The notes under the pieces: model-generated | Database searches by the model: none | Told to the model about the DNA's origin: nothing | What the model saw: the letters and a program-made list of their open reading frames with translations, nothing else | Program-made: the position numbers and the translations under genes | Source: Candidatus Aenigmatarchaeota archaeon | GTDB taxonomy: Archaea > Aenigmatarchaeota > Aenigmatarchaeia > GW2011-AR5 | Assembly (NCBI GenBank): GCA_016184005.1 | Contig: JACPDL010000003.1 | Span: 17,839 to 81,838, forward strand | Length of the DNA stretch: 64,000 nt | Direction: 5' to 3' | Part shown: positions 1 through 64,000 of the stretch, one piece after another | Layout: each line of letters begins with the position of its first letter | Position numbering within the stretch: position 1 is the stretch's first letter

Positions 1-118
1 AGGCAGCACGGCACGCCCTTCAAGCATGAGATTGGCTGGCTGGACTGATACGGAGCCGCTTTTTTCGGGTCAAAGTTCTTGTTCAGCCTGCCACTTTTTG
101 TGCAAGGCCACTAGAAAA
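1..118 (+). repeat. Direct repeat copy 1 (partner at 1774-1900); may be truncated by the window start
   Basis: 14-82 is identical to 1796-1864 (69 bp); similarity continues to ...ctagaaaa. Confidence 0.9.
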
Positions 119-205
119 AGCTTTGCACAATAACCCCGAACTGCACAAAAAAGTCGTTTCTGAGTAAAAGTGAAACTTAAGTTATTTCATTAGCATATAG
201 CTAAT

Positions 206-778
206 ATGCCTGACAAAGATAGCGTTTCAATGATTCATGAAAATGCAAAAGAAGCAGCGGATAGAATAAGCACGGAAATCATGGAGAGCATACATGGAAA
301 GAAGGTTGTTTTATGTGGTTCGGGCTGCGACTCTGCTTGTACTGATACAAATCACCATAGAGACTGCTGGCTTCAGAAAAGGAGGTCCCTAAGAGATACG
401 CTAATCGGGGACTTGTTTATCGCCCCCGTTATTCTTGACGATATAATCGACGGAAGGAACCATCATGTTACGGAAACAGAGATACGGTTCTGCAAAGACC
501 ATGCGGATGCCATTGTTTTATTTACTGGCAATGGACCAGGAATCAATAGGGAGTTTGAGGTGTTCAGACAGCAGAGAGAACTATTGAAAAAGTTGCTGGT
601 GTTCGTACCTGCAGACTTCTATCCTTATATCAAGCCTGCTTCGGTAGGACCTTTTGCCGAGGCATTAAATCACTTCAAAATGAGGCAAGGTGGTCTGACT
701 TTTGCGTATAATCCAATGGATATGTATGCGGCGCTTAGAAAGACCTTATTGGATTTCTTTATTCTTCCCACTGGCTGA
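206..778 (+). CDS. Hypothetical Rossmann/NDT-like protein resembling retron St85-type effectors
   Basis: Motif order VVLCGSG...E-x5-HADAIVLF-x2-GPG-x3-E...KKLLVFV...GP, recognised by eye only. Confidence 0.5.
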   Translation: MPDKDSVSMIHENAKEAADRISTEIMESIHGKKVVLCGSGCDSACTDTNHHRDCWLQKRRSLRDTLIGDLFIAPVILDDIIDGRNHHVTETEIRFCKDHADAIVLFTGNGPGINREFEVFRQQRELLKKLLVFVPADFYPYIKPASVGPFAEALNHFKMRQGGLTFAYNPMDMYAALRKTLLDFFILPTG

Positions 779-1097
779 TGTTCCCTTCTCTCAAAGCTTC
801 CAGAATTCTTTGACCTCTTTCCGTCAATTCATAATTTACGGCGTCACCAAATCCATGGTTGGATACAAGACCTACACTTACCAGAACTTGGATGTCGGCT
901 GCGACGTCTATTTTATCTCTGTTGGTTATCTCGGCAAGCTTCTCTCTATTTATATGGGGATGTTCTTCTATGATTTCCAATAAAGAGCTTCTTCGTGCAT
1001 CTTCTAACATCCTGAGTGCAGCGAGGACTTCTTTATTTGACATAGCATTCACCAATGAATACTGATTGTCGGACTCGGTAGATAAAGATTTTGGCAT
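759..1097 (-). CDS. Winged-HTH transcriptional regulator
   Basis: 112 aa; RSSLLEII..HP.I...LAE...DIQVLVSVGLV...YELTERG. Confidence 0.75.
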   Translation of the reverse strand: MPKSLSTESDNQYSLVNAMSNKEVLAALRMLEDARRSSLLEIIEEHPHINREKLAEITNRDKIDVAADIQVLVSVGLVSNHGFGDAVNYELTERGQRILEALREGNISQWEE

Positions 1098-1287
1098 GGC
1101 AATATCACATCATCATATATCTATAGAGTGGTTAATTTTCTTAAAGACGAAATAAAGTGCATGTCAGCGTACTATGTACGCCTATGTTCGAGCTTGGAGT
1201 GGACATAAAGTTTGGAGAAAGATAATTCAACATATAAAAAGGGGTTGAACTACATTATACTACAATGAACTCAAAGGAGGTAATAGA

Positions 1288-1719
1288 ATGACAATTGAAA
1301 ACGTTGAAGGTGCCTTGGAGATAATTGAAAACCATAGAATGGGACTTGATGAGTTAGCAAAACTTCATCATAGTATTGGGAAAGATAGACTGGATTTGCT
1401 TGATAGAAAAATTAAGACTTTTATAAGCAGAATCTTCCCGGATTATGAAAGAAGACAAAAAGACTATTATAACACAGTCCATGCTTTTGGCTTTGCCGTT
1501 GTTCGTGAGTATACAGATGCCGAAAAACAGGAAGAATATCAAGACCAGATAAGAAAAACGATACTGTTCGTAGATGATTTAATTGGCGAGCTAAAGGTAT
1601 ATGGCTTAGAATTCGATAAGAAAATAGGCCCCAAGAAAACAGAAACGGTCAAGGAGGTTTCTGGTGGTATCCCAGGATTAATAAGAGGTAAGTGGAGCAA
1701 GACAAAAGAAGAATCATAG
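1288..1719 (+). CDS. Hypothetical helical protein
   Basis: 143-aa ORF with AGGAGGT SD upstream; AT-rich. Confidence 0.7.
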   Translation: MTIENVEGALEIIENHRMGLDELAKLHHSIGKDRLDLLDRKIKTFISRIFPDYERRQKDYYNTVHAFGFAVVREYTDAEKQEEYQDQIRKTILFVDDLIGELKVYGLEFDKKIGPKKTETVKEVSGGIPGLIRGKWSKTKEES

Positions 1720-1773
1720 TCATCCCAGAGCGGACGATGAGATGCCTTGGTTAAGTGTTGCTTAGTGTCCAAC

Positions 1774-1900
1774 AGGCAGCCTACACGCAAAGTATCGCCC
1801 TTCAAGCATGAGATTGGCTGGCTGGACTGATACGGAGCCGCTTTTTTCGGGTCAAAGTTCTTGTGCAGGCTGCCAGTTTTTGTGCAAGGCTACTAGAAAA
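1774..1900 (+). repeat. Direct repeat copy 2, closed by the inverted stem ggcagcctacac/gtgcaggctgcc
   Basis: Identity with 14-82 at offset 1782 bp. Confidence 0.9.
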
Positions 1901-1966
1901 TCATCTGCAACATATATGATCCACTTCAGAAATGCTTTAAGAGTGGTTTGAGTAAAGAGGAATCAA

Positions 1967-2092
1967 TACGCTTCTGGACAAAGCGTAGAAACATTACAAT
2001 CTTCAATCCTCTGGACAAGGATTTAGGATTCATGAATTGGACATTTCGGGAATTTGGACAAATTACCGATAGGACTGTTTCTTTTGGATATG
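1967..2092 (+). other. Array of stem-loops presenting (C/T)TGGACA loops; candidate ncRNA or protein-binding array
   Basis: tacgctt-CTGGACA-aagcgta; aatcct-CTGGACA-aggatt; tcgggaatt-TGGACA-aattaccga; 2-3 weaker GGA(C) sites. Confidence 0.45.
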
Positions 2093-2160
2093 GGTAATTA
2101 GGCTCGAATTTAAAAGAGCTTTTCGATTGCGGGAAATATACTTCCCAGAAGTGAAAAACC

Positions 2161-3399
2161 ATGTCCGAACACGATGAAAACGTAGCAGCACACGTAGAAG
2201 AAATTATAGAGTCAGCTTCTAAACCTACTTCTGAAGCTGCTGTAGAGCCTGTCATTGATGCAAATCCTGCTCCAGCTGCTGCTCCGTTGCAAGAACACAC
2301 AGTTGATCATATTATAGCATCTGCTTCGAAGCCTGTTGCGCCGCCGATTGCAAGAAGGGGCGTAAGCTTTGACAACGTCATTGATTTTGAAGCCCACAAG
2401 GCGCGGATCGCAATTTTTGGCTGCGGAGGCGCTGGGAATAATACCGTCACGGCACTGACTGAAAAGGGCATAGATGGCGCATCGACGGTTGCAATAAACA
2501 CGGACGCAAAGCACCTTTACGTGAGCAAAGCACACAAGAAAGTGCTCATAGGAAAGAACCTGACACAAGGATTGGGTGCAGGCGGTTATCCGGAGGTAGG
2601 CAAAAACGCAGCACTTGAGAGCAAAGGAGAGCTCAGGGAATTGCTCAAAGGCGTTGATCTTGTTTTCATCACATGCGGCCTTGGAGGCGGTACAGGAACG
2701 GGTGCAGCCCCTGTCGTTGCACGGATTGCACGCGAAACAGGCGCAATTGTCATAGCAGCCGTGACGCTTCCATTCAAGCTGGAAGGCGCAAGAATTATCA
2801 AGGCAGAAGAAGGCCTTGTCAATCTGCGGCAGGCTTGTGACACGGTCATAGTCATAGAAAACCAGAGACTTCTGGAAATTGCAAAGGACATGCCTCTTAA
2901 GAAAGCGTTTGCAGTCGCTGATGATCTCATAGCCACGATGATAAAGGGCATATCAGAGACAATATCCCAGCCGTCCTTGGTAAACCTGGATTACGCAGAC
3001 GTAAAGGCGATAATGCATTCAAGCGGAGGGGTTGCTTCCATAGGTTTCGGAGAAAGCGATGGCGAAGACAGGGCATTTGAATGCATAAACAAGGCACTGA
3101 ACCATCCGCTGCTTGATGTCGATTACAACGGAGCGACAGGCGCACTTGTACAGGTTATCGGCGGCAACGACATGAGGCTGGATGAAATCAACCGCATAGG
3201 CGAAGTCGTGCAGGAACACCTCTCGCATGATGCGCAAGTAATCTGGGGCGCCCGTGTCCTGCCAGAACTACAGGGCAAGATCCAGGTCATAACCATAATT
3301 ACAGGCGTTAAATCACCATACATCCTTGGCCCTTTGTCCAGGGACGAGAAATCAAAAGTCAAGAAATCCCGGGAGCTCGGGATCGAGATAATAAAATAA
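2161..3399 (+). CDS. ftsZ: Cell division protein FtsZ
   Basis: GCGGAGNN, GLGGGTGTG tubulin signature, NLDYADV; acidic Pro/Ala-rich N-terminal extension. Confidence 0.97.
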   Translation: MSEHDENVAAHVEEIIESASKPTSEAAVEPVIDANPAPAAAPLQEHTVDHIIASASKPVAPPIARRGVSFDNVIDFEAHKARIAIFGCGGAGNNTVTALTEKGIDGASTVAINTDAKHLYVSKAHKKVLIGKNLTQGLGAGGYPEVGKNAALESKGELRELLKGVDLVFITCGLGGGTGTGAAPVVARIARETGAIVIAAVTLPFKLEGARIIKAEEGLVNLRQACDTVIVIENQRLLEIAKDMPLKKAFAVADDLIATMIKGISETISQPSLVNLDYADVKAIMHSSGGVASIGFGESDGEDRAFECINKALNHPLLDVDYNGATGALVQVIGGNDMRLDEINRIGEVVQEHLSHDAQVIWGARVLPELQGKIQVITIITGVKSPYILGPLSRDEKSKVKKSRELGIEIIK

Positions 3400-3516
3400 G
3401 CCCCTTTTCGCGGAGTGTATGACGCACTAAAGTGCGTCTAATCATTCGAAAAGGCCCTTGGGTTCAAAAGAAACTCCAAGGATCCTAATATATGAGAAAC
3501 AGGTGTTTTCTCACCA

Positions 3517-3616
3517 TTAGGAGAGAAGGTTGATACGTGCAAAGAGCAAAGCTCTTTGACGCGTCAGAGAACTTTCAGTTCTCTGCACGAGGAAGAGAAC
3601 CTAGGTTCTCGACTTA
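3517..3616 (+). repeat. Repeat family A, filled allele carrying a 54-nt twin-hairpin insert at 3536-3589
   Basis: Flanks join to the exact reverse complement of 28412-28456 and 52285-52330. Confidence 0.9.
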
Positions 3617-3739
3617 TGCTGACCACACCCCAAAGATAGGCAGTTGGTTTGACTGAAAAGCGCGAAAGCGTGATTTAGGCCTTGCCAACTGCCTACTCTT
3701 TCTTTTTTACAAAACTAGCGGAAGCTATGTCAAGAACTT

Positions 3740-3862
3740 TAAATGATATGCTCTTGATACTCCCACGACTAAAGTCGTGGGTTTCTGAGAGCATGTCATC
3801 CCAACATTGTTTATGTAATATCTGCTGTCTGAAGACAGCAGTTTTAAGCAATGTTGTGGATA
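3740..3862 (-). repeat. Repeat family B copy 1 (IS200/IS605-end-like hairpin cccacgactaaagtcgtggg) with a 30-nt hairpin insert at 3819-3848
   Basis: Aligns with 63197-63340 and 9562-9740 in reverse orientation. Confidence 0.85.
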
Positions 3863-3870
3863 AAGTTTTC

Positions 3871-5088
3871 TTAGATCAGCATTACTACAATCAGCAGCAA
3901 TGCGAAGCCGGCTGTGAATGCAAGGACTTTCTTTGCCAGTTTGCTTTGCCTGAAGAAGTAGATGGTTGCTATGTCGCCAAGCATGCCAGCGATGCTTGCA
4001 AGCACGATAGAAACGACGAATACCGGACTGCTTATCGCGCCCTGTGAAAACAGCAATGCCAACGATGCTGCAACCGCATAGCCGCTTCCCAGCCCGCCAA
4101 GAACGCTTATCGGTATCACTGCCTCAGGCGCATATGACACTGCCATGCGTGAAACAGCGAGCGTCAGGAAGAAAATCAGGCCGAGATAAAGGGCGGGTTT
4201 TATCGCGAATGGCGACTCGAAATCGCGGGTGAAGTTCTTCTTCGGGAATTTCCTGAGGAAGTAAAATGCGAAAAACAGATACAGCAGAGAAGCACCAATC
4301 AGGCCTGCAAAAAGCAGCATTGTCCCTGCCTGTTCTGTGAACAATGATGCCGCAACCATATTCCTTGCTGTCATTATGACAAAAGCAAGCAGCGAGGAGA
4401 ATGCAAACAGGTTAAGCAGCTTCTTGTTTTTCTTGTAATTCTGTATATTGGAAATGACAACAGCGGAAGAGCTGAAAATGCTGCCGAAGAAACTGGAAAG
4501 CATGACGCCTTTCTGCTCGCCGAAATGCCGCGTGGCAAGGAAGCCGGCAAATGAAACGACAGAAACTGCAAGAACAACTCCCCATGCCTCTCTGATGTTG
4601 ACGCCCAGCAGGACGTAGTCTGGCAGGAACGGGTAGATCACAAAAGCCAGGATTGCAAACTCCACGGCGTTAAGTATTTCTTTCTCCGAGAGATGGCGGA
4701 TATTTCCGACAAGCCTGTTTTTCGAGAAAAGCAGGAGAAATATTATTACTGAAGTCGCGATGGCTTCGCGATAAAACTCCAAAGCCACCATGGAGCCGAT
4801 AAAATACGTCAATATTATAGTGACAGAAGTGGTTAGTCCCGTGTGTGCCTGGGTTCTTGTCTTGTACCAGAACAGCGACACAGCCAAAGCGCTTGCAATA
4901 CCTATGCCCATGGCAAGAATAAGCGGCGAACCATACGTGAACGCAAAGAAAGTGGAGAGCATGCCGAACAGGCAGATGAAAGCTGCCGTGCGGACGCCAC
5001 TGCCCGGCCTGCCCTTGTGGTATTCCCTTTCTAGGCCGATGAAAGCGCCCAGGACAATACTGAGCAGGATTTTGTCCAGAAGCGGCAT
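3871..5088 (-). CDS. MgtC/SapB family membrane protein (DUF4010)
   Basis: IGLERE...GVRT...GLTT MgtC motifs plus multi-TM C-terminus. Confidence 0.88.
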   Translation of the reverse strand: MPLLDKILLSIVLGAFIGLEREYHKGRPGSGVRTAAFICLFGMLSTFFAFTYGSPLILAMGIGIASALAVSLFWYKTRTQAHTGLTTSVTIILTYFIGSMVALEFYREAIATSVIIFLLLFSKNRLVGNIRHLSEKEILNAVEFAILAFVIYPFLPDYVLLGVNIREAWGVVLAVSVVSFAGFLATRHFGEQKGVMLSSFFGSIFSSSAVVISNIQNYKKNKKLLNLFAFSSLLAFVIMTARNMVAASLFTEQAGTMLLFAGLIGASLLYLFFAFYFLRKFPKKNFTRDFESPFAIKPALYLGLIFFLTLAVSRMAVSYAPEAVIPISVLGGLGSGYAVAASLALLFSQGAISSPVFVVSIVLASIAGMLGDIATIYFFRQSKLAKKVLAFTAGFALLLIVVMLI

Positions 5089-5137
5089 GATTATTTTTAG
5101 CCGGAGCGGTTAATAAAGTTGAACAACGCTGCAAGAA

Positions 5138-5305
5138 TCAGCGCATGTAAGGATCGTCAGGAGCGTAGCCCTTTTTTTCATCGCGTCCGGGAAAAGAAGG
5201 CCCGGAAAGAACGTGTTGAGTATATTCTGAAAAATCTCTTTTTTCTTCTTTAGCAGTTGTTGTTAGCCGCGCTTTTTGAGAAAATAACCTTTTGAAGAAT
5301 TCCAT
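5138..5305 (-). CDS. Small hypothetical protein, 55 aa (MEFFKRLFSQK...DDPYMR)
   Basis: Manually translated; ATG starts immediately after the TrmB stop and fills the gap. Confidence 0.45.
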   Translation of the reverse strand: MEFFKRLFSQKARLTTTAKEEKRDFSEYTQHVLSGPSFPGRDEKKGYAPDDPYMR

Positions 5306-5306
5306 G

Positions 5307-6131
5307 TCACTTCACTGGCTTTGAGTTGTGCCAGATAAGGTCGAACATCGGCTCAAGAAAGTTTGTAACAACGTGATCGCTTTTTGTCCAGAATGCAACA
5401 TCCTGCGTAGGGTGTATTTTCGTATCGTCTGTCAGGCCGAGGACGAATTCCTGGCCGTCAACGACGCACAATCTGCCGAGCAGCCTGTCAATTTTCTCGA
5501 TATCATTAACGTTCCTTATCTGCGCGTATTTCGAAACTTCTTTTATGGTTTCCCCGTTCTGCTTCGTCATTGGCGCAGCTATCTGTATTTTCACGCCGCC
5601 GTCAGACGCTTTCTTGAGAAGGCTGCCATGATTTTCTGCAAGTTCAGCCAAGCCTGATTCTGTCGTGACAAATTTAACAGACTTTCTTGCCCTTTTCAGC
5701 ATGCTCTCGACTTGCTGCAGCATTGCATATCTGCCTTTCAAAGCCCCGGTCAGGTCTTCAGGCTTCATCGTCTTCATGTTTTCTTTGTGCAACCTTTCCA
5801 GCTCTTTTATGGAATCGCTTTTTCCAAGGCGGTCAATTTTCTCGCCTAATTCCTGCGCTTCTTCAGCTATCTTCTTTTTCGCCCTGTCAAGCGCTTCTCT
5901 TGGATGGATCGCCACATATTTGAGCGGCTTTCCCGGCTGTATAACAATAAAACCCCTGCTTGCCAGGGATTCAAGAACATCATAACACCTGCTTCTGGGT
6001 ACATTCGATATATCGGATAATTCGCCTGCAGAAGCAGCTCCTCTTGCTAGCAAAGCTGCCCATAAGTTCCTCTCGTACTTGTTCAGTCCGACTGTTCTTA
6101 ACGCGTCTAGCGTCCTTGGGCTTACCACCAT
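5307..6131 (-). CDS. TrmB family transcriptional regulator
   Basis: GLNKYE...ELSDISNVPRSRCYDVLESL HTH plus PLD-like effector domain. Confidence 0.92.
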   Translation of the reverse strand: MVVSPRTLDALRTVGLNKYERNLWAALLARGAASAGELSDISNVPRSRCYDVLESLASRGFIVIQPGKPLKYVAIHPREALDRAKKKIAEEAQELGEKIDRLGKSDSIKELERLHKENMKTMKPEDLTGALKGRYAMLQQVESMLKRARKSVKFVTTESGLAELAENHGSLLKKASDGGVKIQIAAPMTKQNGETIKEVSKYAQIRNVNDIEKIDRLLGRLCVVDGQEFVLGLTDDTKIHPTQDVAFWTKSDHVVTNFLEPMFDLIWHNSKPVK

Positions 6132-6221
6132 TTTATGACACCATATAGTTTAAGTTGTCTCTTTAAGATACTAAATTACAAATAATAATGTTTATAAGCC
6201 TTTCCAGACCACTTTTGTGGG

Positions 6222-7388
6222 CTAGAACCAGCCGCCTTTCTTCTTCTCCTTCTCTTCATTGTATTTCCTGTCAAGGGTTTCAACGACTTTTTTCACTTCG
6301 TCCACTGCACCGCTTGTGTCGCTGACTCCGCAGGAATTTCCAACACCAATAACCAGGACTGCCTGGCCTTTCTTCGCCCTTCTAATTGCGCGCATCACCG
6401 TTTCTCTTGTTTTCGGGAGAGCGTTGTATATGTCTTTTTTCATCGGCAATATCGCTTCTTCGATCCCCAGCTTAACAACAATGGTATCAATAGGCATTTT
6501 CTTCGGCAGCAGGATATTTTCAATTATTTCTCTCTGGCCTATGCCGCCCATTGCAAAGCCAACACCTTCTGCTACGCTGCCTGTTTTTTCTCCTTCCAGC
6601 TTACCGGCAGCATCTATCGTGACAACTCTTGCTATTCTCTTCTTTTTCATTATTTTTTCAATCGCTTCATCCACGCGACCCAGATGCGGCGCAGGGCCCT
6701 TTGCTTTCAGGAAGTAGCATTTCCTGCCCTCGACAACCTTCTCAGAGACAACTACGTCTTCTGCTATCTCTTTTGGCTTATCCATGAAAGACGCCGCGGC
6801 CAATGGACCTATAGAATCGCCTATAGGCCAGCCGCTTGCGAAGGCTTCTGTGCCTTTCAGTTCGCTTTCAGCCACCTTTTCTATCATAGGCAGCTGCATG
6901 TGAATTATCATGGCTATCTGGAGATTCTTGAATTTCTTTGCAATCTCAAGGAAATGGCGCACAACCTTGGATATTTGCCTCAAGCCTATTGCTGCGCGCA
7001 ATGCGTAATTGAGCTCCTGCTTTTCCTTCTCAGAAATATCACCGGCTATCTCGTCTGTAAACTCCTCAAATCTGTTTTCCATGCTTCTTATTGTCTGGTC
7101 TATCTTCTTCACAAGCCCGAAGGGATCAATAGAAGAAGGTTCAACGACAACAAGATCCGTGAACTCGTCGATCCTGTTCTTCAATTCCTTCGACGGCGCC
7201 TTGCCTGACTTCTTCGCGGCAAGCGAGTTGGCCTTTCTTGACATCTCCTCCATCTTTATTGCCGACTGCTCTATCCGGTAAATAAGCTGCGAGAGCATAA
7301 GGCGCGGATAAACAAAGATGAATATGAAAAATATGATAAAGAACACTATCTGCCCCAGTACATCAGTTGCTTGCAGGAAAAGAACCAT
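6222..7388 (-). CDS. DUF1512 family protein
   Basis: PIGDSIGP, TIDAAGKLEGEKTGSVAEGVG, GVGNS motifs; N-terminal TM. Confidence 0.8.
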   Translation of the reverse strand: MVLFLQATDVLGQIVFFIIFFIFIFVYPRLMLSQLIYRIEQSAIKMEEMSRKANSLAAKKSGKAPSKELKNRIDEFTDLVVVEPSSIDPFGLVKKIDQTIRSMENRFEEFTDEIAGDISEKEKQELNYALRAAIGLRQISKVVRHFLEIAKKFKNLQIAMIIHMQLPMIEKVAESELKGTEAFASGWPIGDSIGPLAAASFMDKPKEIAEDVVVSEKVVEGRKCYFLKAKGPAPHLGRVDEAIEKIMKKKRIARVVTIDAAGKLEGEKTGSVAEGVGFAMGGIGQREIIENILLPKKMPIDTIVVKLGIEEAILPMKKDIYNALPKTRETVMRAIRRAKKGQAVLVIGVGNSCGVSDTSGAVDEVKKVVETLDRKYNEEKEKKKGGWF

Positions 7389-7492
7389 GGAAAACACTTT
7401 TACTATAAAGATTAGAAAAACTTTATAAAGGCAATCACAAGTACTTTCCCCGTAATGCACGCTTAAATAAAAAGTCAGGTCAATTAAATATC

Positions 7493-8104
7493 ATGCGAGG
7501 ATTACTAAATTGGAAAATTTCAGCCACGGTCCTGATAACATTTGGCATGCTTCTTTTCATACTTGGCCAGCAGCCGTCAGTCGGCTCGTTTTTCGCAAAG
7601 CTTGGAGAGAAAGTCCCTCTCAGATGGGGCGAAGAAAGCAGGAATGTCAGCTTCTATCTCTCGCTGGACAAGAAAATAGACTTGTCTGTTTCTGCGAAAC
7701 GGGTGAATATAACTTTAGAGTCGCAGGGATTCGAAGGTGCCATAAGCGACACCAGTTTCAGGGCAACAAGGCTTGTTATCACCGACTTTTCAGGGAAGTT
7801 TGTATTGAATGATTCCGTTGTTATTGATGGAAACTTCCAGAATTCACAGATTGACGGCGTGAATTTCGTGAATAAGAAGATTCAGGGAAACGGCTCTTTT
7901 TCATCCTTGATTATAGACGGTCTTGAAATCGAAAAGCTGGAATTGCGGTCATCTGGAAGAATAACCGTAGGGAAGACAGAAACCAGATTCGAGAATGAAA
8001 GCGTTATTATCGAGAAGCCGGCAGGAAAAGTCATCATTAACAATACAACTGAGATAGAAGGCGTTGCAAAGAAGATACTGGTCGGCGGGATATCGACCGG
8101 CTGA
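7493..8104 (+). CDS. Membrane-anchored beta-rich hypothetical protein
   Basis: 203 aa; N-terminal hydrophobic helix. Confidence 0.7.
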   Translation: MRGLLNWKISATVLITFGMLLFILGQQPSVGSFFAKLGEKVPLRWGEESRNVSFYLSLDKKIDLSVSAKRVNITLESQGFEGAISDTSFRATRLVITDFSGKFVLNDSVVIDGNFQNSQIDGVNFVNKKIQGNGSFSSLIIDGLEIEKLELRSSGRITVGKTETRFENESVIIEKPAGKVIINNTTEIEGVAKKILVGGISTG

Positions 8105-8109
8105 AAATT

Positions 8110-8631
8110 TTACTTGCTATCGCGACTGATTATATTGCTGTTGCCTCTTTCCTCTTCCTCGTCGTCCTTGAGTTCCACATAATCGTCGTCTTTCTTTGTT
8201 TTCTGCTTCCTCTTTTCCTGATCCTTGATGATCTTTTTCAACTTATCTTCGTCCTCTCTTTCTTTTATGATCTTGTCTATCTTCACATCACGTTTTTTCG
8301 CTCCTGCAGACTTCAACCTTCTTGTTATGGGGGAAGCAGCTTTTTCTGCAATGCCCAGAGTGACATAAACAGACTTTGAGAACAGATATAAAAAATATGC
8401 TCCTAGCCCGACAGTCATGTAAAAGATTATTGAAGTGCCATCAATCGACAGCGGAAGGCCGAATACGGCATTCATTAGTATGGGGAATAAAACAGCTGCA
8501 AAAGCAATAAGCAGGGAGTTGAAAACGATTTTCTTCAGTTTCTTTACCGACAGCACGAAAAGTATGAAGATAATTCCAAGAAAAATATGGGTTATAGATA
8601 TTGACCCTATATCCAGGGGGATAATGCTCAC
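8110..8631 (-). CDS. Membrane protein with charged tail
   Basis: 3 TM segments, K/E-rich C-terminus. Confidence 0.7.
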   Translation of the reverse strand: MSIIPLDIGSISITHIFLGIIFILFVLSVKKLKKIVFNSLLIAFAAVLFPILMNAVFGLPLSIDGTSIIFYMTVGLGAYFLYLFSKSVYVTLGIAEKAASPITRRLKSAGAKKRDVKIDKIIKEREDEDKLKKIIKDQEKRKQKTKKDDDYVELKDDEEEERGNSNIISRDSK

Positions 8632-8637
8632 TTCCTA

Positions 8638-9477
8638 TTATTCAAAAATATTGTTGCTTCTTATTGCACTGTAGCTTACTGCAGTAGCCAAAGAAATGTA
8701 TGTTATAAGCTTGAATATGTTTTCAACACTGCCTGAATTGTGGTTAACAAGGGACAGGAGTTTCTTGCTTACTGGCTTCTTTGGCCAGCTGTAATTATTT
8801 TCTATATAATCAACGATCTGGTCGTAAGAAGCCTTTAGCCGCAACAAGCTCCATTCACGTATCACGCTTATCGGTATATATTTGGATGTCGCAATGCCGG
8901 CTTTTCCTTTCTTTATCGCATTCATTATGCCATCAACATCATCTGCATCTATCTGGTTCAGGCCGCAACCCATCATTTCAAGCATGTGCGCGTCGCTGCC
9001 AGCCACTCCAGGGATTTCATTCTTCTGGGCAAATTTCCTTCCTTTTATGTTCGCTATCCTGTCGAGATTAAGGCAGTTGAATATTTCCATTGCATCGCAG
9101 AAGCGCGCGCCTTCCTTAATGCCGTCATCGTTTATGTCAAAGGGATGGGCTGCAATTGCAATTGCTCCCTGTGAATGTATCTGGTCAATCGTCTCCCGCA
9201 CATCCATATGAGGCTTTATCCATTCGCTGATGCCGATAGCGAGCACGTGGCCTTCACTTGTATCAATTTCCTCAGAAGGTATGTGAAGAACCCCGTATTT
9301 CTTTGCTGATGCACCAGCAACTTTATGCGCCTTGAAAACGTCGTGGTCTGTTATAGCTACTGCCCCTACTCCAAGACGTTTTGCGTGTTTCATTATCTCG
9401 GCAGGAGAGTTTATCCCCTCTACCCTTACCTTTATCCTCTGGGAATAGTTCGAATGGCAATGAAGCTCAACAAGCAT
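8638..9477 (-). CDS. PHP-domain metallophosphoesterase
   Basis: LHCHS, ITDHD, AAHPF, GSDAH motifs. Confidence 0.9.
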   Translation of the reverse strand: MLVELHCHSNYSQRIKVRVEGINSPAEIMKHAKRLGVGAVAITDHDVFKAHKVAGASAKKYGVLHIPSEEIDTSEGHVLAIGISEWIKPHMDVRETIDQIHSQGAIAIAAHPFDINDDGIKEGARFCDAMEIFNCLNLDRIANIKGRKFAQKNEIPGVAGSDAHMLEMMGCGLNQIDADDVDGIMNAIKKGKAGIATSKYIPISVIREWSLLRLKASYDQIVDYIENNYSWPKKPVSKKLLSLVNHNSGSVENIFKLITYISLATAVSYSAIRSNNIFE

Positions 9478-9561
9478 TTTTACCAAGTTAACTTATGTTT
9501 CCCTGTTTTAATAGATAGTATGCGCCATCAACAGACATCATTTAAATGAAAGGATAATAAT

Positions 9562-9740
9562 TATCCTCAGAGACATTGAAAACTGCTGTCTTTTCTGCAA
9601 AGGACTTTTAAGAAGTCCTTTGCAGAAATCCAGGAGAGCTTCGCTCTCCATGAATTAGACAGCAGATGAAACACAATGTCTCTGGGATCACATCTTCTCA
9701 CAAACCACCGACTTTAGTCGGTGGTATATTAAGAAGATAT
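9562..9740 (+). repeat. Repeat family B copy 3 with nested twin-hairpin insert at ~9593-9655
   Basis: acattg..ctgctgtct/agacagcag..caatgt stem and ccaccgactttagtcggtgg end hairpin, covarying with B1. Confidence 0.8.
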
Positions 9741-9812
9741 GATCATGGCACAAGCACAGTTATGACCACACATAAACAGTCAGAAATTTTGCGTACGCCA
9801 GTAAAGATTGGC

Positions 9813-10775
9813 CTACATTGCCGTATCTTCGGTTTCTTCAAGATATTTGATTATAAGACTTACCATAGGTTTTATATCGCCCTTATTTCCTTCTTCCAGC
9901 GCCTCATAGTACTTGCTTCTTTCCCTATATTTGATATTAACCATAGGCAGGCCGTTTTTTCTTAGTATGAAGTTAAGCAATAGCCTGCCGACGCGTCCGT
10001 TGCCGTCGCGGAATGGGTGTACAGACTCAAAGATGTGATGAAAGTAGGCAGCCACGACAACAGGATGGTATTTCTTCTTGTTTGACCTGTACCAGAGCAT
10101 CATATGCTTGAATTGCTTTTCTACTTCTTCGGGCTTCGGCGGCATGAAACCAGCGCCTCTTACATAGACCTGCACATCCCTGAACCTGCCGGCATATTTC
10201 CAGAGTATGTTGTGCATGAGCAATTTGTGCAGCTTTAGGACAAAATTTTTGTTTATATCACCTTTGTGAATCAGCATACAGTCAAAAGCGTCCTTATGGT
10301 TCTGAACCTCATTTATCTCGCGTACACTTCTTCCTTCCGGAACGATCTTGTCGAATAGTATCAGAGCTGTTTCCTGCAGCGTTACTGTAGACCCTTCTAT
10401 AGCGTTTGTGTCATAGGTAAATTCAGTAACAAAACTCTCATAGTAATTTCTATATACGTCTTTGCTGAGTTTAGACTTGTTTTTTTGATAAAATTTCTTG
10501 ATTCCGCTTATTTTCTTCTGATGATCTGCAGAAATCAGATTAAAAAGCGGATCTGATGATTTCCTCGATTTATCAGCTTTTTTCACCAATTCAGATTTTT
10601 TGTATCTAATAAGACGTTTCAGATCTCTACTATTTAGGTCTTTCCCAATGTAAATCCGAATCTTTTCCCACCCGCCACGCGATCTGACGTTCTTCGAACG
10701 TCCATTTCTCCTGCGTATATTCTCAACTATGTAAAAATAAGTGCCGCTTTTCTTTTTCTGCCTCTCCACATACAT
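9813..10775 (-). CDS. Fic family protein
   Basis: HPFRDGNGRVGR Fic motif; TNAIEG inhibitory motif. Confidence 0.95.
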   Translation of the reverse strand: MYVERQKKKSGTYFYIVENIRRRNGRSKNVRSRGGWEKIRIYIGKDLNSRDLKRLIRYKKSELVKKADKSRKSSDPLFNLISADHQKKISGIKKFYQKNKSKLSKDVYRNYYESFVTEFTYDTNAIEGSTVTLQETALILFDKIVPEGRSVREINEVQNHKDAFDCMLIHKGDINKNFVLKLHKLLMHNILWKYAGRFRDVQVYVRGAGFMPPKPEEVEKQFKHMMLWYRSNKKKYHPVVVAAYFHHIFESVHPFRDGNGRVGRLLLNFILRKNGLPMVNIKYRERSKYYEALEEGNKGDIKPMVSLIIKYLEETEDTAM

Positions 10776-10781
10776 GCTGTC

Positions 10782-10828
10782 TTTATGGGCACATATAAAT
10801 AAAAAGCTTATTCAGGTGTGCCCATAAA
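10782..10828 (-). promoter_or_regulatory. Fic promoter: TATA-like tract flanked by a perfect 12-bp inverted repeat
   Basis: tttatgggcaca (10782-10793) / tgtgcccataaa (10817-10828) around tttatttata on the minus strand. Confidence 0.55.
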
Positions 10829-10934
10829 TAAAACCGCTGCTATTGCTGGATTGCACAGATGGTGAACTTAACCATTCGCCCCAGTCAACAGTCAGTGGTT
10901 TTTCACATAAGCTAAACGAAAGGGGCGCTGAGAT

Positions 10935-11744
10935 TCACTTTGTGAACAGCTCGACGATATCCCTTTCATGCAGCCTGTATCTGAGGCCGGCTTTTATTTC
11001 CCTTGTCCTGTCGCTTTGCTTTCGCAATATTCGTGCAAAGCGGAAGTTCTTGAGAAAATCCTTGTGTATGCGCGCCGCGAAATCCCGCACAGTCGAGTTT
11101 TTCTTGAGTGCCATGGGGAAGATCTTTCCTGTTTCACGTTTTTTCGTGTAGACAAGCATGAGTTCCAGCGATTCCCATATCTTTTCCTTGACCTGCTCTA
11201 TGCGTTCAAGCCTGGGGTTTATAAAAATATACTTCGTGCGCAGGAAATTCCTGTCCATCAGCTCTTCCAGTTTTTTAATATCCTCGCCTTTTGATACAAG
11301 CACCACCAGGTCACAGCTTCTTGCAATGCTCAGGTGCTCCGGCTCGAATGTTGACGGTATTTCTACTATCTGTATCTTTACGCCTTCGTAGTCCATCATG
11401 CCGACTTCGGGCTTTGTTGTTGTAAACGGCGTTTCTGATATCTTTGGCCTGGCATGCGTGAGCTTTGAAAGCAGCCAGGATTTGCCGGATTTAGTGTACC
11501 CTATCAGGCAGACTTGCGCCTCGCCTTCCTTGGCTATGCTGGTTTTTGTCCCGCCCCTCTTTTTCGTCTCTTTTTTCAGCTTTGCAAGCTTTGAGCGAAG
11601 CTGCGCGTGTGCATTCTCGCTGCCGTGATGCCTTGGCAGAAGCCTTATCATTTCCTCAAGGGCAGCTATCTTCTCTTCCTTGCTTTTTGCGGATCGGAAG
11701 CGGTCTTCGGCCTTGAAGTATTCAACAGGCGCATTCACGGGCAT
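10935..11744 (-). CDS. DRG/OBG-family GTP-binding protein with TGS domain (short form)
   Basis: GYTKSGKS, PFTT, IHKDF..NFRFARI TGS. Confidence 0.85.
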   Translation of the reverse strand: MPVNAPVEYFKAEDRFRSAKSKEEKIAALEEMIRLLPRHHGSENAHAQLRSKLAKLKKETKKRGGTKTSIAKEGEAQVCLIGYTKSGKSWLLSKLTHARPKISETPFTTTKPEVGMMDYEGVKIQIVEIPSTFEPEHLSIARSCDLVVLVSKGEDIKKLEELMDRNFLRTKYIFINPRLERIEQVKEKIWESLELMLVYTKKRETGKIFPMALKKNSTVRDFAARIHKDFLKNFRFARILRKQSDRTREIKAGLRYRLHERDIVELFTK

Positions 11745-11862
11745 TATTATTTCTAATATTTGCTTCCGTATAAAAACATTCCAGTGCCAGAAAACCCCGT
11801 CCTACCGAAACATTCTTAAACCTATTCGTTACTAAATAATAGTTACAGAGTAGGAGACTGTT

Positions 11863-12291
11863 ATGCCGAAAAAAGTTGTTATAGTGGACGATGAGCCTGA
11901 AATAGCAGATATGTTGAGAGAAGTTGCAGAATCAGAAGGCTTTGAAGCTTATACAGCCGCCAACGGCCAGGAAGGCCTTGCCGCTGTAGAAAGATACGAC
12001 CCGGACGGCGTTTTCACTGACTTCAACATGCCAGTACTTGACGGCCTTGGGATGGCAAAGAAATTAAGAGAGTTGGGTTATCGCAAACCCGTTTTCATGG
12101 CGACGAGCGATGTTCAGAAAGATTCCAGAGGAAATTGGTATTTGTCTGGTGGCATGCGAGATAAATTGAAACAGTATGAAATTAGCGAAGTAGAGATTTT
12201 TAATTATATCAGCCGTTGTTTGTCAAAACCTTTAGATCTTCAGGAAATCCGCGCTGCTTTAGCTTCTATCCCCGCAACCCCAGAACAATAA
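11863..12291 (+). CDS. Stand-alone response regulator receiver (CheY-like)
   Basis: VDDE, TDFNMPVLDG, SKP. Confidence 0.9.
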   Translation: MPKKVVIVDDEPEIADMLREVAESEGFEAYTAANGQEGLAAVERYDPDGVFTDFNMPVLDGLGMAKKLRELGYRKPVFMATSDVQKDSRGNWYLSGGMRDKLKQYEISEVEIFNYISRCLSKPLDLQEIRAALASIPATPEQ

Positions 12292-12844
12292 GCTCTTCCC
12301 AGTCTATCTTCTCTCTAGCAAGAACTTCTGGTGTGAAGCCGCAGCTTTCGGCGAACTCAATAACTTCTTTCTCGCCTGTTAGCGATGAGATCAAAAGAAG
12401 AATTTTTCCGTTTTCAGTCAGTCGGCCTTTTGCGCCTTCCAGAAATCTCCCTATAACAGCCCTGCCCGTCTTGCCGCCGTCATAGCTTTCGTGTGTGTAT
12501 TCATCATCGACAGGCAGATAGGGCGGATTGAAGACGATTAAGTCAAATGTGCCAGTTATTTTCTCGAAGAGATCCGAGAAGAAAAATTCTATATCCGCTT
12601 TGTTGTGGCGCGCATTTTCCATTGCTACAGCAACCGCATGCTCGCTTATATCCGTTGCACTAACCTTTGCGCCTTCCTTTGCCATCAGGATAGAAAGGAA
12701 ACCAGAGCCGCAGCCTATTTCAAGGCACTTCTTGCCCTTACGCTCCAATCTTTCCAGCGATTTTGCAAGAAGCAGCGAGTCTTCTCTGGGGTAGTATATA
12801 TTTTCCGGCACTTCAAGCCCCATATCGCCGTAATAAAACATCAT
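12266..12844 (-). CDS. HemK2/MTQ2 family methyltransferase
   Basis: YYPREDS, LEIGCGSG, NPPY. Confidence 0.92.
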   Translation of the reverse strand: MMFYYGDMGLEVPENIYYPREDSLLLAKSLERLERKGKKCLEIGCGSGFLSILMAKEGAKVSATDISEHAVAVAMENARHNKADIEFFFSDLFEKITGTFDLIVFNPPYLPVDDEYTHESYDGGKTGRAVIGRFLEGAKGRLTENGKILLLISSLTGEKEVIEFAESCGFTPEVLAREKIDWEELIVLGLRG

Positions 12845-12898
12845 TATGCTGCTTGAGATTCAAACCTTTAAGAAATAACACGGTAATGATTATAATCA

Positions 12899-14542
12899 AT
12901 GACAAATTCTGAAGCCGATTTGATTAGAAAATACGTGCTGATAAACGCCACGGAGCACGCCGGCCAAGCCCAAACAAAGAGCGTTCTAGGCAAGCTGCTC
13001 GCTGACCAGCCCGACCTGCGGGCACGCGCGCTAGAACTGCGCCCGATGATTGAAGATACAGTTGAAGACGTGAACAGGCTTGGGCTTGCCAGGCAAAAAT
13101 CAGAACTGGACAAGCTTGGCGGTTACCAGCCGATAAAGCACCAGGAAAGAAAGGGCCTGCCGGAAATGGAAAGAGGCGACAGGTTCGTTGTCAGGTTCGC
13201 TCCAAACCCGGACGGGGCATTGCATCTGGGCAACGCACGGCCTGCGGTATTATGCGACGAGTATGCAAAAAAATACAAGGGAAAGTTGATATTGCGATTT
13301 GACGATACAGACCCGAAAGTAAAGGTGCCGGAAAAGAAATTCTATAAATGGATAAAAGATGACCTGAAATGGCTGGGTATAAAATGGCATGGAGAATATG
13401 TAGCCAGCAAACGCCTGAATATTTATTACAAATATGCAGAGGCTATGATAAAATCTTCTTCTGCTTATGTCTGCACATGCGGCGATGAATGGAAAGTTTT
13501 GCGCGACAAGTCAAAGGCCTGCTCCTGCAGATCGTTGGATAGCAGAAACCAGCTTCGCAGATGGAAAAGAATGTTCAAGGGATTCAAAGAAGGCGAAGCG
13601 GTTCTTCGCATCAAGACAGACTTGGAAGCCAAGAATCCCGCTGTTCGCGACTGGCCTGCTTTCAGGATAGTCGATGCACCCAGACATCCGCTGGTCAAAA
13701 AGAAACTGTGGCCCCTATACAATTTTGCTTCGGCAATAGACGATCATCTCCTTGGAGTGACCCATATTTTCCGCGGGCAGGAACATTCAACAAACGAAGT
13801 AAAACAGAGATTCCTTTACCAGCATCTTAGATGGGAATATCCGCAAGTCATCACGCTCGGCAGATTCTCTTTATCAGGCATGGTACTCAGCAAAAGCCAG
13901 ATAAGGGAAGGCATAGAAAGGCACATTTACAACGACTGGGATGATCTGCGGCTTGGAACGCTCAGGTCATTGAACAGGCGGGGCTTCCAGCCGGAAGCAT
14001 TGCGCCAGATAATAATCGAGATCGGGCCGAAACCCAGCGATTTAACTGTATCAATGGAAAACCTTGCTGCGTACAACAGGAAGCTGATAGACAAGACAGC
14101 AAACCGTTATTTCTTCATATCCGACCCCAAAAGAATTGAAGTGAAAGGCCTGAAACTCAAGCAGATAAAAATCCCCTTGCATCCCGAAGCAAAAAGAGGC
14201 TTCCGTTCTATCTCTATCGGGAAGACATTCTACATAGACACGAAGGACTTTGAAAACTGCAAGGGACTTGAAGTGCGGTTGAAGGACCTTTGCAATGTAA
14301 AGCTCGGGGAGAAATCAGAGTTTACAGGCTTTGAAGTCAAGCCGACGCCAAAAATACAGTGGGTGTCTGAGAAACATATTCAGGTAAAAGTAATAACGCC
14401 CGAGATTGAAATTAAAGGCTACGGAGAAACGGGCATTGCAAAGGAAAAGCCGGGATCGATACTGCAGTTTGAAAGATTCGGTTTTGTAAAGATAGAGAAA
14501 TCAGGCGGCAATATCGTGACAGCCGTCTGGTCTCATGAATGA
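12899..14542 (+). CDS. gltX: Glutamate--tRNA ligase
   Basis: RFAPNPDGALHLGN, RFDDTDP, LSKS, QFERFGF. Confidence 0.96.
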   Translation: MTNSEADLIRKYVLINATEHAGQAQTKSVLGKLLADQPDLRARALELRPMIEDTVEDVNRLGLARQKSELDKLGGYQPIKHQERKGLPEMERGDRFVVRFAPNPDGALHLGNARPAVLCDEYAKKYKGKLILRFDDTDPKVKVPEKKFYKWIKDDLKWLGIKWHGEYVASKRLNIYYKYAEAMIKSSSAYVCTCGDEWKVLRDKSKACSCRSLDSRNQLRRWKRMFKGFKEGEAVLRIKTDLEAKNPAVRDWPAFRIVDAPRHPLVKKKLWPLYNFASAIDDHLLGVTHIFRGQEHSTNEVKQRFLYQHLRWEYPQVITLGRFSLSGMVLSKSQIREGIERHIYNDWDDLRLGTLRSLNRRGFQPEALRQIIIEIGPKPSDLTVSMENLAAYNRKLIDKTANRYFFISDPKRIEVKGLKLKQIKIPLHPEAKRGFRSISIGKTFYIDTKDFENCKGLEVRLKDLCNVKLGEKSEFTGFEVKPTPKIQWVSEKHIQVKVITPEIEIKGYGETGIAKEKPGSILQFERFGFVKIEKSGGNIVTAVWSHE

Positions 14543-17500
14543 CGCCTGTATCTGTATTTTCTCAAAAAGCGCAGCTTTTTGGAATTCTCAAAATGCAGAG
14601 CATTTTGGAATCTCGAAAAAACTTTGTTTTTTCGAAGATCTCGGAGAAGCTTCGCTTCTCCCAAGATTACACCCTTCTGTTTTTTACGGATTTTTCTTTT
14701 AGGCTTCTTCTTTAGGCGGAAAAAGACCAGCATGCCCGCAAGAATCACGACCCCGGCAACAGCCAGGCTGGTAGGGGAAGCCGCAACAAGGCCTGTGGGA
14801 CCTATAACCCCTGTCTGGTTTTTTTCAGCGGCAGTTTCGTTTGCAAGCGCCTGGCTTGCAGGCATGACGTTTGTTTTGTTTGTTGCAGGTGCGCCGTTTC
14901 CTGTTATATTTGCTGCAGATTTATGTGCCACGTTTGGCGTTGCATTGCTTAATGATGCATTAGTGAGATTTGGTTTTGCCTGCGGTGCAGGTCTCGCGCC
15001 CCCTCCACCGCCCGAATAGCCGCCTCCGGAAGCGGAAGGACTTGGGCTTGCTGGCGGGGTAAAGGTGAAGGCTATTGTGTTCTTGATTTCATTTCCTGAT
15101 GTATCATTTGCATACAGCACCAGCGTATTCGAGCCCTGGGACGCTGTTATTGTGGTGTTCGTGCAGCCTATAAGTGAAACATTGGAATCGTTGTTAAGCC
15201 TGTACACGCATCCATCAGCGGCAATATTGTCACTGGCAGTGTAATTAAGCGGAATTGACGATGAAGCGTATGTTGTGGATGCGACAGGAGACGTTATAGT
15301 CACATTAGGCGCCTGCGTGTCATTGCCTGCCGCCGCACCCGAGAATGAGGGCAGATAAAGCACTGAGGCATTTGTTGTCATGTTGTAGCAGGGCTTGTTT
15401 GTGAAATCTGCATTGCATGCGCTTTCAATCCTTGTTATGTCAGGCGCGTCTCGTGTGCCATTGAGATAGAAGTAAATGGCATAAACCTGCGGGAATGTTA
15501 TTTTTGCCGCGTAGCTGTTTTCAGGCAGGGCGCCGTTCATGTCTACCCACGCAAGCGAACCGAAGACGCCGCCGCTTTGACTGAAGGCGGACGACACACT
15601 TCCGGCGCCCTCTATGTCGTCTGCTATGCCCATCATATTAGACAGGTTGAGGGCTGATAAATTGAAATCGACTATTTCTATAAGCGTGCCTGTGAGGTTG
15701 AACCTCAGCGTGTAATTCTTTGCGGCATCCAGCGCTGAAACGCTGATCTCATTATCCGTTTCGAGGAATGTCATCGTTATGTTCCTTGCGGAAAGGCTTG
15801 CACTCAGGGAACCGAAATAGGACGTTACATTCTCCCTTGCCTTTATGAAAACAAGCACTTCTTGCGTGGCATTGAAATTGCCGGCCAGGTCTGCCAAGTA
15901 GGCCTTCAGCGTATAATTTCCGTCGCTCAGGTCCAGCGTTTTTGCCCATTCTTTCCCGCCGCCCGACATGCTTTCGTTGACAAAGTTGAGCTCAAGGACG
16001 GCCGAGGAAAGAGGCTCGCTTGCCGTCATGTTTATTGTTATCCGGCTTGTTTCGTGCGTTGTTCCGTTCAAAGGCGTGGGAGAAACAAAGCCAGCATCCG
16101 GCGGTATGCGGTCTATTGATGCTGACATCATGAAAGAATTTGCAGTGTTGCCGGCGAGGTCTGTTGTTTCGAAGTAAAAGCTGATTGTAGTGTTGTGCTG
16201 CAATGAAGTGAGGTTTATAAGAATGCTGCAGTTCCTTGTTCCTGAAAGGCATGCCATGCTGGTATTTGTGAAGTTCTGCGCCGCCCCCCAATAGAGGTTT
16301 GCGCGTCGCAGGTGCATTTCGCTGTACGACAATGAAAAATTCTCATTCAGGCCCCGCATGAAGGTGTTGTTTGCCGGCGAGAGTGCCAGAATCACCGGAG
16401 GCCTTGTATCAAGCGTTATATTCAGCGTCTCAGTTGCCGTGTTGCCTGCAGAATCGTTTGCGTGGATCCTGTAGTTATAAGTCCCGTCATCAGCTGTCTT
16501 GTTGGCGGTGCATGACACCAATGTCCCGTTGTTCAGTTTCACCATCGTCTGGTTTGTCCCGTTCCATTCCAGGATGCAGGCAGAAATGTTTGTTAAGTCC
16601 GAAACACTCACATTGATAAAAATGTAGTTTCTGCTGACAAAAGAATTGTTTACATCTGCTGAAACAATGCTTATAGTTGGTTTTACTGTGTCAATTGTGA
16701 AAATGACTGTTTGCGATGTTGCGTTATTCCTGCTCTGATCGCTGCATGTTACATTAAGCGGATAAGTTCCGTCAGATAGGTTGAGAATATATGAATTTTG
16801 AACCCCAGATGTTGCATTGCCTAAATTTATTTTAGTGCCATTAAGGTTGCGCGAGCATTCCTGCTCTAGATTAAGATCGTCAATAGCTGTAAAGTTGACG
16901 ATTATGTTGTTTTTGTTCAGGAAACTATTGTTAACAGGCCCTGTCAAGTCGACCGATGGAGAAATATTGTCGACGAACTTGTCAGATAGCGTGAAACTTG
17001 AGGTGATGTTATAAGCTGTATTCGCTGAAAGGCTTGATGGAACAAGCCTTGCGGTCCACATTCCAGCCGAGGCGTTAATTGAAACATTGATATGATTAGT
17101 TCGACTCGTGGAAAAAACAGAATTTCCTGAAGTGTTGTAGAGGCCCAACTGAATTGATGCATTGTCAATCCAGCCAATACTCATGCTCAGGAGCGAGTTG
17201 TTTGTTGTATTAATTCTATAATAAGAAATGCCTCCTAAAGTGTTGTTTGTGAAAAACACCTCGCCGAAAGGCAAGAAATTCGAAGCTATTGAATACTTTG
17301 CACTTCCACTTACGGTTGTTGGCAGGACCAATATGTTCCAGTAACCACTTACAGGGTTGGTGACTTTTATCATTTCTTCTGTTTGCAGCACAGAAGCCGA
17401 TGATTTTACAATAGCGCCTGATGGATCCAGAAGTTGTAAGTCGAGATTCTGGTGCACTGAGTAATTCTCAGACCAGTAAACTGTTGCGCGTATTTCTGAA

Positions 17501-18774
17501 GAATTTACCGGCACGAAAATGCTGTGGATTTTGCCAATGTTTGATATGGTTCCTGATATCGTGTTGTTTATCTCGCCGAAAATCCGCGAAACATCTATCC
17601 TTCCAGCACCTTTGTCGCTTGTCTTCGAAAAATTCCCGTTGAGATCAAGAGCAGAGTTCATCATTATCGCCTTGACTTCTGCAGGGGTAAGATTGTCCCT
17701 AGCTTGCAGCATTAAAGCGGCTATACCTGCAATATGGGGCGTAGACATGCTGGTGCCGCTTTTCTGCACGAAATCGTCCTGGGTTTCCCACCTGCTGTTT
17801 GCAGAGGCTATCGGGTTGCCGGGGGCGAGAACATCGGGCTTTATCCTGCTGTCGTCTGTGGGTCCCCTGCTCGAGAAACCGCTGACGGCATCCCGTGTTG
17901 TGCTGCCTTTTCCCGTGTCCGTGGAACCGACAGTTATGACCTTGTGCGCCAGTCCGGGCGAGCAGATGGAAAATGAGTTGCCTGTTGAATCAATTGTCCT
18001 GCAATTATCTTCACCGCTAGGTCCGCTATTACCAGCAGCTACAGTCACAACCTTGCCTTTGTCTGCTATATTGTCAAGATAAGATGAAAGCACGTCGCTC
18101 CCGTCAGCAGGAATCTCACGCCCGCCTAAACTCAGTGTAAGTATGTGCGCCCCGTTGTCAACGCACCAGTCTACGCCGCGTAATATATCCGTATCTAAGC
18201 AGCGTCCAGCGTCGTCGCACACCTTTGCGTTCAGTATGCCTGCGCCGAAAGCCACGCCGCGGAAAACAGCGTCATTTCCGGCAGCTATTCCAGCCACATG
18301 CGTGCCGTGGCCGTAGATGTCCTGCGGGTTGCCGCCGCCCGTAAAGTCGGCTTCGTTCACGACCCTGTCTGCAAGCGACGGGTGCGTTTTATCCACGCCA
18401 GTATCAAGAACGCATATCCTTATGCCTGAACCGTTGTAGCCTGTACCCCACGCCGTTGATGCATTTATTATTGGAACAGATACATCGAGCAGTATCTTCT
18501 TTTCCCCGTTGGCCCATACCTTCTCGACAACAGGATCATTTTCAAGGGCATTAAGCATGCTTTTCCTTATTCTGGCTGTGTAAAAATTTGTTTGCCTGAA
18601 CTGTTTGACGTTCTCAGCGCCCTCAATATTGTAGTTATCGTCCGCCTTGACGATTACTGTAACCTTGTCATCCTGTGACTCGTATAACGCGGGGTCTATT
18701 TTTTGAGTACTGGCCGAATAGGACAAAGCAGCAAGTAATAGAAACAGGCATAAAAATGCGGCTAATATTCTCAT
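14533..18774 (-). CDS. Secreted, membrane-anchored S8 subtilisin-like protease with Ig-like repeats
   Basis: Signal peptide; LDTG, HGTHVAG, GTSMSTPH triad; many N-x-S/T sites; C-terminal TM. Confidence 0.93.
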   Translation of the reverse strand: MRILAAFLCLFLLLAALSYSASTQKIDPALYESQDDKVTVIVKADDNYNIEGAENVKQFRQTNFYTARIRKSMLNALENDPVVEKVWANGEKKILLDVSVPIINASTAWGTGYNGSGIRICVLDTGVDKTHPSLADRVVNEADFTGGGNPQDIYGHGTHVAGIAAGNDAVFRGVAFGAGILNAKVCDDAGRCLDTDILRGVDWCVDNGAHILTLSLGGREIPADGSDVLSSYLDNIADKGKVVTVAAGNSGPSGEDNCRTIDSTGNSFSICSPGLAHKVITVGSTDTGKGSTTRDAVSGFSSRGPTDDSRIKPDVLAPGNPIASANSRWETQDDFVQKSGTSMSTPHIAGIAALMLQARDNLTPAEVKAIMMNSALDLNGNFSKTSDKGAGRIDVSRIFGEINNTISGTISNIGKIHSIFVPVNSSEIRATVYWSENYSVHQNLDLQLLDPSGAIVKSSASVLQTEEMIKVTNPVSGYWNILVLPTTVSGSAKYSIASNFLPFGEVFFTNNTLGGISYYRINTTNNSLLSMSIGWIDNASIQLGLYNTSGNSVFSTSRTNHINVSINASAGMWTARLVPSSLSANTAYNITSSFTLSDKFVDNISPSVDLTGPVNNSFLNKNNIIVNFTAIDDLNLEQECSRNLNGTKINLGNATSGVQNSYILNLSDGTYPLNVTCSDQSRNNATSQTVIFTIDTVKPTISIVSADVNNSFVSRNYIFINVSVSDLTNISACILEWNGTNQTMVKLNNGTLVSCTANKTADDGTYNYRIHANDSAGNTATETLNITLDTRPPVILALSPANNTFMRGLNENFSLSYSEMHLRRANLYWGAAQNFTNTSMACLSGTRNCSILINLTSLQHNTTISFYFETTDLAGNTANSFMMSASIDRIPPDAGFVSPTPLNGTTHETSRITINMTASEPLSSAVLELNFVNESMSGGGKEWAKTLDLSDGNYTLKAYLADLAGNFNATQEVLVFIKARENVTSYFGSLSASLSARNITMTFLETDNEISVSALDAAKNYTLRFNLTGTLIEIVDFNLSALNLSNMMGIADDIEGAGSVSSAFSQSGGVFGSLAWVDMNGALPENSYAAKITFPQVYAIYFYLNGTRDAPDITRIESACNADFTNKPCYNMTTNASVLYLPSFSGAAAGNDTQAPNVTITSPVASTTYASSSIPLNYTASDNIAADGCVYRLNNDSNVSLIGCTNTTITASQGSNTLVLYANDTSGNEIKNTIAFTFTPPASPSPSASGGGYSGGGGGARPAPQAKPNLTNASLSNATPNVAHKSAANITGNGAPATNKTNVMPASQALANETAAEKNQTGVIGPTGLVAASPTSLAVAGVVILAGMLVFFRLKKKPKRKIRKKQKGVILGEAKLLRDLRKNKVFSRFQNALHFENSKKLRFLRKYRYRRHS
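14559..14666 (+). mobile_element. Family D element, 108 nt (one 54-nt twin hairpin nested in another), in frame in the protease tail
   Basis: Four triloop hairpins; outer pair identical to 24664-24717. Confidence 0.85.
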
Positions 18775-18846
18775 TCCCTTCAGTATTTACATTGCTTTTG
18801 AATCTTTTAAGAATTCTGTTTCAAACAGTTTATGGCGTGTTTATTT

Positions 18847-19236
18847 ATGGCAGTGAAAACCAGGAAAAAGCCGGATAATCGCACGGTTGTCCTCACAGGC
18901 GGGACTTTCAACAGCCTGCATCCAGGCCACGAATATTTACTGAAGAAAAGCAAGATCCTTGGGGACTATCTTGTTGTTGTCCTGGCAAACGACAAGCACG
19001 ACAAGAAGCCTGATGCAGTGCCTGCGAAAACCAGGAAGAAGAACATTGAAAAGCTCAGGATAGCAGACAGGGTTGTCGTAGGCTCACCAAACAGTTTTGT
19101 TGGTGTTGTTCACAGATTCAAGCCAAAAATTATAGTCTTAGGCTACGATCAAGAACTACCTGATGAGGAAACGAAGAAAGCAGTAAAGAAGATGAAGATA
19201 AAGGTTGTAAGATGCGGCAGATACAAGAGTTACTGA
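18847..19236 (+). CDS. Cytidylyltransferase-family protein (FAD synthetase RibL-like)
   Basis: GGTFNSLHPGH, LGYDQ. Confidence 0.85.
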   Translation: MAVKTRKKPDNRTVVLTGGTFNSLHPGHEYLLKKSKILGDYLVVVLANDKHDKKPDAVPAKTRKKNIEKLRIADRVVVGSPNSFVGVVHRFKPKIIVLGYDQELPDEETKKAVKKMKIKVVRCGRYKSY

Positions 19237-19419
19237 CCGCCATATGGAATGTGGAAGGCGTAAAGAACGCCCTGATGTTCACGGAAATAGTTGAATGGCT
19301 TTTCATCTCCATTCTGATCCCTAGAAAGAGGAATACGCTTTTCTTTATCCCTATCCGCAGGTGGAATGGACAACTGGTCTGACATAGGTTATAATTTTTC
19401 TTAAGTAATATTAAATAGC

Positions 19420-20010
19420 TTAATTCAAAGCATCAAGAATATCCTTTTCGCTCACAGGTCCCTTTCTCAGGACTTTTTTTGTTTGGGTGTCAAAGACTGT
19501 TGAAGGCATTACTTCAGGCAGATTTCCGCCGTCTATTATCAGGCTCACTTTTCCATCAAAGACTTTTATCACGTCTTTAATCCTGTAGAGATTCGGCTCG
19601 TCTGAAATGTTTGCGCTGGTTGATGTTATCGGCCTGTTGAGCTTTCTTATCAGCTTGAGTATGAATTTGTTGTCTGGAATCCTGAAACCTACTGCCTGTT
19701 TTCTTTGCTTCTTGCTTCTGACTACAAGCGTTATTGGGCCCGGCATGAATGCCCTAGCAAGCCTTTCCGCTTGCTTGTTCAGAGTGAAGTGCTTCTTGGC
19801 CATGGTTATGCTGCTTACAGCCACAGAGATCCTCTTGCCGGCCGGCCTTTGCTTTATTCTTATGACCTTTACAACGGCTTTTTTGCTTGTCGCGTCAGCG
19901 CCTATGCCGTAGCATGTCTCAGTCGGGTAGATTATAACACCGCCTTTTCTCAGGATTTGCACAGCTTTTTCCGCCGCCCGGTTGTTTGGCTTGAGGATCA
20001 GGGTTTCCAT
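19420..20010 (-). CDS. sua5: L-threonylcarbamoyladenylate synthase (Sua5/YrdC)
   Basis: YPTETCYG, KQRP, PGPIT, STSANIS. Confidence 0.93.
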   Translation of the reverse strand: METLILKPNNRAAEKAVQILRKGGVIIYPTETCYGIGADATSKKAVVKVIRIKQRPAGKRISVAVSSITMAKKHFTLNKQAERLARAFMPGPITLVVRSKKQRKQAVGFRIPDNKFILKLIRKLNRPITSTSANISDEPNLYRIKDVIKVFDGKVSLIIDGGNLPEVMPSTVFDTQTKKVLRKGPVSEKDILDALN

Positions 20011-20041
20011 GAAAGTCTTAATGGAAAGAAACGGATAAAAG

Positions 20042-21484
20042 CTATTGTGCCAGAAGCCTTTTTCCAAATAATTCTTCATGAGCTTGTTCTATTATTCGCT
20101 TGGAATCCCCGGTATAATTTTCAGGGTTGGCAAATTCATCTATTTGTTCCCTCGAAAGATATCTGGTTACTTCTGGATCTTCCAGCAATGAATGTGCGTA
20201 TTTTCTGCCTGACTTCATTGCTTCTCTTGCCAGTTTTCCAGATAAAGTCCTTGCCTTTTTTTCCGGCATGCCTTTATTGATGAGTGCATACCGGATTCTT
20301 TCTGATGTTGGCGCACCCAATGTTCTCCATATACCTGCTTTCAATTTTTCCGGCTGTGGTTCGACTCTTAGCAAAACATTTGCGGCAAGAGCATTTCCAT
20401 AATCCAGCATGATAAAAGATTCCGGTATCTTTATCCTGTCAAGGGCAGAGCCTTCCAGATGTCTGGCATCTTCTCTCGAAGTTGTTTCGAGTATAGCAGT
20501 AAAATTTCCGTGAAGCCCGTAAGAAAGACCTACTGTCCTTTCCTCTACTGAAGGATTGCCTTCTTTATGTGGCATTGCTGATGATCCTATTGTTCCTTCA
20601 TCAGGCTCTTCTCTTAGCTCGCCCCGTGCAGTATTTTTCAAATACTTTACCCATTTCAATACATTTGCTACAGTGCGCCCCGATATTGCCAAATCAGCAA
20701 AAATATATGCCAAATGTTCGCGTGGCGGGTCCTGAAGGGAAACGGAAGGCGTCAGGCCCCATATACCACAGCATTCCTGTTCAATCAGCCTGCCATCAAT
20801 TCCGGCGGCTCTCATAGGATGAAAATTACCGGTTGCGCCTGAGAGTGTACCGACAACGTGGTTGTCGGAATCATAGAATAGTCTGTTTGCATTAGAATCG
20901 AGCATATATGCTTCTGTAGCAAGTCTCCTGCCAAGATATTCCGGCAGAGCGTCTGCACCATGCGTCGAAGCCATATGCAAATGACCCTGTTTAAGCCATT
21001 CGGTGGCAACACCCAAGCATGTATCCCTAAGTTCCTCAGTTCCGCGTATTAGTATTCCAAGCCCCTTCTTGAGCAAAAGGTATTTTGCAGTCTCTGAAGA
21101 ATCGGCACTGGTCAAGAAAATATGAACGTAAGGCCTGGCGGCTTCACCCACTTCTTCTCTGAGCGTTTCAAATATAGAATCTTCCAGATGATGTGTTACG
21201 GCTTCTCTTTCTGCAACCCGTCCCAGAAAGTCGTCCATTCCTCCAGCCCGTATCCGGTATGCCACATCTTGTATTCTTCCAGCATGTTCAGGCGGCACCA
21301 GACGCGGATATCTTCTTGAAATAGCGTAAGGAACAATGCCTTCGACTTCAAGCATGGTACTAGTTATCGCAAACCTGTCATCCATCAGTTTTGACATTTC
21401 AGGCATGCCGTAGCGCGTGCCGACAAGCCCTCCTTCTGTTCTTCCGGAAGCATTTGTGTCTAATTTCTTTGGTCTTCCAGGCAT
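20042..21484 (-). CDS. purB: Adenylosuccinate lyase-like protein (fumarase superfamily), divergent
   Basis: TRYG, LTSAD, STHG, SGATGN, GSSAMPHK-GNP. Confidence 0.8.
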   Translation of the reverse strand: MPGRPKKLDTNASGRTEGGLVGTRYGMPEMSKLMDDRFAITSTMLEVEGIVPYAISRRYPRLVPPEHAGRIQDVAYRIRAGGMDDFLGRVAEREAVTHHLEDSIFETLREEVGEAARPYVHIFLTSADSSETAKYLLLKKGLGILIRGTEELRDTCLGVATEWLKQGHLHMASTHGADALPEYLGRRLATEAYMLDSNANRLFYDSDNHVVGTLSGATGNFHPMRAAGIDGRLIEQECCGIWGLTPSVSLQDPPREHLAYIFADLAISGRTVANVLKWVKYLKNTARGELREEPDEGTIGSSAMPHKEGNPSVEERTVGLSYGLHGNFTAILETTSREDARHLEGSALDRIKIPESFIMLDYGNALAANVLLRVEPQPEKLKAGIWRTLGAPTSERIRYALINKGMPEKKARTLSGKLAREAMKSGRKYAHSLLEDPEVTRYLSREQIDEFANPENYTGDSKRIIEQAHEELFGKRLLAQ

Positions 21485-21517
21485 ATTTTCACTATACAAT
21501 GCAAAGTTATAAAGGAA

Positions 21518-22591
21518 TCAGACTTTTACAAACTCCCCGACTGTTTTTTGCCTGCCTTCGCGGCGCAGGTTTGCGACACGGACGCCGACCAAGCGGATCC
21601 TCTTCTTGCTTTCGGCGAACTTCTTCAGCAGGTCTTTCGCAGTATTTTTTATTGTTTCAGCATCATTAAAGTTCTGTTGCAATGTCTTCTGTCTGGTATG
21701 TGTTTCAAAGTTTTCATACCGGATTTTTAGGACGACGGTACGATACCATAAGCCTTCTTCAGCAAGAGTTGTAGCCAGGTCTTCTGCTGTTGCATCTATG
21801 ATTTCGTTTATGAGAGCGATATCATTTGTGTCGTCTTTGAAAGTGTATTCACGGCCTACTGACTGAATCCCTTCTGATTCTTCAACCTCGCTTTCATCCG
21901 AACCTTGAGCAAGAAAATGCAATTCAGTTCCCCATCTGCCGAACATTGACTGAAGCATTTGTACATCAAAGTTTGCAATATCACCAATAGTTTCTATACC
22001 AAGTTCTTTCAGTGCTTTGTCTGTCTTCTCGCCAACACCGTATAGTTTTCTTGAAGGTAAAGCAGAAAGAAATGCCTGAGCTTCTTCGGGCTTTATGATT
22101 GTCAATCCTTGAGGTTTCTGAAAATCGCTGGCTGTTTTAGCTATGAGTTTGTTTGGACCGATGCCGATGCTGCATGTTACATTCTCAGTAGTTTCTATTT
22201 CCTGTTTTATTCTGGCTGCGACTTCTGCGGCTTTTTCAAAGCTTTCTGCAGAGCTTATATCTATGAAAGCCTCATCAATGCTGATTTGCTGGAACCTGTC
22301 TGCATGCTTGCGGAGGATTTTCATTACACCTTCCGCTACCCTATAATATAACGGGAAATTAACAGGAAGGAATGCGGCTGCCGGGCAGAGGCTGTAAGCC
22401 TTTGATATCGGCATGCCCGAGTGTATGCCGTATTCCCTTGCTTTGTAGTTTGCAGTAGAAACAACGCCCCTGCCTTTTCCTTTTTCTGGGTCGTGACCTA
22501 TTACAACAGGCAGCCCTTTCAGTTCCGGCCTTTCTCTTTCCTCGCAGACCGCAAAGAACGCATCCAGGTCCACGTGCATTATTATGCGCAT
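21518..22591 (-). CDS. dinB: Y-family DNA polymerase IV
   Basis: HVDLDAFF, ANY.AR.YG, SIDEAF, AKTASD..KP.G. Confidence 0.95.
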   Translation of the reverse strand: MRIIMHVDLDAFFAVCEERERPELKGLPVVIGHDPEKGKGRGVVSTANYKAREYGIHSGMPISKAYSLCPAAAFLPVNFPLYYRVAEGVMKILRKHADRFQQISIDEAFIDISSAESFEKAAEVAARIKQEIETTENVTCSIGIGPNKLIAKTASDFQKPQGLTIIKPEEAQAFLSALPSRKLYGVGEKTDKALKELGIETIGDIANFDVQMLQSMFGRWGTELHFLAQGSDESEVEESEGIQSVGREYTFKDDTNDIALINEIIDATAEDLATTLAEEGLWYRTVVLKIRYENFETHTRQKTLQQNFNDAETIKNTAKDLLKKFAESKKRIRLVGVRVANLRREGRQKTVGEFVKV

Positions 22592-22631
22592 GCGTAGAAC
22601 TTGCATCGAAACTTCTTATTGGCAGTCAAGC

Positions 22632-22871
22632 TCACTCAATGACTTCTACTTTCTCCTTGTCGGGCAAAAACTTGTCAAATAGTTTGTCTATAACGTAGTA
22701 AAACGCATACGATGGCACAAGGACAAAGAAGATTGCCCACGTAAGTATAGCAGCCGTATCTGCCGGGTGGAAAAGCGTGAAAAAGCCGGCGGCAAGCAGA
22801 ATTCCAAAACCAAGCGTTGCAGCCGTTTTCTTCATCTCGCTCTTTTTCATGTCCAATTTCAGTTTAACCAT
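22632..22871 (-). CDS. Small 2-TM membrane protein
   Basis: 79 aa; start overlaps the Kae1 stop. Confidence 0.6.
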   Translation of the reverse strand: MVKLKLDMKKSEMKKTAATLGFGILLAAGFFTLFHPADTAAILTWAIFFVLVPSYAFYYVIDKLFDKFLPDKEKVEVIE

Positions 22872-23854
22872 GCAACATCAGCCTCGTTTGTCCTCCATCT
22901 CTGCTTAAAATCAGCTTCTTCTGCTTTTATGCCTTTCTGATCGCTGGCAAAAGCAAGCATACCGGCAACAGCTATCATAGCCCCGTTGTCGCCACTGAAC
23001 TCTTTAGGGCACCCGTAAAACTTCGCGCCGCGCTCATTGCACATCATCCCGAGCATTTCATTCAATCGCTGCGAAGCTGCAACGCCGCCTGTAAGCAATA
23101 CTTCCTCTTTTCCCGTATGCGCCAGTGCGCGCTCCGTAACCTCCGTGAGCATCGCATAGCATGTTTCCTGAAAAGAGAAGCAAAGATCATCAAGCGCCGC
23201 GCCTTTCTTGAATCTCTGCAGCGCTGATGTCATGATGCCAGAGAATGAGAGGTCCATTCCCTTGACAACGTACGGCAGTTCGATGTAGTTCTTGCCTTGC
23301 TTGGCCAGGTTCTCCATTACAGGGCCGCCCGGATAACTGCCATCAGTCTCGCGTATGAACGTATCAATTGCATTGCCAATGGAAATATCCTGCGTCTCGC
23401 CAAAAACCCTGTAATGTTTAGCCGCATACGCAATGACCTGCGTGTTCCCGCCTGAGACATAGAGCGTGACAGGATCGCGGGCGCCGGAAAGCAATTTCCC
23501 GATCTCTATGTGGCCGATGCAGTGGTTGACCGGAAGAAGAAGCTTGCTGCATTTATTTGAAAGCTGCTGCGCAAATTCCAGGCCCGCTTTCAGGCAAGGC
23601 GGAAGCCCGGGGCCGGCAGAGTATGCTATGGCATCTATGTTATCAAAAGAAACATCTGATTCGGACAAGGCTTTCTCCAGAACTTCCTTGGCGACAGTCC
23701 TGTGGTGCTCTGCTGCTTCTGAAGGATGGATGCCCCACCCATGCTTCGGCTTGTACACATCCCTTGCATTTGCGAGTATTTGCATGCCGCTGTCTTTTTC
23801 CACAATTCCTATGCCAAGCGTGTGTGCTGTTGATTCGATACCAAGGATTAGCAT
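22859..23854 (-). CDS. kae1: tRNA t6A threonylcarbamoyltransferase Kae1
   Basis: LGIESTAHT, NHCIGHIE, VSGGNT, DNGAMIA. Confidence 0.96.
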   Translation of the reverse strand: MLILGIESTAHTLGIGIVEKDSGMQILANARDVYKPKHGWGIHPSEAAEHHRTVAKEVLEKALSESDVSFDNIDAIAYSAGPGLPPCLKAGLEFAQQLSNKCSKLLLPVNHCIGHIEIGKLLSGARDPVTLYVSGGNTQVIAYAAKHYRVFGETQDISIGNAIDTFIRETDGSYPGGPVMENLAKQGKNYIELPYVVKGMDLSFSGIMTSALQRFKKGAALDDLCFSFQETCYAMLTEVTERALAHTGKEEVLLTGGVAASQRLNEMLGMMCNERGAKFYGCPKEFSGDNGAMIAVAGMLAFASDQKGIKAEEADFKQRWRTNEADVAWLN

Positions 23855-23887
23855 GGGAGTAATTTTATGAGAGCGTATAAAAACAAA

Positions 23888-24121
23888 TCACTCAAGTTTG
23901 TCGACTAAAATATCTTCATTTCTGCAATAAGACCTGAGGGCTTCAAGCTCCCCGCCTGTTAGGGATTTATCCGTTTCTATTTTTCTCCTTATCAGATCTG
24001 CCGAAGATCTGTAACCCAGTTCTGCAAGCTCCCTTACAACGGTGTGTTGTATCCACGGCAATACATCATTTGCAATGTTGCCTGGACGATTTTCTGAATA
24101 TCTGAGAGAATAAACAGCCAT
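23888..24121 (-). CDS. Hypothetical protein (ORFan)
   Basis: 77-aa ORF with a TATA-like sequence upstream. Confidence 0.6.
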   Translation of the reverse strand: MAVYSLRYSENRPGNIANDVLPWIQHTVVRELAELGYRSSADLIRRKIETDKSLTGGELEALRSYCRNEDILVDKLE

Positions 24122-24233
24122 TTAATCAGAGAATTATCTGACTTGAGATTATAAATAAATTGAAAACCCGGAAACCCGGGAAAAGTTTTTGCGCAAATCA
24201 TTTTATGCGCTTTCACCAATTTCAGCTAAAAGC

Positions 24234-24266
24234 TTATTTCTTCTTAGCTTTTCTTTTCTTTGCCAT
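24234..24266 (-). CDS. Candidate micro-peptide MAKKRKAKKK
   Basis: GAGGTGA SD 6 nt before the ATG, in otherwise non-coding DNA. Confidence 0.45.
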   Translation of the reverse strand: MAKKRKAKKK

Positions 24267-24449
24267 TTCTTTTCACCTCATAGCTTTGCAGCCAGATGAA
24301 CATAAGTTGGGCTAGCTGATGAACTGTAAAACAGAATTCAGCTAGAATTCACCTTTAATATATTGTGTAGGTTAATTTATATACATTTCGCTTTTCAGAA
24401 TCTTGTTGTAGTGGAAATTTCATTAATAATTTTAGAAGAAATAATTTTT

Positions 24450-24815
24450 ATGCCAACAGCAGGTCAGCTTGGACTTAGAAAAGGTGATGTTGTCCGTCTC
24501 GCTACAGTCTACAAAGAATTTGCCGCTTCAGATTTAGCAGGTAATCCGTATTCTGTCAGAAGACTGATGGGCCTTGACATGACCGGAGGGCCAAGGGTTG
24601 AAGTCATAGAAACTCATGTTCGTCATCCAAGCGCTAAAGGATTCTATACTAGAGTTATGTATATTCTCAAAAAGCGCAGCTTTTTGGAATCTCGGAGAAG
24701 CTTCGCTTCTCCCAAGATAGATGACGACCCATATTCAGGAACATTATCAGAAGAGTTGGGATATATCTGGGAAAGGTTTGAAGGTTTCGTGGGACCTGTA
24801 GAAAGATTAAAGTGA
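24450..24815 (+). CDS. Hypothetical protein containing an in-frame 54-nt palindromic insert
   Basis: ORF stays open through 24664-24717. Confidence 0.65.
   Translation: MPTAGQLGLRKGDVVRLATVYKEFAASDLAGNPYSVRRLMGLDMTGGPRVEVIETHVRHPSAKGFYTRVMYILKKRSFLESRRSFASPKIDDDPYSGTLSEELGYIWERFEGFVGPVERLK
24664..24717 (+). mobile_element. Family D 54-nt twin-hairpin unit
   Basis: ttctcaaaaagc-GCA-gctttttggaa + tctcggagaagc-TTC-gcttctcccaaga. Confidence 0.88.
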
Positions 24816-24816
24816 C

Positions 24817-25074
24817 TTATTTCTCCATTTCGCTGTAGAAGCAGCGTCCGCAATATTTCCTGTTCTTGTATCTGGCAAGGAATATGCCTGCGCCGCAGCG
24901 CGGACATTCTTCGTTTTTGCGCGTGACTTTTTCGCCTTCAATCTTGTAAAGTTTCCACACCTGGACTTTCTTGTGCTTCTTCTTCGACTTGGGCCTCTCT
25001 TTCTGCGATTTCTTCTCCTTCTTCTTCTCTTCCTTTACAGGTGCTGCCGCTTCTTTTTCTGGTGGTCTGGCCAT
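24817..25074 (-). CDS. rps27ae: 30S ribosomal protein S27ae
   Basis: CPRCGAG..LA....R.YCGRC; position after S24e. Confidence 0.93.
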   Translation of the reverse strand: MARPPEKEAAAPVKEEKKKEKKSQKERPKSKKKHKKVQVWKLYKIEGEKVTRKNEECPRCGAGIFLARYKNRKYCGRCFYSEMEK

Positions 25075-25080
25075 TAATTA

Positions 25081-25386
25081 TCACTCTTGCTTTTCCTCTT
25101 TCTTTTCTTGCTTCGTTTCCTGCCCCTTTTTCTCTTCTTTTGCCGCTTCTTTCTTGACAATCTTTTCTTCCCACACAAAGACCTTAGCGCGGGATTTAGG
25201 CAAACCCGTTTCAGTGAAGATGTGCTTTATTTCAACCTTGTCCGCATCCGTCTTGAGCTCTTTTGATATCCACTGCTGCAGCGCATCCTTTCTGGGTGAA
25301 GCTTCGCTTTCGTGTTCTATTTCTGCAGCAATCTCTTTCCTCTTCAAGAAAGGATTATGCTTGTCTGACAGAATATTGACTTTCAT
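25081..25386 (-). CDS. rps24e: 30S ribosomal protein S24e
   Basis: NPFLKRKEI...H...SP.K...I.T.TG. Confidence 0.9.
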   Translation of the reverse strand: MKVNILSDKHNPFLKRKEIAAEIEHESEASPRKDALQQWISKELKTDADKVEIKHIFTETGLPKSRAKVFVWEEKIVKKEAAKEEKKGQETKQEKKEEKQE

Positions 25387-25447
25387 TTTTAAACCTCAAT
25401 CCAGATTTCACATTTTCCTCTTAACAATCCTCTTGCAGATGCGATCA

Positions 25448-25555
25448 TCTTGGGAGAAGCTTCGCTTCTCCGAGATCTTCGGAGAAACTGAGTTTCTCCG
25501 AGATTCCGAAATCCTTTGGATTTCGAGAATTCCAAAAAGCTGCGCTTTTTGAGAA
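25448..25555 (-). mobile_element. Family D element, 108 nt, intergenic between spt4 and rps24e
   Basis: Reverse-orientation homologue of 14559-14666 with compensatory stem changes. Confidence 0.88.
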
Positions 25556-25583
25556 TATTGTCTGCCAGCAGGATATCTCATTT

Positions 25584-25763
25584 CTAAACCCTTATGGCAT
25601 ATTTGCCCGGGGCTGTTATCCCCAGCCTTTTTGCTATCTCTGACTCTGTGTCGAATATAATAACGACTCCCTGAAAGCTTGTTGTCGTGTCGTTTGTCTT
25701 GCAGACAGGGCACTGCGTCTTCTCGACAATCCTTTTGCAGTTCCTGCACGCTCTTCTTGCCAT
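25584..25763 (-). CDS. spt4: Transcription elongation factor Spt4 (RpoE'')
   Basis: ACRNC...CPVC...SEIAKRLGI..PGKYA. Confidence 0.95.
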   Translation of the reverse strand: MARRACRNCKRIVEKTQCPVCKTNDTTTSFQGVVIIFDTESEIAKRLGITAPGKYAIRV

Positions 25764-25767
25764 CTTA

Positions 25768-26310
25768 TCACTTCTTCTTTTTGCTTCTTTCAATCCAGTC
25801 AAGCGAGCCCATGCAAGGCTGGCGCATCGTGAGCGATATTTTGTTCCTGCCTTTCCCAAGCGAAACAGCTACAACACGGGCGCGCACGACATCGCCTTCC
25901 TTCAGGCGATAGTTATTCTTTTTGCCGGTGAATATAGCATTCTTTGCATCGTAAGCGATCTTGTCGTCCATCACCTGCGAAACATGCACAAGCGCATCCA
26001 GAGGCCCTATCCTCGTGAACGCGCCGAATTCTGTGATATCAACAACCTCGCCGACAACAACTTCGTTCATCTCTGGCATGTAGACCATTGCTTTGAATTC
26101 TGCGGGATAGAATATTGCCCCGTCTTCAGGGACTATTTTTCCCTCGCCTATGCTGGTGACTTCTGTCACGGCAAGGAAAACCCCAAGATCCGGATTGATC
26201 TTGCCCTCAAGGTTTTCCTGAAGGCTTTCTTTAACTGAATCTTCTACATTCAGATCAAACTTTGTGGGGTGCACTCGCACTTCGTCTCGTATTGCCAGGA
26301 TTTTGAACAA
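25768..26310 (-). CDS. rpoE: RNA polymerase subunit Rpo7 (RpoE')
   Basis: EFGAF..IGP.D.L.HVSQ S1 domain; LTMRQP. Confidence 0.95.
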   Translation of the reverse strand: MFKILAIRDEVRVHPTKFDLNVEDSVKESLQENLEGKINPDLGVFLAVTEVTSIGEGKIVPEDGAIFYPAEFKAMVYMPEMNEVVVGEVVDITEFGAFTRIGPLDALVHVSQVMDDKIAYDAKNAIFTGKKNNYRLKEGDVVRARVVAVSLGKGRNKISLTMRQPCMGSLDWIERSKKKK

Positions 26311-26433
26311 AATTTATCATCCCATTCTCCAGAGTAATTGATCAATGTCAGCTTTAGTTTTCAGAGTGAGGAATTTAAATCTATCTTTTATGGGTTCTGT
26401 TAACTTAGTAGGTATTGCCCTTCAGAATTTAAA

Positions 26434-28392
26434 TTAGATTAAGGTCAGCAAAAGAGGCGCAATGACTATTGAGAGCGTGTTCATTGTCTTGATGAGCGAG
26501 TTTATTGCAGGGCCGCACGTGTCCTTGCACGGGTCCCCGACTGTGTCGCCCACGACTGCAGCTTTGTGGGCATCGCTTCCCTTGCCGCCGAGGTGTCCTG
26601 ACTCTATGTATTTCTTTGCGTTGTCCCATGCGCCTCCTGCGTTGGCGAGCATCAGTGCGAGCAGCAGGCCCGATGCAACGGAGCCTGCAAGCATAGCGCC
26701 CAATGCTTCCGCGCCGAGCAGCAGGCCGACAAGAACAGGCCCAAGCACTGCTATCAATCCGGGCATAGCAAGTTCGCGCAATGCCGCCTGCGTGCTTATG
26801 TCAACTGCCTTTGCATAGTCTGGTTGCGCTTTGCCTGACATTATGCCCCTGATTTCCTTGAACTGCCTGCGCACTTCCTTGACTATAAGATGCGCAGCCT
26901 TGCCGACAGCCCGCATGAGATATGCTGAAAACAGGAATGGAATTGCAGCGCCTATAAGCAATCCAACAAGGACTGCGGGTTTTGTTATATCGATGCTTAT
27001 CAAGCCGGAGGCTTCAGTGAAGGCGGCTAATAGTGCTAAAGCCGAAAGCGCAGCAGAAGCAATTGCTATTCCCTTTGTCGTTGCCTTCGTTGTGTTGCCT
27101 ACAGCATCCAGCGCGTCCGTGACTTTTCTTGTGCCGGGCCCGAGCTTTGCCATTTCTGCAATGCCGCCCGCATTGTCAGTGATCGGGCCAAAAGTATCAA
27201 TTGTCATGATTATTCCAGTTATTGAGAGAAGTCCCATTACCGACAGCGCTATGCCATACACGCCTGCAAACGAATAGGAAGCAATGACAGCAAGTGAAAT
27301 CACTACCACAGGCAATATCGTGCTCTTCATGCCCGCCGCCAGCCCCGCTATGACATTTGTTGCAGCTCCAGTCTCGCTGCTTAACGCTATTTCTTGTACA
27401 GGTTTTTTCTCCTTGGAGGTGTAGTATTCAGTGATTTGTGAAATGAGAACTGCAGCAATCAGCCCGGATAGAACTGAAAGAAACGCGCTTGTGCTGTTCA
27501 TAAACATTACTGAAATCGCATAGGATCCTATTGCAGCCAGCAGGGCGGAAACAATGAGGCCCCTGTTCAATGCAGGCCAGATTTCTTTTTCCTTCTTCGC
27601 GCGGACAGCGAATATTCCTATTACCGATGCAATTATCCCTACAACAGCAACGAGCAAGGGGAATATAACGCCATCAAACCCGAGGCCTGCTCCAAGTATC
27701 ATGGCAGCAATTATTGTGACTACATAGGATTCGAAGAGGTCCGCACCCATTCCAGCACAGTCACCTACGTTATCGCCAACGTTATCTGCGATAACTGCCG
27801 GATTGCGCGGGTCGTCTTCAGGAATGCCTTTCTCCAGTTTGCCAACAAGGTCCGCACCCACGTCAGCCGCCTTTGTATATATGCCGCCGCCTACCCGGGC
27901 AAACAAAGAGATCAGCGAAGCGCCAAACGCAAAGCCAACGATCAGCTTAGGGTCGCCGTAAACTGCGAATAATGCCGTGACACCAAGAAGGCCAAGGCCC
28001 ACGATTGCAAATCCGTTCACTGCGCCTGCGCGAAGCGCAACAGACATCGCGCTGCTGAGGCCTTTTTCAGCAGCCTTTGCTGTGCGCGCATTTGACTTGA
28101 CGGCAACTATCATGCCTATATATCCAGCCAATGCGGAAAGAACCGCGCCAAAGACAAAAGACAGAGCAGTAATTGTTCCAAACACAAAATAAAGCAGAAC
28201 GGCAAGCAATGCCGCAAATATGGAAACAGTCCTGTACTGCCTGTTGAGATAAGCCTTGGCGCCCTGCTGTATGACGGCAGATATATGCCTCATCTTTTCA
28301 TTGCCTTGGTCTTTCCTCAGGGTTGAGTAAGCAAGAACGAACGCAAAGAGCAGTGAGAACAGGCCTGCGGCCGTTATCAGTTCAAATATCAT
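26434..28392 (-). CDS. hppA: Membrane-bound ion-pumping pyrophosphatase, probably a K+-independent H+-PPase
   Basis: GGGIYTKAADVGADLVGK, DNVGDNVGD, GNTTKA (Lys determinant), GGAWDNAKK. Confidence 0.95.
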   Translation of the reverse strand: MIFELITAAGLFSLLFAFVLAYSTLRKDQGNEKMRHISAVIQQGAKAYLNRQYRTVSIFAALLAVLLYFVFGTITALSFVFGAVLSALAGYIGMIVAVKSNARTAKAAEKGLSSAMSVALRAGAVNGFAIVGLGLLGVTALFAVYGDPKLIVGFAFGASLISLFARVGGGIYTKAADVGADLVGKLEKGIPEDDPRNPAVIADNVGDNVGDCAGMGADLFESYVVTIIAAMILGAGLGFDGVIFPLLVAVVGIIASVIGIFAVRAKKEKEIWPALNRGLIVSALLAAIGSYAISVMFMNSTSAFLSVLSGLIAAVLISQITEYYTSKEKKPVQEIALSSETGAATNVIAGLAAGMKSTILPVVVISLAVIASYSFAGVYGIALSVMGLLSITGIIMTIDTFGPITDNAGGIAEMAKLGPGTRKVTDALDAVGNTTKATTKGIAIASAALSALALLAAFTEASGLISIDITKPAVLVGLLIGAAIPFLFSAYLMRAVGKAAHLIVKEVRRQFKEIRGIMSGKAQPDYAKAVDISTQAALRELAMPGLIAVLGPVLVGLLLGAEALGAMLAGSVASGLLLALMLANAGGAWDNAKKYIESGHLGGKGSDAHKAAVVGDTVGDPCKDTCGPAINSLIKTMNTLSIVIAPLLLTLI

Positions 28393-28411
28393 CTATTTTG
28401 CACACACCCAA

Positions 28412-28456
28412 TAAGTCGAGAACCTAGGTTCTCTTCCTTATCAACCTTCTCTCCTA
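28412..28456 (-). repeat. Repeat family A, empty allele; begins at the PIN gene stop codon
   Basis: Identical to 52285-52329; contains the gagaacctaggttctc palindrome. Confidence 0.9.
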
Positions 28457-28810
28457 TTCTTCAGTCAGGAGTTTCCATTGCCTTAATCGGATTATTTTGA
28501 TATTATGCCTTTTTAAGCTTTGTATAAGTATCCTGTCGTTTGTGGCAACAGGGCAGTTATTTTTCACTGCATAGTCCAGAATCGCGCTGTCCGGATTTCC
28601 TTCCGCACTGACTACCTTCACGTTGTTTTCAGCCAACCCAAGCGCTACTTTCGCATGAACAGCCGGCTTGCCTTTTCCTTTTGCAATCTTTTTGAGCTCC
28701 TTGATGCATTGCACCGTCGTCAGAAATTCATGCCCTTTGAGCCTGCTGTATATATCAACCTTATGCTGCGCAGGGAGCATGAGAAAATTAGTATCGAGAA
28801 GCAGTTTCAT
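28454..28810 (-). CDS. PIN-domain protein (Fcf1-like)
   Basis: LLDTNFL, D.AIL, VATND; usual neighbour of rpoE'. Confidence 0.88.
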   Translation of the reverse strand: MKLLLDTNFLMLPAQHKVDIYSRLKGHEFLTTVQCIKELKKIAKGKGKPAVHAKVALGLAENNVKVVSAEGNPDSAILDYAVKNNCPVATNDRILIQSLKRHNIKIIRLRQWKLLTEE

Positions 28811-29322
28811 TTCACCACTCTCCTGTAACCGAATTTTTCCAGATCATCTTTTATATCCCCGAATGACTTGCCGCAAAGCATGCCGCCGGCGATGAATTCT
28901 TCCTGCGTGACTTCAGCAAGGCAGAAATCCGGCATTTTGAATGCGTTCTTTTCTTCCTCTGAATCAAATTCGAAATCCACAAGGACAAGCCCGCTCAAGC
29001 TGCCCTGGAAAACATCTATCTCGGCCTTTTTTCCTTTGTGAGAATATTCATACCTTATTTTGCGGACTTTCTTGCCGTCCAGGGCCGCAAGCGCAGCAAA
29101 TTCTTCTTCTGTGAGAAATATATTCTGCTCTTCGAAAACAGACGTATCATTGTCTTTCAAAGGAACTTTCTTTGTTATAATGAATTTATCTCCATTCTTT
29201 CTAATCCGCATTTTCGGGTGCGCATCTGATTTTGGAATGTAAATGTCTATAATTTCTTTTGACTTGCAGCTGCCCAAATCCGGCAAATGTCTGACAAGAA
29301 ATGTCCTTTCGACTTCTTTCAT
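28807..29322 (-). CDS. CYTH-domain protein
   Basis: EVERTFL, RIR, K.R, EID.F, DFEF. Confidence 0.85.
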   Translation of the reverse strand: MKEVERTFLVRHLPDLGSCKSKEIIDIYIPKSDAHPKMRIRKNGDKFIITKKVPLKDNDTSVFEEQNIFLTEEEFAALAALDGKKVRKIRYEYSHKGKKAEIDVFQGSLSGLVLVDFEFDSEEEKNAFKMPDFCLAEVTQEEFIAGGMLCGKSFGDIKDDLEKFGYRRVVK

Positions 29323-29346
29323 AATTCGTGTTTGTGTGGAAAACTC

Positions 29347-29649
29347 TTAAAATGAATATCTGCCAAATAATGAATGTCTACCCGTTTTTTCTGCTGCTAT
29401 TGCCAAGGCTTGCTTGACTGTTGCATGTGCTTCGCTATTTCTTGCCTGTGGAGAAAAAGACATTTCTTGCCCATTCAAAGTTTCCCAGTGTGCAGCAGTG
29501 GCATAATTCGGATTTGCTGAAATTCTTTCTGCAAGGCTTGGCCCATGCCTTTTACCTGTCAGTGCTGAAGTTTTGTATCGCCGTGCTGCATATTGCACTG
29601 GTTCTGCAACTAAACCTTCATGCCCAAAATAAAAGGTGTCTCTGGCCAT
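29347..29649 (-). CDS. Hypothetical protein (ORFan)
   Basis: 100-aa ORF with a TATA-like sequence upstream. Confidence 0.55.
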   Translation of the reverse strand: MARDTFYFGHEGLVAEPVQYAARRYKTSALTGKRHGPSLAERISANPNYATAAHWETLNGQEMSFSPQARNSEAHATVKQALAIAAEKTGRHSLFGRYSF

Positions 29650-29800
29650 ACAAATCCTGGTTCTATTTCCGCATTGAATTATTTAAGCTATGGATAAACC
29701 CTGAAGAAAGACATCTGTAATTGTTTTGTAATTGGATTGTAAATAAGAAAAATAAAATAAGAATGTCAAATTTACTCTTGGTTTTCTCTGGTTTCAAAGT

Positions 29801-30208
29801 TTACTCTTTGTCTTCGTCTGAAGATTCTGATTCCGATTCCCAAGAAGACTCTTCCTTCTCTTCCTTTTCTTCCTTCTCTTCTTTTTCTTCGGACGAGTCC
29901 TCGCTTTCTTCTTTCGACTCGGAGCTGCCGACCTTTTCACCAATGGCGAACTTGTTTGCAACTTCTTTTATTCTTATTCTGCACTCTTCGCCTTTCTTTG
30001 CGCCGTGGACAAAGATGATGAAATTCTCTATTTTTGTTATTCCATCGCCTTTTGCACCGACATCGGTGATCTTTACGTCGTACTCTTCGCCTAACTTTAC
30101 TGGCTTAGGTTTGTCAAAACTGTCTCTTCTTCCAAAACCTCCGCCTCCGCCGCCTCCGCGGCCGAAACCTCCAGATCCGCCACCATTTCTATCTCTTCTT
30201 CCGTACAT
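29801..30208 (-). CDS. TRAM-domain RNA-binding protein with RGG N-terminus and acidic tail
   Basis: PVKLGEEYDVKI...GDGI.KI..F.IFV; AGGAG SD. Confidence 0.9.
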   Translation of the reverse strand: MYGRRDRNGGGSGGFGRGGGGGGGFGRRDSFDKPKPVKLGEEYDVKITDVGAKGDGITKIENFIIFVHGAKKGEECRIRIKEVANKFAIGEKVGSSESKEESEDSSEEKEEKEEKEEKEESSWESESESSDEDKE

Positions 30209-30354
30209 TTACACGCACTCCTTTATTCATTTTTAGCTGTTTTCCAGCTTCGGCTAGTAAGCAGTTGAATGAAGACCTAGCAGAACTAGACCCATCTACC
30301 GCCCTAACCTATCTTTATTACCGTACATCAAATATTTAAATAGTTCATAGTAGC

Positions 30355-31068
30355 TCATTCAAGCACAAATTCCACACGGCGGTTTTCCTTGCCCTTGTTT
30401 TCAGCTTTTGTGATTACTATCTTGCCAATTTCTTTCGTGTTCTTCACATGCGTGCCGCCGCATGCTTGCGCATCGAAGCCAGTAATATCCACTACGCGCA
30501 CCTCATGCATTGCATCTGGCAGCGGTTTATGCTGCAGCCTTACTAAATTCTCGATCTTGTTTGCTTCTTCACGCGGCATTATGAGCCATTTCACATCCAT
30601 GCCTTTCTTTACTGCCTCATTTGCCTTTTCCTCGTAGCTGTTTATTTTCTCCTTGTCGAAGTCCTTTAAAGAAAAGTCTATTCTTGCACGATCTATGTAT
30701 ATTTGCTTGCCAGTCACCATCGCATCAGTCTCGTTGAAGATGACACGTGAAAGTATGTGGCATGCTGTGTGATAGCGCATCAACGTATAGCGCCTTGACC
30801 AGTCTACAGAACAAGACACGATATTCCCGACCGAAAGACCGGCCTTGTCAACCTTGTGCACCACCCTGTGTCCTTCTTTTTTTGATGATAAAACAGCATA
30901 TCCCTTGTCGTTGCAGACCATCCTGCCTTCGTCTGCCGGCTGCCCTCCGCTTTCAGGATAGAACGCTGTCCTGTCCAGAGCGATTTCCGTGCCGTCTGCA
31001 GACACTTCAGTGACTTCCGCCTGCCAGTCATTCAGGTAGCAATCCAGGTACCAAAGCATTTGTGTCAT
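30355..31068 (-). CDS. alaX: AlaX aminoacyl-tRNA editing protein
   Basis: FYPESGGQPAD, HTACH, CGGTH. Confidence 0.93.
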   Translation of the reverse strand: MTQMLWYLDCYLNDWQAEVTEVSADGTEIALDRTAFYPESGGQPADEGRMVCNDKGYAVLSSKKEGHRVVHKVDKAGLSVGNIVSCSVDWSRRYTLMRYHTACHILSRVIFNETDAMVTGKQIYIDRARIDFSLKDFDKEKINSYEEKANEAVKKGMDVKWLIMPREEANKIENLVRLQHKPLPDAMHEVRVVDITGFDAQACGGTHVKNTKEIGKIVITKAENKGKENRRVEFVLE

Positions 31069-31148
31069 AGAAATCAAATCTAATTGAATGAATTTAAGCT
31101 AAAGAATCGCCGGCAATATTTTTAACCTTTATTATTAGATTGTACAAA

Positions 31149-31793
31149 ATGCCTCAAGACAAAGAAACAGATCCAGATCTAGCAGATGATATGCTCTTCG
31201 GGCCACTAAGTGATTTTCTTCGCCTTGAAAGATCCAGCTTTGATGATGTTGTATGGGCAGCATCAAATGGAAGTCCGTCGCAAAAAAGTGAAATAAAAAA
31301 GAAAAAAGATTTTTTCCAATATAAAGGCTTCGTTCTTGAAGCTTATGCCAAAAGAAAATTAAGAGAGTTCTCAAGAACCTGTGGATGTATTTTTGTACCA
31401 GCTGAGATTAAGGAAGGAAAGCTATCAGAAAGCGTCTTTTTCTCTATGGATGAATATGGGAATACATATTTCTATCAAGATGGAGGGGCAATTGCAGAGA
31501 TAGACGATATTTATGAGCTTAATGGTTCTTTGTCATGCCCTGTAATATTTGAGATAAGTTTTGCAATAATGCCACCTAAACCTTCAAGATCGTCTTTCAA
31601 AAGAGGCCTTGTAAAAGAAATCTACAAACAGCCTCCGTATTGTTGCAAAATAAGGCCGGCAAAAGTTGGAGAGGATGTCGGTTTAAGCAGGGGAGCATCT
31701 GATTATTACAGAAGAATACTGATTCCATCCTCCCCTGTATTCGTGGCTGTTTCTAGATACCTGTGGAAACAAGATGGCAATAATCCTATTTGA
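31149..31793 (+). CDS. Hypothetical protein, possibly a degenerate PD-(D/E)xK fold
   Basis: E...EIDD...VIFEIS pattern; AT-rich. Confidence 0.55.
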   Translation: MPQDKETDPDLADDMLFGPLSDFLRLERSSFDDVVWAASNGSPSQKSEIKKKKDFFQYKGFVLEAYAKRKLREFSRTCGCIFVPAEIKEGKLSESVFFSMDEYGNTYFYQDGGAIAEIDDIYELNGSLSCPVIFEISFAIMPPKPSRSSFKRGLVKEIYKQPPYCCKIRPAKVGEDVGLSRGASDYYRRILIPSSPVFVAVSRYLWKQDGNNPI

Positions 31794-32418
31794 AAACCTC
31801 TCCAGTCTCTTCTGACCAGAATAGAAGATCCAGTTCTGGAAAAGGTATGTTTATTCTGTCAGCGAATTCCTTCATCTTTTCTTCTATCTCCAAATATTTC
31901 TTGGGCGTCAGTGATTTAGGCAACGATTCTATTGCTCCGTGCTTCACTAAGTTCTTGAGAATATGCCTGTCAAGTATCGCTATATCTTCCCAATAACCGA
32001 TATTGCGCAGGAAATGTGAGGCTTCCTTGTAGCCGAAGCCTTTGATGTTCTTTACCAGCCATTCGCGCGCTTGCTTGGCATCGGAGAATTCATTCAGGTG
32101 CTTAGTTACATTTGAGCCGTTTAGAAATTTCCTGTTGTAGACAATATGCCTTGCTTTCGTGTGATGAAAACGTGCATATGCCTTGATGATCTTCTTTATC
32201 TGATTGACCTTACCAGAAAAAAGCACGTCGTGTGTTTGAAGCTTTTCTATAGCAACCCAGCATCTGCGGCCATTCGATTGTGGGGTAAGCAAACAAAACG
32301 CAAGCTCGGCGAAAATTACATTGCCGTCTTTGTTGCGCACGTCTTTGAATTCTTTGAGCCTCTGTTTAATGACATTTTTCCTTTCCTTATATTGCTGGCG
32401 AAGATAAGAAACATCCAT
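31786..32418 (-). CDS. ogg: 8-oxoguanine DNA glycosylase/AP lyase
   Basis: EL.FCLLTPQ, GFGYKEASHFLRNIG, AILDRHIL. Confidence 0.93.
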   Translation of the reverse strand: MDVSYLRQQYKERKNVIKQRLKEFKDVRNKDGNVIFAELAFCLLTPQSNGRRCWVAIEKLQTHDVLFSGKVNQIKKIIKAYARFHHTKARHIVYNRKFLNGSNVTKHLNEFSDAKQAREWLVKNIKGFGYKEASHFLRNIGYWEDIAILDRHILKNLVKHGAIESLPKSLTPKKYLEIEEKMKEFADRINIPFPELDLLFWSEETGEVFK

Positions 32419-32469
32419 ATATTTGCATTTGCTGCAAAAGGATTTATTCCTAAAACACCAACAATCATC

Positions 32470-32766
32470 ATGAAACTTGTCAGGGATAAGATACCAGAAA
32501 TCATGAAAGAGAAAGGAAAACATCCAACCATTCACGTGGCGGAAGATGGTGAATATTGGCAGATGCTCAAGGAAAAACTAAAAGAAGAAGCAGAAGAATT
32601 CTGGGGAAATGAAAACGTTGAGGAGCTTGCTGATATCTTAGAAGTGATTCACGCTATTTGCGAGTTTAATGGTACAGAAATGCAGAAAATCGAAGAAATG
32701 AGGAAGAAAAAAACTCAGAAAAGGGGGAGTTTCAAAAAAAGAATAATTCTTGATGAGACGAAGTAA
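32470..32766 (+). CDS. MazG-like NTP pyrophosphohydrolase (PRA-PH-like)
   Basis: KLVRDKIP, KL.EE..E, EELADILEV, KRG.F. Confidence 0.9.
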   Translation: MKLVRDKIPEIMKEKGKHPTIHVAEDGEYWQMLKEKLKEEAEEFWGNENVEELADILEVIHAICEFNGTEMQKIEEMRKKKTQKRGSFKKRIILDETK

Positions 32767-32767
32767 A

Positions 32768-33910
32768 TCATTTCAAGAATTTTTCTATGCGATTCATTGC
32801 ATGTTCTATCAGCCTGTAATCGGTGGCGAAAGAACAACGGATATAGCCTTCGCCGTTCTTGCCAAATTCACTGCCCGGCACGACGGCGACTTTGGCTTTT
32901 TTCAGCAGCGTATTGGCGAAGCGGAAGCTGTCTTTCGAGAAATTCCCGATGTTTGCGAATGCGTAGAAAGCGCCTTCAGGTTTCACTGTGTGCATGCCCA
33001 ATTCATTAAGCCTTTTCACAATCAGATCGCGCCTTCTTCTGTATTCCTTTACCATAGCCTGCGTATATTTGCTGCTCATTTGGAGCGCTTTGGCGCCCAC
33101 CATCTGTGATATTGTAGGCGCGCATATGGTGCTGTACATGTGGATCTTCGTCATTGCCTGCACGATGTCTTTTGGCGCAATGCAGTAGCCTAAGCGATAC
33201 CCGCACATAGCATAACTCTTCGAGAATGTCTGCAGGGTTATTGCATAGTCTTCCATCCCGTTCAGGCTTGCTAGGGATATGTGCTTCTTTCCATAGATTA
33301 TCTTTTCGTAAGCCTCGTCGCTGAAAACATAGATATCGTATTCTACTGCAATATCCGCTATCTCTTCAAGCGTCTTCTTGCTCAGCACGTTTCCTGTCGG
33401 GTTTGCCGGCGAATTTATTATGAGTGCATGCGATTTCTTCCTGTCCGCTGCTTTCCTTATGTCATCGGGATCTATTTCCCATTTGTTCTTCTCGTGAAGC
33501 GTGAAAGGCACAGGAACGGCGTCAGTCAGCTCCACGCTTGGCGTGTAGCCAAGAAAACCCGGGTCTGGAATAAGCACCTGCTCATTGACATCAACCGTGC
33601 ATTGCAGAGCAAGCATCAAAGCTTCCTGGCTGCCTGCTGCAACAACTATATTCTCCGGGCCGCAACGAATTTTATTTTCCTTTCCCAGCTTCTTTACAAT
33701 CGCTTCCTTCAGTTCTTTCCTGCCGCCAGGCGGTGAATAATGGTTGAACTGCGCGAATTTTTTGGTCCATGCGACTATTGGCTTAGGCGCAGGAAAGTCC
33801 GGTTCGCCGGGACCCAGAGAAATGACATCCTTTCTCTGCACAGCTATCTCAAGCATCCTGCCGATGAGCGCCTCGGGCAGTTCGCGCTCGCGCTCTGAAA
33901 CGTGCCTCAT
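32768..33910 (-). CDS. PLP-dependent aminotransferase class I/II
   Basis: GEPDF, NSPANPTG, SDEAY, FSKSYAM.G.RLG. Confidence 0.94.
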   Translation of the reverse strand: MRHVSERERELPEALIGRMLEIAVQRKDVISLGPGEPDFPAPKPIVAWTKKFAQFNHYSPPGGRKELKEAIVKKLGKENKIRCGPENIVVAAGSQEALMLALQCTVDVNEQVLIPDPGFLGYTPSVELTDAVPVPFTLHEKNKWEIDPDDIRKAADRKKSHALIINSPANPTGNVLSKKTLEEIADIAVEYDIYVFSDEAYEKIIYGKKHISLASLNGMEDYAITLQTFSKSYAMCGYRLGYCIAPKDIVQAMTKIHMYSTICAPTISQMVGAKALQMSSKYTQAMVKEYRRRRDLIVKRLNELGMHTVKPEGAFYAFANIGNFSKDSFRFANTLLKKAKVAVVPGSEFGKNGEGYIRCSFATDYRLIEHAMNRIEKFLK

Positions 33911-33979
33911 AACAAATCCCTTTTCTTTAGGAAAGAAAAGGTCTTTGTAAACCCCAAAAGAAATTCAAGACCTTCTCTA
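33908..33979 (-). repeat. Repeat family E copy 1: hairpin leader ending at the aminotransferase ATG
   Basis: Homologous to 48077-48149. Confidence 0.85.
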
Positions 33980-34015
33980 AGGAATTAATTATCACGGTAG
34001 AATAAAAAGAACTAG

Positions 34016-34981
34016 TTAAGATATCTTTCTACGTTTTCCTTTTTCCAGCGCATCAAGTCGTTTCTGCATATCAGTTAATGTTTGCTCGGTACTGTATTGT
34101 CTTGTTTCTATCGTTTCGACCGCTTGCTTTAATACAGTCTGTCGGCCTGTCTCTTCAGCAATTTGTCTGCGCATATTAGCTAACATCTCAGCCTCTTCCG
34201 CCTGTCTACTTCTCCTTCGAGCATCATATTCGGATCCTGCGAGCACTCCTGCCACTCCGACTGCTCCAAAGACTCCAAACAGAAGTGCATTATAAAGCCT
34301 GTCACGAGCATCCCCCAGTGGTTCGACAATTAATCTTAATGCGCGCTGGTTTTCTTCAGAGGAGAAATAAGCTTCAATTTTGTCAAGTTCTGCATAGAGT
34401 TGCCCGTTCAATTGCGTTTGATTTAAGTCGAGAGAACCATCAAAGTGCCGGAAAACAAATTCCTCGTTGCTTTCTCCTTTTGCTCTGTGCAATGTAGCCC
34501 TGTCCTTATTTGCAACCATTTTATTCATTTCGCGGAAAAGGGCGTTTCTTATTTCATGATAAGAAGCAAACTCTCCTTTTTCACCCCGTTTGGTGCCATC
34601 ACTGAACAAGTAATTGTATACTCGCCATAATTCATCTTCTAATGCGTGTTTGGGATGTAAACTATCAAAATATGTCGCCCCTAGTAATTTAGGGCGCATA
34701 TCTTCTGTTCTATGCTCGATAAACCTTCTTGGGTCAGTCTCTGCAGCCACGTAAATTAATTCCTTGGCGTTCCACACGCCGTCTTCGCTGTATTTTGCCA
34801 GATTTCCTTTTATGTCCTGTGCAATCTCTGCCTTGGCAGCCATGTCGCGCGCTGCGATGTCGCCCCAGTTTCTTACTATAGGTACTGGATGGAAATAACC
34901 TCCTAATGCTGCAGCCCCTGCCACCGCAGTGACTGCTGCCGCCTTTCTGAGTTTCTGATAAAATTTTTCCACGCCTTTCAC
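34016..34981 (-). CDS. Hypothetical membrane protein with C-terminal coiled coil
   Basis: 321 aa; N-terminal signal-like helix, one TM, coiled-coil tail. Confidence 0.65.
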   Translation of the reverse strand: MKGVEKFYQKLRKAAAVTAVAGAAALGGYFHPVPIVRNWGDIAARDMAAKAEIAQDIKGNLAKYSEDGVWNAKELIYVAAETDPRRFIEHRTEDMRPKLLGATYFDSLHPKHALEDELWRVYNYLFSDGTKRGEKGEFASYHEIRNALFREMNKMVANKDRATLHRAKGESNEEFVFRHFDGSLDLNQTQLNGQLYAELDKIEAYFSSEENQRALRLIVEPLGDARDRLYNALLFGVFGAVGVAGVLAGSEYDARRRSRQAEEAEMLANMRRQIAEETGRQTVLKQAVETIETRQYSTEQTLTDMQKRLDALEKGKRRKIS

Positions 34982-35065
34982 CCAGTTATCTTATGCTTGC
35001 AATACCTAAGCAGAAAATCTATTAAAAACAGCACAATGAATCTTGTGTAATTGATTCGTGATTGT

Positions 35066-35590
35066 TCACAGCCATTTCTCGTCTTCAACGCCCTTCCTCT
35101 TGTTCGCTGCGCGCGCCAGAACAAAGAATAAGTCAGAAAGGCGGTTGATATAGACAAAAACATAGTTATTGAGCTCCTCATGCGCCTTCAGCGCCACTAT
35201 GGACCGCTCAGCGCGCCTGCAAATTGTTCTGCAGATGTGCAATACAGCGGCTTCTCTTGATCCTCCGGGAAGGATGAACCTGTTAAGCGGTTCCAGTTCG
35301 CTTTCAAGCCTAGAAATATAATCTTCAAGCCTTTTCACATCGTCGTGGATTATCCTTTGGCGCTTTTCAGCGATATCAAGAGGCGTTGCGACATCGGCGC
35401 CGGCAACAAAAAGGTCCCGCTGCACTTCTTTCAGTATCTGTCTTATTTCACCGCCATCGAAGCCTGAAACAGCCAGGCCGACGAATGAATTCAATTCGTC
35501 CAGTGTGCCTATAACGCCGATGCGCACAGAGTCTTTCCGCGTTCGCCTGCCGTAAAGGCTTGTCTCTTCCTTGTCCTGGAAAATTTTCAT
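35066..35590 (-). CDS. pduO: PduO-type cob(I)alamin adenosyltransferase
   Basis: G.LDELNS, FILPGG, RT.CRRAER, YINRLSDLFF. Confidence 0.9.
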   Translation of the reverse strand: MKIFQDKEETSLYGRRTRKDSVRIGVIGTLDELNSFVGLAVSGFDGGEIRQILKEVQRDLFVAGADVATPLDIAEKRQRIIHDDVKRLEDYISRLESELEPLNRFILPGGSREAAVLHICRTICRRAERSIVALKAHEELNNYVFVYINRLSDLFFVLARAANKRKGVEDEKWL

Positions 35591-35619
35591 GATTGCTATA
35601 CACACAGAAAGCATAAAAG

Positions 35620-35853
35620 ATGAAAAAAGAAGATAGAATAGTGTTGGATTATAGATTAACAGTTTTTGATCAGGACGGTATAGATGTTTACACTTTACAA
35701 TTTTCAGAGGCAGAATTTCAAACCCGCATTGGACATGGAGAATTCGTTCCAGTTAACGGCGACACATACAGATGGGGATTTTTATGCTGCAAACTGAAAG
35801 ACTATAAACCATATCAGTTTGAATCAATTAACTCTAAAGCCATCCAATGTTAA
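35620..35853 (+). CDS. Hypothetical protein (ORFan)
   Basis: 77-aa ORF. Confidence 0.5.
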   Translation: MKKEDRIVLDYRLTVFDQDGIDVYTLQFSEAEFQTRIGHGEFVPVNGDTYRWGFLCCKLKDYKPYQFESINSKAIQC

Positions 35854-35880
35854 TGGTTTAAACATGTATTGTGGTGCATT

Positions 35881-37041
35881 ATGTCTTTCCGCGAAATACT
35901 TTCTATGCCGGGCATGAAGCCTGTATTGTTCAGTTTATTCATTGCGAGTTTGGGTTTCGGCATTATCCTGCCCATACTGCCTTTCTATGCGCTCTCTCTG
36001 GGCGCAGAGCCATTCCAGCTCGGTATGCTTACAGCCACCTTCGCATTGATGAGCTTAATCTTTGCACCTTTTCTAGGCAGATTGGCTGAAAAGAAAGGAA
36101 GAAAAAATGTTATTCTTGTCTGCATGGCAGGCTATGCACTTTCTTATCTGCTGTTCACATTTACAAATTCGCTTGCGATGGCTTTTGTTGCGCGCGGCTT
36201 GCAGGGATTCTTTACAGCAGGCATCATGACAGCATGCGTCTCTCTTATCACAGATATGAGCAGCGAAAGCCAGAGGGGCAAAGCAATGGGGCTTTTTGGC
36301 ATGACGTTTTCCCTTGGATTCATAATGGGTCCTGCTATCGGAGGATTCGCAGCTGCCATTTCAGTCCAAACAGCTTTCCTGCTTGCTGCCGTGCTCTCAA
36401 TTGTTGGCATTGCCTATGTTCACAGCCGGTTAAGAGAACCGCCAATGAAAGACGCCGATATAGTCCAGAAAGAGGTGTCCATGCTTACACACATCTCATC
36501 CCCTCTTCTTTTGATTTTCATGTCGGTTTTCATGGTAACTTTCATGATAGGCGGGATGGAAGCGACATTGGCGTTATACACATCTGAGAAATTGAGCTTC
36601 ACTTCAGCCGAAGTGGGCTTGATTTTCACTTTCATAGGATCAGTAGTCATGATCGTCCAATACCTTGGCGGAAGCCTTGTAAACAAAGTAGGCGAAATAA
36701 GGCTTATCCAACTGGGTCTGGCTCTTTCAGGCCTTGGTTTCTTCCTGCTCGTTTTTGCAAGCAACTGGGTTTCCCTGCTCGTGCCCGTTGCAATATTCGT
36801 AACGGGCAACGCAATAGTCTTCCCTTCAGCAAACTCATTGCTGTCAAAGAAAGCAACGGGCGACAGGGGCGCCGTGCTCGGGCTTGCCACTTCTTTTAGG
36901 TCTTTAGGCCAGTTCGTCGGACCCTTGCTGGCTGGATTCCTGTACGGGATAAATCACAGCTATGCATTCCTGGGGCTTGCAGTAGTTATATTGGTGTATT
37001 TTGCGGTCTTCTCAATTATATCCATGAAGAAGCTGAAGTGA
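35881..37041 (+). CDS. MFS transporter (TetA/DHA1-like)
   Basis: G.LAEKKGRK, GFIMGPAIGG, ~12 TM. Confidence 0.92.
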   Translation: MSFREILSMPGMKPVLFSLFIASLGFGIILPILPFYALSLGAEPFQLGMLTATFALMSLIFAPFLGRLAEKKGRKNVILVCMAGYALSYLLFTFTNSLAMAFVARGLQGFFTAGIMTACVSLITDMSSESQRGKAMGLFGMTFSLGFIMGPAIGGFAAAISVQTAFLLAAVLSIVGIAYVHSRLREPPMKDADIVQKEVSMLTHISSPLLLIFMSVFMVTFMIGGMEATLALYTSEKLSFTSAEVGLIFTFIGSVVMIVQYLGGSLVNKVGEIRLIQLGLALSGLGFFLLVFASNWVSLLVPVAIFVTGNAIVFPSANSLLSKKATGDRGAVLGLATSFRSLGQFVGPLLAGFLYGINHSYAFLGLAVVILVYFAVFSIISMKKLK

Positions 37042-37101
37042 TTTTTATTAGATTCTCAAAAAAAGTATTTGTATTTAACCTTGTCATTAATAACAAAAAC
37101 T

Positions 37102-37629
37102 ATGTCAGACGACATAGAAGCAAGATATCAAGAAGCTAAACGCTCTATTGAATCCTATGTTAGCGTGTTAAGACGAGATGCACATTTAATCCATGGCGAT
37201 TTATCTAGAAGATACGACAGGAATCCTTTTCTTGGAACAGAATTGGAATTTATTCCTCAAGCCTATCGTGAAGACAGAGCTGCTGCTGATTTTATCAGAC
37301 TTCATGGTTCGGATGAAATAACAGGTTGGGAAACAGCAAGTCTTCTCGCCACAGAAGTTGGAGTTCTCCAGTATGCAGAAGATCCGCAAGGCAAATGGTT
37401 TCATGTTAGTCGCAACGTGCCGGAAAGAATGTTAACTCATGAATTAACAATGAATTGCACGAATTTTCATGCTTTTAAGAATATTTTAAGATTTGGACCT
37501 GCATATTATGATCCTCACAAATTCATAGCAACTTATACTTTTCCTCCTGGTCGAGAGGATAATGCTTGGCAAACTTATTATGCTGCAGAAATGATGCCAG
37601 GTGTTTCTGTGAGCATGGAAACTAGATAA
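37102..37629 (+). CDS. Hypothetical protein (ORFan)
   Basis: 175-aa ORF, AT-rich. Confidence 0.6.
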   Translation: MSDDIEARYQEAKRSIESYVSVLRRDAHLIHGDLSRRYDRNPFLGTELEFIPQAYREDRAAADFIRLHGSDEITGWETASLLATEVGVLQYAEDPQGKWFHVSRNVPERMLTHELTMNCTNFHAFKNILRFGPAYYDPHKFIATYTFPPGREDNAWQTYYAAEMMPGVSVSMETR

Positions 37630-37641
37630 CTTAGTTAAGAA

Positions 37642-37953
37642 TCAATTCTGAGAGTAAGCTATGCCTCTTCCGCCTGTTTGCTCACTGACTAGAAATCTCA
37701 AGTGGGCTTTGCCTTCTTCTGTTTGTAACTCAGCATCAAATCGTACACCTGCAAAAGAGCCCAAGACATCATATTTCCATACTGTAGAAACAATGCCTTC
37801 GTAATCTCCACCTTTAACTTCCCTTTCGCCTTCTTTCCTAAGGTACATTCCTGTTGCATGATAGACTAGCTCTTCTCTGCTTTCTTCAGAAATTGCCGTA
37901 CTTGTAGATAGAAAAGTAACGCCCCATCTAAAACCACGATTATTAACAGACAT
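37642..37953 (-). CDS. Hypothetical protein (ORFan)
   Basis: 103-aa ORF with TTTAAA upstream. Confidence 0.6.
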   Translation of the reverse strand: MSVNNRGFRWGVTFLSTSTAISEESREELVYHATGMYLRKEGEREVKGGDYEGIVSTVWKYDVLGSFAGVRFDAELQTEEGKAHLRFLVSEQTGGRGIAYSQN

Positions 37954-38031
37954 TTTTCTATCGTTGACAGTTATTTATTTAAACTTATCAGTAGTGACAT
38001 GATTTCTAAAGAAACAAAAAAGTCTGCGCAT

Positions 38032-40308
38032 TTATGCGCAAATACCCCAGCCGCACTCTACGCAGGTGACGCAGCCTTCCTTGTGCTCGACAGCGCCTGT
38101 GCAGCTCGGACATTCGGTCACTGTGTGCTTGTTTACTGCGCCGCCTACTGGAACACGTATCATCGGCTTCTCTATTGCTTCGATAGGGATAGCCAGTTCT
38201 TGTTCCTTCTTCTCTTCCTTTGCCAGATGCAGGACTTCCTTCACTCTTGAGCCGCTCCTGTAGACTGTCAATGACTTGCAGCCAAGCTGCCAGCCGAGGA
38301 TGTACGCATCGCTCACGTCTTCTTTCGTAGCGTCGTTAGGGAAGTTGCATGTTTTTGATATGCTGTTGTCTATGTTCTTTTGGAATGCAGCCTGCATCCT
38401 TACATGGTCCTCGGGCCTGATGTCAAGCGCAACTACAAAGATTTTCTTCAGGTCTTCCGGGAGATCAATGCCCTGTACGCTTCCATGCTCCTCTACCTGC
38501 TTCATGATTTCATCTGAATAAAGCCCGCGGTCTTTCAACGCTTTCTCGAGGTGCCGGTTCAGGTAGGAAAGCGACTGGCCGCCCATTATGTTTGATTTCC
38601 TGTAGGCAAGGGCGAAATAAGGTTCTATTCCGCTTGCGCAGTCACATATCATGCTTATTGATCCAGTGGGCTGCACTGTTGTCAGCGCCGCGTTCCGCAT
38701 CTTTATGCCCTGCCGTCCATAGATGCTTTGCTTCCAGTTAGGAAAGCTGCCCTTCTCTTCTGCAAGCTCACTGGACATTTCATGCGCCGCGTCGTTAATG
38801 AATTTTACAACCTTCTCGGCTGTGTCGAAACCTTCTTGCGTGTCATAGCCTATGCCCAACCGTATCAGCATATCAGCAAAACCCATTACGCCAAGGCCGA
38901 TTCTTCTGTTACTTCTGAAGGTCTTGTTCACCTTTTCTACAGGAAAGTCTGTAAGGTCTATTACATTGTCAAGCATTCTTACTGAATGACGCGTAACGTA
39001 TCTGAGCCTCTCCCAGTCTACCTGGCCATCTTTAACGAATTTGTCAAGGTTTATGGATCCGAGATTGCACACGTCGCCGTCGTGGAGAAATTGTTCGCCG
39101 CACGGATTGCAGGCCTCTATAGGTCCAAGCTGTGGCAGGGGGTTTGTCTTGTTCACGTTGTCTATAAAGATTACTCCAGGCTCCCCGTTGTTCCACGCAG
39201 CACCTATTATCTCTTCCATTATTTCCCTTGCTGTCATGGTCTCTTCTTTTATGTCAAGCACTGTTCCGTATTCGTCTCTAATGATCCTTCGTGGTTTCAT
39301 CTCCATTCCACGCCATTCGCACATCCAGGGCGAAGGCGCGTTGTTCATGACTTTCTCCATGAAGCCGTCTGTAAGCGCGACTGAGATGTTGAAATTCCTT
39401 ATGTCTCCTTCACGTGCCTTGCAATGAATGAACTCCAGCACGTCAGGGTGCGTGACTTTCATGACAGCCATGTTTGCTCCATGCCTGCCCTGCTGTTTGA
39501 TAACTCCAAAGGACGCATCATAAACGCGCAGGAAAGATACAGGACCGGACGCTACCCCGCGCGAGCGTACAGCGCGCCTGCCAGCCGGCCTAAGCAAATG
39601 GAATGGGAATCCAAGACCAGAACCGGCCTGTTGCAGCAAGCATGCTTCCTTGAGCGTCTCAAAAATGTCGTCCATGCTGTCTTCCATGTGCAGCACGATG
39701 CAATTGGAAACAAGCCTGGTGGGTGCTCCTGCATTTGTGAGTGTCCTTCCTGCTGGAAGGAATTCCAGACTGCTCATGACTTCCCTGAATTCCTGCTGAA
39801 GCTTAGAAATCTTTTTCTGGTTGGCGCCATATTTCTTCTCCACTGTAGCTAGCGCTTTAGCTACGCGCTCAAACATCTCTTCAGGCGATTCAAGCACGTT
39901 GCCGTCATTGTCTTGTATAAGATATCGTCCTGCAAGAACACGCAATGCATTCAAACTAAGATCCTTGTACATTCTTGTGAAGCGGCCGCCTAGTATCCTC
40001 TTGGCTTCGTCCCTGATCTTCATCCTTTCCTGCCTATAAATTATATAGTGCTTTGCTGTCAAGGCGTGGCCGTTATCGATGAGTACCTTTTCAACAACGT
40101 CCTGGACTTCCTCAACAGTAGGAATATAATTGCGCTGCTTTGATGCCCTGTTCTCAAGAACCTTGATAACCTTCTCGGCCAGTTCTTCTGCGAGTTTAAT
40201 GTCCTTGCCCCCGACAGACTGAGCCGCCGAGAATATAGCCCCAACTATCTTTCTCTTGTTAAAGGCCACCATTTTTCCGTCTCTTTTCATTATCTCCTTT
40301 GTCTTCAT
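38032..40308 (-). CDS. nrdJ: Class II (adenosylcobalamin-dependent) ribonucleotide reductase with ATP cone
   Basis: ATP cone KRDG; SNC, GRHGANM, NPCGEQ, CNLGSINL, PTGSIS, ISKTCN; C-terminal Cys cluster; no NrdB nearby. Confidence 0.93.
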   Translation of the reverse strand: MKTKEIMKRDGKMVAFNKRKIVGAIFSAAQSVGGKDIKLAEELAEKVIKVLENRASKQRNYIPTVEEVQDVVEKVLIDNGHALTAKHYIIYRQERMKIRDEAKRILGGRFTRMYKDLSLNALRVLAGRYLIQDNDGNVLESPEEMFERVAKALATVEKKYGANQKKISKLQQEFREVMSSLEFLPAGRTLTNAGAPTRLVSNCIVLHMEDSMDDIFETLKEACLLQQAGSGLGFPFHLLRPAGRRAVRSRGVASGPVSFLRVYDASFGVIKQQGRHGANMAVMKVTHPDVLEFIHCKAREGDIRNFNISVALTDGFMEKVMNNAPSPWMCEWRGMEMKPRRIIRDEYGTVLDIKEETMTAREIMEEIIGAAWNNGEPGVIFIDNVNKTNPLPQLGPIEACNPCGEQFLHDGDVCNLGSINLDKFVKDGQVDWERLRYVTRHSVRMLDNVIDLTDFPVEKVNKTFRSNRRIGLGVMGFADMLIRLGIGYDTQEGFDTAEKVVKFINDAAHEMSSELAEEKGSFPNWKQSIYGRQGIKMRNAALTTVQPTGSISMICDCASGIEPYFALAYRKSNIMGGQSLSYLNRHLEKALKDRGLYSDEIMKQVEEHGSVQGIDLPEDLKKIFVVALDIRPEDHVRMQAAFQKNIDNSISKTCNFPNDATKEDVSDAYILGWQLGCKSLTVYRSGSRVKEVLHLAKEEKKEQELAIPIEAIEKPMIRVPVGGAVNKHTVTECPSCTGAVEHKEGCVTCVECGWGICA

Positions 40309-40344
40309 GCCTTCCACCCCTCATATTTTATTGCCTTGATCTTG

Positions 40345-40522
40345 TTTTCAGTTTCCAGCATTAATAGGAACCCAGCATATTACGTTTATTTAATCGGTTC
40401 CTATTACCTCCGATTCAATAATGCAGGAATATATCCTGAAGGACATAAGTTTTCAGACAAATTACAATGTCCTTCAGATACACCAAAGACATTAATTGTA
40501 CGAATAATTAATGTCTTTCAGT
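40345..40522 (-). promoter_or_regulatory. Highly structured nrdR-nrdJ intergenic leader
   Basis: Perfect 11-13-bp stems: 40362-72/40396-406, 40436-46/40467-77, 40485-97/40506-18. Confidence 0.5.
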
Positions 40523-40530
40523 ATAAATGG

Positions 40531-40974
40531 TCAGCTGACCCTTTTCAGCAGCCTCACTTCTTTCTCAAAGGCCGATATGTCGCCGAACGCCCTGTAAACT
40601 GACGCAAAACGAATGTATGCAACCTTGTCGATGTGCTTGAGTTTCTCCATGAGAATCTCGCCTACTGTCTGGCTTTGGATTTCTGCGCCATAGCTGCGTA
40701 GTTCGGCTTCTACGTCGTTAACTGTCTTCTCGATTGTTTCCTGGCTGACAGGCCTTTTCTCGCATGCTTTCAGCACGCCGCTGAGAAGCTTCTGCCTGTC
40801 GAATCTTTCCCTTCTGCCATCTTTCTTGATGATTATGATGTTGACTTCAGGCCTCTCGTATGTTGTGAATCTCTTGATGCATGAAAGGCACTGCCTCCTT
40901 CGGCGCGTTGTCTCCTCGCTGTCACGCTTGTCAGTGACTTTCGTCTCTTTGTACCCGCAGAAGGCGCATTTCAT
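40531..40974 (-). CDS. nrdR: Transcriptional repressor NrdR
   Basis: CAFC...RRRRQC..C..RFTTYE, ATP cone, VAYIRFASVY. Confidence 0.96.
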   Translation of the reverse strand: MKCAFCGYKETKVTDKRDSEETTRRRRQCLSCIKRFTTYERPEVNIIIIKKDGRRERFDRQKLLSGVLKACEKRPVSQETIEKTVNDVEAELRSYGAEIQSQTVGEILMEKLKHIDKVAYIRFASVYRAFGDISAFEKEVRLLKRVS

Positions 40975-40987
40975 GAGGAACACCAAT

Positions 40988-41058
40988 TCGTGTTATATTG
41001 TGGCCGCGCGTGTGCGTAGCACAACATATTGTAGCTTTAGAGTCCCATATAAAAAGGC
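40988..41058 (-). promoter_or_regulatory. nrdR promoter (TATA ~41047-41055) with tandem NrdR-box-like sites
   Basis: gcacaacatattgtag (41019-41034) and tcgtgttatattgtgg (40988-41003), 31 bp apart. Confidence 0.6.
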
Positions 41059-41125
41059 TTGCTGTAATGCAAAGTAGTCTTCAGAAAGGTGAAATCACTG
41101 GAAGGAAGTTATAGCGATTTTTGCA

Positions 41126-41180
41126 TCTGCAAAGAAGCAAAGCTTCTTTGAGACTCTGAAAAGCTTTGCTTTTCAGGAGA
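41126..41180 (+). mobile_element. Solo ~54-nt twin-hairpin unit
   Basis: caaagaagc-AAA-gcttctttg agact ctgaaaagc-TTT-gcttttcag. Confidence 0.8.
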
Positions 41181-41246
41181 ATAGCGGTAACTATATATAT
41201 CAGGCAGCGACAAAAACAAAATAGAATTTTTGATGAGGTGAAATCC

Positions 41247-41306
41247 ATGCCTGTAAAGAAAAAACACAAGCACAGCACTAAGAAAAACATATGCGAGTAC
41301 TGCTAA
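41247..41306 (+). CDS. Candidate micro-peptide MPVKKKHKHSTKKNICEYC
   Basis: GAGGTGA SD 5 nt before the ATG; C-terminal CxxC. Confidence 0.55.
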   Translation: MPVKKKHKHSTKKNICEYC

Positions 41307-41309
41307 TCC

Positions 41310-41478
41310 TTTCTTATTTTGCTATCGTAAAAACTACTGGTTTTGCTCAGATGAATCTTCGATTCATCTGGCAACTTAAGTCGAGCGAAGCTCAACTTCA
41401 AGTCAACCAGTAGACGAACACGATAGCGAAAGAAATCCTCAAAGAAACCACCACATTCATGTGATGGTTGCATAAGGG
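41310..41478 (+). repeat. B-like composite element: long stem with nested twin hairpin, then an end hairpin
   Basis: gctatcgt/acgatagc and ctactggtt/aaccagtag enclose cagatgaatc-TTC-gattcatctg and gagc-GAA-gctc; then aaccaccacattcatgtgatggtt. Confidence 0.7.
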
Positions 41479-41994
41479 AAAATTATCGACAAGCCTGTCA
41501 AGGAAGCTTTCCTTGTGCGCAAGCAGGCATTTTATTATCATCTTCCTGCACTCGCTGTTCTTTATCGAATAGAAGCGGAAACGCCCTTTCTTGTTGTGCT
41601 TTATTATGCCCTTTTCCATCAGGTACTTCAGGCTCCAAGACAGGCTTGAGGGCGAGTACCCGAGGTCAGAAGCGATCTTCAGCGCATTGGTCTTGTTATT
41701 CTCCATGAGATATACTATAATGTGCCTGAAAGGCTTGTGGCGCAGTATGTCAAGCAGTTCTTTCTCGCTTTGCTCATAAGCCGTGTCGCTTACATAATAA
41801 CGCAAGAAGCGGCCAGTTCTCTCTGCCCTCAGCAACCCCTGCTTGACCAGGAAGTGCAGGTGATAATCGGCAGAGCCTGTAGCGACACCTACTCGCCTCT
41901 GGACTTCCCTGAAGTGAATGCCAGGCGAGCCTTTTATACAGTCGTATATCTTTCTTCTGGTGTCAAGCTCAAGAAAATCTGATACAATCGTCAA
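41398..41994 (-). CDS. Double winged-HTH regulator with atypical C-terminus
   Basis: R..IY..I...PGIHFRE..R...G...YHL; second HTH. Confidence 0.85.
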   Translation of the reverse strand: MTIVSDFLELDTRRKIYDCIKGSPGIHFREVQRRVGVATGSADYHLHFLVKQGLLRAERTGRFLRYYVSDTAYEQSEKELLDILRHKPFRHIIVYLMENNKTNALKIASDLGYSPSSLSWSLKYLMEKGIIKHNKKGRFRFYSIKNSECRKMIIKCLLAHKESFLDRLVDNFPLCNHHMNVVVSLRISFAIVFVYWLT

Positions 41995-42411
41995 TCACCT
42001 GCGGTATATGTACATAAGCATCATGAATGAGAGCAGTATAAGGAACTCCAGCCCTCTTTCTGCGTGTCCAATGAAAACCGTTTCTCTTGGGAAGAAATTA
42101 TCAATGAGGAAAAGAAACTCCTTCAGCGCGAAGAAGAAGAACGCGAGAGAAATTATGAATATCCTTATGTCTTTCTTCCGCTTGAACGCGATGAGTGAAA
42201 TGCCCAAAAGGGCGAAGGATGCCACTGTTGTCCCAAGTATAAGCAGGTCCAGTGCTGTGATGATGTTGTCCTTGCCGCCTATCTGGAACTCCAGCCCGTG
42301 AAAGCCGAACTGCTGCAGGACGACGATGTAAAACACAAGCGCTACTATAAAGAACGCGTAAATTCCAGCTACCGCATAATAAGAAGATACTCTAGATTCC
42401 TTCTGCTTCAT
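41995..42411 (-). CDS. Small multi-TM membrane protein, upstream partner of the HTH gene
   Basis: 4 TM segments; adjacent and co-oriented. Confidence 0.7.
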   Translation of the reverse strand: MKQKESRVSSYYAVAGIYAFFIVALVFYIVVLQQFGFHGLEFQIGGKDNIITALDLLILGTTVASFALLGISLIAFKRKKDIRIFIISLAFFFFALKEFLFLIDNFFPRETVFIGHAERGLEFLILLSFMMLMYIYRR

Positions 42412-42451
42412 CTGCCGCCATGCCTCCAATAAGAACACTTCCCTGAAAAGA

Positions 42452-42619
42452 TTAAAAAGACTTCTGGCGGGACTCGATCCACACGTTTCCTTTCTCAAAC
42501 GCCAGTCCCCTGTTTTTCTCCACAAGTATTCTTTCTATCTCTTTCAGCTCCTTCATCTTCTCGCTTAAATCGAGTTCATTTATGGTGTCGTCTGTGTCCA
42601 GCTCAAAGACGATTTTCAT
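42452..42619 (-). CDS. Small hypothetical protein, 55 aa (MKIVFELDTDD...RQKSF)
   Basis: Manually translated; tight operon spacing. Confidence 0.55.
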   Translation of the reverse strand: MKIVFELDTDDTINELDLSEKMKELKEIERILVEKNRGLAFEKGNVWIESRQKSF

Positions 42620-42623
42620 CTGG

Positions 42624-42734
42624 TCACTTCCTGAATTGGTAGCCGCACAGGTTACAGAAGATTACGCTGTGCGATTTCACTATCTTTCCCCTGAAGCCAT
42701 CGCCGCAGTAATGCTTCTTGAAATAATTCTTCAT
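42624..42734 (-). CDS. Small Zn-finger protein, 36 aa (MKNYFKKHYCGDG...FCNLCGYQFRK)
   Basis: GGGGTG SD; HxC...CxxCG. Confidence 0.6.
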   Translation of the reverse strand: MKNYFKKHYCGDGFRGKIVKSHSVIFCNLCGYQFRK

Positions 42735-43046
42735 TCCCAAACCACCCCGTTTTATCAAGACAAAACTAATCTGCTTTTCTGTCAGCTGCAGCGAAATGAA
42801 GCCTGCATAATGCTATCGTGATGCCGCTCAGACTTGCGAGAAAAGTTGCGTCTTTTTTGCATGCAATACAGTTCATCAAAACCACTGGTTAACTATATGC
42901 AGCGCGTTTAATAGTGGTTTTGGTACAAAGCTCGAAAACTAGTGCAAAAATTGAAACTTCGCATTCCACTGTTTTCTGGTATTAACGGAATAGTTACTAA
43001 GCAGTAACTTCCAGGATTAAATACTTTGCTATCATAGTTGATTTCT

Positions 43047-43736
43047 ATGACATACGCAGAAATTGAGACAATGCAGAAACAGGCAAAAATATTATTCGAG
43101 CCAAGCGGATGGGCACTGTCTTATCAAAAGCTGCACGACCAGACGGATGTCTCTGGCTGGGAAATGTTTCTCTTGGAAAGCCATGATAATTTCAACAACC
43201 CTTTTGCCCAAGCGATGCAAAGCTTATACACAAATAAAGGCTGGTTCGGATTAATTCTTAGAGACGTTATCAGAGACGGCGGAACAGGCACGGATGACAA
43301 AGGAAGGCTGCACTTGACTTATGTTTCTCACGCGGGCACAGAATGGGAACAAGCACATGACATAAAAGCTCCAAAGAATGGTTTTTACGTGCCAAACGAC
43401 GATTGTGAAACAATAAACGGAGTGGTTGTGCCTTTCCAGCCCGGAACAATAGTTCCTTTCGAGACTGTGAAAAGCAAAAAAGAAGCAGTGAAAAGATTTG
43501 AAAAACACGGACTTGATCCAGAATACGTATCTCGTGCTCATAGATTAGACAGCTATAAAGATGATCCGCGGTTCGCTGGTCGCGACTTCGGCCCCGGCCT
43601 CGACGTCGACGGCCGCTTCGACGCGGGTTTCGTCGGGCGCCCTTCCTGCTCCGGCTTTGGCTGGATTGCCTCTCTTCCAGCTTATAGAGAACAGGAACTT
43701 GTGATGAGAGTTCGCGCTATCAAAGAAAAACGATAA
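43047..43736 (+). CDS. Hypothetical protein with a DGR-target-like C-terminal variable region
   Basis: 14 consecutive NNC codons at 43581-43622; GRDF..DGRFDA..RPS. Confidence 0.7.
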   Translation: MTYAEIETMQKQAKILFEPSGWALSYQKLHDQTDVSGWEMFLLESHDNFNNPFAQAMQSLYTNKGWFGLILRDVIRDGGTGTDDKGRLHLTYVSHAGTEWEQAHDIKAPKNGFYVPNDDCETINGVVVPFQPGTIVPFETVKSKKEAVKRFEKHGLDPEYVSRAHRLDSYKDDPRFAGRDFGPGLDVDGRFDAGFVGRPSCSGFGWIASLPAYREQELVMRVRAIKEKR

Positions 43737-43778
43737 AGCAAGTATAAATTATCCGCAACGGCATCTTCAACTGAACAT

Positions 43779-44621
43779 TTACACAAGCGATATGAAGAAA
43801 AAGATTCCTGCAACAGCATAGGCAGCCATAAGCCTGGGATAACTTTTCTCGACATTCTTCATCTTTCTGTGCTCGAGATAGATTATTGCGCCGGTCGCTA
43901 ACGCAAACCACGCAAAATAATTCAAAAATCCCGCCAGTGCAAGATAAGCTATTGTAGCCCCTGCAAGAAGCACAAAAATCTTTGAGAGGGCCACCATTTT
44001 CTTCAGCCCTAAACGGGTTGAAGTTGTTCTAACCCTGCCCTTTTTGTCGTCGTCAATGTCTCTTACCTGCAATAAGATATGCCCGCTTGATGCTACAAGA
44101 AACGGGATTAAACCTAATGTATGCATGTTCAATGTTATTTCTTTTCCTGCGGCGAGTGCGACAATGTAAAAAGGCAGCGTGCCGTAGCCCAGACCGTTCC
44201 ATATAGTCTCTAAATAAGGCCTTTCCTTGATGCGCAGCGGCCGCGCCGAGTATGCGATTATCATGAAATCAGAGAATAAGACAAGATAGAAGACTGCCGC
44301 CGGTAAAAAAACGTAAGCAACAGCCGCAGGCATGATCATTAGGATTATGCTGGTTGCCAGGGCTGTTCCTTTGGAAACCTTTCCGCTTGCAACAGGAAAC
44401 CTGTAAATCTGCCTGCTCTTCCTGTCGCTTTCGTAATCGCAGTAATGGTTGAATGTGATGCTTGCCGAGCAGACCATGATGAAAACCGGCACCAACAGCA
44501 TGTAGGGCAGCGAGAGCGGTGCGTCGATGGCGAGGAACGCAATGAGATAAATTCCAAGCACGAAAATTGACACGTTTGGACGCAGGAGATGGTTTAAGTC
44601 GGTGGGGTTCATGATTATCAT
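43779..44621 (-). CDS. UbiA family prenyltransferase
   Basis: NHYCDYESDR, YS..P.RIK, RDIDDDKKG. Confidence 0.9.
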   Translation of the reverse strand: MIIMNPTDLNHLLRPNVSIFVLGIYLIAFLAIDAPLSLPYMLLVPVFIMVCSASITFNHYCDYESDRKSRQIYRFPVASGKVSKGTALATSIILMIMPAAVAYVFLPAAVFYLVLFSDFMIIAYSARPLRIKERPYLETIWNGLGYGTLPFYIVALAAGKEITLNMHTLGLIPFLVASSGHILLQVRDIDDDKKGRVRTTSTRLGLKKMVALSKIFVLLAGATIAYLALAGFLNYFAWFALATGAIIYLEHRKMKNVEKSYPRLMAAYAVAGIFFFISLV

Positions 44622-44827
44622 TTGATGATACTTAAAGAATATAATTCAAAATAATTAAAGCAAGGATTATCTGAATTTAGCACGATCTTTCGACTCCTTC
44701 CATTTTCTTAATTTCTTGTCTGCGCCGAACATGCTTAACCCAATCTTTTCCAGAAGCCCCTTTTTGTCCTTCATTACAAAATTTATTTGGCTGCACATTT
44801 CTTAAAGATTTTTCGCCAACTATTCGC

Positions 44828-45499
44828 ATGATCAGGGCTGTGCTCTTCGATCTCGACAACACCCTCATAGATTTCATGGGGGCGAAGATGCGCTCATGCG
44901 AGGCAGCAATTGACGCGATGGTCGGCGCAGGATTAAAGATGGAGAAGAAGAAAGCCATCGATATTCTTTTCGGTCTTTACAACCACTATGGAATAGAGTA
45001 CAAGCTGATATTCCAGAAATTCCTGTTCAGTGTTATCGGCAAGATGGACATGAAAATACTGGCAGCAGGCATAGTTGCCTACAGAGAGGTGCAGGCTACA
45101 TACCACAAGCCATATCAAGGTGTTCTGCCATTACTCGCGGTGCTTAGAAAGAAGGGTCTCAAGCTCGGCATAGTATCTGACGCGCCTGTGCTCAAGGCTT
45201 GGCTTCGCCTTACAGAAATGGGCGCTGCAGAATATTTTGATGTTGTTGTCGCATACACAGGAAAAAGAAAGCCGCACCCTTTGCCGTTTAGAAAAGCCAT
45301 CAAAGCTTTGGAGGTGAAGCCGGAGGATATTCTGTTTGTCGGCGACGATCCGAGGCGCGATACAAAAGGAGCTAAAGCCTTGGGCATGAAAACAGCGCTT
45401 GCGAAATATGGTCTCCAAGATAAGTTCAGAAAATATGTTAATAAATACAAAGCAGATTACGAGCTGGCGAGATTCAAAGATCTGTTAGAAATAGTTTGA
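44828..45499 (+). CDS. HAD-family hydrolase
   Basis: FDLDNTL, KPHP, FVGDD..RD..GA. Confidence 0.92.
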   Translation: MIRAVLFDLDNTLIDFMGAKMRSCEAAIDAMVGAGLKMEKKKAIDILFGLYNHYGIEYKLIFQKFLFSVIGKMDMKILAAGIVAYREVQATYHKPYQGVLPLLAVLRKKGLKLGIVSDAPVLKAWLRLTEMGAAEYFDVVVAYTGKRKPHPLPFRKAIKALEVKPEDILFVGDDPRRDTKGAKALGMKTALAKYGLQDKFRKYVNKYKADYELARFKDLLEIV

Positions 45500-45626
45500 T
45501 AGCTGTGCAGCAAAATAGTTCAGCTTATTCCAAGAATCCCGCTTATTGCATCCAGATCTGATAAGATGTTGTTTTTTGTATATATAACGCTTCTGTTATC
45601 TTAGGGCTCAGGTCATAGCTTGCTTT

Positions 45627-45890
45627 TCATTTCCCAATGGCCCATGCTTTAAACTTGTCGTAGGTCGTCGAGCCGCAGATCCATTTCTCAGTTTTCTTGT
45701 TGAAGAAGAACGGCACGCCGCCGCAAAAGCCCTTGTCGAGCTGCCGGAGGAGTTTTGCATTCGCCTCATTGTGCCACACCTCGAGGCGCTGGATTTTTAA
45801 TGCCGTTTCTTTCTCGAGTCTGTCGATAAGCGGCTCCATTGTCTTGCAGTGCGGGCACTCCGTGCCGTAGAACTCGAGCAGGTCTGACAT
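45627..45890 (-). CDS. Thioredoxin/glutaredoxin-like protein
   Basis: ECPHC, CGGVPFF. Confidence 0.88.
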   Translation of the reverse strand: MSDLLEFYGTECPHCKTMEPLIDRLEKETALKIQRLEVWHNEANAKLLRQLDKGFCGGVPFFFNKKTEKWICGSTTYDKFKAWAIGK

Positions 45891-45998
45891 ATATTTTATT
45901 TGTCAGACTGATAAATAAAGTTTTGCTTAAGATTGTATAGCGATTACCGACAACCAACTTTATATTCTCTTTTATGTGTAATCCTTATAGTGATGTAT

Positions 45999-46205
45999 AT
46001 GTCCAAGGAATTTAATGTAATTATAGAAAAAGGCGAAGACGGCTATTTGATATCAGAAGTAATGGAGCTTCCGGGCTGCCATACCCAGGCCAAGACTCTG
46101 GACATGCTTATGAAAAGGACACGAGAAGCTATTTCTCTCTATCTAAAAAGCAAGAAAGGCTTGGAAATAACAAAATTCATAGGCGTGAAAAAGATAAAGG
46201 TCTAG
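45999..46205 (+). CDS. hicB: HicB-like antitoxin
   Basis: VIIEKGEDGY...ELPGCHTQA.T...REAI. Confidence 0.88.
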   Translation: MSKEFNVIIEKGEDGYLISEVMELPGCHTQAKTLDMLMKRTREAISLYLKSKKGLEITKFIGVKKIKV

Positions 46206-46295
46206 CCTTATAGTTAAAATCTGAGACTGATGGATGCAATATATCCTAAAACCATAAGATTCTAATATATATACTAGAGCTACTATCTATATCAT

Positions 46296-46523
46296 ATGGC
46301 TAAATTGCCGCTTCTGACAGCCAAGGAATTAAGCAAGGTTCTGGTTGACATGGGCTTCAGGCCGATAAGGCAAGAAGGAAGCCATATATTCTTTCAACAC
46401 CCAGATGGGAGAACTACTGTCGTTCCTGATCACTCTGGGGAAGAAATAGACAAAGGCCTTCTGAACAAGATAATCAAGAAAGATTTGAAAATAACGAGAA
46501 AAGAATTTGACAAGTATCTTTAA
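46296..46523 (+). CDS. hicA: HicA toxin
   Basis: GF...RQ.GSH.F..HPDGR.T.VP.H. Confidence 0.92.
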   Translation: MAKLPLLTAKELSKVLVDMGFRPIRQEGSHIFFQHPDGRTTVVPDHSGEEIDKGLLNKIIKKDLKITRKEFDKYL

Positions 46524-46546
46524 TTCGCGCATAGCAAAAACTATAT

Positions 46547-46885
46547 TTAGATTATCGGTCTTCTCAGCGGCCTGCCGTTCTGTATTTCAATTGTTTGCGA
46601 GCCGTTCCTTGCAGAAAATCTCCCTCTTCGCGCAATGTGAGTATAAGCCCAGTGGTTTATCTCGACTCTTATTTCCTTTATCCCTTCAAACCCTGTTCCT
46701 TCTCTTTGATAACTCAATTCAATGCCATCCACGTGTTTTGTCTGCCCATACGTGAGCACAACTGGCTTTTCTGTCTTGCCTTCGGCTGTTGTCAGTGTGG
46801 TTCTGAGCGGGCTCTCTACAAGACTACGAAGCTCGCCTTCCGCAAGAACAAGAAGATAATCAGCCCCGTCAAATTCGGCTATCAT
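46547..46885 (-). CDS. Hypothetical protein (ORFan)
   Basis: 112-aa ORF. Confidence 0.6.
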   Translation of the reverse strand: MIAEFDGADYLLVLAEGELRSLVESPLRTTLTTAEGKTEKPVVLTYGQTKHVDGIELSYQREGTGFEGIKEIRVEINHWAYTHIARRGRFSARNGSQTIEIQNGRPLRRPII

Positions 46886-46989
46886 AAAAAATAATAAACC
46901 GCAAATGTATATAACTATTCATAGCGTTTCTTTCTGTGATTTTTGCGTAATTGAAAAACTATATATCCCGCTTCGGCGATATTCTACTC

Positions 46990-48069
46990 ATGCTCAAAGT
47001 GGTGAAGAATTTCTCCGTGTCCTACATGCAGGTTCTTGACGAGAACGGAAAGATAGACGCGAAGCTGATGCCGCAACTCAGCAACGAGGACATACAGAAG
47101 ATGTATGAAGCAATGGTTCTTGGCAGAATGTTTGACGAGACCATGCTGAAGCTGCAGCGCGAAGGGCGGATAGGCACTTACGCACCTGCCATCGGACAGG
47201 AAGCAACCCAGACAGGCTTCGCATATGCAATGCAGCCAAGCGACTGGTTCTTCCCGATGTACAGGGATGTCTCATCTTACATCTTTCGTGGCATGCCTCT
47301 TGAAAACCTTGTGCTCTATTGGTCAGGCGACGGAAGGGGAATGCACATCCCAGAAGGGCAGAATAATTTCCCTGTTGCAATCCCTGTAAGCACCCAGATA
47401 GCACATGCCGTGGGCGCAGCTATGGCTGCAAAGATACTGGGCCATAAGATTGCTACGTTGGTTTGCACAGGCGACGGCGGCACATCAAAAGCAGACTTCC
47501 ACGAGGCATTGAATTTTGCAGGAGTATTCAGGGCGCCTGTAGTTGCAATCGTCCAGAACAACCAGTACGCCATTTCAATGCGGCGGGAAAAACAAACAGC
47601 AGCTGAAACAATCGCGCAGAAAGCAATAGCTTACGGCTTCGAAGGCATTCAGGTTGACGGCAACGATGTCTTTGCGGTCTACAGGGCAGCAAAGGATGCA
47701 CTGGAAAAAGCACGCGCAGGCTCAGGACCTACACTCATTGAATGCGTAACATACAGGATAGCTGACCACACAACAGCCGACGATGCAGCGCGTTACAGGA
47801 CACAGGAAGAGATTGGTGAATGGATGAAAAAAGACCCCATAGAAAGATTGCGCAAGTACATGGAATCCAGGGCTTTGTGGAGCCAGTATTATGAGAAACG
47901 CGTACGCTTCAAGTTCGAGGAACAGATAAACGATGCTATAAAGAAAGCGGAGAACATGCCGAAGGCTGAGATAGATGATATCTTCAAGCACATGTACCAG
48001 GAAATGACGGAAAATCTTAAGGAGCAGCTTGAAGAACTGAAGAGCTTCCTCAATGCGAAGAAGTTATAG
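46990..48069 (+). CDS. pdhA: Pyruvate/2-oxoacid dehydrogenase E1 alpha
   Basis: GQEA, GDGGTS...NNQYAIS TPP motif, YR..HTTADD. Confidence 0.95.
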   Translation: MLKVVKNFSVSYMQVLDENGKIDAKLMPQLSNEDIQKMYEAMVLGRMFDETMLKLQREGRIGTYAPAIGQEATQTGFAYAMQPSDWFFPMYRDVSSYIFRGMPLENLVLYWSGDGRGMHIPEGQNNFPVAIPVSTQIAHAVGAAMAAKILGHKIATLVCTGDGGTSKADFHEALNFAGVFRAPVVAIVQNNQYAISMRREKQTAAETIAQKAIAYGFEGIQVDGNDVFAVYRAAKDALEKARAGSGPTLIECVTYRIADHTTADDAARYRTQEEIGEWMKKDPIERLRKYMESRALWSQYYEKRVRFKFEEQINDAIKKAENMPKAEIDDIFKHMYQEMTENLKEQLEELKSFLNAKKL

Positions 48070-48076
48070 AAAAATA

Positions 48077-48149
48077 AGAGAAGGTTTTTGATATTTCTTT
48101 TGGGGAATACAAAGACCTTTTCTTTAGGAAAGAAAAGGGATTTGTTATG
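48077..48149 (+). repeat. Repeat family E copy 2: hairpin leader ending at the pdhB ATG
   Basis: acaaa-GA-ccttttcttt-AGG-aaagaaaagg-GA-tttgt t ATG. Confidence 0.85.
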
Positions 48150-49112
48150 ACTGTAATGAACATGGTGCAGGCAATCAACAGCGCGCTTACGCAGGAAATG
48201 GAAGCCGACGGAACAGTTGTTGTTCTAGGTGAAGATGTCGGCATTGACGGCGGCGTTTTTCGCGTGACAGACGGATTGCTGAAAAAGTTCCCGAACAGGG
48301 TTATTGATACGCCGCTTGCAGAGCTTGCTATTGCAGGCACTACAGTAGGCATGGCTGTTTATGGCTTGAAGCCGGTTGCAGAGATACAGTTTGACGGTTT
48401 CAGCCCTCCTATACTGGATCAAATAATATGCCATGCAGGCCGCATCCGATGGAGAACGGGTGGCAGGTATCATGCGCCGCTTGTAATACGGATCCCTTAT
48501 GGCGGCGGCATCAAAGCATTGGAACACCACTCTGATTCGCCGGAAGCTTATTTTGTACATACGCCCGGAATAAAGGTTGTCATACCTTCAACCCCTTATG
48601 AGGCAAAGGGCCTGCTCGCTTCAAGCATCCGCGATCCGGATCCAGTCATATTCCTCGAGCCTAAGAGAATTTACCGCGCAATAAAGGAAGATGTTCCGGA
48701 TGAGCCCTACACCATACCGTTGGGTGAGGCAAAAATAGTGCGCGAAGGCGAAGATGTTACTCTGGTTTCTTACGGCGCTATGACGCGCACATGCAAGCAA
48801 GTAATGGAAAAATCCAAGCACAGCATAGAAATCATTGATGTGCGAACGCTTTCACCGCTGGATACTAAGACAATCATCGAGTCCGTGAAAAAAACAGGCC
48901 GCGCGGTGATCGTGCATGAAGCACCCAGATCATGCGGCTTCGGCGCCGAGCTTGCCGCCGTGATCAATGACAGAGACCTGCTGCACCTGAAAGCACCCGT
49001 GACGCGCGTCACGGGTTTCGACACAGTAATGCCTCTGCCGAAGCTTGAGGAATACTACATACCCAGCGCAGAGCGCATAGAAGCAGGGATCGAGAAGGTC
49101 ATGGAGTTCTGA
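48147..49112 (+). CDS. pdhB: Pyruvate/2-oxoacid dehydrogenase E1 beta
   Basis: GEDVG..GGVF, DTPLAE, EIQF, FLEPK. Confidence 0.95.
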   Translation: MTVMNMVQAINSALTQEMEADGTVVVLGEDVGIDGGVFRVTDGLLKKFPNRVIDTPLAELAIAGTTVGMAVYGLKPVAEIQFDGFSPPILDQIICHAGRIRWRTGGRYHAPLVIRIPYGGGIKALEHHSDSPEAYFVHTPGIKVVIPSTPYEAKGLLASSIRDPDPVIFLEPKRIYRAIKEDVPDEPYTIPLGEAKIVREGEDVTLVSYGAMTRTCKQVMEKSKHSIEIIDVRTLSPLDTKTIIESVKKTGRAVIVHEAPRSCGFGAELAAVINDRDLLHLKAPVTRVTGFDTVMPLPKLEEYYIPSAERIEAGIEKVMEF

Positions 49113-49120
49113 TGTAATTG

Positions 49121-49381
49121 CTAAATAGAATTCAGATATTGTCTTATTTCTCCAAGTCTCCAAGATAGTAGTGAAATATGAATACCGTAGTGTTTTCTTT
49201 TTGTACTGATAAAACCTTTCCTAATCAATTCATCTAAGGCGTTCTTCACAATCTTTTTGTCATTGGATGGGACATGTCTTATCAGGTTTTCATACGTGGT
49301 TTGCTTATTGCCGATATAACGATGTGCAAGAAGGTAGTCAATTATAAAACGCTCTGCTTCTTTCTGTGTAAATTTTTGCAT
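49121..49381 (-). CDS. Small winged-helix-like protein
   Basis: 86 aa; IGNKQT...LDELIRKGFI. Confidence 0.6.
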   Translation of the reverse strand: MQKFTQKEAERFIIDYLLAHRYIGNKQTTYENLIRHVPSNDKKIVKNALDELIRKGFISTKRKHYGIHISLLSWRLGEIRQYLNSI

Positions 49382-49441
49382 TATTTAGTTAAATAATGTT
49401 AACTTTAAATATCCGTATTGCCAATTATATTGTTGATTAAA

Positions 49442-49807
49442 ATGGGCTTGGTTCACATATTCGGAGAAAAACCTGTACCGAAGGTTCTGGATTTCTTTAG
49501 GGTTCATTCTTACTGGGATTATTCACTTAAAGATCTGTCGAAAGCTACAAAGATAAGCCACAGAACTTTGCAGCAGATAATCCCGCAACTTGTTAAGCAT
49601 GGTTTTCTGAAATACACAAGAACAGAAGGAAAAGCGAAAATGTTTATTTTTAATAAAGAATCAAAAATAGCCAAAGAACTGCACGAATTTGCTCGAACAA
49701 TAGATTTTGAGTTTTTATCTACAGACCATAAAAAAAAGCAGCACTCGCCTGAGATTGCCTTTGATCTTGGGAGAAGCGAAGCTTCTCAGAGATTCCAAAA
49801 AGCGTAG
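49442..49807 (+). CDS. HTH protein whose stop codon is supplied by a palindromic insert
   Basis: KVLDFF...DYS...LSKAT.IS..TL; last 13 codons lie in the D element. Confidence 0.75.
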   Translation: MGLVHIFGEKPVPKVLDFFRVHSYWDYSLKDLSKATKISHRTLQQIIPQLVKHGFLKYTRTEGKAKMFIFNKESKIAKELHEFARTIDFEFLSTDHKKKQHSPEIAFDLGRSEASQRFQKA

Positions 49808-49818
49808 CTTTTTGAGAA
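49765..49818 (-). mobile_element. Family D 54-nt twin-hairpin unit
   Basis: Reverse homologue of 24664-24717. Confidence 0.88.
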
Positions 49819-49999
49819 TTTTGAAGATATACAGATTAAGCAGCGGAAAATACATTAGCCAGTTTCATTGCTTTTTTTCTTTGTAGTTAACTTCCTTGAG
49901 GAAATTGTCTATGGGGTTTTTCATTTCAATTTGAATGAAACCTTTTTATCATTGATTTGTGAAACAAACTAATTGTAACGAACAAGTAAATCAAGAAAT

Positions 50000-50929
50000 T
50001 TATTTTCTTGATGTCTGCCTTTGGTAAATTCTTTCCAGCACCTCAGGCTGCAGGAAAAAGTCCCCCGCTTCTGTAGGTGATAACCTGCCCGGTTTTAGCC
50101 TATACTTATCAACGCCTCCGGTTATAGGGGCTTCTATGTAATCTCGCAACGTACCTTCCAATCTCAAGTAATGTGGTATTGCTTGGCGAATCTGCTCTTC
50201 TGGATTTTCGCTTGGTGTTCCGCTATTTTCTATCCATATCGAAGGCACACCCACGCCCAATAACCAATCATGAATCTCGATAAACGCGTTGTAAATAACC
50301 CCTTCTTTGCTAAGACTCATTTGTCCAGCTGTGCCCACACCAATTTTCTGGCGATAAGCCCTTCTAAGAGGAATTTGTTCAAGCGAGCAAGTTACAATAA
50401 TTTGCAGGTTTGGATACCAAATTCCCATATGTTCATTCAATCTACGTATAGCTTCCCATCTATAAGGGCTGTCTTCACAACCCTTTGCTGGACAGGATTG
50501 ATATGCCCAGCCTGTAACCTGCCATCTGTCCAGGATTACGTCTTGTTTTTGGACAGCCTTTATGAGTTTCTCATTTACTATTGTCCTGCCAGCGGCAAAC
50601 ATGTAAGCAAGTGCTGCCTGCCTGTCCTTTTCAAGATCGGGCCCGTCCATGTCAAGCCGTTCAACGTAATCACGCGCGTTCTTGATAGCATCAAGGTACT
50701 GGGGATATTCCTCTTCAAGTTTATCCAAACCTTCAAAACACAGCATTCCAGATCTGTACATCTCATTTAATTTTGCGGTTGCTGGCCGCAAAGGGTCAAA
50801 AGTATTTTCTCTAATCACAACAGCATTCTCGCTTCTTTCGTAAAGCATCTGCACAAAAGTGCTTTTCCCTGCAAGTGATAAGCCATCAAAAGCTAAAATC
50901 GCATGGTCCTGATCAACTTCAGTTGACAT
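50000..50929 (-). CDS. Thymidylate-kinase-like P-loop protein (long, divergent)
   Basis: FDGLSLAGKST, F.AGR, VILDRW...AYQ. Confidence 0.7.
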   Translation of the reverse strand: MSTEVDQDHAILAFDGLSLAGKSTFVQMLYERSENAVVIRENTFDPLRPATAKLNEMYRSGMLCFEGLDKLEEEYPQYLDAIKNARDYVERLDMDGPDLEKDRQAALAYMFAAGRTIVNEKLIKAVQKQDVILDRWQVTGWAYQSCPAKGCEDSPYRWEAIRRLNEHMGIWYPNLQIIVTCSLEQIPLRRAYRQKIGVGTAGQMSLSKEGVIYNAFIEIHDWLLGVGVPSIWIENSGTPSENPEEQIRQAIPHYLRLEGTLRDYIEAPITGGVDKYRLKPGRLSPTEAGDFFLQPEVLERIYQRQTSRK

Positions 50930-50982
50930 GAACATATCAAAACTGTCAAACTTTATAAGTTTGATTCTGCAATTTAATCGTA

Positions 50983-52284
50983 ATGCCATACGAATTCAGG
51001 TTTCCCGATGTTGGCGAGGGCATAACAGAAGGTGAGATAGTAAAATGGCGCGTGAAGGAAGGAGATACTGTTAAGGAACATGATGTCATCGCCGAGATAG
51101 AAACAGACAAGGCAATAGTCCAGATACCTTCGCCAAAGAGCGGCAAAATAGCAAAACTCCATCATCGTGAAGGCGATACCATTCACGTAGGAGAAACGCT
51201 CGCGACTATCGCTGAAGAGAATGAGCAGCTTATTTCTTCCACGGAAAAATCCATTGAAATGCCGAAACAGCAGAAAGGTGTCGCTGTTGTCGGCCAGCTT
51301 GAAGAAGCAGCAGATATAGAGCCTGCTGTGAAACAGCCCACGGCTAAGCCAGCCGTAAATGCAGCAAAGCAGGTTACCGGCAAGATGGCTGAAGTGCTGC
51401 CGGCTGTAAGGAGGCTTGCAAGAGAGCTTAATGCCGACATTTCAAGCGTAAAAGGAACAGGGAAAGACGGACGAATAACAGAGGAAGACGTCAGGCAGTC
51501 TTCTCAAGCAGCAGAAAAAAAAAGCGAAGAAGTACAAGAACAGTCTCTTGTCAGGATAGAAAGAAAATACGATATGTACGGTTATGTTGAGCGTGTGCCG
51601 TTGAAAGGCATCAGAAAAGCAACAGCGAAGAACATGGTGAAGTCCATGTTCACAGCGCCGCATGTGACACACATGGATGAAGCTGACGTCACAGAACTTT
51701 CAGCAATTCGCGAAAAAGAAAAGGCAAAAGCTGAAAAGAGCGGCATAAAACTGACTTTCCTGCCGTTCGTCGTGAAGGCAGCTGTCGCTGCGCTGAAGGC
51801 GCATCCATACATGAACGCAAGCATGGATGATGAGCATGGCGAAATAATACTGAAAAGCTACTACAATATCGGCATAGCTATTGACACTACAGACGGCCTG
51901 ATAGTTCCTGTCATCAAGGAAGCAAGCGAAAAAACAATCCTGGAGATAGCAAAAGAAATACAAAAATTTTCTGAAGCCGCTAAGGACAGGAAAATAGATC
52001 TTGCTGACATGAAAGGAGGCACGTTTACCATAACAAACGTCGGCTCTGTGGGCGGTCTGCATGCAACGCCAATAATAAACTGGCCCGAGGCGGCAATAAT
52101 TGCGACTGGACGCATATACGACAAGGCTGTCGTAGCCGGTAAAAAAATTGTTGCAAGAAAGATGATGCCTCTTTCCGTTTCATTTGATCACCGCATAGTC
52201 GATGGCGTAGAAGCAGCCAGGTTCACAAACACGCTGAAAGAGCACTTGGAAGATCCTGAATTGCTGTTGATTGAGGGACGATAA
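50983..52284 (+). CDS. pdhC: Dihydrolipoamide acyltransferase E2
   Basis: ETDKA lipoyl site, GTG..GRI, FDHRIVDG. Confidence 0.95.
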   Translation: MPYEFRFPDVGEGITEGEIVKWRVKEGDTVKEHDVIAEIETDKAIVQIPSPKSGKIAKLHHREGDTIHVGETLATIAEENEQLISSTEKSIEMPKQQKGVAVVGQLEEAADIEPAVKQPTAKPAVNAAKQVTGKMAEVLPAVRRLARELNADISSVKGTGKDGRITEEDVRQSSQAAEKKSEEVQEQSLVRIERKYDMYGYVERVPLKGIRKATAKNMVKSMFTAPHVTHMDEADVTELSAIREKEKAKAEKSGIKLTFLPFVVKAAVAALKAHPYMNASMDDEHGEIILKSYYNIGIAIDTTDGLIVPVIKEASEKTILEIAKEIQKFSEAAKDRKIDLADMKGGTFTITNVGSVGGLHATPIINWPEAAIIATGRIYDKAVVAGKKIVARKMMPLSVSFDHRIVDGVEAARFTNTLKEHLEDPELLLIEGR

Positions 52285-52330
52285 TAAGTCGAGAACCTAG
52301 GTTCTCTTCCTTATCAACCTTCTCTCCTAA
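52285..52330 (-). repeat. Repeat family A, empty allele directly after the pdhC stop
   Basis: Identical to 28412-28456. Confidence 0.9.
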
Positions 52331-52390
52331 ATAAATTTATTACAACAAAAATATAGGTTGAGAACCAAATAAAATATTAGAGAATTTGAT

Positions 52391-53284
52391 ATGTTCGATT
52401 ACGAGTATTGGGGAAACGAAATCCTGCCGGCAAAGACGAACATGATGCTGGAAGAATTCATGCTCAGAAGGTCGTCTTTGTATCCTGTTGCATGTGCACG
52501 CTTTTTCAGCGTGTCCCGCGACGCCGTGGTGCTTGGTTATGCACAGGACACCGATGCATTGAAGAAAAGAGATGCCAGCTTTGATGTTGTCCGCCGGCTT
52601 ACTGGCGGGTCTCATGTGCAGCTGGGGCAAAACATACTTGCTTATTCGTTTTCAGTGCCGCGCGACGGAAGCTTCAAAAATTATGAAGGCATGCGTGCTT
52701 ACTATGCGCAGCACGTAGCCGATGCCTTTGAGGATCTCGGCATAGAAAATATCACCGTTGACAACAAGGCGTCAACCATAAACGTGGACGGCAGGGTTGT
52801 TGCCAGCCATGCAGTCATATGGGGTGTTGAAAGCGCACTCCTTCATGGACTGATTATAGTCTCACCTTACGACATGGAAAAACTCTCTGGAAGAGTATTC
52901 CTTGGGCAAAGAAAGATAGGCGGGAAATGTTATACAGAGCAGGCTGCCATCAAGAACATGCCGGCTCTTTCCAAGTTCCTTGATGAAAGAAGAAGAAAGA
53001 TCGCAAACGATCTCATTGCAAATGCCATACTTGCGAGGGTAACGAAAGGAAAACATAGGAAAATGAGATTTGACAAAAAAACGCTCGAGGGTTGCCAGAC
53101 TATTGAAAACAAACATGCAAGCGAAAGATGGGTTGCTGAAAGAAGGCCGCCCTTTGAAGAAGATCAAATAGAAGAAATACCAGGCGAGCAGCTTGATGGC
53201 AGATTGAAGAAGAACATGGGTTATTGCATGTACCTGCAGGTTAAAGACAAGCACTTCAAGAAAATGAGCGAGCCAAAAGAATAG
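52391..53284 (+). CDS. Lipoate-protein ligase/lipoyltransferase family protein
   Basis: NM.LEE, VVLG..Q, VRRLTGG, LLHG; next to E2. Confidence 0.82.
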   Translation: MFDYEYWGNEILPAKTNMMLEEFMLRRSSLYPVACARFFSVSRDAVVLGYAQDTDALKKRDASFDVVRRLTGGSHVQLGQNILAYSFSVPRDGSFKNYEGMRAYYAQHVADAFEDLGIENITVDNKASTINVDGRVVASHAVIWGVESALLHGLIIVSPYDMEKLSGRVFLGQRKIGGKCYTEQAAIKNMPALSKFLDERRRKIANDLIANAILARVTKGKHRKMRFDKKTLEGCQTIENKHASERWVAERRPPFEEDQIEEIPGEQLDGRLKKNMGYCMYLQVKDKHFKKMSEPKE

Positions 53285-53323
53285 GCGCAATGTGTTTTTA
53301 AGGTTTGAGTTTATCCTATTTTC

Positions 53324-53596
53324 ATGAAAATGTTCTATCTACAGGAAACACCTTTCGGTGAATTTTTCTACGATCCAGAATCACATCAAGGAGTTGCTAT
53401 TACTGAGGTCGGACCTATGATTATGTGTATGGCTCAAGATTACAATCCTGCAACCTTTCCAAAGCATAAGGAATGTGAAGTCCCTGATGACACTTTTTTT
53501 GATCTTGTAGATGCCGTATCGAGATATACTTCTGGAGAGCGCGATATTCGAGGTATTTTAAGCCGCTTTCCAAGAACTGACCATTCTTCCAGATGA
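53324..53596 (+). CDS. Hypothetical protein (ORFan)
   Basis: 90-aa ORF with TTTTAA upstream. Confidence 0.55.
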   Translation: MKMFYLQETPFGEFFYDPESHQGVAITEVGPMIMCMAQDYNPATFPKHKECEVPDDTFFDLVDAVSRYTSGERDIRGILSRFPRTDHSSR

Positions 53597-53618
53597 ACTA
53601 ATATCTCATGACCTGATT

Positions 53619-53726
53619 CTAATCAAACAAGTGGCTGTTGCCGCAATTCTCGCATTCGTCAGGCTTTTCCTCGTAGGTGCGCATGCAGTAATGGCAGTGA
53701 TAATGTTTTTTCTTTATACTTTTCAT
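53619..53726 (-). CDS. Small Zn-ribbon protein, 35 aa (MKSIKKKHYHCHYCMRTYEEKPDECENCGNSHLFD)
   Basis: CxxC-x10-CxxCG; AGGT upstream. Confidence 0.65.
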   Translation of the reverse strand: MKSIKKKHYHCHYCMRTYEEKPDECENCGNSHLFD

Positions 53727-53738
53727 ATTATTACCTAC

Positions 53739-53894
53739 TAGGAAAGAGGTGTAGAGAGGAGATCTGCAAAGAACATAGTTCTTCTTGCAGAAACCTTTGG
53801 TTTCTGAAGACTCAGGAAAGCTTTGCTTTCCTCGAGTTGAGACCTCAGAGAACTTTTAGTTCTCTGCAGAAAACCCTAGGTTTTCTCCTTCTTA
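53739..53894 (+). mobile_element. Three-level nest: A-like hairpin > 54-nt unit > 54-nt unit
   Basis: Removing 53783-53836 and then the rest of 53763-53870 restores a perfect hairpin at each step. Confidence 0.82.
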
Positions 53895-54914
53895 GGTTAT
53901 GCAGACTTTTGGAGGATTCTTGATGAATTCCTCAAGCAGTTTTATCGCATTCTCGACATCTTTCATGCTGGCCATTCCGATTGTCGAGTGTATATTCCGC
54001 ACGGCAATTCCTACCACTGTAGCCGGAACGCCTTCGCGCGAAAGCGATATGCTCAGTGCGTCTGTGGTGCCTTTATCGCCTACATCGTACTGGATTGGTA
54101 TGTTTTTCTGTTTTGCTATGTCTGTCAGCCAGTCATTCATGCACCTGTTTGTTATCATGCCCGAATCTTTCAGCGTTATGCATGGTCCCTTGCCAAGTAC
54201 GTTCGATTGAATCTTGACCCCTTTATCCTCCGCGTTAGTTACGTCAACTGCAACGGCAAGGTCAGGCTTTATCTTGTATGTGGAAGTTTTTGCGCCGTAA
54301 AGCCCTATCTCCTCTTGGACTGTGAAGACATAGTAAGTATCGCTTTCAGTCTTCTTTGACAGTTTTGCAAGCTCCATGAGCACGTAGCAGCCGATCCTGT
54401 CATCCAGCGCCCGCCCATAAACAACGTTGTTGTCAGCAAACATCCCTATTTCCTGCTGCAGCGAAATAAATGAGCCTACCTTGACATCCTTCTTCAGCAG
54501 TTCCTCTTTGCTTAAACCCGTGTCTATGTACATATCAAGGCTTCTTGGCATGCTGTCAGTCATGTCGCCGTTGCTTATCTCTGCTGTAGTTATGACGCCG
54601 TATACAGGTTCTTTGCCCGCCTTGATTTTAACCCTCTGGCCGATCAGCGTCAGGGATTCTATACCGCCTACCCGGGAAAATATTATGGCGCCGTCAGAGT
54701 CTATGCCTTTTACCATAAGCCCTATCTCATCCATGTGGGCCGTGAGCATAACCCGAGGCGTGTCGCCCTTCTTGTGTGCTATAAGATTTCCTATGCTGTC
54801 CACAGTCACTTCGTCGACATGCTTCCTTATTTCCTTCATTATAAGGTCGCGTACCTCTGACTCATCACCGCTTATGCCGTCCGTTTCCATCAGCCTTTTC
54901 ATCATCTCAAACAT
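53892..54914 (-). CDS. M42 family aminopeptidase
   Basis: AHMDEIG, ALDDRIG, VQEEIGL.GA, GTTDA, NIHS. Confidence 0.93.
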   Translation of the reverse strand: MFEMMKRLMETDGISGDESEVRDLIMKEIRKHVDEVTVDSIGNLIAHKKGDTPRVMLTAHMDEIGLMVKGIDSDGAIIFSRVGGIESLTLIGQRVKIKAGKEPVYGVITTAEISNGDMTDSMPRSLDMYIDTGLSKEELLKKDVKVGSFISLQQEIGMFADNNVVYGRALDDRIGCYVLMELAKLSKKTESDTYYVFTVQEEIGLYGAKTSTYKIKPDLAVAVDVTNAEDKGVKIQSNVLGKGPCITLKDSGMITNRCMNDWLTDIAKQKNIPIQYDVGDKGTTDALSISLSREGVPATVVGIAVRNIHSTIGMASMKDVENAIKLLEEFIKNPPKVCIT

Positions 54915-54919
54915 CCAAA

Positions 54920-56233
54920 TCACCGTCTATTTAATTCTTTTATCGAGTCCTCTATTATATCTATGCCATTGTCCGCCTGTTGCCGCGTGAGTGTCAGGGG
55001 CGGGCATATTCTTATCACACTCATGCCAGCTGGCAACAATATGAGTCCTTTTTCGCTTGCCTTGCAGAGCACCTCTTTTCTTTCTTCAACTGCAGGCATG
55101 CGGGATTTCTTGTTTTTGACCAACTCCACACCTATCATCAATCCTAAGCCACGAACGTCGCCTACTATTTCATATTTGTCCTTGAGTTCATTCAGCCTCT
55201 TGAGCATATGTTTTCCAATCTTTTGCGCATTTTGTCCCAACTTTTTTTCTCGCATGAATTTCAGCGTTGCTATGCCTGCTGCGCATGCCAATAAATTGCC
55301 GCCAAATGTATTTGCGTGTGAGCCGGGAGCCCAGTCCATGACTTTTCTGCCTGCAACAGTTGCGCCAAGCGGAACTCCTCCGCCGATTGCTTTGCTCAGA
55401 GAAACTACATCCGGCACAACACCAAAGTTCTCTATTGCCAGGAACCTTCCTGTCCTGAAACAGCCTGACTGGACTTCGTCGTCGCAAAGAAGCACTCCGT
55501 ATTCATTGCATAGTTTTCTCACGCCTTTGACGAACGATCTTGGCGGCACGATATAGCCGCCTTCGCCCTGCACAGGCTCGAGGAATATAGCCGCCACATC
55601 GCCCCTTTTCAATCGAATGGCTCTTTCGAGTTCAGTCAGGCAGTAAGAGCTGCAGTCTTCCGGTTCCATCTTCATGCGGTAATGATATGGAAAAGGCGCA
55701 TGCTTGACAGGCAGGAAGGGTGAATATCTGCCGCGCTGAACCGGCTTGGATTTTGTCAGAGAAAGAGAGCCCATTGTTCTTCCGTGGAAAGCATTCTCGA
55801 AGGCGATGACCCATTTCCTCTGACTATGCCATCTTGCAAGCTTGTACGCCGCTTCTATGCTTTCTGTGCCTGAATTAGACAGGAAAACGGTATCAAGCTG
55901 CTTGTGCATGAAAGTCAACAGGAATTCTGAAAACTCCAACGGAAGTTCGGCATAGAAATCAGAAAAAGCAGCATGTATCCCGAGCTTTATCTGCTTGTGG
56001 AGTGCCTTCTCTATCACTGGATTCGTATGGCCTATGCCAGCCACAGCCACCCCAGCAGCAAAATCTAGGTAGCGACGACCGTCAACATCATAGACATAGC
56101 AGCCTCTGGCGCGCTTGAAGACAAACGAGTATTCCCTTGTCAGCGAAGGCGATATTATTTTATGGTCGCGTTCGATTATTCGTATCGATTTCTTTCCTGG
56201 TTTCCTGCAGATGAATTGTATTTTTCCCATCAT
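54920..56233 (-). CDS. Class III PLP aminotransferase
   Basis: NSGTES, FHGRT, EPVQGEGG, DEVQSG..RTG, TFGGN. Confidence 0.93.
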   Translation of the reverse strand: MMGKIQFICRKPGKKSIRIIERDHKIISPSLTREYSFVFKRARGCYVYDVDGRRYLDFAAGVAVAGIGHTNPVIEKALHKQIKLGIHAAFSDFYAELPLEFSEFLLTFMHKQLDTVFLSNSGTESIEAAYKLARWHSQRKWVIAFENAFHGRTMGSLSLTKSKPVQRGRYSPFLPVKHAPFPYHYRMKMEPEDCSSYCLTELERAIRLKRGDVAAIFLEPVQGEGGYIVPPRSFVKGVRKLCNEYGVLLCDDEVQSGCFRTGRFLAIENFGVVPDVVSLSKAIGGGVPLGATVAGRKVMDWAPGSHANTFGGNLLACAAGIATLKFMREKKLGQNAQKIGKHMLKRLNELKDKYEIVGDVRGLGLMIGVELVKNKKSRMPAVEERKEVLCKASEKGLILLPAGMSVIRICPPLTLTRQQADNGIDIIEDSIKELNRR

Positions 56234-56237
56234 AAGA

Positions 56238-58088
56238 CTATCTCCAGGGCATAAATAAAGTTTTTTCACTGTGGCAATTCATCTTTTTCCGCGGAAGCGG
56301 CGACGGTCTTTTGTACCGGTAATGATATTTCCCGGGTTTTCGCTTGGACAGGATTATGCAAAATACGATAACAAAGATGACAGCCGTATCTACCAGTATA
56401 AGGTCAAACGGTATCCGCCCTTCAGGCACGTTTACTGCTGAAGGGGTTACTATGCTTATTTGTTCTGCAGAGGCATAGCTGAAAGGCATCGTGGCTATTA
56501 CATTTCTGACATAGTAACTGACATTTCTCTCTTCAAACGGCTTAAGGTCCAGGAAAGTATATTCTACCAGCGGGTCTTCTTCTATTATTCGCGGAGAAGT
56601 GCCGATGAAAACAACTTCGTCCGCGCGGGACGCTATATTCTTGTCTATTCTAACGGCAAGTGTAGCAGACTCCAAATGCTGTTCCTTGTTCTTGATGTTT
56701 ACACGAATATGTGTTTCGTTTTTAATTTCATCAACAAACGAGTTCCCAATGACGATGAAGTTTCTTTGCAATATCTGGTCCCTTGAATAAACACGGAGTA
56801 TAAAGAAGAGTTCCCTCAGAGCAGTGCCGTTGAAGAACCTTAGCCTTGCCTGGTAGTTTCCCGGGACAGCTGTTGGCGGCACGTCTAGAATCATCGTAAC
56901 AATTTTTTCTCCCTTTTGCTGTGCATCAAAGACAGGCTCCGGGATCGAAACCCAGTCAGAAATGCCGTCTACGGATGCTCTTATACCGCTTATATCATTG
57001 TCAGTCGGATTATACAAGACAATATTTTCTGCCTTTCTTTCCCCCTGAAATATTTCCACTAGTGCAGGTACAGTAACGAATTGCAGTGTTTCCGCAACTG
57101 GACGCGGGATCTGGGTTAGATTGGTTATATTCTGTACGGGTGCAGGTACAGATGCTCCGCCACTTCCTCCTCCGCCTCCGGAAGATGCGGATGTTGAAGT
57201 AGATTCAAGGATATTGAAAATCACTGTCTTGTTTGGAGTCAGAACCTCATTGCCGCCAGGATCTGTAAACAGGATCTGGCCAGTTGCATTATATTGCCCC
57301 GCAGCCGTGAAGCCAGCGCTCCATGTCATGATGTTGACCTGTACCTGCGTAGCTGTTTCGTTTGCTTTCAGTTCCTGTGCCACCCCGGTTTTGGAGAAGA
57401 CCAATGCCCCCTGCGAGTTGTATACAAAGAGCTTTGGCGTGATAGTCGAGTTTACAGTTCCCATATTCACTGCACTGTAGCTGAACGCAATTGAATTTCC
57501 CTGGAAAACCTGCGGATCAGAGGTGAAAGATGCCAATTTCACAAAACCTGCATATACGCCCTTCGAGCTTGATATGTCCGCAAAACCCGGTTTCGCAATG
57601 CTTACTTGTATTGTGTAGTCCCCTATATCCGAAAGATTGAAATTATTTGTATAGTTTCCTGCCGCGGTTTCAGTAAAGTTTATGGGTGTTTGCGAGCCAC
57701 CGGGGCCTACAATTGTTCCATTCACAACTGCTCCAGAAACAAGATTTCCAAGATTATCGCTGACTATGACAGACAATATCTGGCTGCCTGTATGTATCTG
57801 GTCTACGAAATCCAAACGTGCTGAGGTAGCATTGCTTGGTCGCAAAAGCGGCGGCGGTTCTAAGATGCCGAGCACTAAACGATACAAAGAGGAACTTGAG
57901 CTGTCAGCTGACAAAGCAGATTCGATAAACGCCTTGTAGCTTGTTGAGTTTCCTGAATCCGCATAGGCACTGGTATCCACAATGAGCCTGTAGTTAGCCG
58001 AGTCGCCAGAGTCTGCATAAGAAACAGAAAACAACACTGTCAAGCAAACAGCAATTATAATGTACAGAATCTTCATGCATACCATCAC
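56238..58088 (-). CDS. Secreted, membrane-anchored Ig/CARDB-like surface protein
   Basis: Signal peptide, SGGGGG linker, C-terminal TM plus basic tail. Confidence 0.75.
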   Translation of the reverse strand: MMVCMKILYIIIAVCLTVLFSVSYADSGDSANYRLIVDTSAYADSGNSTSYKAFIESALSADSSSSSLYRLVLGILEPPPLLRPSNATSARLDFVDQIHTGSQILSVIVSDNLGNLVSGAVVNGTIVGPGGSQTPINFTETAAGNYTNNFNLSDIGDYTIQVSIAKPGFADISSSKGVYAGFVKLASFTSDPQVFQGNSIAFSYSAVNMGTVNSTITPKLFVYNSQGALVFSKTGVAQELKANETATQVQVNIMTWSAGFTAAGQYNATGQILFTDPGGNEVLTPNKTVIFNILESTSTSASSGGGGGSGGASVPAPVQNITNLTQIPRPVAETLQFVTVPALVEIFQGERKAENIVLYNPTDNDISGIRASVDGISDWVSIPEPVFDAQQKGEKIVTMILDVPPTAVPGNYQARLRFFNGTALRELFFILRVYSRDQILQRNFIVIGNSFVDEIKNETHIRVNIKNKEQHLESATLAVRIDKNIASRADEVVFIGTSPRIIEEDPLVEYTFLDLKPFEERNVSYYVRNVIATMPFSYASAEQISIVTPSAVNVPEGRIPFDLILVDTAVIFVIVFCIILSKRKPGKYHYRYKRPSPLPRKKMNCHSEKTLFMPWR

Positions 58089-59932
58089 ACATCGGCACCG
58101 AACACAGTTATTTCTGTGTTTCCGAGCAGATTAGCTCCACCAGCGCCGCCAAACAGGTTAATCATTGTTATGTTTGCTGTTCTGTTAACCCATATTCCCC
58201 GGGCAATTTGTATTGTTGGGGCGGTTGCCGCACTGTCTGTACCGGACAGCCCGTCTATCATAACCCTTTTTACCGTGCTGTTAAGCGCATTAAAAACATG
58301 AACCACAAGACTTCTCTGCGTTGTCACTGCTGTTTCAGATACAGGAATGCCGGTCGTGCTGCTTACGGTTGTTTTGGGATTGGTTAATCCGTCTGACGCA
58401 GAACCGGCGTAGTTGGCCTGTCCGTCGTCGCTGAAGGCTATCCTTGCTATATCATCGTCCGAATAGCCTGTTATGTTGATATAGATAATAAGGAATTTTT
58501 TGGATCTGGACAGCGTGACATTTACCCAGCGTTGACTCACGGTAGTTTTGTTGTATCCCAGAAATTCAAGCGACTGGCGGTTTGTTTGTGCATCCGAGCC
58601 GCAACTAACTATGCCGGCCGAGTTCGTGTCAAGCGTGTCGCAGCCGGGCAGGTTTGGTATACGTATGCCGGCAAACGTCGCATTGCCTGTTATATTGACA
58701 GAAGCAACTGTGCCGCCGCCGGATTCCCAGACGGTTATGTTTGCATCCGTATCCGCCCTTACAAGCAGGCGGGACGCATTGATAGCGCCTGTTACATTCA
58801 CGCTGCCTGTTATTACTGTGTTGAATGCTGCAGCCGCATTCCGGGAGCCTATCAACACGGAAATTCCTGCTGTGTCGTTGTATACTGCACTTGCTGATGT
58901 TGTCCAGCCCGAATCTGTTGTATCCTGATCTGCAGCGCAGGAAACAAACAAGCCGGAGTTATTTAACGTGACATTAACGGCTTTGCTGCCTCCGCTGCAC
59001 TGGCCTGATCCTGCCAGATTTGAAATATTGGTTATTGGCAGACTCTCTATACTCAATCTTGATTGAGGAAAAGAGCCTGTTGTGTTCGCTATTGGCAGTG
59101 TTATGCTTAATTTCGACTGATCCAGAGACTGAATCATTGCCGACGTTATTATATTGTTTGGGAAAAGCAATACGCCGCCAGTAATTAACTGCAGCACTGA
59201 AGCGCTGACGTAGCCTGTCGCATTGACATTGATGAAATTTCCGTTGCGCCAGCGAAGGAATTGCAAGCCAAGATCATAAGAACTATCTGCGTTGGGCAAA
59301 AAGTCGCCGAGTGCACGCGCCCCGCTTTTTGCGAAGTTTGTCTGGTTTGCCGTAAACGTATAAGGCACGCTTCCTAATTCAAAGCGCGGGGATACTGTCT
59401 CATTATTTACTGCAATCTCAAGGAATGATCCATCATCAAAAGTGACATTAATAGGGGTGTTGTTTCCTAGCAGAGCTGAAAAAAGTCCTGTACTGACTGT
59501 AAGATTTTCCTGCAGTTCGCTCCATTGTATACTTCCGCCTGTTTTCGCGTTATAGATCATGAAAGTGAAATTTGTGCTTGCATTGATGGCGGTATCATTC
59601 AGAGATGTAAGCCTGCCGTTGATGGGTATTTTATTTGGTATTGCATAAGCAGGCAAAACAACGGCTGAAAGAAATGTAAAAATCAGAACGAGCGCAAAGG
59701 CTTTTTTAATTACGAACAATTTTGCCATTCCTATGCGGCGGTGAATGACCTTTTTTTCAGCCTCCAGCACGGCGAGATACTTGGACGCTGTTGTATAATG
59801 CATCCCGAGATCTCTGGAAATCTCGGAAATAGTGAGGCCGCCGCTTTTTTCTATAAGCTTCAGGATCCTGCTGCGTATGTCCAGTGCCCGTAGTTCCTCT
59901 GTTTCATTAACAAGACTACTCTTTTTTGCCAT
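58085..59932 (-). CDS. Winged-HTH fused to a signal/TM helix and a tail-fibre/adhesin-like extracellular region
   Basis: ArsR-like HTH (aa ~15-73), hydrophobic helix ending PAYA, then NGRLT..F.IY...GG...W.E...GLFS..LG...PY. Confidence 0.75.
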   Translation of the reverse strand: MAKKSSLVNETEELRALDIRSRILKLIEKSGGLTISEISRDLGMHYTTASKYLAVLEAEKKVIHRRIGMAKLFVIKKAFALVLIFTFLSAVVLPAYAIPNKIPINGRLTSLNDTAINASTNFTFMIYNAKTGGSIQWSELQENLTVSTGLFSALLGNNTPINVTFDDGSFLEIAVNNETVSPRFELGSVPYTFTANQTNFAKSGARALGDFLPNADSSYDLGLQFLRWRNGNFINVNATGYVSASVLQLITGGVLLFPNNIITSAMIQSLDQSKLSITLPIANTTGSFPQSRLSIESLPITNISNLAGSGQCSGGSKAVNVTLNNSGLFVSCAADQDTTDSGWTTSASAVYNDTAGISVLIGSRNAAAAFNTVITGSVNVTGAINASRLLVRADTDANITVWESGGGTVASVNITGNATFAGIRIPNLPGCDTLDTNSAGIVSCGSDAQTNRQSLEFLGYNKTTVSQRWVNVTLSRSKKFLIIYINITGYSDDDIARIAFSDDGQANYAGSASDGLTNPKTTVSSTTGIPVSETAVTTQRSLVVHVFNALNSTVKRVMIDGLSGTDSAATAPTIQIARGIWVNRTANITMINLFGGAGGANLLGNTEITVFGADV

Positions 59933-60111
59933 TAGCTCAACCTAAACTCTTGATTTCCTTTCTAGCTCTGATGGATGATTGTATTAACTGATCATATTCA
60001 TATACTGTATTAATAGATAAGATTATTAGTGAACATTATCGGCTCTGTTCTTAAATTTTTCTATTGCAGAGGATAGAGTCTTTGGCAGGACAGAACACGC
60101 AGAATTCACAA

Positions 60112-60750
60112 TCATGAGCACTTTGTTATCTTCCTGAGAAGGGACCTGTTTTCCAGTCTTATTGCCTTTCCGATTTTCTGCACAGGTTCCGGATAAACTG
60201 TAAATTTCCCGTCAACTTCTTCATCAAGATCTGTGTCGAAATACGCCTCGAAACTTTCATTTGACCCTTTTTTGACTAGTTTCCTGACTATGCTAGCAAG
60301 CCCCCCGTGTTTAGATGTGTCAAGAAGGTATTCTACGCTATAGTAATGATCTTCCACATCAAGGTTCTGCAGAATTACAGTATAATTATAGAATGCCCCC
60401 AGTTGATTGTTCCAGCCTTCTTCTAAATATGAGCTGACTGCATTGTATTTGGGATAATATGCATAGAGTGTCTCAACCTCATACGGCACTTCTGTAAGGT
60501 ATTCTTCTTCCACTTCACGGCAATTTTCCGCGGCTGTTATCTTGCCAGTCGGAATGCCTGAAAAAATTAGCGATACAGTTATTACAAGCAACAGAGCAAC
60601 CGGAATAAGCAAAGCCTTGTTTTCTATATGCAAACCTTTTCCAATCTCATGCGGATATACATCTTCGCCATCGACAAGTTCCCTGCCGCAATATCTGCAT
60701 CTTTCATCATTAGTAAAATATTTTACATCGCACTTTTTGCAATACCGCAT
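60112..60750 (-). CDS. Zn-ribbon plus TM protein
   Basis: CKKC...CRYCG, one TM. Confidence 0.75.
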   Translation of the reverse strand: MRYCKKCDVKYFTNDERCRYCGRELVDGEDVYPHEIGKGLHIENKALLIPVALLLVITVSLIFSGIPTGKITAAENCREVEEEYLTEVPYEVETLYAYYPKYNAVSSYLEEGWNNQLGAFYNYTVILQNLDVEDHYYSVEYLLDTSKHGGLASIVRKLVKKGSNESFEAYFDTDLDEEVDGKFTVYPEPVQKIGKAIRLENRSLLRKITKCS

Positions 60751-60805
60751 TCTATTAATTACAACGGGTGATATTTATTAGTTGTTTAACCGATTTTCTG
60801 CAAAT

Positions 60806-63151
60806 CTAACTGTCTGGTCTGAGAAAAGGATTGCTCACATTTTCTTCTTTCTTATGCCTGCCTTTCAGTTTGCCGATCATAATAATCAGGAAAACCACGC
60901 CGGCAATAATAATTACAAGGCCAAGCATGTCAGAGCTCGCCTGAGCTGGCGTTTGTGGCGGAGCCTGTACAGGTATCTGCTTTTCCTCTGGCTGCGGCTC
61001 TTCAGGAGGTTTTGTAGATACAGACCCTCCGATAGCAAAGATTGAGAAGCCTGTTGTTTCAGCTACAAAGTGATATACATAGCTTGTCTCGTCAAGCCTT
61101 GCAGTGTAAGCTGGAGTCCAGGAAGTGCCGGCTAAGCGGTACAATTTTATTGAATCTACATCGATATTATTATCTTCTATCCATTTCTTGTCTACCCTGA
61201 ATTCTATTTTCACAAGCTGCATGTCTTCACTCACAAAATTTATAGGTTTTATGTTGAAGGCCTTGTAAACGACGGGTCCTTCAGGAAGGCTTGTTATGGT
61301 TGTTATCTCTGACGTGTCTAACGATAAAGTTGTCCCACTTGATACTGTCTTCCTGTTTGTAAAGTCGACGAAGACCCTGAATATATCGAAATTGGCATAT
61401 GATACTGTAATGTTTTCTAATGTTTTTGACGAAGAACCCCCACCACCAGAGCTTCCACCACCACCGCCACCTGAACCACCTCCGCCTCCTGAAACTATTG
61501 GTGTCTGACAGACACCGCAATCTGTGGAGCATAGCGAGCAGCTTTCCAGGCTGCTGCAGAAGTTATCGCCGCAATAGCTGCCATCCTGAACAGAATACTC
61601 GGTGAAATGCGGCACTGTAAACGTCAGGTTCCCGCCTATGAAACTTATTATTCTGCAATCCGGACAAGTAAAGTTGTTCCTGTATACCAAAGGATTTGCA
61701 ATTCCTGCAAGGACGAGGGTGACGGTTGCCGAAGTATTAAATGTTGCAAAAAGTTCTGAACGAACTATGACTCTATGAAGAGAAAATTCGATAGCCCTGC
61801 TTAGATTTACAGGAACCAGAATGCCGGAAATATTTTCAAGCAGGCTTATGGTTTTTGAGCCGAAATCCAGTTCACCTACGCCCCTGATGCCTATCTTGAA
61901 ATATGCGAAATCTGACAAATCAACATCTGAAAGATTCGTACTGAGATCAGGCGAGAAATTACCGGGAGGTATGGGACATCCATGTCTGCCCACGGCGTAT
62001 TGCGGCGGGGTGCTGGGACATCTGTCTAAACTGTCAGGAACACCATCACTGTCTGCGTCTGAAAAAACAACATTCACGCTTGCATTCAGTGCAGTTGTAC
62101 TGATGGCAGTGCCGTTGCTTGATGCGAGCAGTACTTGTGATAATCTTAAGTCAGACATGCCCTTATTGGTTGCTCTCAAATATACTGAAGCTATAGTGCC
62201 ACTGCCACTAGCGCCGCTACCTATTCTTACAACGGCAATGTTCTTTATAATACCAGGAGATGTTGAATCTGTTGTTTCAAGGAAGAGTGTTTGTACACCT
62301 CCCTGTTTCAGGAATGTGCCCTCCTGAGCCCTCTCGTATCGCAGCACTGCAGGATCGTAGCTTACGCTTGCCTGGATGCCTGCAAGGCCGCTTATGTTAT
62401 TTGCGACAATATCAACCCTTATTTCATTGCCCAGTAGCACAGACGGTGAAGACGGTTGAAGTGCAATAGAATTTGTGACAGTTACTGGAGCAGCCCCAAC
62501 AGAAATTGTTACTGATTTCGTTGTGCTGCTACCGGCACCTGTGCATGTGAGCGTGTACGTTCTGCTAGATGTCAAAGCCCCTGTGCTCTCGCTGCCTGAA
62601 AGCGGCTTTGCGCCTAACCAAGCACCGGATGCTGTGCAGGAGTTTACATTGGCTGCACTCCATGAAAGCGTTGCTGCACTGTTGTAAGCTACTGATGATG
62701 GACTTGCTGCAAAATTTAACGTTGGCATCAAAGGATTTACCGAACCCGTGAAGCTTACATTACCGCTGTTGATGATATAACCCGCGGTACTCGTATGGAC
62801 AAAGCGCAGCGAATTGGTTCCTTGTCGCCACCAGTTTGCATTGGTGGTGAAGGTCATTGATTTATTGAGGTTATCGTTTGCAGTTGTACCTTGTGCACCG
62901 AATAGTTGGACAGGTCCGTTACCGTTTATGTAAAGCAGGCCTTCATTAGGGAAGTCTGGATCAAAGACAGACATGGTAAGAATGGCATTCTGGAAGATCT
63001 GTGGATCAATAACGACGGTCTCCGTGACTGTTTTTTCTTCTGGAAGGGTTGTTCCTAGTAGCGAAACCGGAGCGAAAGCGAAAGCCAGCGGTATTGTAAA
63101 CAGCATCAAGAGTGCGAATAGCATGATTTCTGCTAGAAGGTCTCTAGTCAT
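60806..63151 (-). CDS. PGF-pre-PGF surface protein with cohesin-like domain and TSP3 repeat
   Basis: YDPAVL...EG.FL, DADSDGVPD..DRCP.TP, F.VDKKWI...TTGFSIFAI, TM. Confidence 0.85.
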   Translation of the reverse strand: MTRDLLAEIMLFALLMLFTIPLAFAFAPVSLLGTTLPEEKTVTETVVIDPQIFQNAILTMSVFDPDFPNEGLLYINGNGPVQLFGAQGTTANDNLNKSMTFTTNANWWRQGTNSLRFVHTSTAGYIINSGNVSFTGSVNPLMPTLNFAASPSSVAYNSAATLSWSAANVNSCTASGAWLGAKPLSGSESTGALTSSRTYTLTCTGAGSSTTKSVTISVGAAPVTVTNSIALQPSSPSVLLGNEIRVDIVANNISGLAGIQASVSYDPAVLRYERAQEGTFLKQGGVQTLFLETTDSTSPGIIKNIAVVRIGSGASGSGTIASVYLRATNKGMSDLRLSQVLLASSNGTAISTTALNASVNVVFSDADSDGVPDSLDRCPSTPPQYAVGRHGCPIPPGNFSPDLSTNLSDVDLSDFAYFKIGIRGVGELDFGSKTISLLENISGILVPVNLSRAIEFSLHRVIVRSELFATFNTSATVTLVLAGIANPLVYRNNFTCPDCRIISFIGGNLTFTVPHFTEYSVQDGSYCGDNFCSSLESCSLCSTDCGVCQTPIVSGGGGGSGGGGGGSSGGGGSSSKTLENITVSYANFDIFRVFVDFTNRKTVSSGTTLSLDTSEITTITSLPEGPVVYKAFNIKPINFVSEDMQLVKIEFRVDKKWIEDNNIDVDSIKLYRLAGTSWTPAYTARLDETSYVYHFVAETTGFSIFAIGGSVSTKPPEEPQPEEKQIPVQAPPQTPAQASSDMLGLVIIIAGVVFLIIMIGKLKGRHKKEENVSNPFLRPDS

Positions 63152-63196
63152 TTTATATATTCATCCTGAGCCTTAAACTTAAAGTTTTTCTCCTAC

Positions 63197-63340
63197 TATC
63201 CGCAACATTGTTACATAAACAATGTTGGGATGACACCTTGCAGAACAAAGTTCTGCGAGGTCTCGAAGAGCTTTGCTCTTCGAGGATGCTCTCAGAATCC
63301 CACGATTGAAGTCGCGGGAGTATTAAGAGCATATCATTTA
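63197..63340 (+). repeat. Repeat family B copy 2 with a 51-nt twin-hairpin insert at 63236-63286
   Basis: Reverse complement of 3740-3862 apart from different inserts and a few substitutions. Confidence 0.88.
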
Positions 63341-63435
63341 CACTATGCCTGATGTAATCACTTCAAAATAATGATTTTTCCCTCAAAAGCCATTTTAAAG
63401 TATTGCCTGCAGTATCAATAACAGAGGTGACAACA

Positions 63436-63492
63436 ATGGCAAGGAGAAGAAAGAAAGCAGCATCAAAGAAAGCAGAAAAAGAGGAATGGTAA
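63436..63492 (+). CDS. Candidate micro-peptide MARRRKKAASKKAEKEEW
   Basis: GAGGTGA SD 5 nt before the ATG; TTTTAAA upstream; T-rich tract after the stop. Confidence 0.55.
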   Translation: MARRRKKAASKKAEKEEW

Positions 63493-63596
63493 GTTATATT
63501 TAGTCTTTTCCTTTTTTCCTTTTTATAGAGTTTCTGTACACCTGATTATTTATTTTTCGGGCAAAACCTTTTATCTTTCTAAAAGAAGTGTATACG

Positions 63597-64000
63597 ATGC
63601 TTTACGACGTAATCATAATAGGATCAGGATGTGCCGGTTATACAGGTGCCATATATACAAGCAGGAGTAACCTGAAAACGCTTGTTATTGCCGGCAACAA
63701 GCCCGGCGGCCAGCTCATGCTTACCAGCGACGTCGAGAATTACCCCGGATTTCCTGAAGGCGTTCTCGGCGGAGACCTCATGGACAGGATGCGCCAGCAG
63801 GCAGAACGCTTCGGCGCAGAAATAGTCTATGAAGATGCGGCAGAGGTTGACTTTAGCAGCAGCCCCTTCAAAGTTATCGCTGACAAAGAGTACGAAGCGA
63901 AAAGCGTGATAATCGCAACAGGCGCCTCTGCAAAGTGGCTCAACTTGCCATCAGAACAGCGCCTGATAGGCAGGGGTGTGGCGAACTGTGCTGTATGCGA
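63597..64000 (+). CDS. trxB: Thioredoxin reductase (partial, runs off the window)
   Basis: IIIGSGCAG, GGQL..TSDVENYPGF, ATGA, GVANCAVC. Confidence 0.93.
   Translation, partial: MLYDVIIIGSGCAGYTGAIYTSRSNLKTLVIAGNKPGGQLMLTSDVENYPGFPEGVLGGDLMDRMRQQAERFGAEIVYEDAAEVDFSSSPFKVIADKEYEAKSVIIATGASAKWLNLPSEQRLIGRGVANCAVC

What the first reader, a model, noticed from the sequence alone, without database searches (positions are those of the whole stretch)
14559..14666. 108-nt palindromic element translated in frame in the S8 protease tail
The element contributes 36 codons (ILGEAKLLRDLRKNKVFSRFQNALHFENSKKLRFLR) after the TM anchor; removing it leaves a plausible ...KKQKGV-x-YRYRRHS tail. It is H1[H2 H3]H4, one 54-nt unit inside another. 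Precedents for coding palindromic repeats are Rickettsia RPEs and a Methanocaldococcus jannaschii repeat; this modular, self-nesting form looks different.
Basis: partly seen in the sequence, partly recalled or inferred. Interest (0 to 1): 0.72.

Follow-up and report, generated by a model that had tools for sequence, protein, structure and literature searches.

The report
In-frame hairpin cassette in protease tail
A 108-base mobile DNA cassette made of four small hairpins has recently landed, without breaking the reading frame, in the last codons of a surface protease gene of a tiny groundwater archaeon, one visible case of a repeat family that is built so that genes can tolerate it.

Summary
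Window 14559-14666 is four perfect hairpins (z -4.5). It lies inside the 1413-aa S8 protease ORF (minus strand), after the C-terminal hydrophobic anchor and basic tail, and is read as 36 stop-free codons.

A congener's orthologue ends ...KKQKGAKYRYRRHS*. Its DNA is exactly 108 nt shorter, with no target duplication. Contigs from three other studies carry the same empty allele.

The element belongs to a mobile family: 27 copies here and 30 in the congener, with 17 clean presence/absence sites of +54 or +108 nt.

The nested reading is supported. H1-H4 exists alone as a 54-nt unit (15 copies). The same inner units sit in two different outer shells. One orthologous site holds 54 nt in one genome and 110 nt in the other.

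Copies are stop-poor (3.7 of 6 frames open against 0.66 in shuffles) and strongly depleted from gene interiors. The copies that do sit in ORFs are nearly all open: 13 of 14.

Translation is inferred, not shown, because no RNA run exists. The mobilising enzyme is unknown.

This scan already reported the same family in this genome (e1-1207594, e1-1207595). This is another copy, with new family-level evidence.

The parts
14559..14666 (.). 108-nt four-hairpin mobile cassette: an outer unit H1..H4 enclosing an inner unit H2a-H3a.
   Evidence: It is absent from the orthologous site in G001 and from contigs of runs X7, X8 and X11.
14559..14584 (.). H1, the left arm of the outer 54-nt unit (stem CAAAAAGC/GCTTTTTG).
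14585..14638 (.). Inner 54-nt unit of subtype a (H2a 14585-14610, H3a 14611-14638), sitting exactly at the GGAA|TCTC junction of the outer unit.
   Evidence: The a-type inner unit occurs in 2 full copies in G000: this one and C4:249651, which is 98% identical.
14639..14666 (.). H4, the right arm of the outer unit (stem GGAGAAGC/GCTTCTCC, ending CAAGA).
14533..18774 (-). S8 (subtilase) protease gene, 1413 aa, with an N-terminal signal-like segment, Ig-like domains, a C-terminal hydrophobic anchor and a basic tail.
   Evidence: One search gives the ORF. One search gives Peptidase_S8 at E 7e-57 (residues 115-386) plus Big_13 and Big_7. One search finds the DTG, HGT and GTS motifs.
14719..14769 (-). 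C-terminal hydrophobic anchor, residues 1336-1352 (SLAVAGVVILAGMLVFF).
   Evidence: Read from the sequence. No dedicated TM predictor was run.
14668..14718 (-). Native basic tail, residues 1353-1369 (RLKKKPKRKIRKKQKGV).
   Evidence: It is conserved in the G001 orthologue.
14560..14667 (-). The 36 element-derived codons (ILGEAK...RFLR; 10 K+R, 3 D+E).
14536..14559 (-). The last 8 native codons (KYRYRRHS), followed by the stop at 14533-14535. The same stop is used in the empty allele.
12899..14542 (+). Convergent glutamyl-tRNA synthetase gene. Its stop lies 16 nt before the element, and its 3' end overlaps the protease ORF by 10 nt.

Best explanation
The 108 nt are a recent copy of a non-autonomous, hairpin-built mobile cassette.

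Structure. The basic unit is 54 nt: two hairpins of about 27 nt, starting TTCTC and ending (C/G)AAGA. Here a second 54-nt unit sits exactly at the GGAA|TCTC junction of the first.

Insertion. The cassette went precisely, with no target duplication, into the ninth-last codon of the S8 protease gene. This happened after the split from the congener.

Effect on the protein. The cassette is 36 codons long and has no stop in that frame, so the gene keeps its own stop codon. The protein should therefore carry 36 extra, mostly basic residues in its presumed cytoplasmic tail.

Most likely meaning. The peptide is a tolerated by-product with no function of its own.

Shown: the precise insertion, the family, the nesting, the preserved frame and the paucity of stops.
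Inferred: translation, neutrality and tail topology.
Unknown: the enzyme that moves it. A Y1 (IS200/IS605-type) single-strand transposase acting in trans is the best lead.
For: Empty allele:
- The G001 orthologue ends ...KQKGAKYRYRRHS*. Its DNA reads CTGTACT|TTGCACCC against CTGTATT[108 nt]TTACACCC here.
- One contig in each of runs X7, X8 and X11, from three other studies, joins 14560 to 14670.
- In run X3 (same strain, another study) contigs run from both flanks into the element, and no contig skips it.

Family and mobility:
- There are 27 H1..H4-bounded elements in G000 and 30 in the fetched 676 kb of G001.
- For 34 of these 57, both flanks could be placed in the other genome. Of the 34, 17 are exact empty sites (gap 0), 3 lie within 3 nt, and 14 hold other sequence.
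- An unbiased list of G000/G001 indels peaks at 54 nt (9 events) and 108 nt (6 events).

Recency: the nearest sibling, C4:249651, is 98% identical and is also empty in G001.

Nesting: module grammar and the orthologous 110-against-54 nt site.

Coding compatibility:
- 108-nt copies have a mean of 3.7 of 6 frames open. Composition-matched shuffles give 0.66 and random genomic windows 1.96.
- Only 14 of 57 copies lie in ORFs of 150 aa or more, against 77% of random positions. Of those 14, 13 are open.
- In G001, sister copies split an MFS_1 transporter and a DNA_alkylation domain in frame.

By-product peptide:
- Different host genes read different frames of the element.
- A search with the peptide among longer proteins found the window's own protease and 2 small ORFs.

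Structure is what is kept: 42 predicted pairs across 11 full copies, 5 of them with compensatory changes.
Against: - There is no direct evidence of transcription or translation of this copy. No RNA run was listed.
- The protease-sense strand of the element carries T6, T4 and T5 runs. From general knowledge of archaeal termination, these could stop some transcripts before the stop codon.
- Frame preservation alone is weak evidence. All 5 deep-internal copies are open, but the chance per copy is about 0.6, and one of the 5 host ORFs (L072) has no Pfam support and may be spurious.
- The direction of the event (insertion here or precise loss in G001) has no outgroup. G005's tail is unrelated, and the X7, X8 and X11 contigs look like G001.
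- This site does not match the usual target. Its empty junction is T|T, not A|T, and two substitutions flank the junction.
- The end hairpins of the resident Y1 transposase elements (CCACCG..CGGTGG) do not resemble H1 or H4.
Confidence: 0.72

Rival explanations
1. The element was already present in the common ancestor and was precisely excised in the G001 lineage. On this view the tail peptide is old, not a recent gain.
For: - There is no informative outgroup. G005's orthologue has an unrelated short tail.
- The family does lose modules cleanly: 108 against 80 nt at C5:97704 versus L057.
- Mismatches cluster next to the junctions, 16 of 102 positions against 67 of 1156 further away. These could be excision footprints.
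Against: - The copy is 98% identical to a sibling that is also missing in G001, while the flanks differ by 3-6%.
- The a-type inner unit occurs in only 2 full copies in G000 and in none in the fetched part of G001.
- All 17 empty sites keep exact length.
Confidence: 0.1
2. The element matters mainly at the nucleic-acid level, as a bidirectional hairpin plus T-run terminator or insulator between the convergent GluRS and protease genes. Protease transcripts would largely end inside it, so little full-length tail is made.
For: - It lies 16 nt after the GluRS stop, between convergent genes.
- Each hairpin is followed by a T4-T6 run on both strands.
- 43 of 57 family copies are outside long ORFs.
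Against: - The empty allele already has T6 and T5 runs just downstream of GluRS, so nothing needed adding.
- Copies also persist deep inside genes such as MFS and DNA_alkylation, where a terminator would be harmful.
- The bacterial-type terminator scan found 0 sites. That scan does not model archaeal termination.
Confidence: 0.12
3. The cassette is removed from the mRNA, by a splicing-endonuclease-type intron mechanism, so the protein is unchanged.
For: - A related H1-like hairpin lies inside the intron of tRNA-Val(TAC) at C5:89666-89802.
- Earlier scan note e1-4559808 reports family members in tRNA introns.
Against: - The fold of the protease-sense RNA shows four hairpins and no bulge-helix-bulge at the borders.
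- Copies are purged from gene interiors and are stop-poor. A spliced element would not need either property.
- The unit lengths are multiples of three.
Confidence: 0.04
4. The 36 residues are translated but never sit on the mature enzyme. On this view the hydrophobic segment plus basic tail is a C-terminal sorting signal, cut off by an archaeosortase-like enzyme.
For: - The genome encodes an Exosortase_EpsH-family protein at C2:40945-41409 (39.7 bits, above the cut-off).
- Both a-type copies sit in C-terminal tails of anchored surface proteins.
Against: - No C-terminal sorting-signal model scores above its cut-off. The best is LPXTG_anchor at 12.7 bits against 15.9.
- No PGF-like motif is seen before the hydrophobic segment.
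Confidence: 0.08
5. The element is an assembly artefact: a repeat wrongly placed at this junction.
For: Short-read contigs break at the repeat. Run X3 has no single contig spanning it.
Against: - In X3, an independent study, one contig carries the left flank plus 26 nt of H1 and another carries 27 nt of H4 plus the right flank (records 8 and 14).
- The insertion adds exactly 108 nt and preserves the frame.
Confidence: 0.02

Closest known systems
Rickettsia palindromic elements (RPEs). I read passages on Ogata et al. 2000/2002 as summarised in PMC10969869 and PMC2996958. The original papers were not held.
   Same: - Both are palindromic repeats of about 100-150 bp.
- Both are scattered over a small genome.
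- Many copies are inserted in frame in unrelated genes, typically in non-structured parts, without killing the gene.
   Different: - Here there is no conserved peptide. Host genes read at least three different frames.
- The element is built from 27-nt hairpin modules in 54-nt units that nest inside one another.
- The host is an archaeon.
- Sequence relatedness to RPEs was not tested.
Palindromic coding repeats of Methanocaldococcus jannaschii (Suyama, Lathe and Bork 2005). I know this only from its citation and a one-sentence summary in PMC2996958. The paper itself was not held.
   Same: It is the archaeal precedent for stand-alone palindromic repeats inserted in frame in genes.
IS200/IS605 elements and their ends-only derivatives, PATEs (passages of PMC7290912).
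   Same: - Hairpins at both ends.
- No terminal inverted repeats.
- No target-site duplication (17 of 17 clean sites).
- Y1 transposase genes are present in this genome and the congener.
   Different: - The target is only loosely defined: A|T at 10 of 17 empty sites and SAANA on the left at 8 of 17.
- The resident IS ends carry CCACCG..CGGTGG hairpins, unlike H1 or H4.
- At 54 nt the unit is far smaller than the roughly 271-nt PATE-like example in that paper.
REP/BIME mosaics of bacteria (abstracts of PMC3733652 and PMC3184786).
   Same: Short hairpin modules combined in varying orders into mosaic elements, mostly between genes and often near 3' ends.
   Different: - There is no GTAG or CGTC tag; the modules start with TCTC.
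- Copies occur in frame inside genes.
- The order of modules is nested rather than alternating.

Membership tests
RPE-like coding palindromic repeats | A multicopy palindromic repeat of about 100-150 bp. | tested here: met
   Four hairpins with z -4.53. Eleven full-length copies in the genome.
RPE-like coding palindromic repeats | Inserted in frame in protein-coding genes that stay open. | tested here: met
   - The protease.
- MFS_1 and DNA_alkylation genes in G001.
- Overall, 13 of 14 copies in ORFs are open.
RPE-like coding palindromic repeats | Each family encodes one conserved peptide, read in one frame. | tested here: not met
   Three frames are used in different hosts. The peptide search among longer proteins found the window's own protein and 2 small ORFs.
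RPE-like coding palindromic repeats | Sequence homology to the Rickettsia or Wolbachia RPE families. | not tested
Rfam gave no match above a gathering score.
Classical MITE | Terminal inverted repeats. | tested here: not met
   The ends are TTCTC... and ...CAAGA, which are not complementary. The inverted repeats found are the internal hairpins.
Classical MITE | Target-site duplication. | tested here: not met
   All 17 clean filled/empty pairs show an exact +54 or +108 nt. At most a single A is ambiguous.
IS200/IS605-derived ends-only element (PATE) | Hairpins at both ends, no TIR and no TSD. | tested here: met
IS200/IS605-derived ends-only element (PATE) | Insertion 3' of a fixed tetra- or pentanucleotide. 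| tested here: inconclusive
   The left flank is SAANA at 8 of 17 sites and the junction is A|T at 10 of 17. The protease site itself, TACT|TTGC, does not fit.
IS200/IS605-derived ends-only element (PATE) | A cognate Y1 transposase whose IS ends carry the same hairpins. | tested here: not met
   - Y1_Tnp is present, but its IS ends carry CCACCG..CGGTGG hairpins.
- All 4 genomes with 7 or more element matches have Y1_Tnp, against 3 of the other 27. Relatives are not independent, so this is only a lead.
REP/BIME | A conserved GTAG or CGTC tag at the palindrome's end, and an extragenic location. | tested here: not met
   The modules begin with TCTC. Copies lie inside ORFs. The definition of the tag is taken from the abstract of PMC3733652.
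Archaeal bulge-helix-bulge intron | A BHB motif at both borders in the transcript. | tested here: inconclusive
   The MFE and centroid folds show four hairpins and no 3-nt bulges flanking a 4-bp helix. No dedicated BHB search was run.

The most novel reading that the evidence does not exclude
These 54-nt double-hairpin cassettes may be an undescribed class of minimal mobile element in DPANN archaea, with four properties:
- They move without target duplication.
- They grow by inserting into their own central junction, giving Russian-doll forms of 54, 108 and 162 nt.
- They have been shaped for life in gene-dense, reduced genomes: units of 18 codons, few stops, and loops that flip.
- They can therefore settle in tails, loops and linkers of working proteins and be translated, giving such lineages a steady supply of new peptide segments.
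Probability: 0.4. Interest if true: 0.72.

Novelty: new variant of a known kind. Interest (0 to 1): 0.58.

Why it matters
In-frame 'selfish' palindromes are textbook only for Rickettsia and Wolbachia, with a single archaeal report.

This case comes with natural filled and empty alleles, in two congeners and in several metagenomes. The insertion event, its exact borders and its effect on the protein can therefore be read directly.

The family shows how a repeat can persist in a 0.9-Mb genome that has almost no spare DNA. It does so by being frame-neutral and stop-poor, and by nesting in itself.

If the peptides are made, this is a route to new protein tails and loops in reduced archaeal genomes.

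It also matters for annotation. Such elements create false extensions and false gene fusions, and they break short-read assemblies.

Tried and rejected
- **RNA evidence.** No RNA holder was listed for 14200-15200, so expression could not be examined.
- **Rfam.** There were only two sub-threshold chance matches. SSRC10 scored 21.4 bits against a gathering score of 56.
- **Bacterial-type promoter and terminator scan of 14300-14900.** It found 0 sites of either kind. It does not model archaeal signals.
- **Peptide search among longer proteins.** A 44-aa stretch covering the element found 3 proteins among 7 candidates: the window's own protease and two small ORFs of 85 and 131 aa. The first attempt, with 36 aa, was below the tool's minimum.
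- **Y1 transposase as the mobiliser.** The gene is present, but its IS-end hairpins differ from H1 and H4. It is kept as a lead only.
- **C-terminal sorting-signal models.** None scored above its cut-off.
- **Frame preservation as proof of translation.** All 5 deep copies are open, but chance is about 0.6 per copy. I do not treat this as significant.
- **Papers not held.** Suyama 2005 and Ogata 2002 were unavailable. One literature query failed on syntax and was re-run.
- **Literature searches for this family.** Searches found no description of such elements in Aenigmarchaeota or other DPANN. PMC11602168 reports high MITE density in some DPANN genomes. I read passages only, not its supplementary MITE lists, which might include relatives of this family.
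Full report
**1. What is in the window**

Bases 14559-14666 consist of four back-to-back hairpins. Each has the form TCTC, a stem of 7-10 bp, a 3-nt loop, the complementary stem, and GGAA or GAAGA.

Folded as the protease-sense RNA, the region gives four hairpins at -45.6 kcal/mol. The z-score is -4.53, and 0 of 200 dinucleotide shuffles fold as well.

The element lies inside the minus-strand ORF 14533..18774 (1413 aa).
- Pfam finds Peptidase_S8 at E 7e-57, plus Big_13 and Big_7.
- The DTG, HGT and GTS motifs are present.

The C-terminus reads, in order:
- a hydrophobic segment, residues 1336-1352;
- a basic stretch, residues 1353-1369;
- 36 residues encoded by the element, residues 1370-1405 (10 K+R, 3 D+E);
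- KYRYRRHS and the stop.

The stop lies 10 nt inside the 3' end of the convergent glutamyl-tRNA synthetase gene.

The element is open in all three frames of the plus strand. On the minus strand it is open only in the frame the protease uses.

**2. It is an insertion, and a natural empty allele exists**

The orthologue in congener G001 is 69% identical over residues 4-477 of the 521-aa query. The match stops exactly where the element peptide begins. That gene ends ...KIRKKQKGAKYRYRRHS*.

At DNA level the empty site is CTGTACT|TTGCACCC. The filled site is CTGTATT[108 nt]TTACACCC. The difference is exactly +108 nt, with no target duplication and two substitutions beside the junction.

A more distant orthologue, G005 (43% identity), ends shortly after its own hydrophobic segment with an unrelated tail.

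Public contigs agree.
- Runs X7, X8 and X11, from three other studies, each have one contig that joins 14560 to 14670 with a single G between. This is the G001-type empty allele, in a strain a few percent diverged.
- Run X3 (same strain, another study) has contigs running from each flank into H1 and H4, and none that skips the element.

**3. The family**

The 919-kb genome has 11 matches covering all 108 nt, and many covering 54 nt or parts.

Using H1 and H4 as anchors, I found 27 elements in G000 and 30 in the 676 kb of G001 that I fetched.

For 34 of these 57, both flanks could be placed in the other genome:
- 17 are exact empty sites (8 filled in G000, 9 filled in G001);
- 3 lie within 3 nt;
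- 14 carry other sequence of 37-288 nt.

An unbiased list of 100 G000/G001 indels of 20 nt or more peaks at 54 nt (9 events) and 108 nt (6 events).

The family is found in 11 of 31 genomes searched among relatives, counting G000. There are 35 matches in G001, 9 in G020 (another family-level lineage) and 7 in G028. The G020 version keeps the four-hairpin layout with different, still complementary stems.

Across the 11 full copies, 42 base pairs are predicted and 5 show compensatory changes. Loops vary freely and sometimes appear as their reverse complement, TTC against GAA.

**4. Nesting**

The module grammar is as follows.

| Arrangement | G000 | G001 |
|---|---|---|
| H1-H4 | 15 | 9 |
| H1-H2b-H3b-H4 | 8 | 11 |
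| H1-H2a-H3a-H4 (this copy and C4:249651) | 2 | 0 |
| H1-Y1-Y2-H4 | 1 | 0 |
| H1-H2b-Y1-Y2-H4 | 2 | 0 |
| X1-X4 | 3 | 1 |
| X1-H2b-H3b-X4 | 0 | 3 |
| X1-H2b-Y1-Y2-H3b-X4 | 1 | 0 |
| H2b-H3b alone | 0 | 1 |

The same inner unit inside two different shells, always in nested order, fits repeated insertion at the central GGAA|TCTC junction.

At one orthologous site G000 has 110 nt (H1-H2b-H3b-H4) and G001 has 54 nt (H1-H4).

Single modules are also lost: 108 against 80 nt at C5:97704. Slippage between the similar modules therefore also contributes.

**5. Relation to coding sequence**

I removed each element in silico and asked whether the restored site lies in an ORF of 150 aa or more.
- 14 of 57 do, and 13 of the 14 are open through the element. 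The exception, C4:43286, has a stop 34 codons before the ORF end.
- Random genomic positions lie in such ORFs 77% of the time, and deep inside them 55% of the time. The elements do so 25% and 9% of the time (binomial p about 1e-16 and 3e-13).

The family is therefore kept out of, or purged from, gene interiors.

The copies themselves are stop-poor.

| Copies | Mean open frames (of 6) | Shuffles | Random palindromic modules | Random genomic windows |
|---|---|---|---|---|
| 108-nt | 3.7 | 0.66 | 0.74 | 1.96 |
| 54-nt | 4.75 | 2.18 | 2.4 | 3.18 |

Credible in-gene copies include:
- the central loop of an MFS_1 transporter in G001;
- a DNA_alkylation domain of G001, split into two Pfam stretches, with the site empty in G000;
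- a VTT-domain membrane protein of G001;
- the PKD-repeat protein of G000;
- an X1-X4 unit in the acidic linker of FtsY.

The nearest sibling of the window copy sits three codons before the stop of another anchored surface protein and is read on the other strand.

Hosts read at least three different frames. The peptide of this copy has almost no relatives in the protein database. The peptide is therefore a by-product, not a conserved domain.

All 5 deep copies are open, but the chance per copy is about 0.6, and one host ORF (L072) has no Pfam hit. This count alone does not prove translation.

**6. Mechanism of movement**

No target duplication is seen at any of the 17 clean sites. The junction is ambiguous by at most one A.

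Empty sites read A|T in 10 of 17 cases, and 8 of 17 have SAANA on the left. That resembles the element's own right end, CAAGA.

Mismatches between the filled and empty alleles cluster in the three positions next to the junction: 16 of 102 against 67 of 1156 further out (Fisher p 6e-4). I cannot explain this.

End hairpins and the absence of a duplication match IS200/IS605 'peel and paste' elements and their ends-only PATEs (passages of PMC7290912).

Y1 transposase findings:
- Y1_Tnp fragments sit at three contig ends of G000.
- G001 has three full copies.
- All 4 genomes with 7 or more element matches have the gene, against 3 of the other 27. Relatives are not independent.
- However, the IS ends carry CCACCG..CGGTGG hairpins, not H1 or H4.

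The mobiliser therefore remains unknown.

**7. Comparison with what is known**

In-frame palindromic repeats are known from Rickettsia and Wolbachia, and from one archaeon, M. jannaschii (passages of PMC2996958 and PMC10969869). The original papers were not held.

This family works like them in that it is tolerated in genes. It differs in four ways:
- it has no conserved peptide;
- it is built from 27-nt modules;
- it nests recursively in 54-nt steps;
- it leaves no duplication.

My five literature searches found no description of it. I did not see the supplementary MITE lists of PMC11602168.

The same family was already reported by this scan on other DNA of this genome: e1-1207594 in the PKD gene and e1-1207595 upstream of a methyltransferase. 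The labels 'Aenigmatarchaeota' and 'DPANN' come from those notes, and 'groundwater' comes from the run labels. I did not test either.

**8. Verdict**

This is a real, recent, precise and frame-preserving insertion of a nested hairpin cassette into the protease's tail. It is very probably translated and harmless. As a single copy it is a modest event. As a window on the family it is a good one, because the empty allele is in hand.

Noticed in passing
window 24664-24717, 25448-25555, 49765-49818: Three more copies of the same family lie in this window: two 54-nt H1-H4 units and one 108-nt b-type copy in reverse orientation. The 108-nt copy at 25448-25555 puts a stop into a 193-aa ORF, 34 codons before its end.
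   Followed up: partly
whole genome, e.g. window 3534-3591, 9586-9655, 41124-41182, 53782-53892, 63197-63290: The genome holds 118 merged arrays of two or more perfect hairpins with a period of about 27 nt. They come from many other stem families, such as CAGAGAAGC/CAGAAAGC, AAATCAAGC/CAAAGGATTT and AGGAAGAAC/GGTGAAAC. The H1-H4 family is one branch of a much larger hairpin-cassette population.
   Followed up: partly
G000 contig ends: C2 5' end, C3 3' end and C4 3' end (tnpA end); C1, C3 and C5 5' ends (other end): Six of the ten contig ends stop inside the same IS200/IS605-type element. Three of them (C2 5', C3 3', C4 3') carry a Y1_Tnp C-terminal fragment and a CCACCG..CGGTGG hairpin, and the other three share the opposite IS end. 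The assembly gaps are therefore collapsed IS copies.
   Followed up: partly
G000:C5:89666-89802 (tRNA-Val TAC): The 64-nt intron of this tRNA consists of an H1-like hairpin (TCCTCAAAAAGC..GCTTTTTGGGA) followed by a second hairpin. Of the 17 intron-bearing tRNA predictions listed, several have introns of 50-140 nt.
   Followed up: partly
alignment A1 of 11 full copies; the 54-nt copies: Individual hairpin loops occur as reverse complements of each other while their stems stay the same: H4 loop TTC against GAA, and H1 core GCTACGC against GCGTAGC. Single modules seem to flip independently of the whole element.
   Followed up: no
17 filled/empty site pairs between G000 and G001: Substitutions between the alleles are about three times more frequent in the 3 nt next to the insertion junction than further away (16 of 102 against 67 of 1156, p 6e-4). 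At four sites whose empty allele ends in AAGA, the filled allele differs in the last two bases before the junction. This is unexplained.
   Followed up: partly
G000:C4:153619-153676 (FtsY gene C4:152544-153959): A 54-58-nt X1-X4 double hairpin is read in frame in the acidic N-terminal linker of the SRP receptor FtsY (residues 95-114). It lies upstream of the SRP54_N and SRP54 domains.
   Followed up: partly
G000:C4:104428-104590 (ORF C4:103772-105316): A 162-nt, six-hairpin, three-level nest (X4-H3b-Y2-Y1-H2b-H1) is open in frame in the middle of a 514-aa membrane-protein-like ORF that has no Pfam match. This could be one gene or two genes fused by the element.
   Followed up: partly
G000:C2:40945-41409: An Exosortase_EpsH-family (archaeosortase-like) gene is present, scoring 39.7 bits against a cut-off of 25.7. 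C-terminal anchors of surface proteins such as this protease might therefore be processed.
   Followed up: no

Follow-up and report, generated by a model that had tools for sequence, protein, structure and literature searches.

The gene considered here lies within a 64,000-nt stretch of DNA (the window; positions 17,839 to 81,838 of contig JACPDL010000003.1) from a Candidatus Aenigmatarchaeota archaeon, whose genome assembly (G000) comprises 919,184 bases in 5 contigs and is 93.9% complete, ~6% being missing. A program-called ORF opens with a TTG at 43038 and extends to 43736 on the forward strand; the likely start, shared with the homologues, is the ATG at 43047, giving a gene at 43047-43736 (+) that encodes 229 aa and whose product is predicted to be a single-domain protein with a C-type-lectin fold. 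Its neighbours encode NrdR, a winged-helix regulator, a membrane protein, UbiA, and a HAD hydrolase, and these neighbours are common to 0/25 other loci of the same gene family. The NrdR-type repressor (40531-40986, -) carries a Zn ribbon and an ATP-cone (Pfam E values 1e-14 and 2e-20) and stands beside a large gene (38032-40317, -) that we take to be a ribonucleotide reductase; NrdR is mostly a bacterial regulator.

Toward its 3' end the gene changes composition abruptly. The 109 nt at 43570-43678 (+), corresponding to residues 178-214 of the 232 encoded by the program-called ORF, contain 41 C, 35 G, 28 T, and 5 A (~70% GC) in a genome of 44.7% GC. When GC content is taken in 100-nt windows it reaches a maximum of 0.68 at 43550-43649, between flanks of ~0.37-0.48, and is back to 0.42 afterward; over the tract as a whole it is 0.69, against 0.43 for the remainder of the gene. 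Stretches with at most 5 A per 109 nt account for 79 of the 1,837,288 strand-windows of the 919-kb genome and fall in 6 places, among which GC is at least 70% only at 43570-43678. Inside the tract, 43581-43622 (+) is an unbroken run of 14 NNC codons, translated in the frame of ORF 43038-43736 (+) as RDFGPGLDVDGRFD, then AGFVGRPSCSGFGWIASL. Runs of at least 12 NNC codons, counted in six frames, occur in 5 places genome-wide; all four others were inspected and rejected as variable regions, being non-coding or antisense frames of low-complexity DNA. The initial annotation had pointed to an abrupt GC-rich, A-poor patch near the 3' end of the gene and to 14 consecutive NNC codons encoding these peptides, and had read them as the variable region (VR) of a diversity-generating retroelement (DGR) target. 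The patch is borne out by the GC profile and by the count of 5 A in 109 nt, the codon run is exact, and the boundaries were placed correctly within ~4 nt per end.

The same annotation had regarded the gene as an ORFan, which it is not. A protein search returned 22 proteins including the window's own (E values 1e-156 to 3e-26), that is, 21 homologues, all of which align over the full length and one of which carries the source name Aenigmarchaeota. A profile of the 22 proteins has matches in 29 of the phylum's 371 genomes, including 16 of the 43 that belong to the window's family, and a Pfam search with the window protein gave no family. The alignment consists of ~180 well-conserved N-terminal residues followed by a fixed scaffold interleaved with hypervariable positions; the scaffold motifs run in the order RF-G-R-F-P, GRF, PS-SG, and VAS-PAY, and between them nearly every sequence differs. 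Four family contigs, L013 (G193:C36), L075, L078, and L077, break off within the gene near residues 116-150, before the VR is reached; these contig ends hint weakly that the populations sampled there are heterogeneous in the 3' part of the gene.

A relative provides the DGR cassette against which the tract can be read. On contig C2 of genome G173 a 237-aa homologue, an intergenic repeat (the template repeat, TR), and a 351-aa reverse transcriptase (RT) follow one another on one strand. The RT matches the RVT_1 profile at 2.9e-24, and its translation contains an I-G-x-x-x-S-Q stretch that we take to be typical of DGR RTs. Four collinear segments of the repeat, with three inserts between them, match the 3' end of the target gene; with these inserts left out of the comparison, TR and VR are 109 nt each. 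Of the 23 TR adenines 13 are changed in the VR, whereas the 86 other sites are all identical, which is the defining DGR pattern. The initial annotation had proposed a search for a copy differing only at adenines beside an RT gene; a TR and an RT do stand next to a homologue in a related genome. A 360-aa LAGLIDADG_3 protein with a C-terminal HTH is encoded directly downstream of the G173 RT (L055, 4768-5850, minus) and may be relevant to cassette mobility. A distant homologue on contig C36 of G172 likewise adjoins a TR and an RT.

The window tract at 43570-43678 runs collinear with its TR/VR counterpart in the G173 cassette, and differs from the G173 TR mostly at TR adenines: 20 of the 23 adenines differ as against 16 of the 86 other sites (Fisher p=2e-9), or, by TR base, A 20/23, C 3/36, G 9/30, and T 4/20. 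Overall identity between the window protein and the G173 homologue is only ~31%. When ten other family members were compared with the G173 TR in the same way, p was below 0.01 in seven and 0.2-0.35 in three (L010, L009, and L017). The 16 differences at the 86 non-adenine sites mean that the window's own template, if ever present, was different from the G173 TR.

Codon alignments carry the same signature. Under the G173 TR, the run of 14 NNC codons resolves into scaffold codons (TTC, GGC, CGC) alternating with codons that stand opposite AAC, GAC, or ATC of the template. Its two clearest instances in an alignment of 12 family genes are residues 199-200 (43632-43637, +), where the G173 TR codons are AAC and AGG, respectively. 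Column 199 is NNC in 12/12 homologues (H1 1.63, H2 1.28, H3 0.00, fraction C 1.00), and in column 200 the third base is nearly fixed and never C (H1 1.78, H2 0.82, H3 0.41, fraction C 0.00), the codon being NGG in the window gene and most homologues. In pairwise comparisons among family members 52-65% of the predicted adenine sites differ, against 10-29% of the other sites of the tract. This hypervariability among homologues, with its NNC and NGG signatures and its divergence at adenine sites, supports the reading of the tract as a DGR variable region.

Outside the adenine sites, the tract is conserved beyond what its gene would predict. Third positions compared between the window and G173 differ at 7 of 36 non-A sites within the tract vs 109 of 172 elsewhere in the gene (p=1.7e-6), and the lower divergence in the tract has the same direction in most of 28 pairs. 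Against the homologue of a same-genus genome, G189, the corresponding values are 8/34 in the tract and 58/175 in the remaining gene, a divergence compatible with a tract that became frozen around the separation of the two species or after it. A GC island is seen in eight homologues, with the tract at 0.61-0.74 and the rest of the gene at 0.38-0.48; L010, L014, L017, and L011 have little or no GC contrast in the tract region, as expected of older, ameliorated, or never-targeted copies. Given the codon signatures and the tract-wide conservation, the island is best read as a cDNA-derived tract with the composition of its template rather than that of its gene. The homology between TR and VR in G173 ends at the equivalent of 43658-43678 (+), which corresponds to the last segment of the G173 TR, encodes part of a conserved W/G-(V/I)-A-S-(L/R)-P motif, and is nearly invariant in the eight GC-rich homologues; it is a putative IMH.

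An AlphaFold model computed from the 22-sequence alignment (pLDDT 89.4, pTM 0.87; pLDDT below 50 only at residues 188-190) resembles the C-type-lectin DGR variable proteins that the initial annotation had anticipated. In an exhaustive VIA-align search a DGR variable protein, 5vf4_A, ranked first, with 170 residues aligned at Z 6.7 and rmsd 4.1; the fourth match was 5ioo_B, a C-type-lectin variable protein of Nanoarchaeota (Z 5.9, 144 residues aligned), and TvpA (2y3c) was recovered at Z 4.1; all structural Z values are below 8, so that single matches are weak and the support is moderate. C-type lectin domains make up most of the other rows listed, the remainder including FGE-like and EgtB-type proteins, and it is this uniformity of the list, rather than any single match, that supports the lectin fold. 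Foldseek with the same model against the PDB gave no match (best E 0.11), and when the PDB sequences were searched with a profile no relevant match came up (best E 0.15). The previously unannotated Aenigmarchaeota family is now assigned to the lectin-fold DGR targets.

Neither a TR nor an RT was visible in the window, as the initial annotation had said, and this holds across the whole of G000. The RVT_1 profile had 0 matches in that genome, tblastn with the G173 RT reached a best E of 4.8, and blastn with 43500-43740 found the query itself and chance matches of 15-19 nt, with no second copy. G000 was further scanned for a TR with mismatches forgiven at every genomic A, the queries being the entire tract, each half of it, and four segments, and only A-rich noise came back; as a positive control, the same kind of scan recovers the G173 TR, and it gave nothing in 12 other family loci. 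RTs are present in 16 of 70 genomes of the order, and none was found in the two same-genus genomes or in the genomes of the closest homologues (G203, G164, and G195). Of 16 genomes with a clear family member (E <1e-20), 6 have an RT somewhere and 10 have none, and 0/9 metagenome family loci include one in flanks of up to 10 kb. Viral contigs scanned with the window protein yielded one tblastn-positive stretch and no usable locus, in a search from which own-genome records were possibly excluded, and a scan of viral contigs with the G173 RT yielded none.

Among the 14 genomes of the order with a completeness of 90% or more, none has an RT, vs 16 of 70 overall. Four RT contigs, L059, L060, L061, and L070 (from G202, G201, G182, and G211, respectively), end within ~500-750 nt upstream of the RT start, where a VR would be expected. 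Assembly may break at hypervariable regions and leave cassettes under-represented in good bins. Of what marks a complete DGR, an RT and a TR differing essentially only at adenines, G000 has neither; of what marks a DGR target, it has a 3' VR with fixed third bases, substitutions concentrated at TR adenines (a comparison that relies on the TR of the related genome G173), homologues linked to cassettes, and a predicted C-type-lectin fold. With TR and RT beside the homologue of a relative and neither in G000, the suggestion in the initial annotation of a remote or abandoned target is supported.

The stretch that contains the tract is present in six groundwater runs of two studies. In four of these runs (2017 and 2020, two studies) 43000-43800 is spanned by a single contig per run, identical to the window, with word depths between 7.6 and 403. 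Contigs of this sort, which may stem from the samples of the assembly itself, would not show rare variants. Of the read-level variation that the initial annotation had put forward as a check, none was seen in the four contigs. Contig pieces of 35-40 nt on 43581-43637 were rejected as VR variants, having 3-8 differences and unrelated flanks, and were taken for GC-rich DNA of other organisms.

In the same-genus genome G189 a segment of ~820 nt (42957-43778), made up of the gene and short flanks, is replaced by a spacer. Homology between the window and contig C43 of G189 ends near 42956 and restarts near 43779, the spacer being ~95 nt (about 3199-3294), and G189 has its own copy of the gene on a separate contig (C8), at 79% nucleotide identity and over the ORF only. 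An empty site together with a copy on another contig shows that the gene is an accessory, relocating unit. Since the gap from its stop codon to the end of UbiA is only 42 nt, no remnant of a former TR-RT module lies downstream. Contig C6 of G188 (L081, 1-122), from a very close relative with 96% identity in the left flank, runs out in mini-hairpin repeats a short way beyond the left breakpoint, and these repeats are multicopy in the window's genome (e.g., G000:C4 near 427207, 434460, and 436146); on the presence of the gene this contig was set aside as uninformative.

We consider it probable that the tract is a real DGR variable region, orphaned in G000 and apparently frozen. By analogy with the related cassette, a TR would be transcribed and copied by the DGR RT with randomization of its adenines, and the resulting cDNA would replace the end of the gene. 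The window tract would thus have been written by mutagenic retrohoming from a lineage-specific template, as the window gene and its same-genus homologue have non-adenine states in common that are unlike the G173 TR. Writing by a retroelement would account for the tract's own GC-rich composition, for its depletion in A, and for the change of AAC, AAT, and AGG into NNC, NNT, and NGG. No search turned up a TR or RT belonging to this VR itself, and we infer retrohoming into the window gene from the family's only cassette, which is that of a distant homologue. The VR would make up the surface with which a small protein with a C-type-lectin fold binds its ligand, at the C-terminal end. Judging from the lack of TR and RT, the cassette would then have been lost, or the gene would have arrived already diversified and without it, and with the site empty in the sister species as well, the allele would now be frozen and evolving as an ordinary gene.

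The strongest competitor, itself unlikely, is that the tract is a live remote target whose VR is still rewritten in trans, from the unassembled ~6% of the genome, from a plasmid or virus, or from unbinned contigs. RTs more than 100 kb away and trans action of avd-TR-RT have been documented (Wu et al., 2017; PMC5758913), and the synonymous sites of the window tract are still TR-like. The RT contigs of relatives often end upstream of the RT and none of the 14 most complete genomes has one, so cassettes may be systematically missing from bins. Against a tract that is still being rewritten stands an identical allele in contigs of four runs of 2017 and 2020 at depths up to 403, its VR unbroken in the contigs. 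Nor did the adenine-tolerant scan find a TR in 919 kb, or the RT searches an RT in G000, in the two same-genus genomes or at the nine metagenome family loci, and the two scans of viral contigs gave no usable locus.

It is very improbable that the retroelement acted in another genome altogether, only the 3' end of the gene having been recombined or converted from a DGR-bearing relative, which would make the tract a DGR product never rewritten in its own gene. Such an import would be in keeping with the abrupt change of composition at both ends of the tract and with an exchange-prone locus, the family gene being non-syntenic in every genome and its site empty in the sister species. However, nothing sets import apart from cassette loss, the boundaries of the tract coincide with the TR/VR boundaries of G173, as retrohoming predicts, and the lineage-specific non-adenine states that the G189 copy has in common with the window argue for a template shared within the lineage and against a single import event. 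Diversifying selection of the ordinary kind on a lectin surface, in a lineage that had no retroelement, with the GC patch as a protein-level or compositional accident, would suit the lack of TR and RT in G000 and its closest relatives, the frequent variability of lectin-fold binding surfaces, and the low GC contrast of L010, L014, L017, and L011, but is hardly credible, because point mutation would not fix a third base while positions 1 and 2 are randomized (column 199), would leave unexplained why synonymous sites are three times more conserved in the tract than in the remaining gene, and would have to place the variable positions on the TR adenines of another genome (p=2e-9).

The templates of the related cassettes, which lie outside the window, have a further property. 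When VR and TR were aligned with splicing allowed for nine of the order's cassettes (L063, which contains N's, was left out), eight of the nine TRs were seen to hold 1-3 inserts each, 17-58 nt in length and missing from the VR, for a total of 19; the loci are L055 (G173:C2, 6974-7184, minus), L056, L058, L062, L064, L067, L068, and L071, and the 119-nt TR of L069 is uninterrupted. The blocks that flank the inserts differ from the VR almost only at adenines, with 21 adenine and 0 other differences in G172. A spliced alignment of family VRs with whole RT loci of the same genome was also tried and was dropped as too permissive, its scores of 120-166 on either strand being noise.

The geometry of the inserts is that of the archaeal bulge-helix-bulge (BHB) splice motif, a 4-bp helix with two 3-nt bulges that hold the junctions. 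In the 16 inserts formally tested (7 loci), exon nucleotides -6 to -3 pair opposite insert nucleotides -6 to -3 at one VR-compatible junction, and the three inserts of L058 were examined by eye alone. At least three of the four helix pairs form in 16/16 inserts and all four in 7, with both junctions in 3-nt bulges, compared with a mean of 2.2/16 and a maximum of 8/16 for random 4-mers of the same region (2000 trials). The register control is biased in that the junction was picked among VR-compatible shifts. An inner hairpin of at least 4 bp follows directly after the first bulge in 15 of the 16. When the G173 TR is folded with RNAfold, the motif reappears at inserts 1 and 3 (MFE -69.9 kcal/mol, z -2.26). 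The 58-nt insert is single-copy in the G173 genome, which speaks against its being a multicopy mini-hairpin element. A loose BHB scanner has a background of ~21 matches per kb and is unspecific alone. In 11 of 17 RT loci the third insert is found again, ~85-100 nt ahead of the RT start, with five different yet complementary helix sequences and a hairpin sequence that differs between loci, save for one pair alike. The splicing endonuclease family PF01974 was present in all five genomes tested. The inserts may be spliced from the TR RNA or skipped by the RT.

BHB introns of 11-129 nt have been described (Yoshihisa, 2014; PMC4090602), and the inserts have the same 4-bp helix, two 3-nt bulges, and inner hairpin. 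Unlike BHB introns, they lie in the template of a retroelement rather than in tRNA or rRNA, and their outer helix is weak in most. A literature search of full texts gave no account of interrupted DGR templates or of a link between DGRs and BHB motifs; differences in length between TR and VR have been noted in 25 of 372 DGRs, where they were ascribed to slippage at AAC (Wu et al., 2017; PMC5758913). The related cassettes constitute independent examples of BHB-split templates and, if these are spliced, would tie host tRNA-splicing enzymes to retroelement-guided protein diversification.

A broader and speculative scenario, to which we would give some but no great credence, is a hit-and-run in which cassettes move between genomes with or toward resident lectin-fold genes, rewrite the 109-nt tract, and then vanish, so that cells without an RT keep freshly diversified but frozen receptors. 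Support for it comes from the template-like synonymous sites of the tract (7/36 vs 109/172), the empty site in G189, and the 10 of 16 family-bearing genomes without an RT. The BHB-type inserts in the templates of such cassettes would, in this scenario, need to be removed or skipped before the template is copied.

DGR surveys start from the RT, and VRs left behind after the loss of a cassette therefore go uncounted. An orphan VR is nevertheless recognizable from sequence alone, through a composition island, fixed third bases, and divergence from the template of a relative at adenine sites. The probable orphan in the window suggests that these reduced symbionts carry the machinery for diversification only patchily and for a time, while its products persist.

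In comparison with known systems, the window protein is of the same fold class as TaqVP (5vf4), AvpA of Nanoarchaeota (5ioo), and TvpA (2y3c), at Z values of 6.7, 5.9, and 4.1, respectively, and like AvpA it is small and single-domain. With the solved DGR variable proteins it shares the C-terminal placement of the variable residues and the codon logic of AAC to NNC; it differs from them in having no detectable sequence similarity and in having neither TR nor RT in its own genome. Remote targets of the Treponema DGR type likewise lie at a distance from the RT, with a scaffold like that of their cassette-linked relatives, and are defined by a TR elsewhere in their own genome whose differences are confined to adenines (Wu et al., 2017; PMC5758913). 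In this last respect the window VR is unlike them, as no TR was found in 919 kb, and it is accordingly to be regarded as an orphan rather than a remote target. The DGRs described from DPANN archaea come from the same host group and from the same groundwater habitat, and in common with the window case have small targets without database homologues and, in the window's case among its relatives, an RT of the DGR clade (Paul et al., 2015; PMC4372165). In the portions of that study drawn on here the TR/VR pairs adjoin an RT, and orphan VRs and TR inserts are unmentioned. The DGR is thus a kind of system already known, of which the window case is a genuine, apparently retired example.

Follow-up and report, generated by a model that had tools for sequence, protein, structure and literature searches.

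The region at positions 53739-53894 of the window, by which we mean the whole 64,000-nt stretch of DNA that was analysed, is a three-layer composite: an inner element lies within a middle element, and the middle element lies within an A-like host element. We consider it probable that the three layers are small non-coding mobile elements and that the two inner ones arrived together, as a ready-made piece of 108 nt, after the organism had split from its nearest congener. The source genome (G000, from a DPANN archaeon of groundwater; 0.92 Mb in 5 contigs, written C1, C4 and so on) was compared with two congeners, G001 and G002, whose peptidase is 98% and 86% identical, respectively, to that of G000. 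Alignment of the whole G001 genome (811 kb) to G000 covered 650 kb at 93.8% identity. In addition, four metagenome runs, one from each of four studies (X7, X8, X9 and X12), were examined as assembled contigs, together with the two JGI contigs in which the left flank of the focal locus is present (L177 and L178). A hairpin was counted as perfect if its stem had at least 7 bp and its loop 3-5 nt. The 54-nt elements built of two hairpins are named family 1, and a separate group of palindromic elements of 117-119 nt is named family 2. The parts of the composite, its neighbours and two elements used for comparison are:

3518..3617, plus strand: paralogous form with one step less, an A-like variant that bears a middle-type element with an uninterrupted first hairpin
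41126..41179, plus strand: comparison 54-nt two-hairpin element, missing from the G001 ortholog (-16.4 kcal/mol, z -7.8)
53619..53726, minus strand: open frame of 35 amino acids with a CxxC...CxxC pattern, the downstream neighbour, conserved in sequence in G001 and G002
53739..53762, plus strand: left part of the A-like host element, where its 5' hairpin arm ends; joined to 53871-53898 in G001, G002 and the JGI contigs; fits the A-like profile
53763..53782, plus strand: 5' 20 nt of the middle 54-nt two-hairpin element, the opening of its first hairpin; uninterrupted homologues occur in G001
53763..53870, plus strand: 108-nt composite of middle and inner elements, the unit missing from relatives
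53783..53836, plus strand: inner 54-nt two-hairpin element, with hairpins at 53788-53806 and 53814-53832
53837..53870, plus strand: 3' 34 nt of the middle element, comprising the end of its first hairpin, the second hairpin (53846-53866) and the terminus
53871..53898, plus strand: right part of the A-like host element, which with 53868-53870 makes an intact 8-bp hairpin (53868-53886) and overlaps the peptidase stop codon (53892-53894)
53892..54923, minus strand: M42 family aminopeptidase gene, the upstream neighbour (open reading frame; Pfam Peptidase_M42 PF05343, 3e-89)

The composite contains four perfect hairpins with stems of 8-9 bp and loops of 3 nt (53788-53806, 53814-53832, 53846-53866 and 53868-53886), and a fifth, starting at about 53767, is split by the inner element. 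A first-pass annotation of the sequence had proposed that the layers can be taken off step by step. Virtual removal of the inner 54 nt (53783-53836) indeed closes up an 8-bp hairpin, and what remains is a two-hairpin unit of 54 nt with the same build as that at 41126-41179, while virtual removal of the whole 108 nt (53763-53870) rejoins an 11-bp hairpin within an A-like element of ~50 nt at the peptidase stop, an empty form that exists in relatives. The layers are cleanly removable and the nesting is real. Placement of the inner cut is uncertain by 1 nt (T), and that of the outer cut by 3 nt (AGA). It had also been said that both insertions break a stem arm, which holds for the cuts just given, but an alternative placement of the outer cut keeps the 8-bp hairpin whole and parts merely 3 outer pairs. 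Folded as single-stranded DNA, the 176-nt region reached -38.7 kcal/mol against -19.1 ± 2.9 for shuffled sequences (z -6.75; 0 of 200 as good), and the inner element alone reached -16.7 kcal/mol (z -8.2). The reconstructed intermediates, proposed as a check on the nesting, fold as predicted, with -21.0 kcal/mol for the two-level form (z -5.4) and -10.8 kcal/mol for the one-level form (z -5.5); the natural empty hairpin, placed in a 71-nt context, has an unexceptional energy (z -1.1; equalled by 30 of 200 shuffles). Rfam has no family for the region, its top match, mir-2009, reaching 21.4 bits where the gathering score is 90. As regards gene context, the composite separates the peptidase gene from the 35-codon frame, both on the minus strand, and thus lengthens the spacer of two co-directional frames. 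The short frame gave a weak, sub-threshold match to Zn_ribbon_NOB1 (E 0.0025; 18.3 bits against a cut-off of 24.9).

Simple tandem duplication had been named as a rival that might explain the region as well as insertion does. The array could have grown in place, by tandem duplication or replication slippage of adjacent hairpins followed by divergence, and the regular hairpin period of 26-28 nt, together with the similar spacers, could favour slippage within arrays. However, Tandem Repeats Finder returned zero tandem repeats over 53600-54000, the four stems differ in sequence, the same 108 nt recur at unlinked loci with 92-94% identity, and identical 54-nt units enter unique DNA. Nor was any of the 11 listed clean indels shorter than 45 nt between G000 and G001 a single hairpin of ~27 nt. 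Tandem duplication is ruled out as an equal explanation, and growth in place appears exceedingly improbable, so that insertion is the reading with which we proceed.

The state of the focal locus in other genomes gives the history of the block. It is missing in G001, where the flanks are 92-97% identical, and in G002, where they are 80-87% identical; the empty sites of both correspond to the predicted hairpin save one base each, and the A-like left arm of G000 is identical to that of its G001 ortholog. Contigs bridging the site without the block were found in all four metagenome runs examined, with a skip of 108 nt in X7, X9 and X12 and of 109 nt in X8, and both JGI contigs with the left flank are empty as well. 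The filled form is present in six runs of two studies, which may be the source of this assembly, and short metagenome contigs pile up in numbers on 53779-53839. The A-like layer itself was present at the locus in every relative examined. A search of relatives for the lower-level forms had been suggested; it recovered the empty form at the locus and the middle element alone elsewhere, but the 54-nt-only form was not seen at the locus in the contigs of the four runs or in the two JGI contigs, assembled contigs being prone to lose rare variants.

Since G002 is more distant than G001 and both are empty, parsimony favours a gain in G000, with the reservation that presence and absence cannot be polarised with certainty if excision is precise. 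The composite could instead be ancestral at the locus, the 108 nt having been lost precisely and independently in G001, in G002 and in the metagenome strains. Such a history would agree with presence and absence being scar-free throughout, with the finding of three-layer composites also in G002, from which it follows that the composite predates the species splits, and with the 43 of 107 clean indels that are extra in G001, so that change has gone in both directions. Yet it would require at least two, probably three, exact losses (in the G001 type, in G002 and in X8, whose junction differs slightly) in place of one gain, and the block ends share 3 nt only, with no long direct repeats that could drive deletion. 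We regard independent loss as quite unlikely and a gain in G000 as the better account.

G000 has three copies of the 108-nt composite: at the focal locus, at C1:43714-43821 (101 of 108 positions identical to the focal copy) and at C4:417776-417868 (92.5% identity to it over 93 nt). All three occupy one identical point of an A-like hairpin, and at the G001 ortholog of the C4 locus at 417.8 kb the A-like hairpin is again uninterrupted. This pattern might have been produced by ectopic gene conversion, a filled A-like donor copying the 108-nt block through the shared arms with no transposition at the focal site. In G000 the block is present in 3 A-like copies, at least 13 more are uninterrupted, and they share near-identical right arms; the position of the block is the same in all filled copies, as conversion would have it. 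The left arms tell against it: those of the focal and 417-kb copies are unlike each other, each is identical to its own G001 ortholog, and they are locus-specific to within ~6 nt of the junction, leaving ~6 nt of homology. Long-tract conversion is therefore unlikely and site preference likely. Besides, family 1 enters unique DNA without homology (20 of 26 events, by-eye reading). Gene conversion is thus an unlikely source of the focal block, and recurrence at one point of two A-like copies, each with its own locus-specific arms, likely reflects a preference of the insert for that site. The A-like profile used here was built from 5 uninterrupted copies, and nhmmer searches with it are unreliable for split A-like copies. 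As a separate observation on A-like elements, two polymorphic A-like insertions (G000 C4 166631 and 10756) show a 10-nt BLAST overlap, which we read as direct repeats of ~7-10 bp (n=2); a classical MITE of a DDE transposon would have a target site duplication of fixed length.

Forms with fewer layers are found at other loci. Uninterrupted homologues of the middle element exist in G001 at C31:5116-5169 (89% identity over 54 nt), at C3:8104-8156 and elsewhere, and an A-like element carrying an uninterrupted middle element was seen at six loci, five in G001 and that at window 3518-3617, as well as on one X8 contig. In one orthologous pair of loci the inner 54 nt, neither more nor less, are present on one side only, G001 C56:22698-22751 being filled and G000 C4:~378575 empty, so that the inner element moves independently; its flanks are ~97% identical, and the arm position and orientation of its insert match those of the focal inner element. 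The copy at window position 3540 had been considered as the ortholog of this G001 locus and was rejected in favour of C4:~378575. The focal locus documents a single step only, from 0 to 108 nt, so that of the stepwise reversal first proposed the nesting holds and the local succession of two insertions does not. Because the composite occurs three times in G000, a ready-made arrival is more probable than two local steps, and, judged from these comparisons, the 108 nt most likely reached the focal locus as one piece. Our reading is that the nesting of inner in middle element would be old and recurrent, that the composite would travel as a unit and that the focal gain would have been a single step, later than the split from G001.

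The focal elements belong to a large population. G000 has 943 perfect hairpins, compared with 169 in block-shuffled sequence; adjacent hairpins are spaced 26-28 nt from centre to centre, with similar spacers, and 137 arrays of two to six hairpins were counted. G000 and G001 differ by 107 clean indels, of which 64 are additional sequence in G000 and 43 in G001; 21 measure 51-57 nt, 12 of them exactly 54 nt, and 6 measure exactly 108 nt. By eye, arrays of two or four hairpins account for 10 of the 12 indels of 54 nt and for 6 of 6 of those of 108 nt. Family 1 thereby forms the sharpest peaks in the clean-indel size spectrum of the two congeners (18 of 107 being exactly 54 or 108 nt). The comparison element at 41126-41179 is itself polymorphic (G000 C4 58963-59018; a gap of 0 in G001 against 54 in G000). 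At the junctions of 26 polymorphic family-1 events the BLAST overlap had no fixed length: it did not exceed 3 nt in 18 of them and reached 6 nt or more in 8 (3 nt are shared at the focal junction). The termini of the family are short and inverted, of 4-5 nt, of the type TCTY...RAGA. Three of the 26 inserts lie in phase within long open frames; one such case in G001 adds 36 residues to an inter-domain linker of an E2 acyltransferase.

Beyond the genus, the commonest 54-nt element is matched in 20 of 70 genomes of the order and in 13 of 36 genera, with 86-93% identity even where the peptidase is just ~50-64% identical, which implies either horizontal spread or strong constraint. An exact 27-mer of this element found no match in IMG/VR viral contigs. 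Taken together, the best explanation would be that family 1 consists of non-autonomous small mobile repeats that are active and insert without a fixed target duplication.

The constraint could also be of another kind. Oligo-T is an archaeal termination signal, and the hairpins could be mainly functional RNA or DNA signals, such as bidirectional terminators or transcript stabilisers, whose conservation and perfect stems are due to selection. Stems that are conserved or compensated while loops vary, the 86-93% identity that the commonest element keeps in different genera and families, and a T5 run on one arm all fit such a role. Nevertheless, a signalling role leaves the presence/absence polymorphism and the steps of 54 and 108 nt unexplained, and copies stand in frame within open reading frames. 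The 137 arrays of G000 show no clear bias to convergent gene ends, 17 being convergent, 11 divergent, 65 tandem and 43 within frames according to a crude gene model. Function as the main cause is improbable in our estimation and, being compatible with mobility, is no true alternative to it; small mobile repeats remain the reading that we follow.

Both insertions at the focal locus had been taken as a hint that extruded hairpins are the targets, and several arrangements in G000 are of that kind. There are nested "onions" of 108 and 162 nt, in which pairs of hairpins stand within the central spacer of other pairs; two-hairpin units stand within loops of family-2 palindromes (for example at window 9551-9649); and pairs are also found within poly-pyrimidine/purine hairpins. 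The counts do not establish such targeting. Of the 26 polymorphic family-1 inserts, 4 lie in arms or loops of hairpins and 2 occupy the centre of another element; the remaining 20 are in DNA of other kinds, all placed by eye. Virtual excision with a 5-nt margin, which leaves out the focal inner cut, restored a deep palindrome at 12 of 190 and 16 of 188 pairs, compared with 82 of 4000 random sites, an enrichment of ~3-4 fold. Insertion tolerance in non-coding repeats could also explain this enrichment, given a genome that is ~86% open frames (crude model), and hairpin targeting therefore stays a conjecture. The higher counts obtained with a 3-nt margin (36 of 190 and 65 of 188) were discarded as mostly an artefact of complementary spacers lengthening the adjacent hairpin.

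The loops provide a different kind of evidence. The focal composite and its copy on C1 differ at 7 positions, every one of them in the four loops, and the third copy has one further compensated stem pair. In co-oriented copies of one hairpin (n=35), 15 loops are TTC and 9 the reverse complement, GAA; for the 108-nt type (n=22) the numbers are 14 and 5. Of 21 orthologous hairpins with identical stems and different loops, which may include paralogous best hits, 4 are exact loop inversions. That loops drift and flip while stems are kept suggests that the hairpins may form in vivo.

The course of events that we favour would be as follows. The A-like hairpin element of ~50 nt would be the oldest layer at the focal locus. 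After the split from the nearest congener, the 108-nt composite would have entered the 5' arm of the A-like hairpin, 5 nt ahead of the loop, as a 54-nt element whose first hairpin already bore a second 54-nt element in its 3' arm. The 54-nt elements would insert without a fixed target duplication and may leave cleanly; their landing sites would include unique DNA and reading frames as well as the stems, loops or centres of other palindromic elements, and the composites would then spread as units. We infer movement through a single-stranded or hairpin-forming intermediate, by an enzyme that would act in trans and without staggered cuts.

A Y1/HUH-type transposase is possibly the enzyme, and the best candidate for it, an assignment that we make with considerable reserve. 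In G000, Y1_Tnp fragments occur at three ends of contigs, and three complete genes are present in G001. Next to the resident Y1 genes (the IS ends of G000 and the three tnpA of G001) the hairpins are of the CCACCG...CGGTGG type, which is like family 2 and unlike the 54-nt elements; family 2 (117-119 nt) looks like a PATE. No conserved target of 4-6 nt beside the inserts was seen by eye in 26 events, where the near-symmetric elements make orientation uncertain, and the 15 copies along the 549-kb contig C4 are mixed in orientation, which gives no sign of a replichore strand bias. Among 70 genomes of the order, which are related to one another and incomplete, 10 have both the element and a Y1_Tnp match, 10 the element only, 14 Y1 only and 36 neither; G005, a genome of two contigs, has copies of the element and no Y1 match. 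In eight stretches bounded by family-1 hairpins no transposase-like frame was recognised by eye, and the frames there look ordinary (ribosomal-protein-like, Nudix-like and surface-protein-like). The differing end hairpins, the lack of a visible conserved target and of strand bias, the weak co-occurrence and the missing coding partner are the reasons for our reserve.

More speculatively still, these self-nesting 54-nt elements of DPANN archaea might move without duplication, guided by structure, along a route on which the tips or arms of extruded palindromes are recognised. They would invade elements derived from IS200/IS605, small elements and each other, flip their own loops and cross genera at ~90% identity, driven by a kind of enzyme not yet tied to transposition. 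If this were true, the focal locus would be a snapshot of "parasites of parasites" in three layers.

Repeats of the SMR type have been known from one haloarchaeon (2011), and related behaviour now appears in ultra-small DPANN genomes of ~0.9 Mb, with elements that enter reading frames in phase and keep ~90% identity across genera. Two near-complete congeners that offer dozens of clean sites, filled or empty, make a workable system for finding the enzyme and for asking whether hairpins or cruciforms are its substrate. The elements also matter for annotation, as a copy can extend a spurious frame or interrupt the assembly of such a genome. Our literature searches on elements of this kind in DPANN archaea found no paper.

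Several described systems share some of these features. Rickettsia palindromic elements are small (~100-150 bp), bacterial and tolerated in frame within protein genes; the in-frame tolerance is shared with family 1 (3 of 26), whereas nesting in hairpins is not their hallmark. Very small dispersed repeats of Nostoc, a subject of work by Elhai et al. in 2008, are reportedly nested in each other, and the insertion sequences IS1397 and ISKpn1 choose loops of REP palindromes as targets. They resemble family 1 by nesting and by insertion in palindromes, respectively, whereas the organisms and element sizes differ.

PATEs and the IS200/IS605 elements, which move as single strands by "peel and paste" with a Y1 HUH transposase, are similar in having palindromes near both ends, no target duplication and scar-free presence and absence; in Haloquadratum, very short terminal-only forms of 52 bp are reported as possibly mobile. 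Y1 transposase genes exist in the genus, and family 2 fits the class. Family 1 differs from them in that its hairpins are unlike those that flank the resident tnpA genes, no conserved target oligonucleotide is seen, short inverted termini are present and the copies on the contig show no strand bias. REP, BIME and REPIN sequences with their RAYT (Bertels and Rainey 2011, PMC3116915) are likewise short, abundant palindromes, mainly intergenic, single or clustered, and are thought to be mobile through hairpin DNA with a Y1-type enzyme. A REPIN is described as two inverted REPs that make one long hairpin, whereas family 1 has two different hairpins side by side. The Y1 genes of G001 are, moreover, flanked by other hairpins, a single-copy Y1 gene between family-1 hairpins was looked for and not found, and the host is archaeal.

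The closest described analogue appears to be the SMR-A small mobile repeats of Haloquadratum walsbyi (HqIRS42/43/55; Dyall-Smith et al. 2011, PMC3119063), likened to family 1 by description and not by sequence. As described there, SMR-A elements are ~110 bp long, with inverted termini unrelated to known transposons, and their mobilisation, which leaves no target duplication, is termed "enigmatic". Family 1 is unlike SMR-A in its unit length of 54 nt (108 and 162 nt as nested composites), its two side-by-side hairpins, its repeated nesting in its own kind and its DPANN host, as against a haloarchaeon. SMR-A inserts in near-terminal palindromes of PATEs and IS605-type elements in 104 of 114 targeting events (PMC3119063), whereas just 4 of 26 recent family-1 inserts lie in hairpins. 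The two have in common that they are too short to encode a transposase, insert without target duplication, vary between close genomes and enter palindromes and other mobile elements.

The commonest of the small non-coding mobile elements, a 54-nt unit of two hairpins that also occurs as a 108-nt form with four, has further copies in the window, and perfect 10-bp pyrimidine/purine hairpins are present at two sites:

14560-14667, copy of the 54-nt element or its 108-nt form
24665-24718, copy of the 54-nt element or its 108-nt form
25453-25551, copy of the 54-nt element or its 108-nt form
49771-49814, copy of the 54-nt element or its 108-nt form
33919-33941, perfect 10-bp pyrimidine/purine hairpin
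48116-48138, perfect 10-bp pyrimidine/purine hairpin

A comparison of indels between the source genome (G000) and its nearest congener (G001) showed that the copy at 14560-14667 is missing from the congener. In G001, perfect 10-bp pyrimidine/purine hairpins often serve as the insertion site of two-hairpin units, and the 54-nt element at 48084-48130 of the window, also lacking in G001, has one such hairpin. At about 3398-3619 lies a 220-nt block with several small elements, where contig C23 of G001 has 18 nt instead; the copy at 3518-3617, an A-like hairpin element that carries a 54-nt element of the middle type, is part of this block.

Insertions are also found inside reading frames. Near position 51351, within the frame 50983-52284, G001 carries an in-phase insert of 108 nt that adds 36 residues (SLGRSETSSRS...) to the E2 acyltransferase, in the linker that joins its lipoyl domain to its E3-binding domain. 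Two further in-phase inserts in long frames are polymorphic between the genomes and have similar peptides, and two hairpin arrays outside the window lie within stop-free frames (putative genes) of G000, where they are read as LGRSETSSR...:

C4:104431-104559, array in a frame of 514 codons
C4:153623-153672, array in a frame of 471 codons

Across both genomes, otherwise co-oriented copies of the elements have loops that form reverse-complement (flip/flop) pairs, as do hairpin loops at a few orthologous sites, which suggests that whole small palindromes are inverted.

The G000 assembly is broken by a multicopy IS200/IS605 element. The end of C3, the end of C4 and the start of C2 each break off within the last 35 codons of a Y1 transposase (Y1_Tnp) gene and have in common the hairpin downstream of it, while the starts of C1, C3 and C5 share another repeat end. 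In G001, a run of N on C60 near 18000, probably a masked or scaffolded stretch, adjoins one Y1 transposase gene.

The second family, whose elements measure 117-119 nt and are built as a hairpin within a hairpin, is represented in the window by composites:

9551-9745, second-family composite
63203-63341, second-family composite

Both carry a two-hairpin unit, either in the loop of a palindrome or in the centre, and G001 lacks the block at 63204-63341. The palindromes themselves resemble the ends of IS200/IS605 elements.
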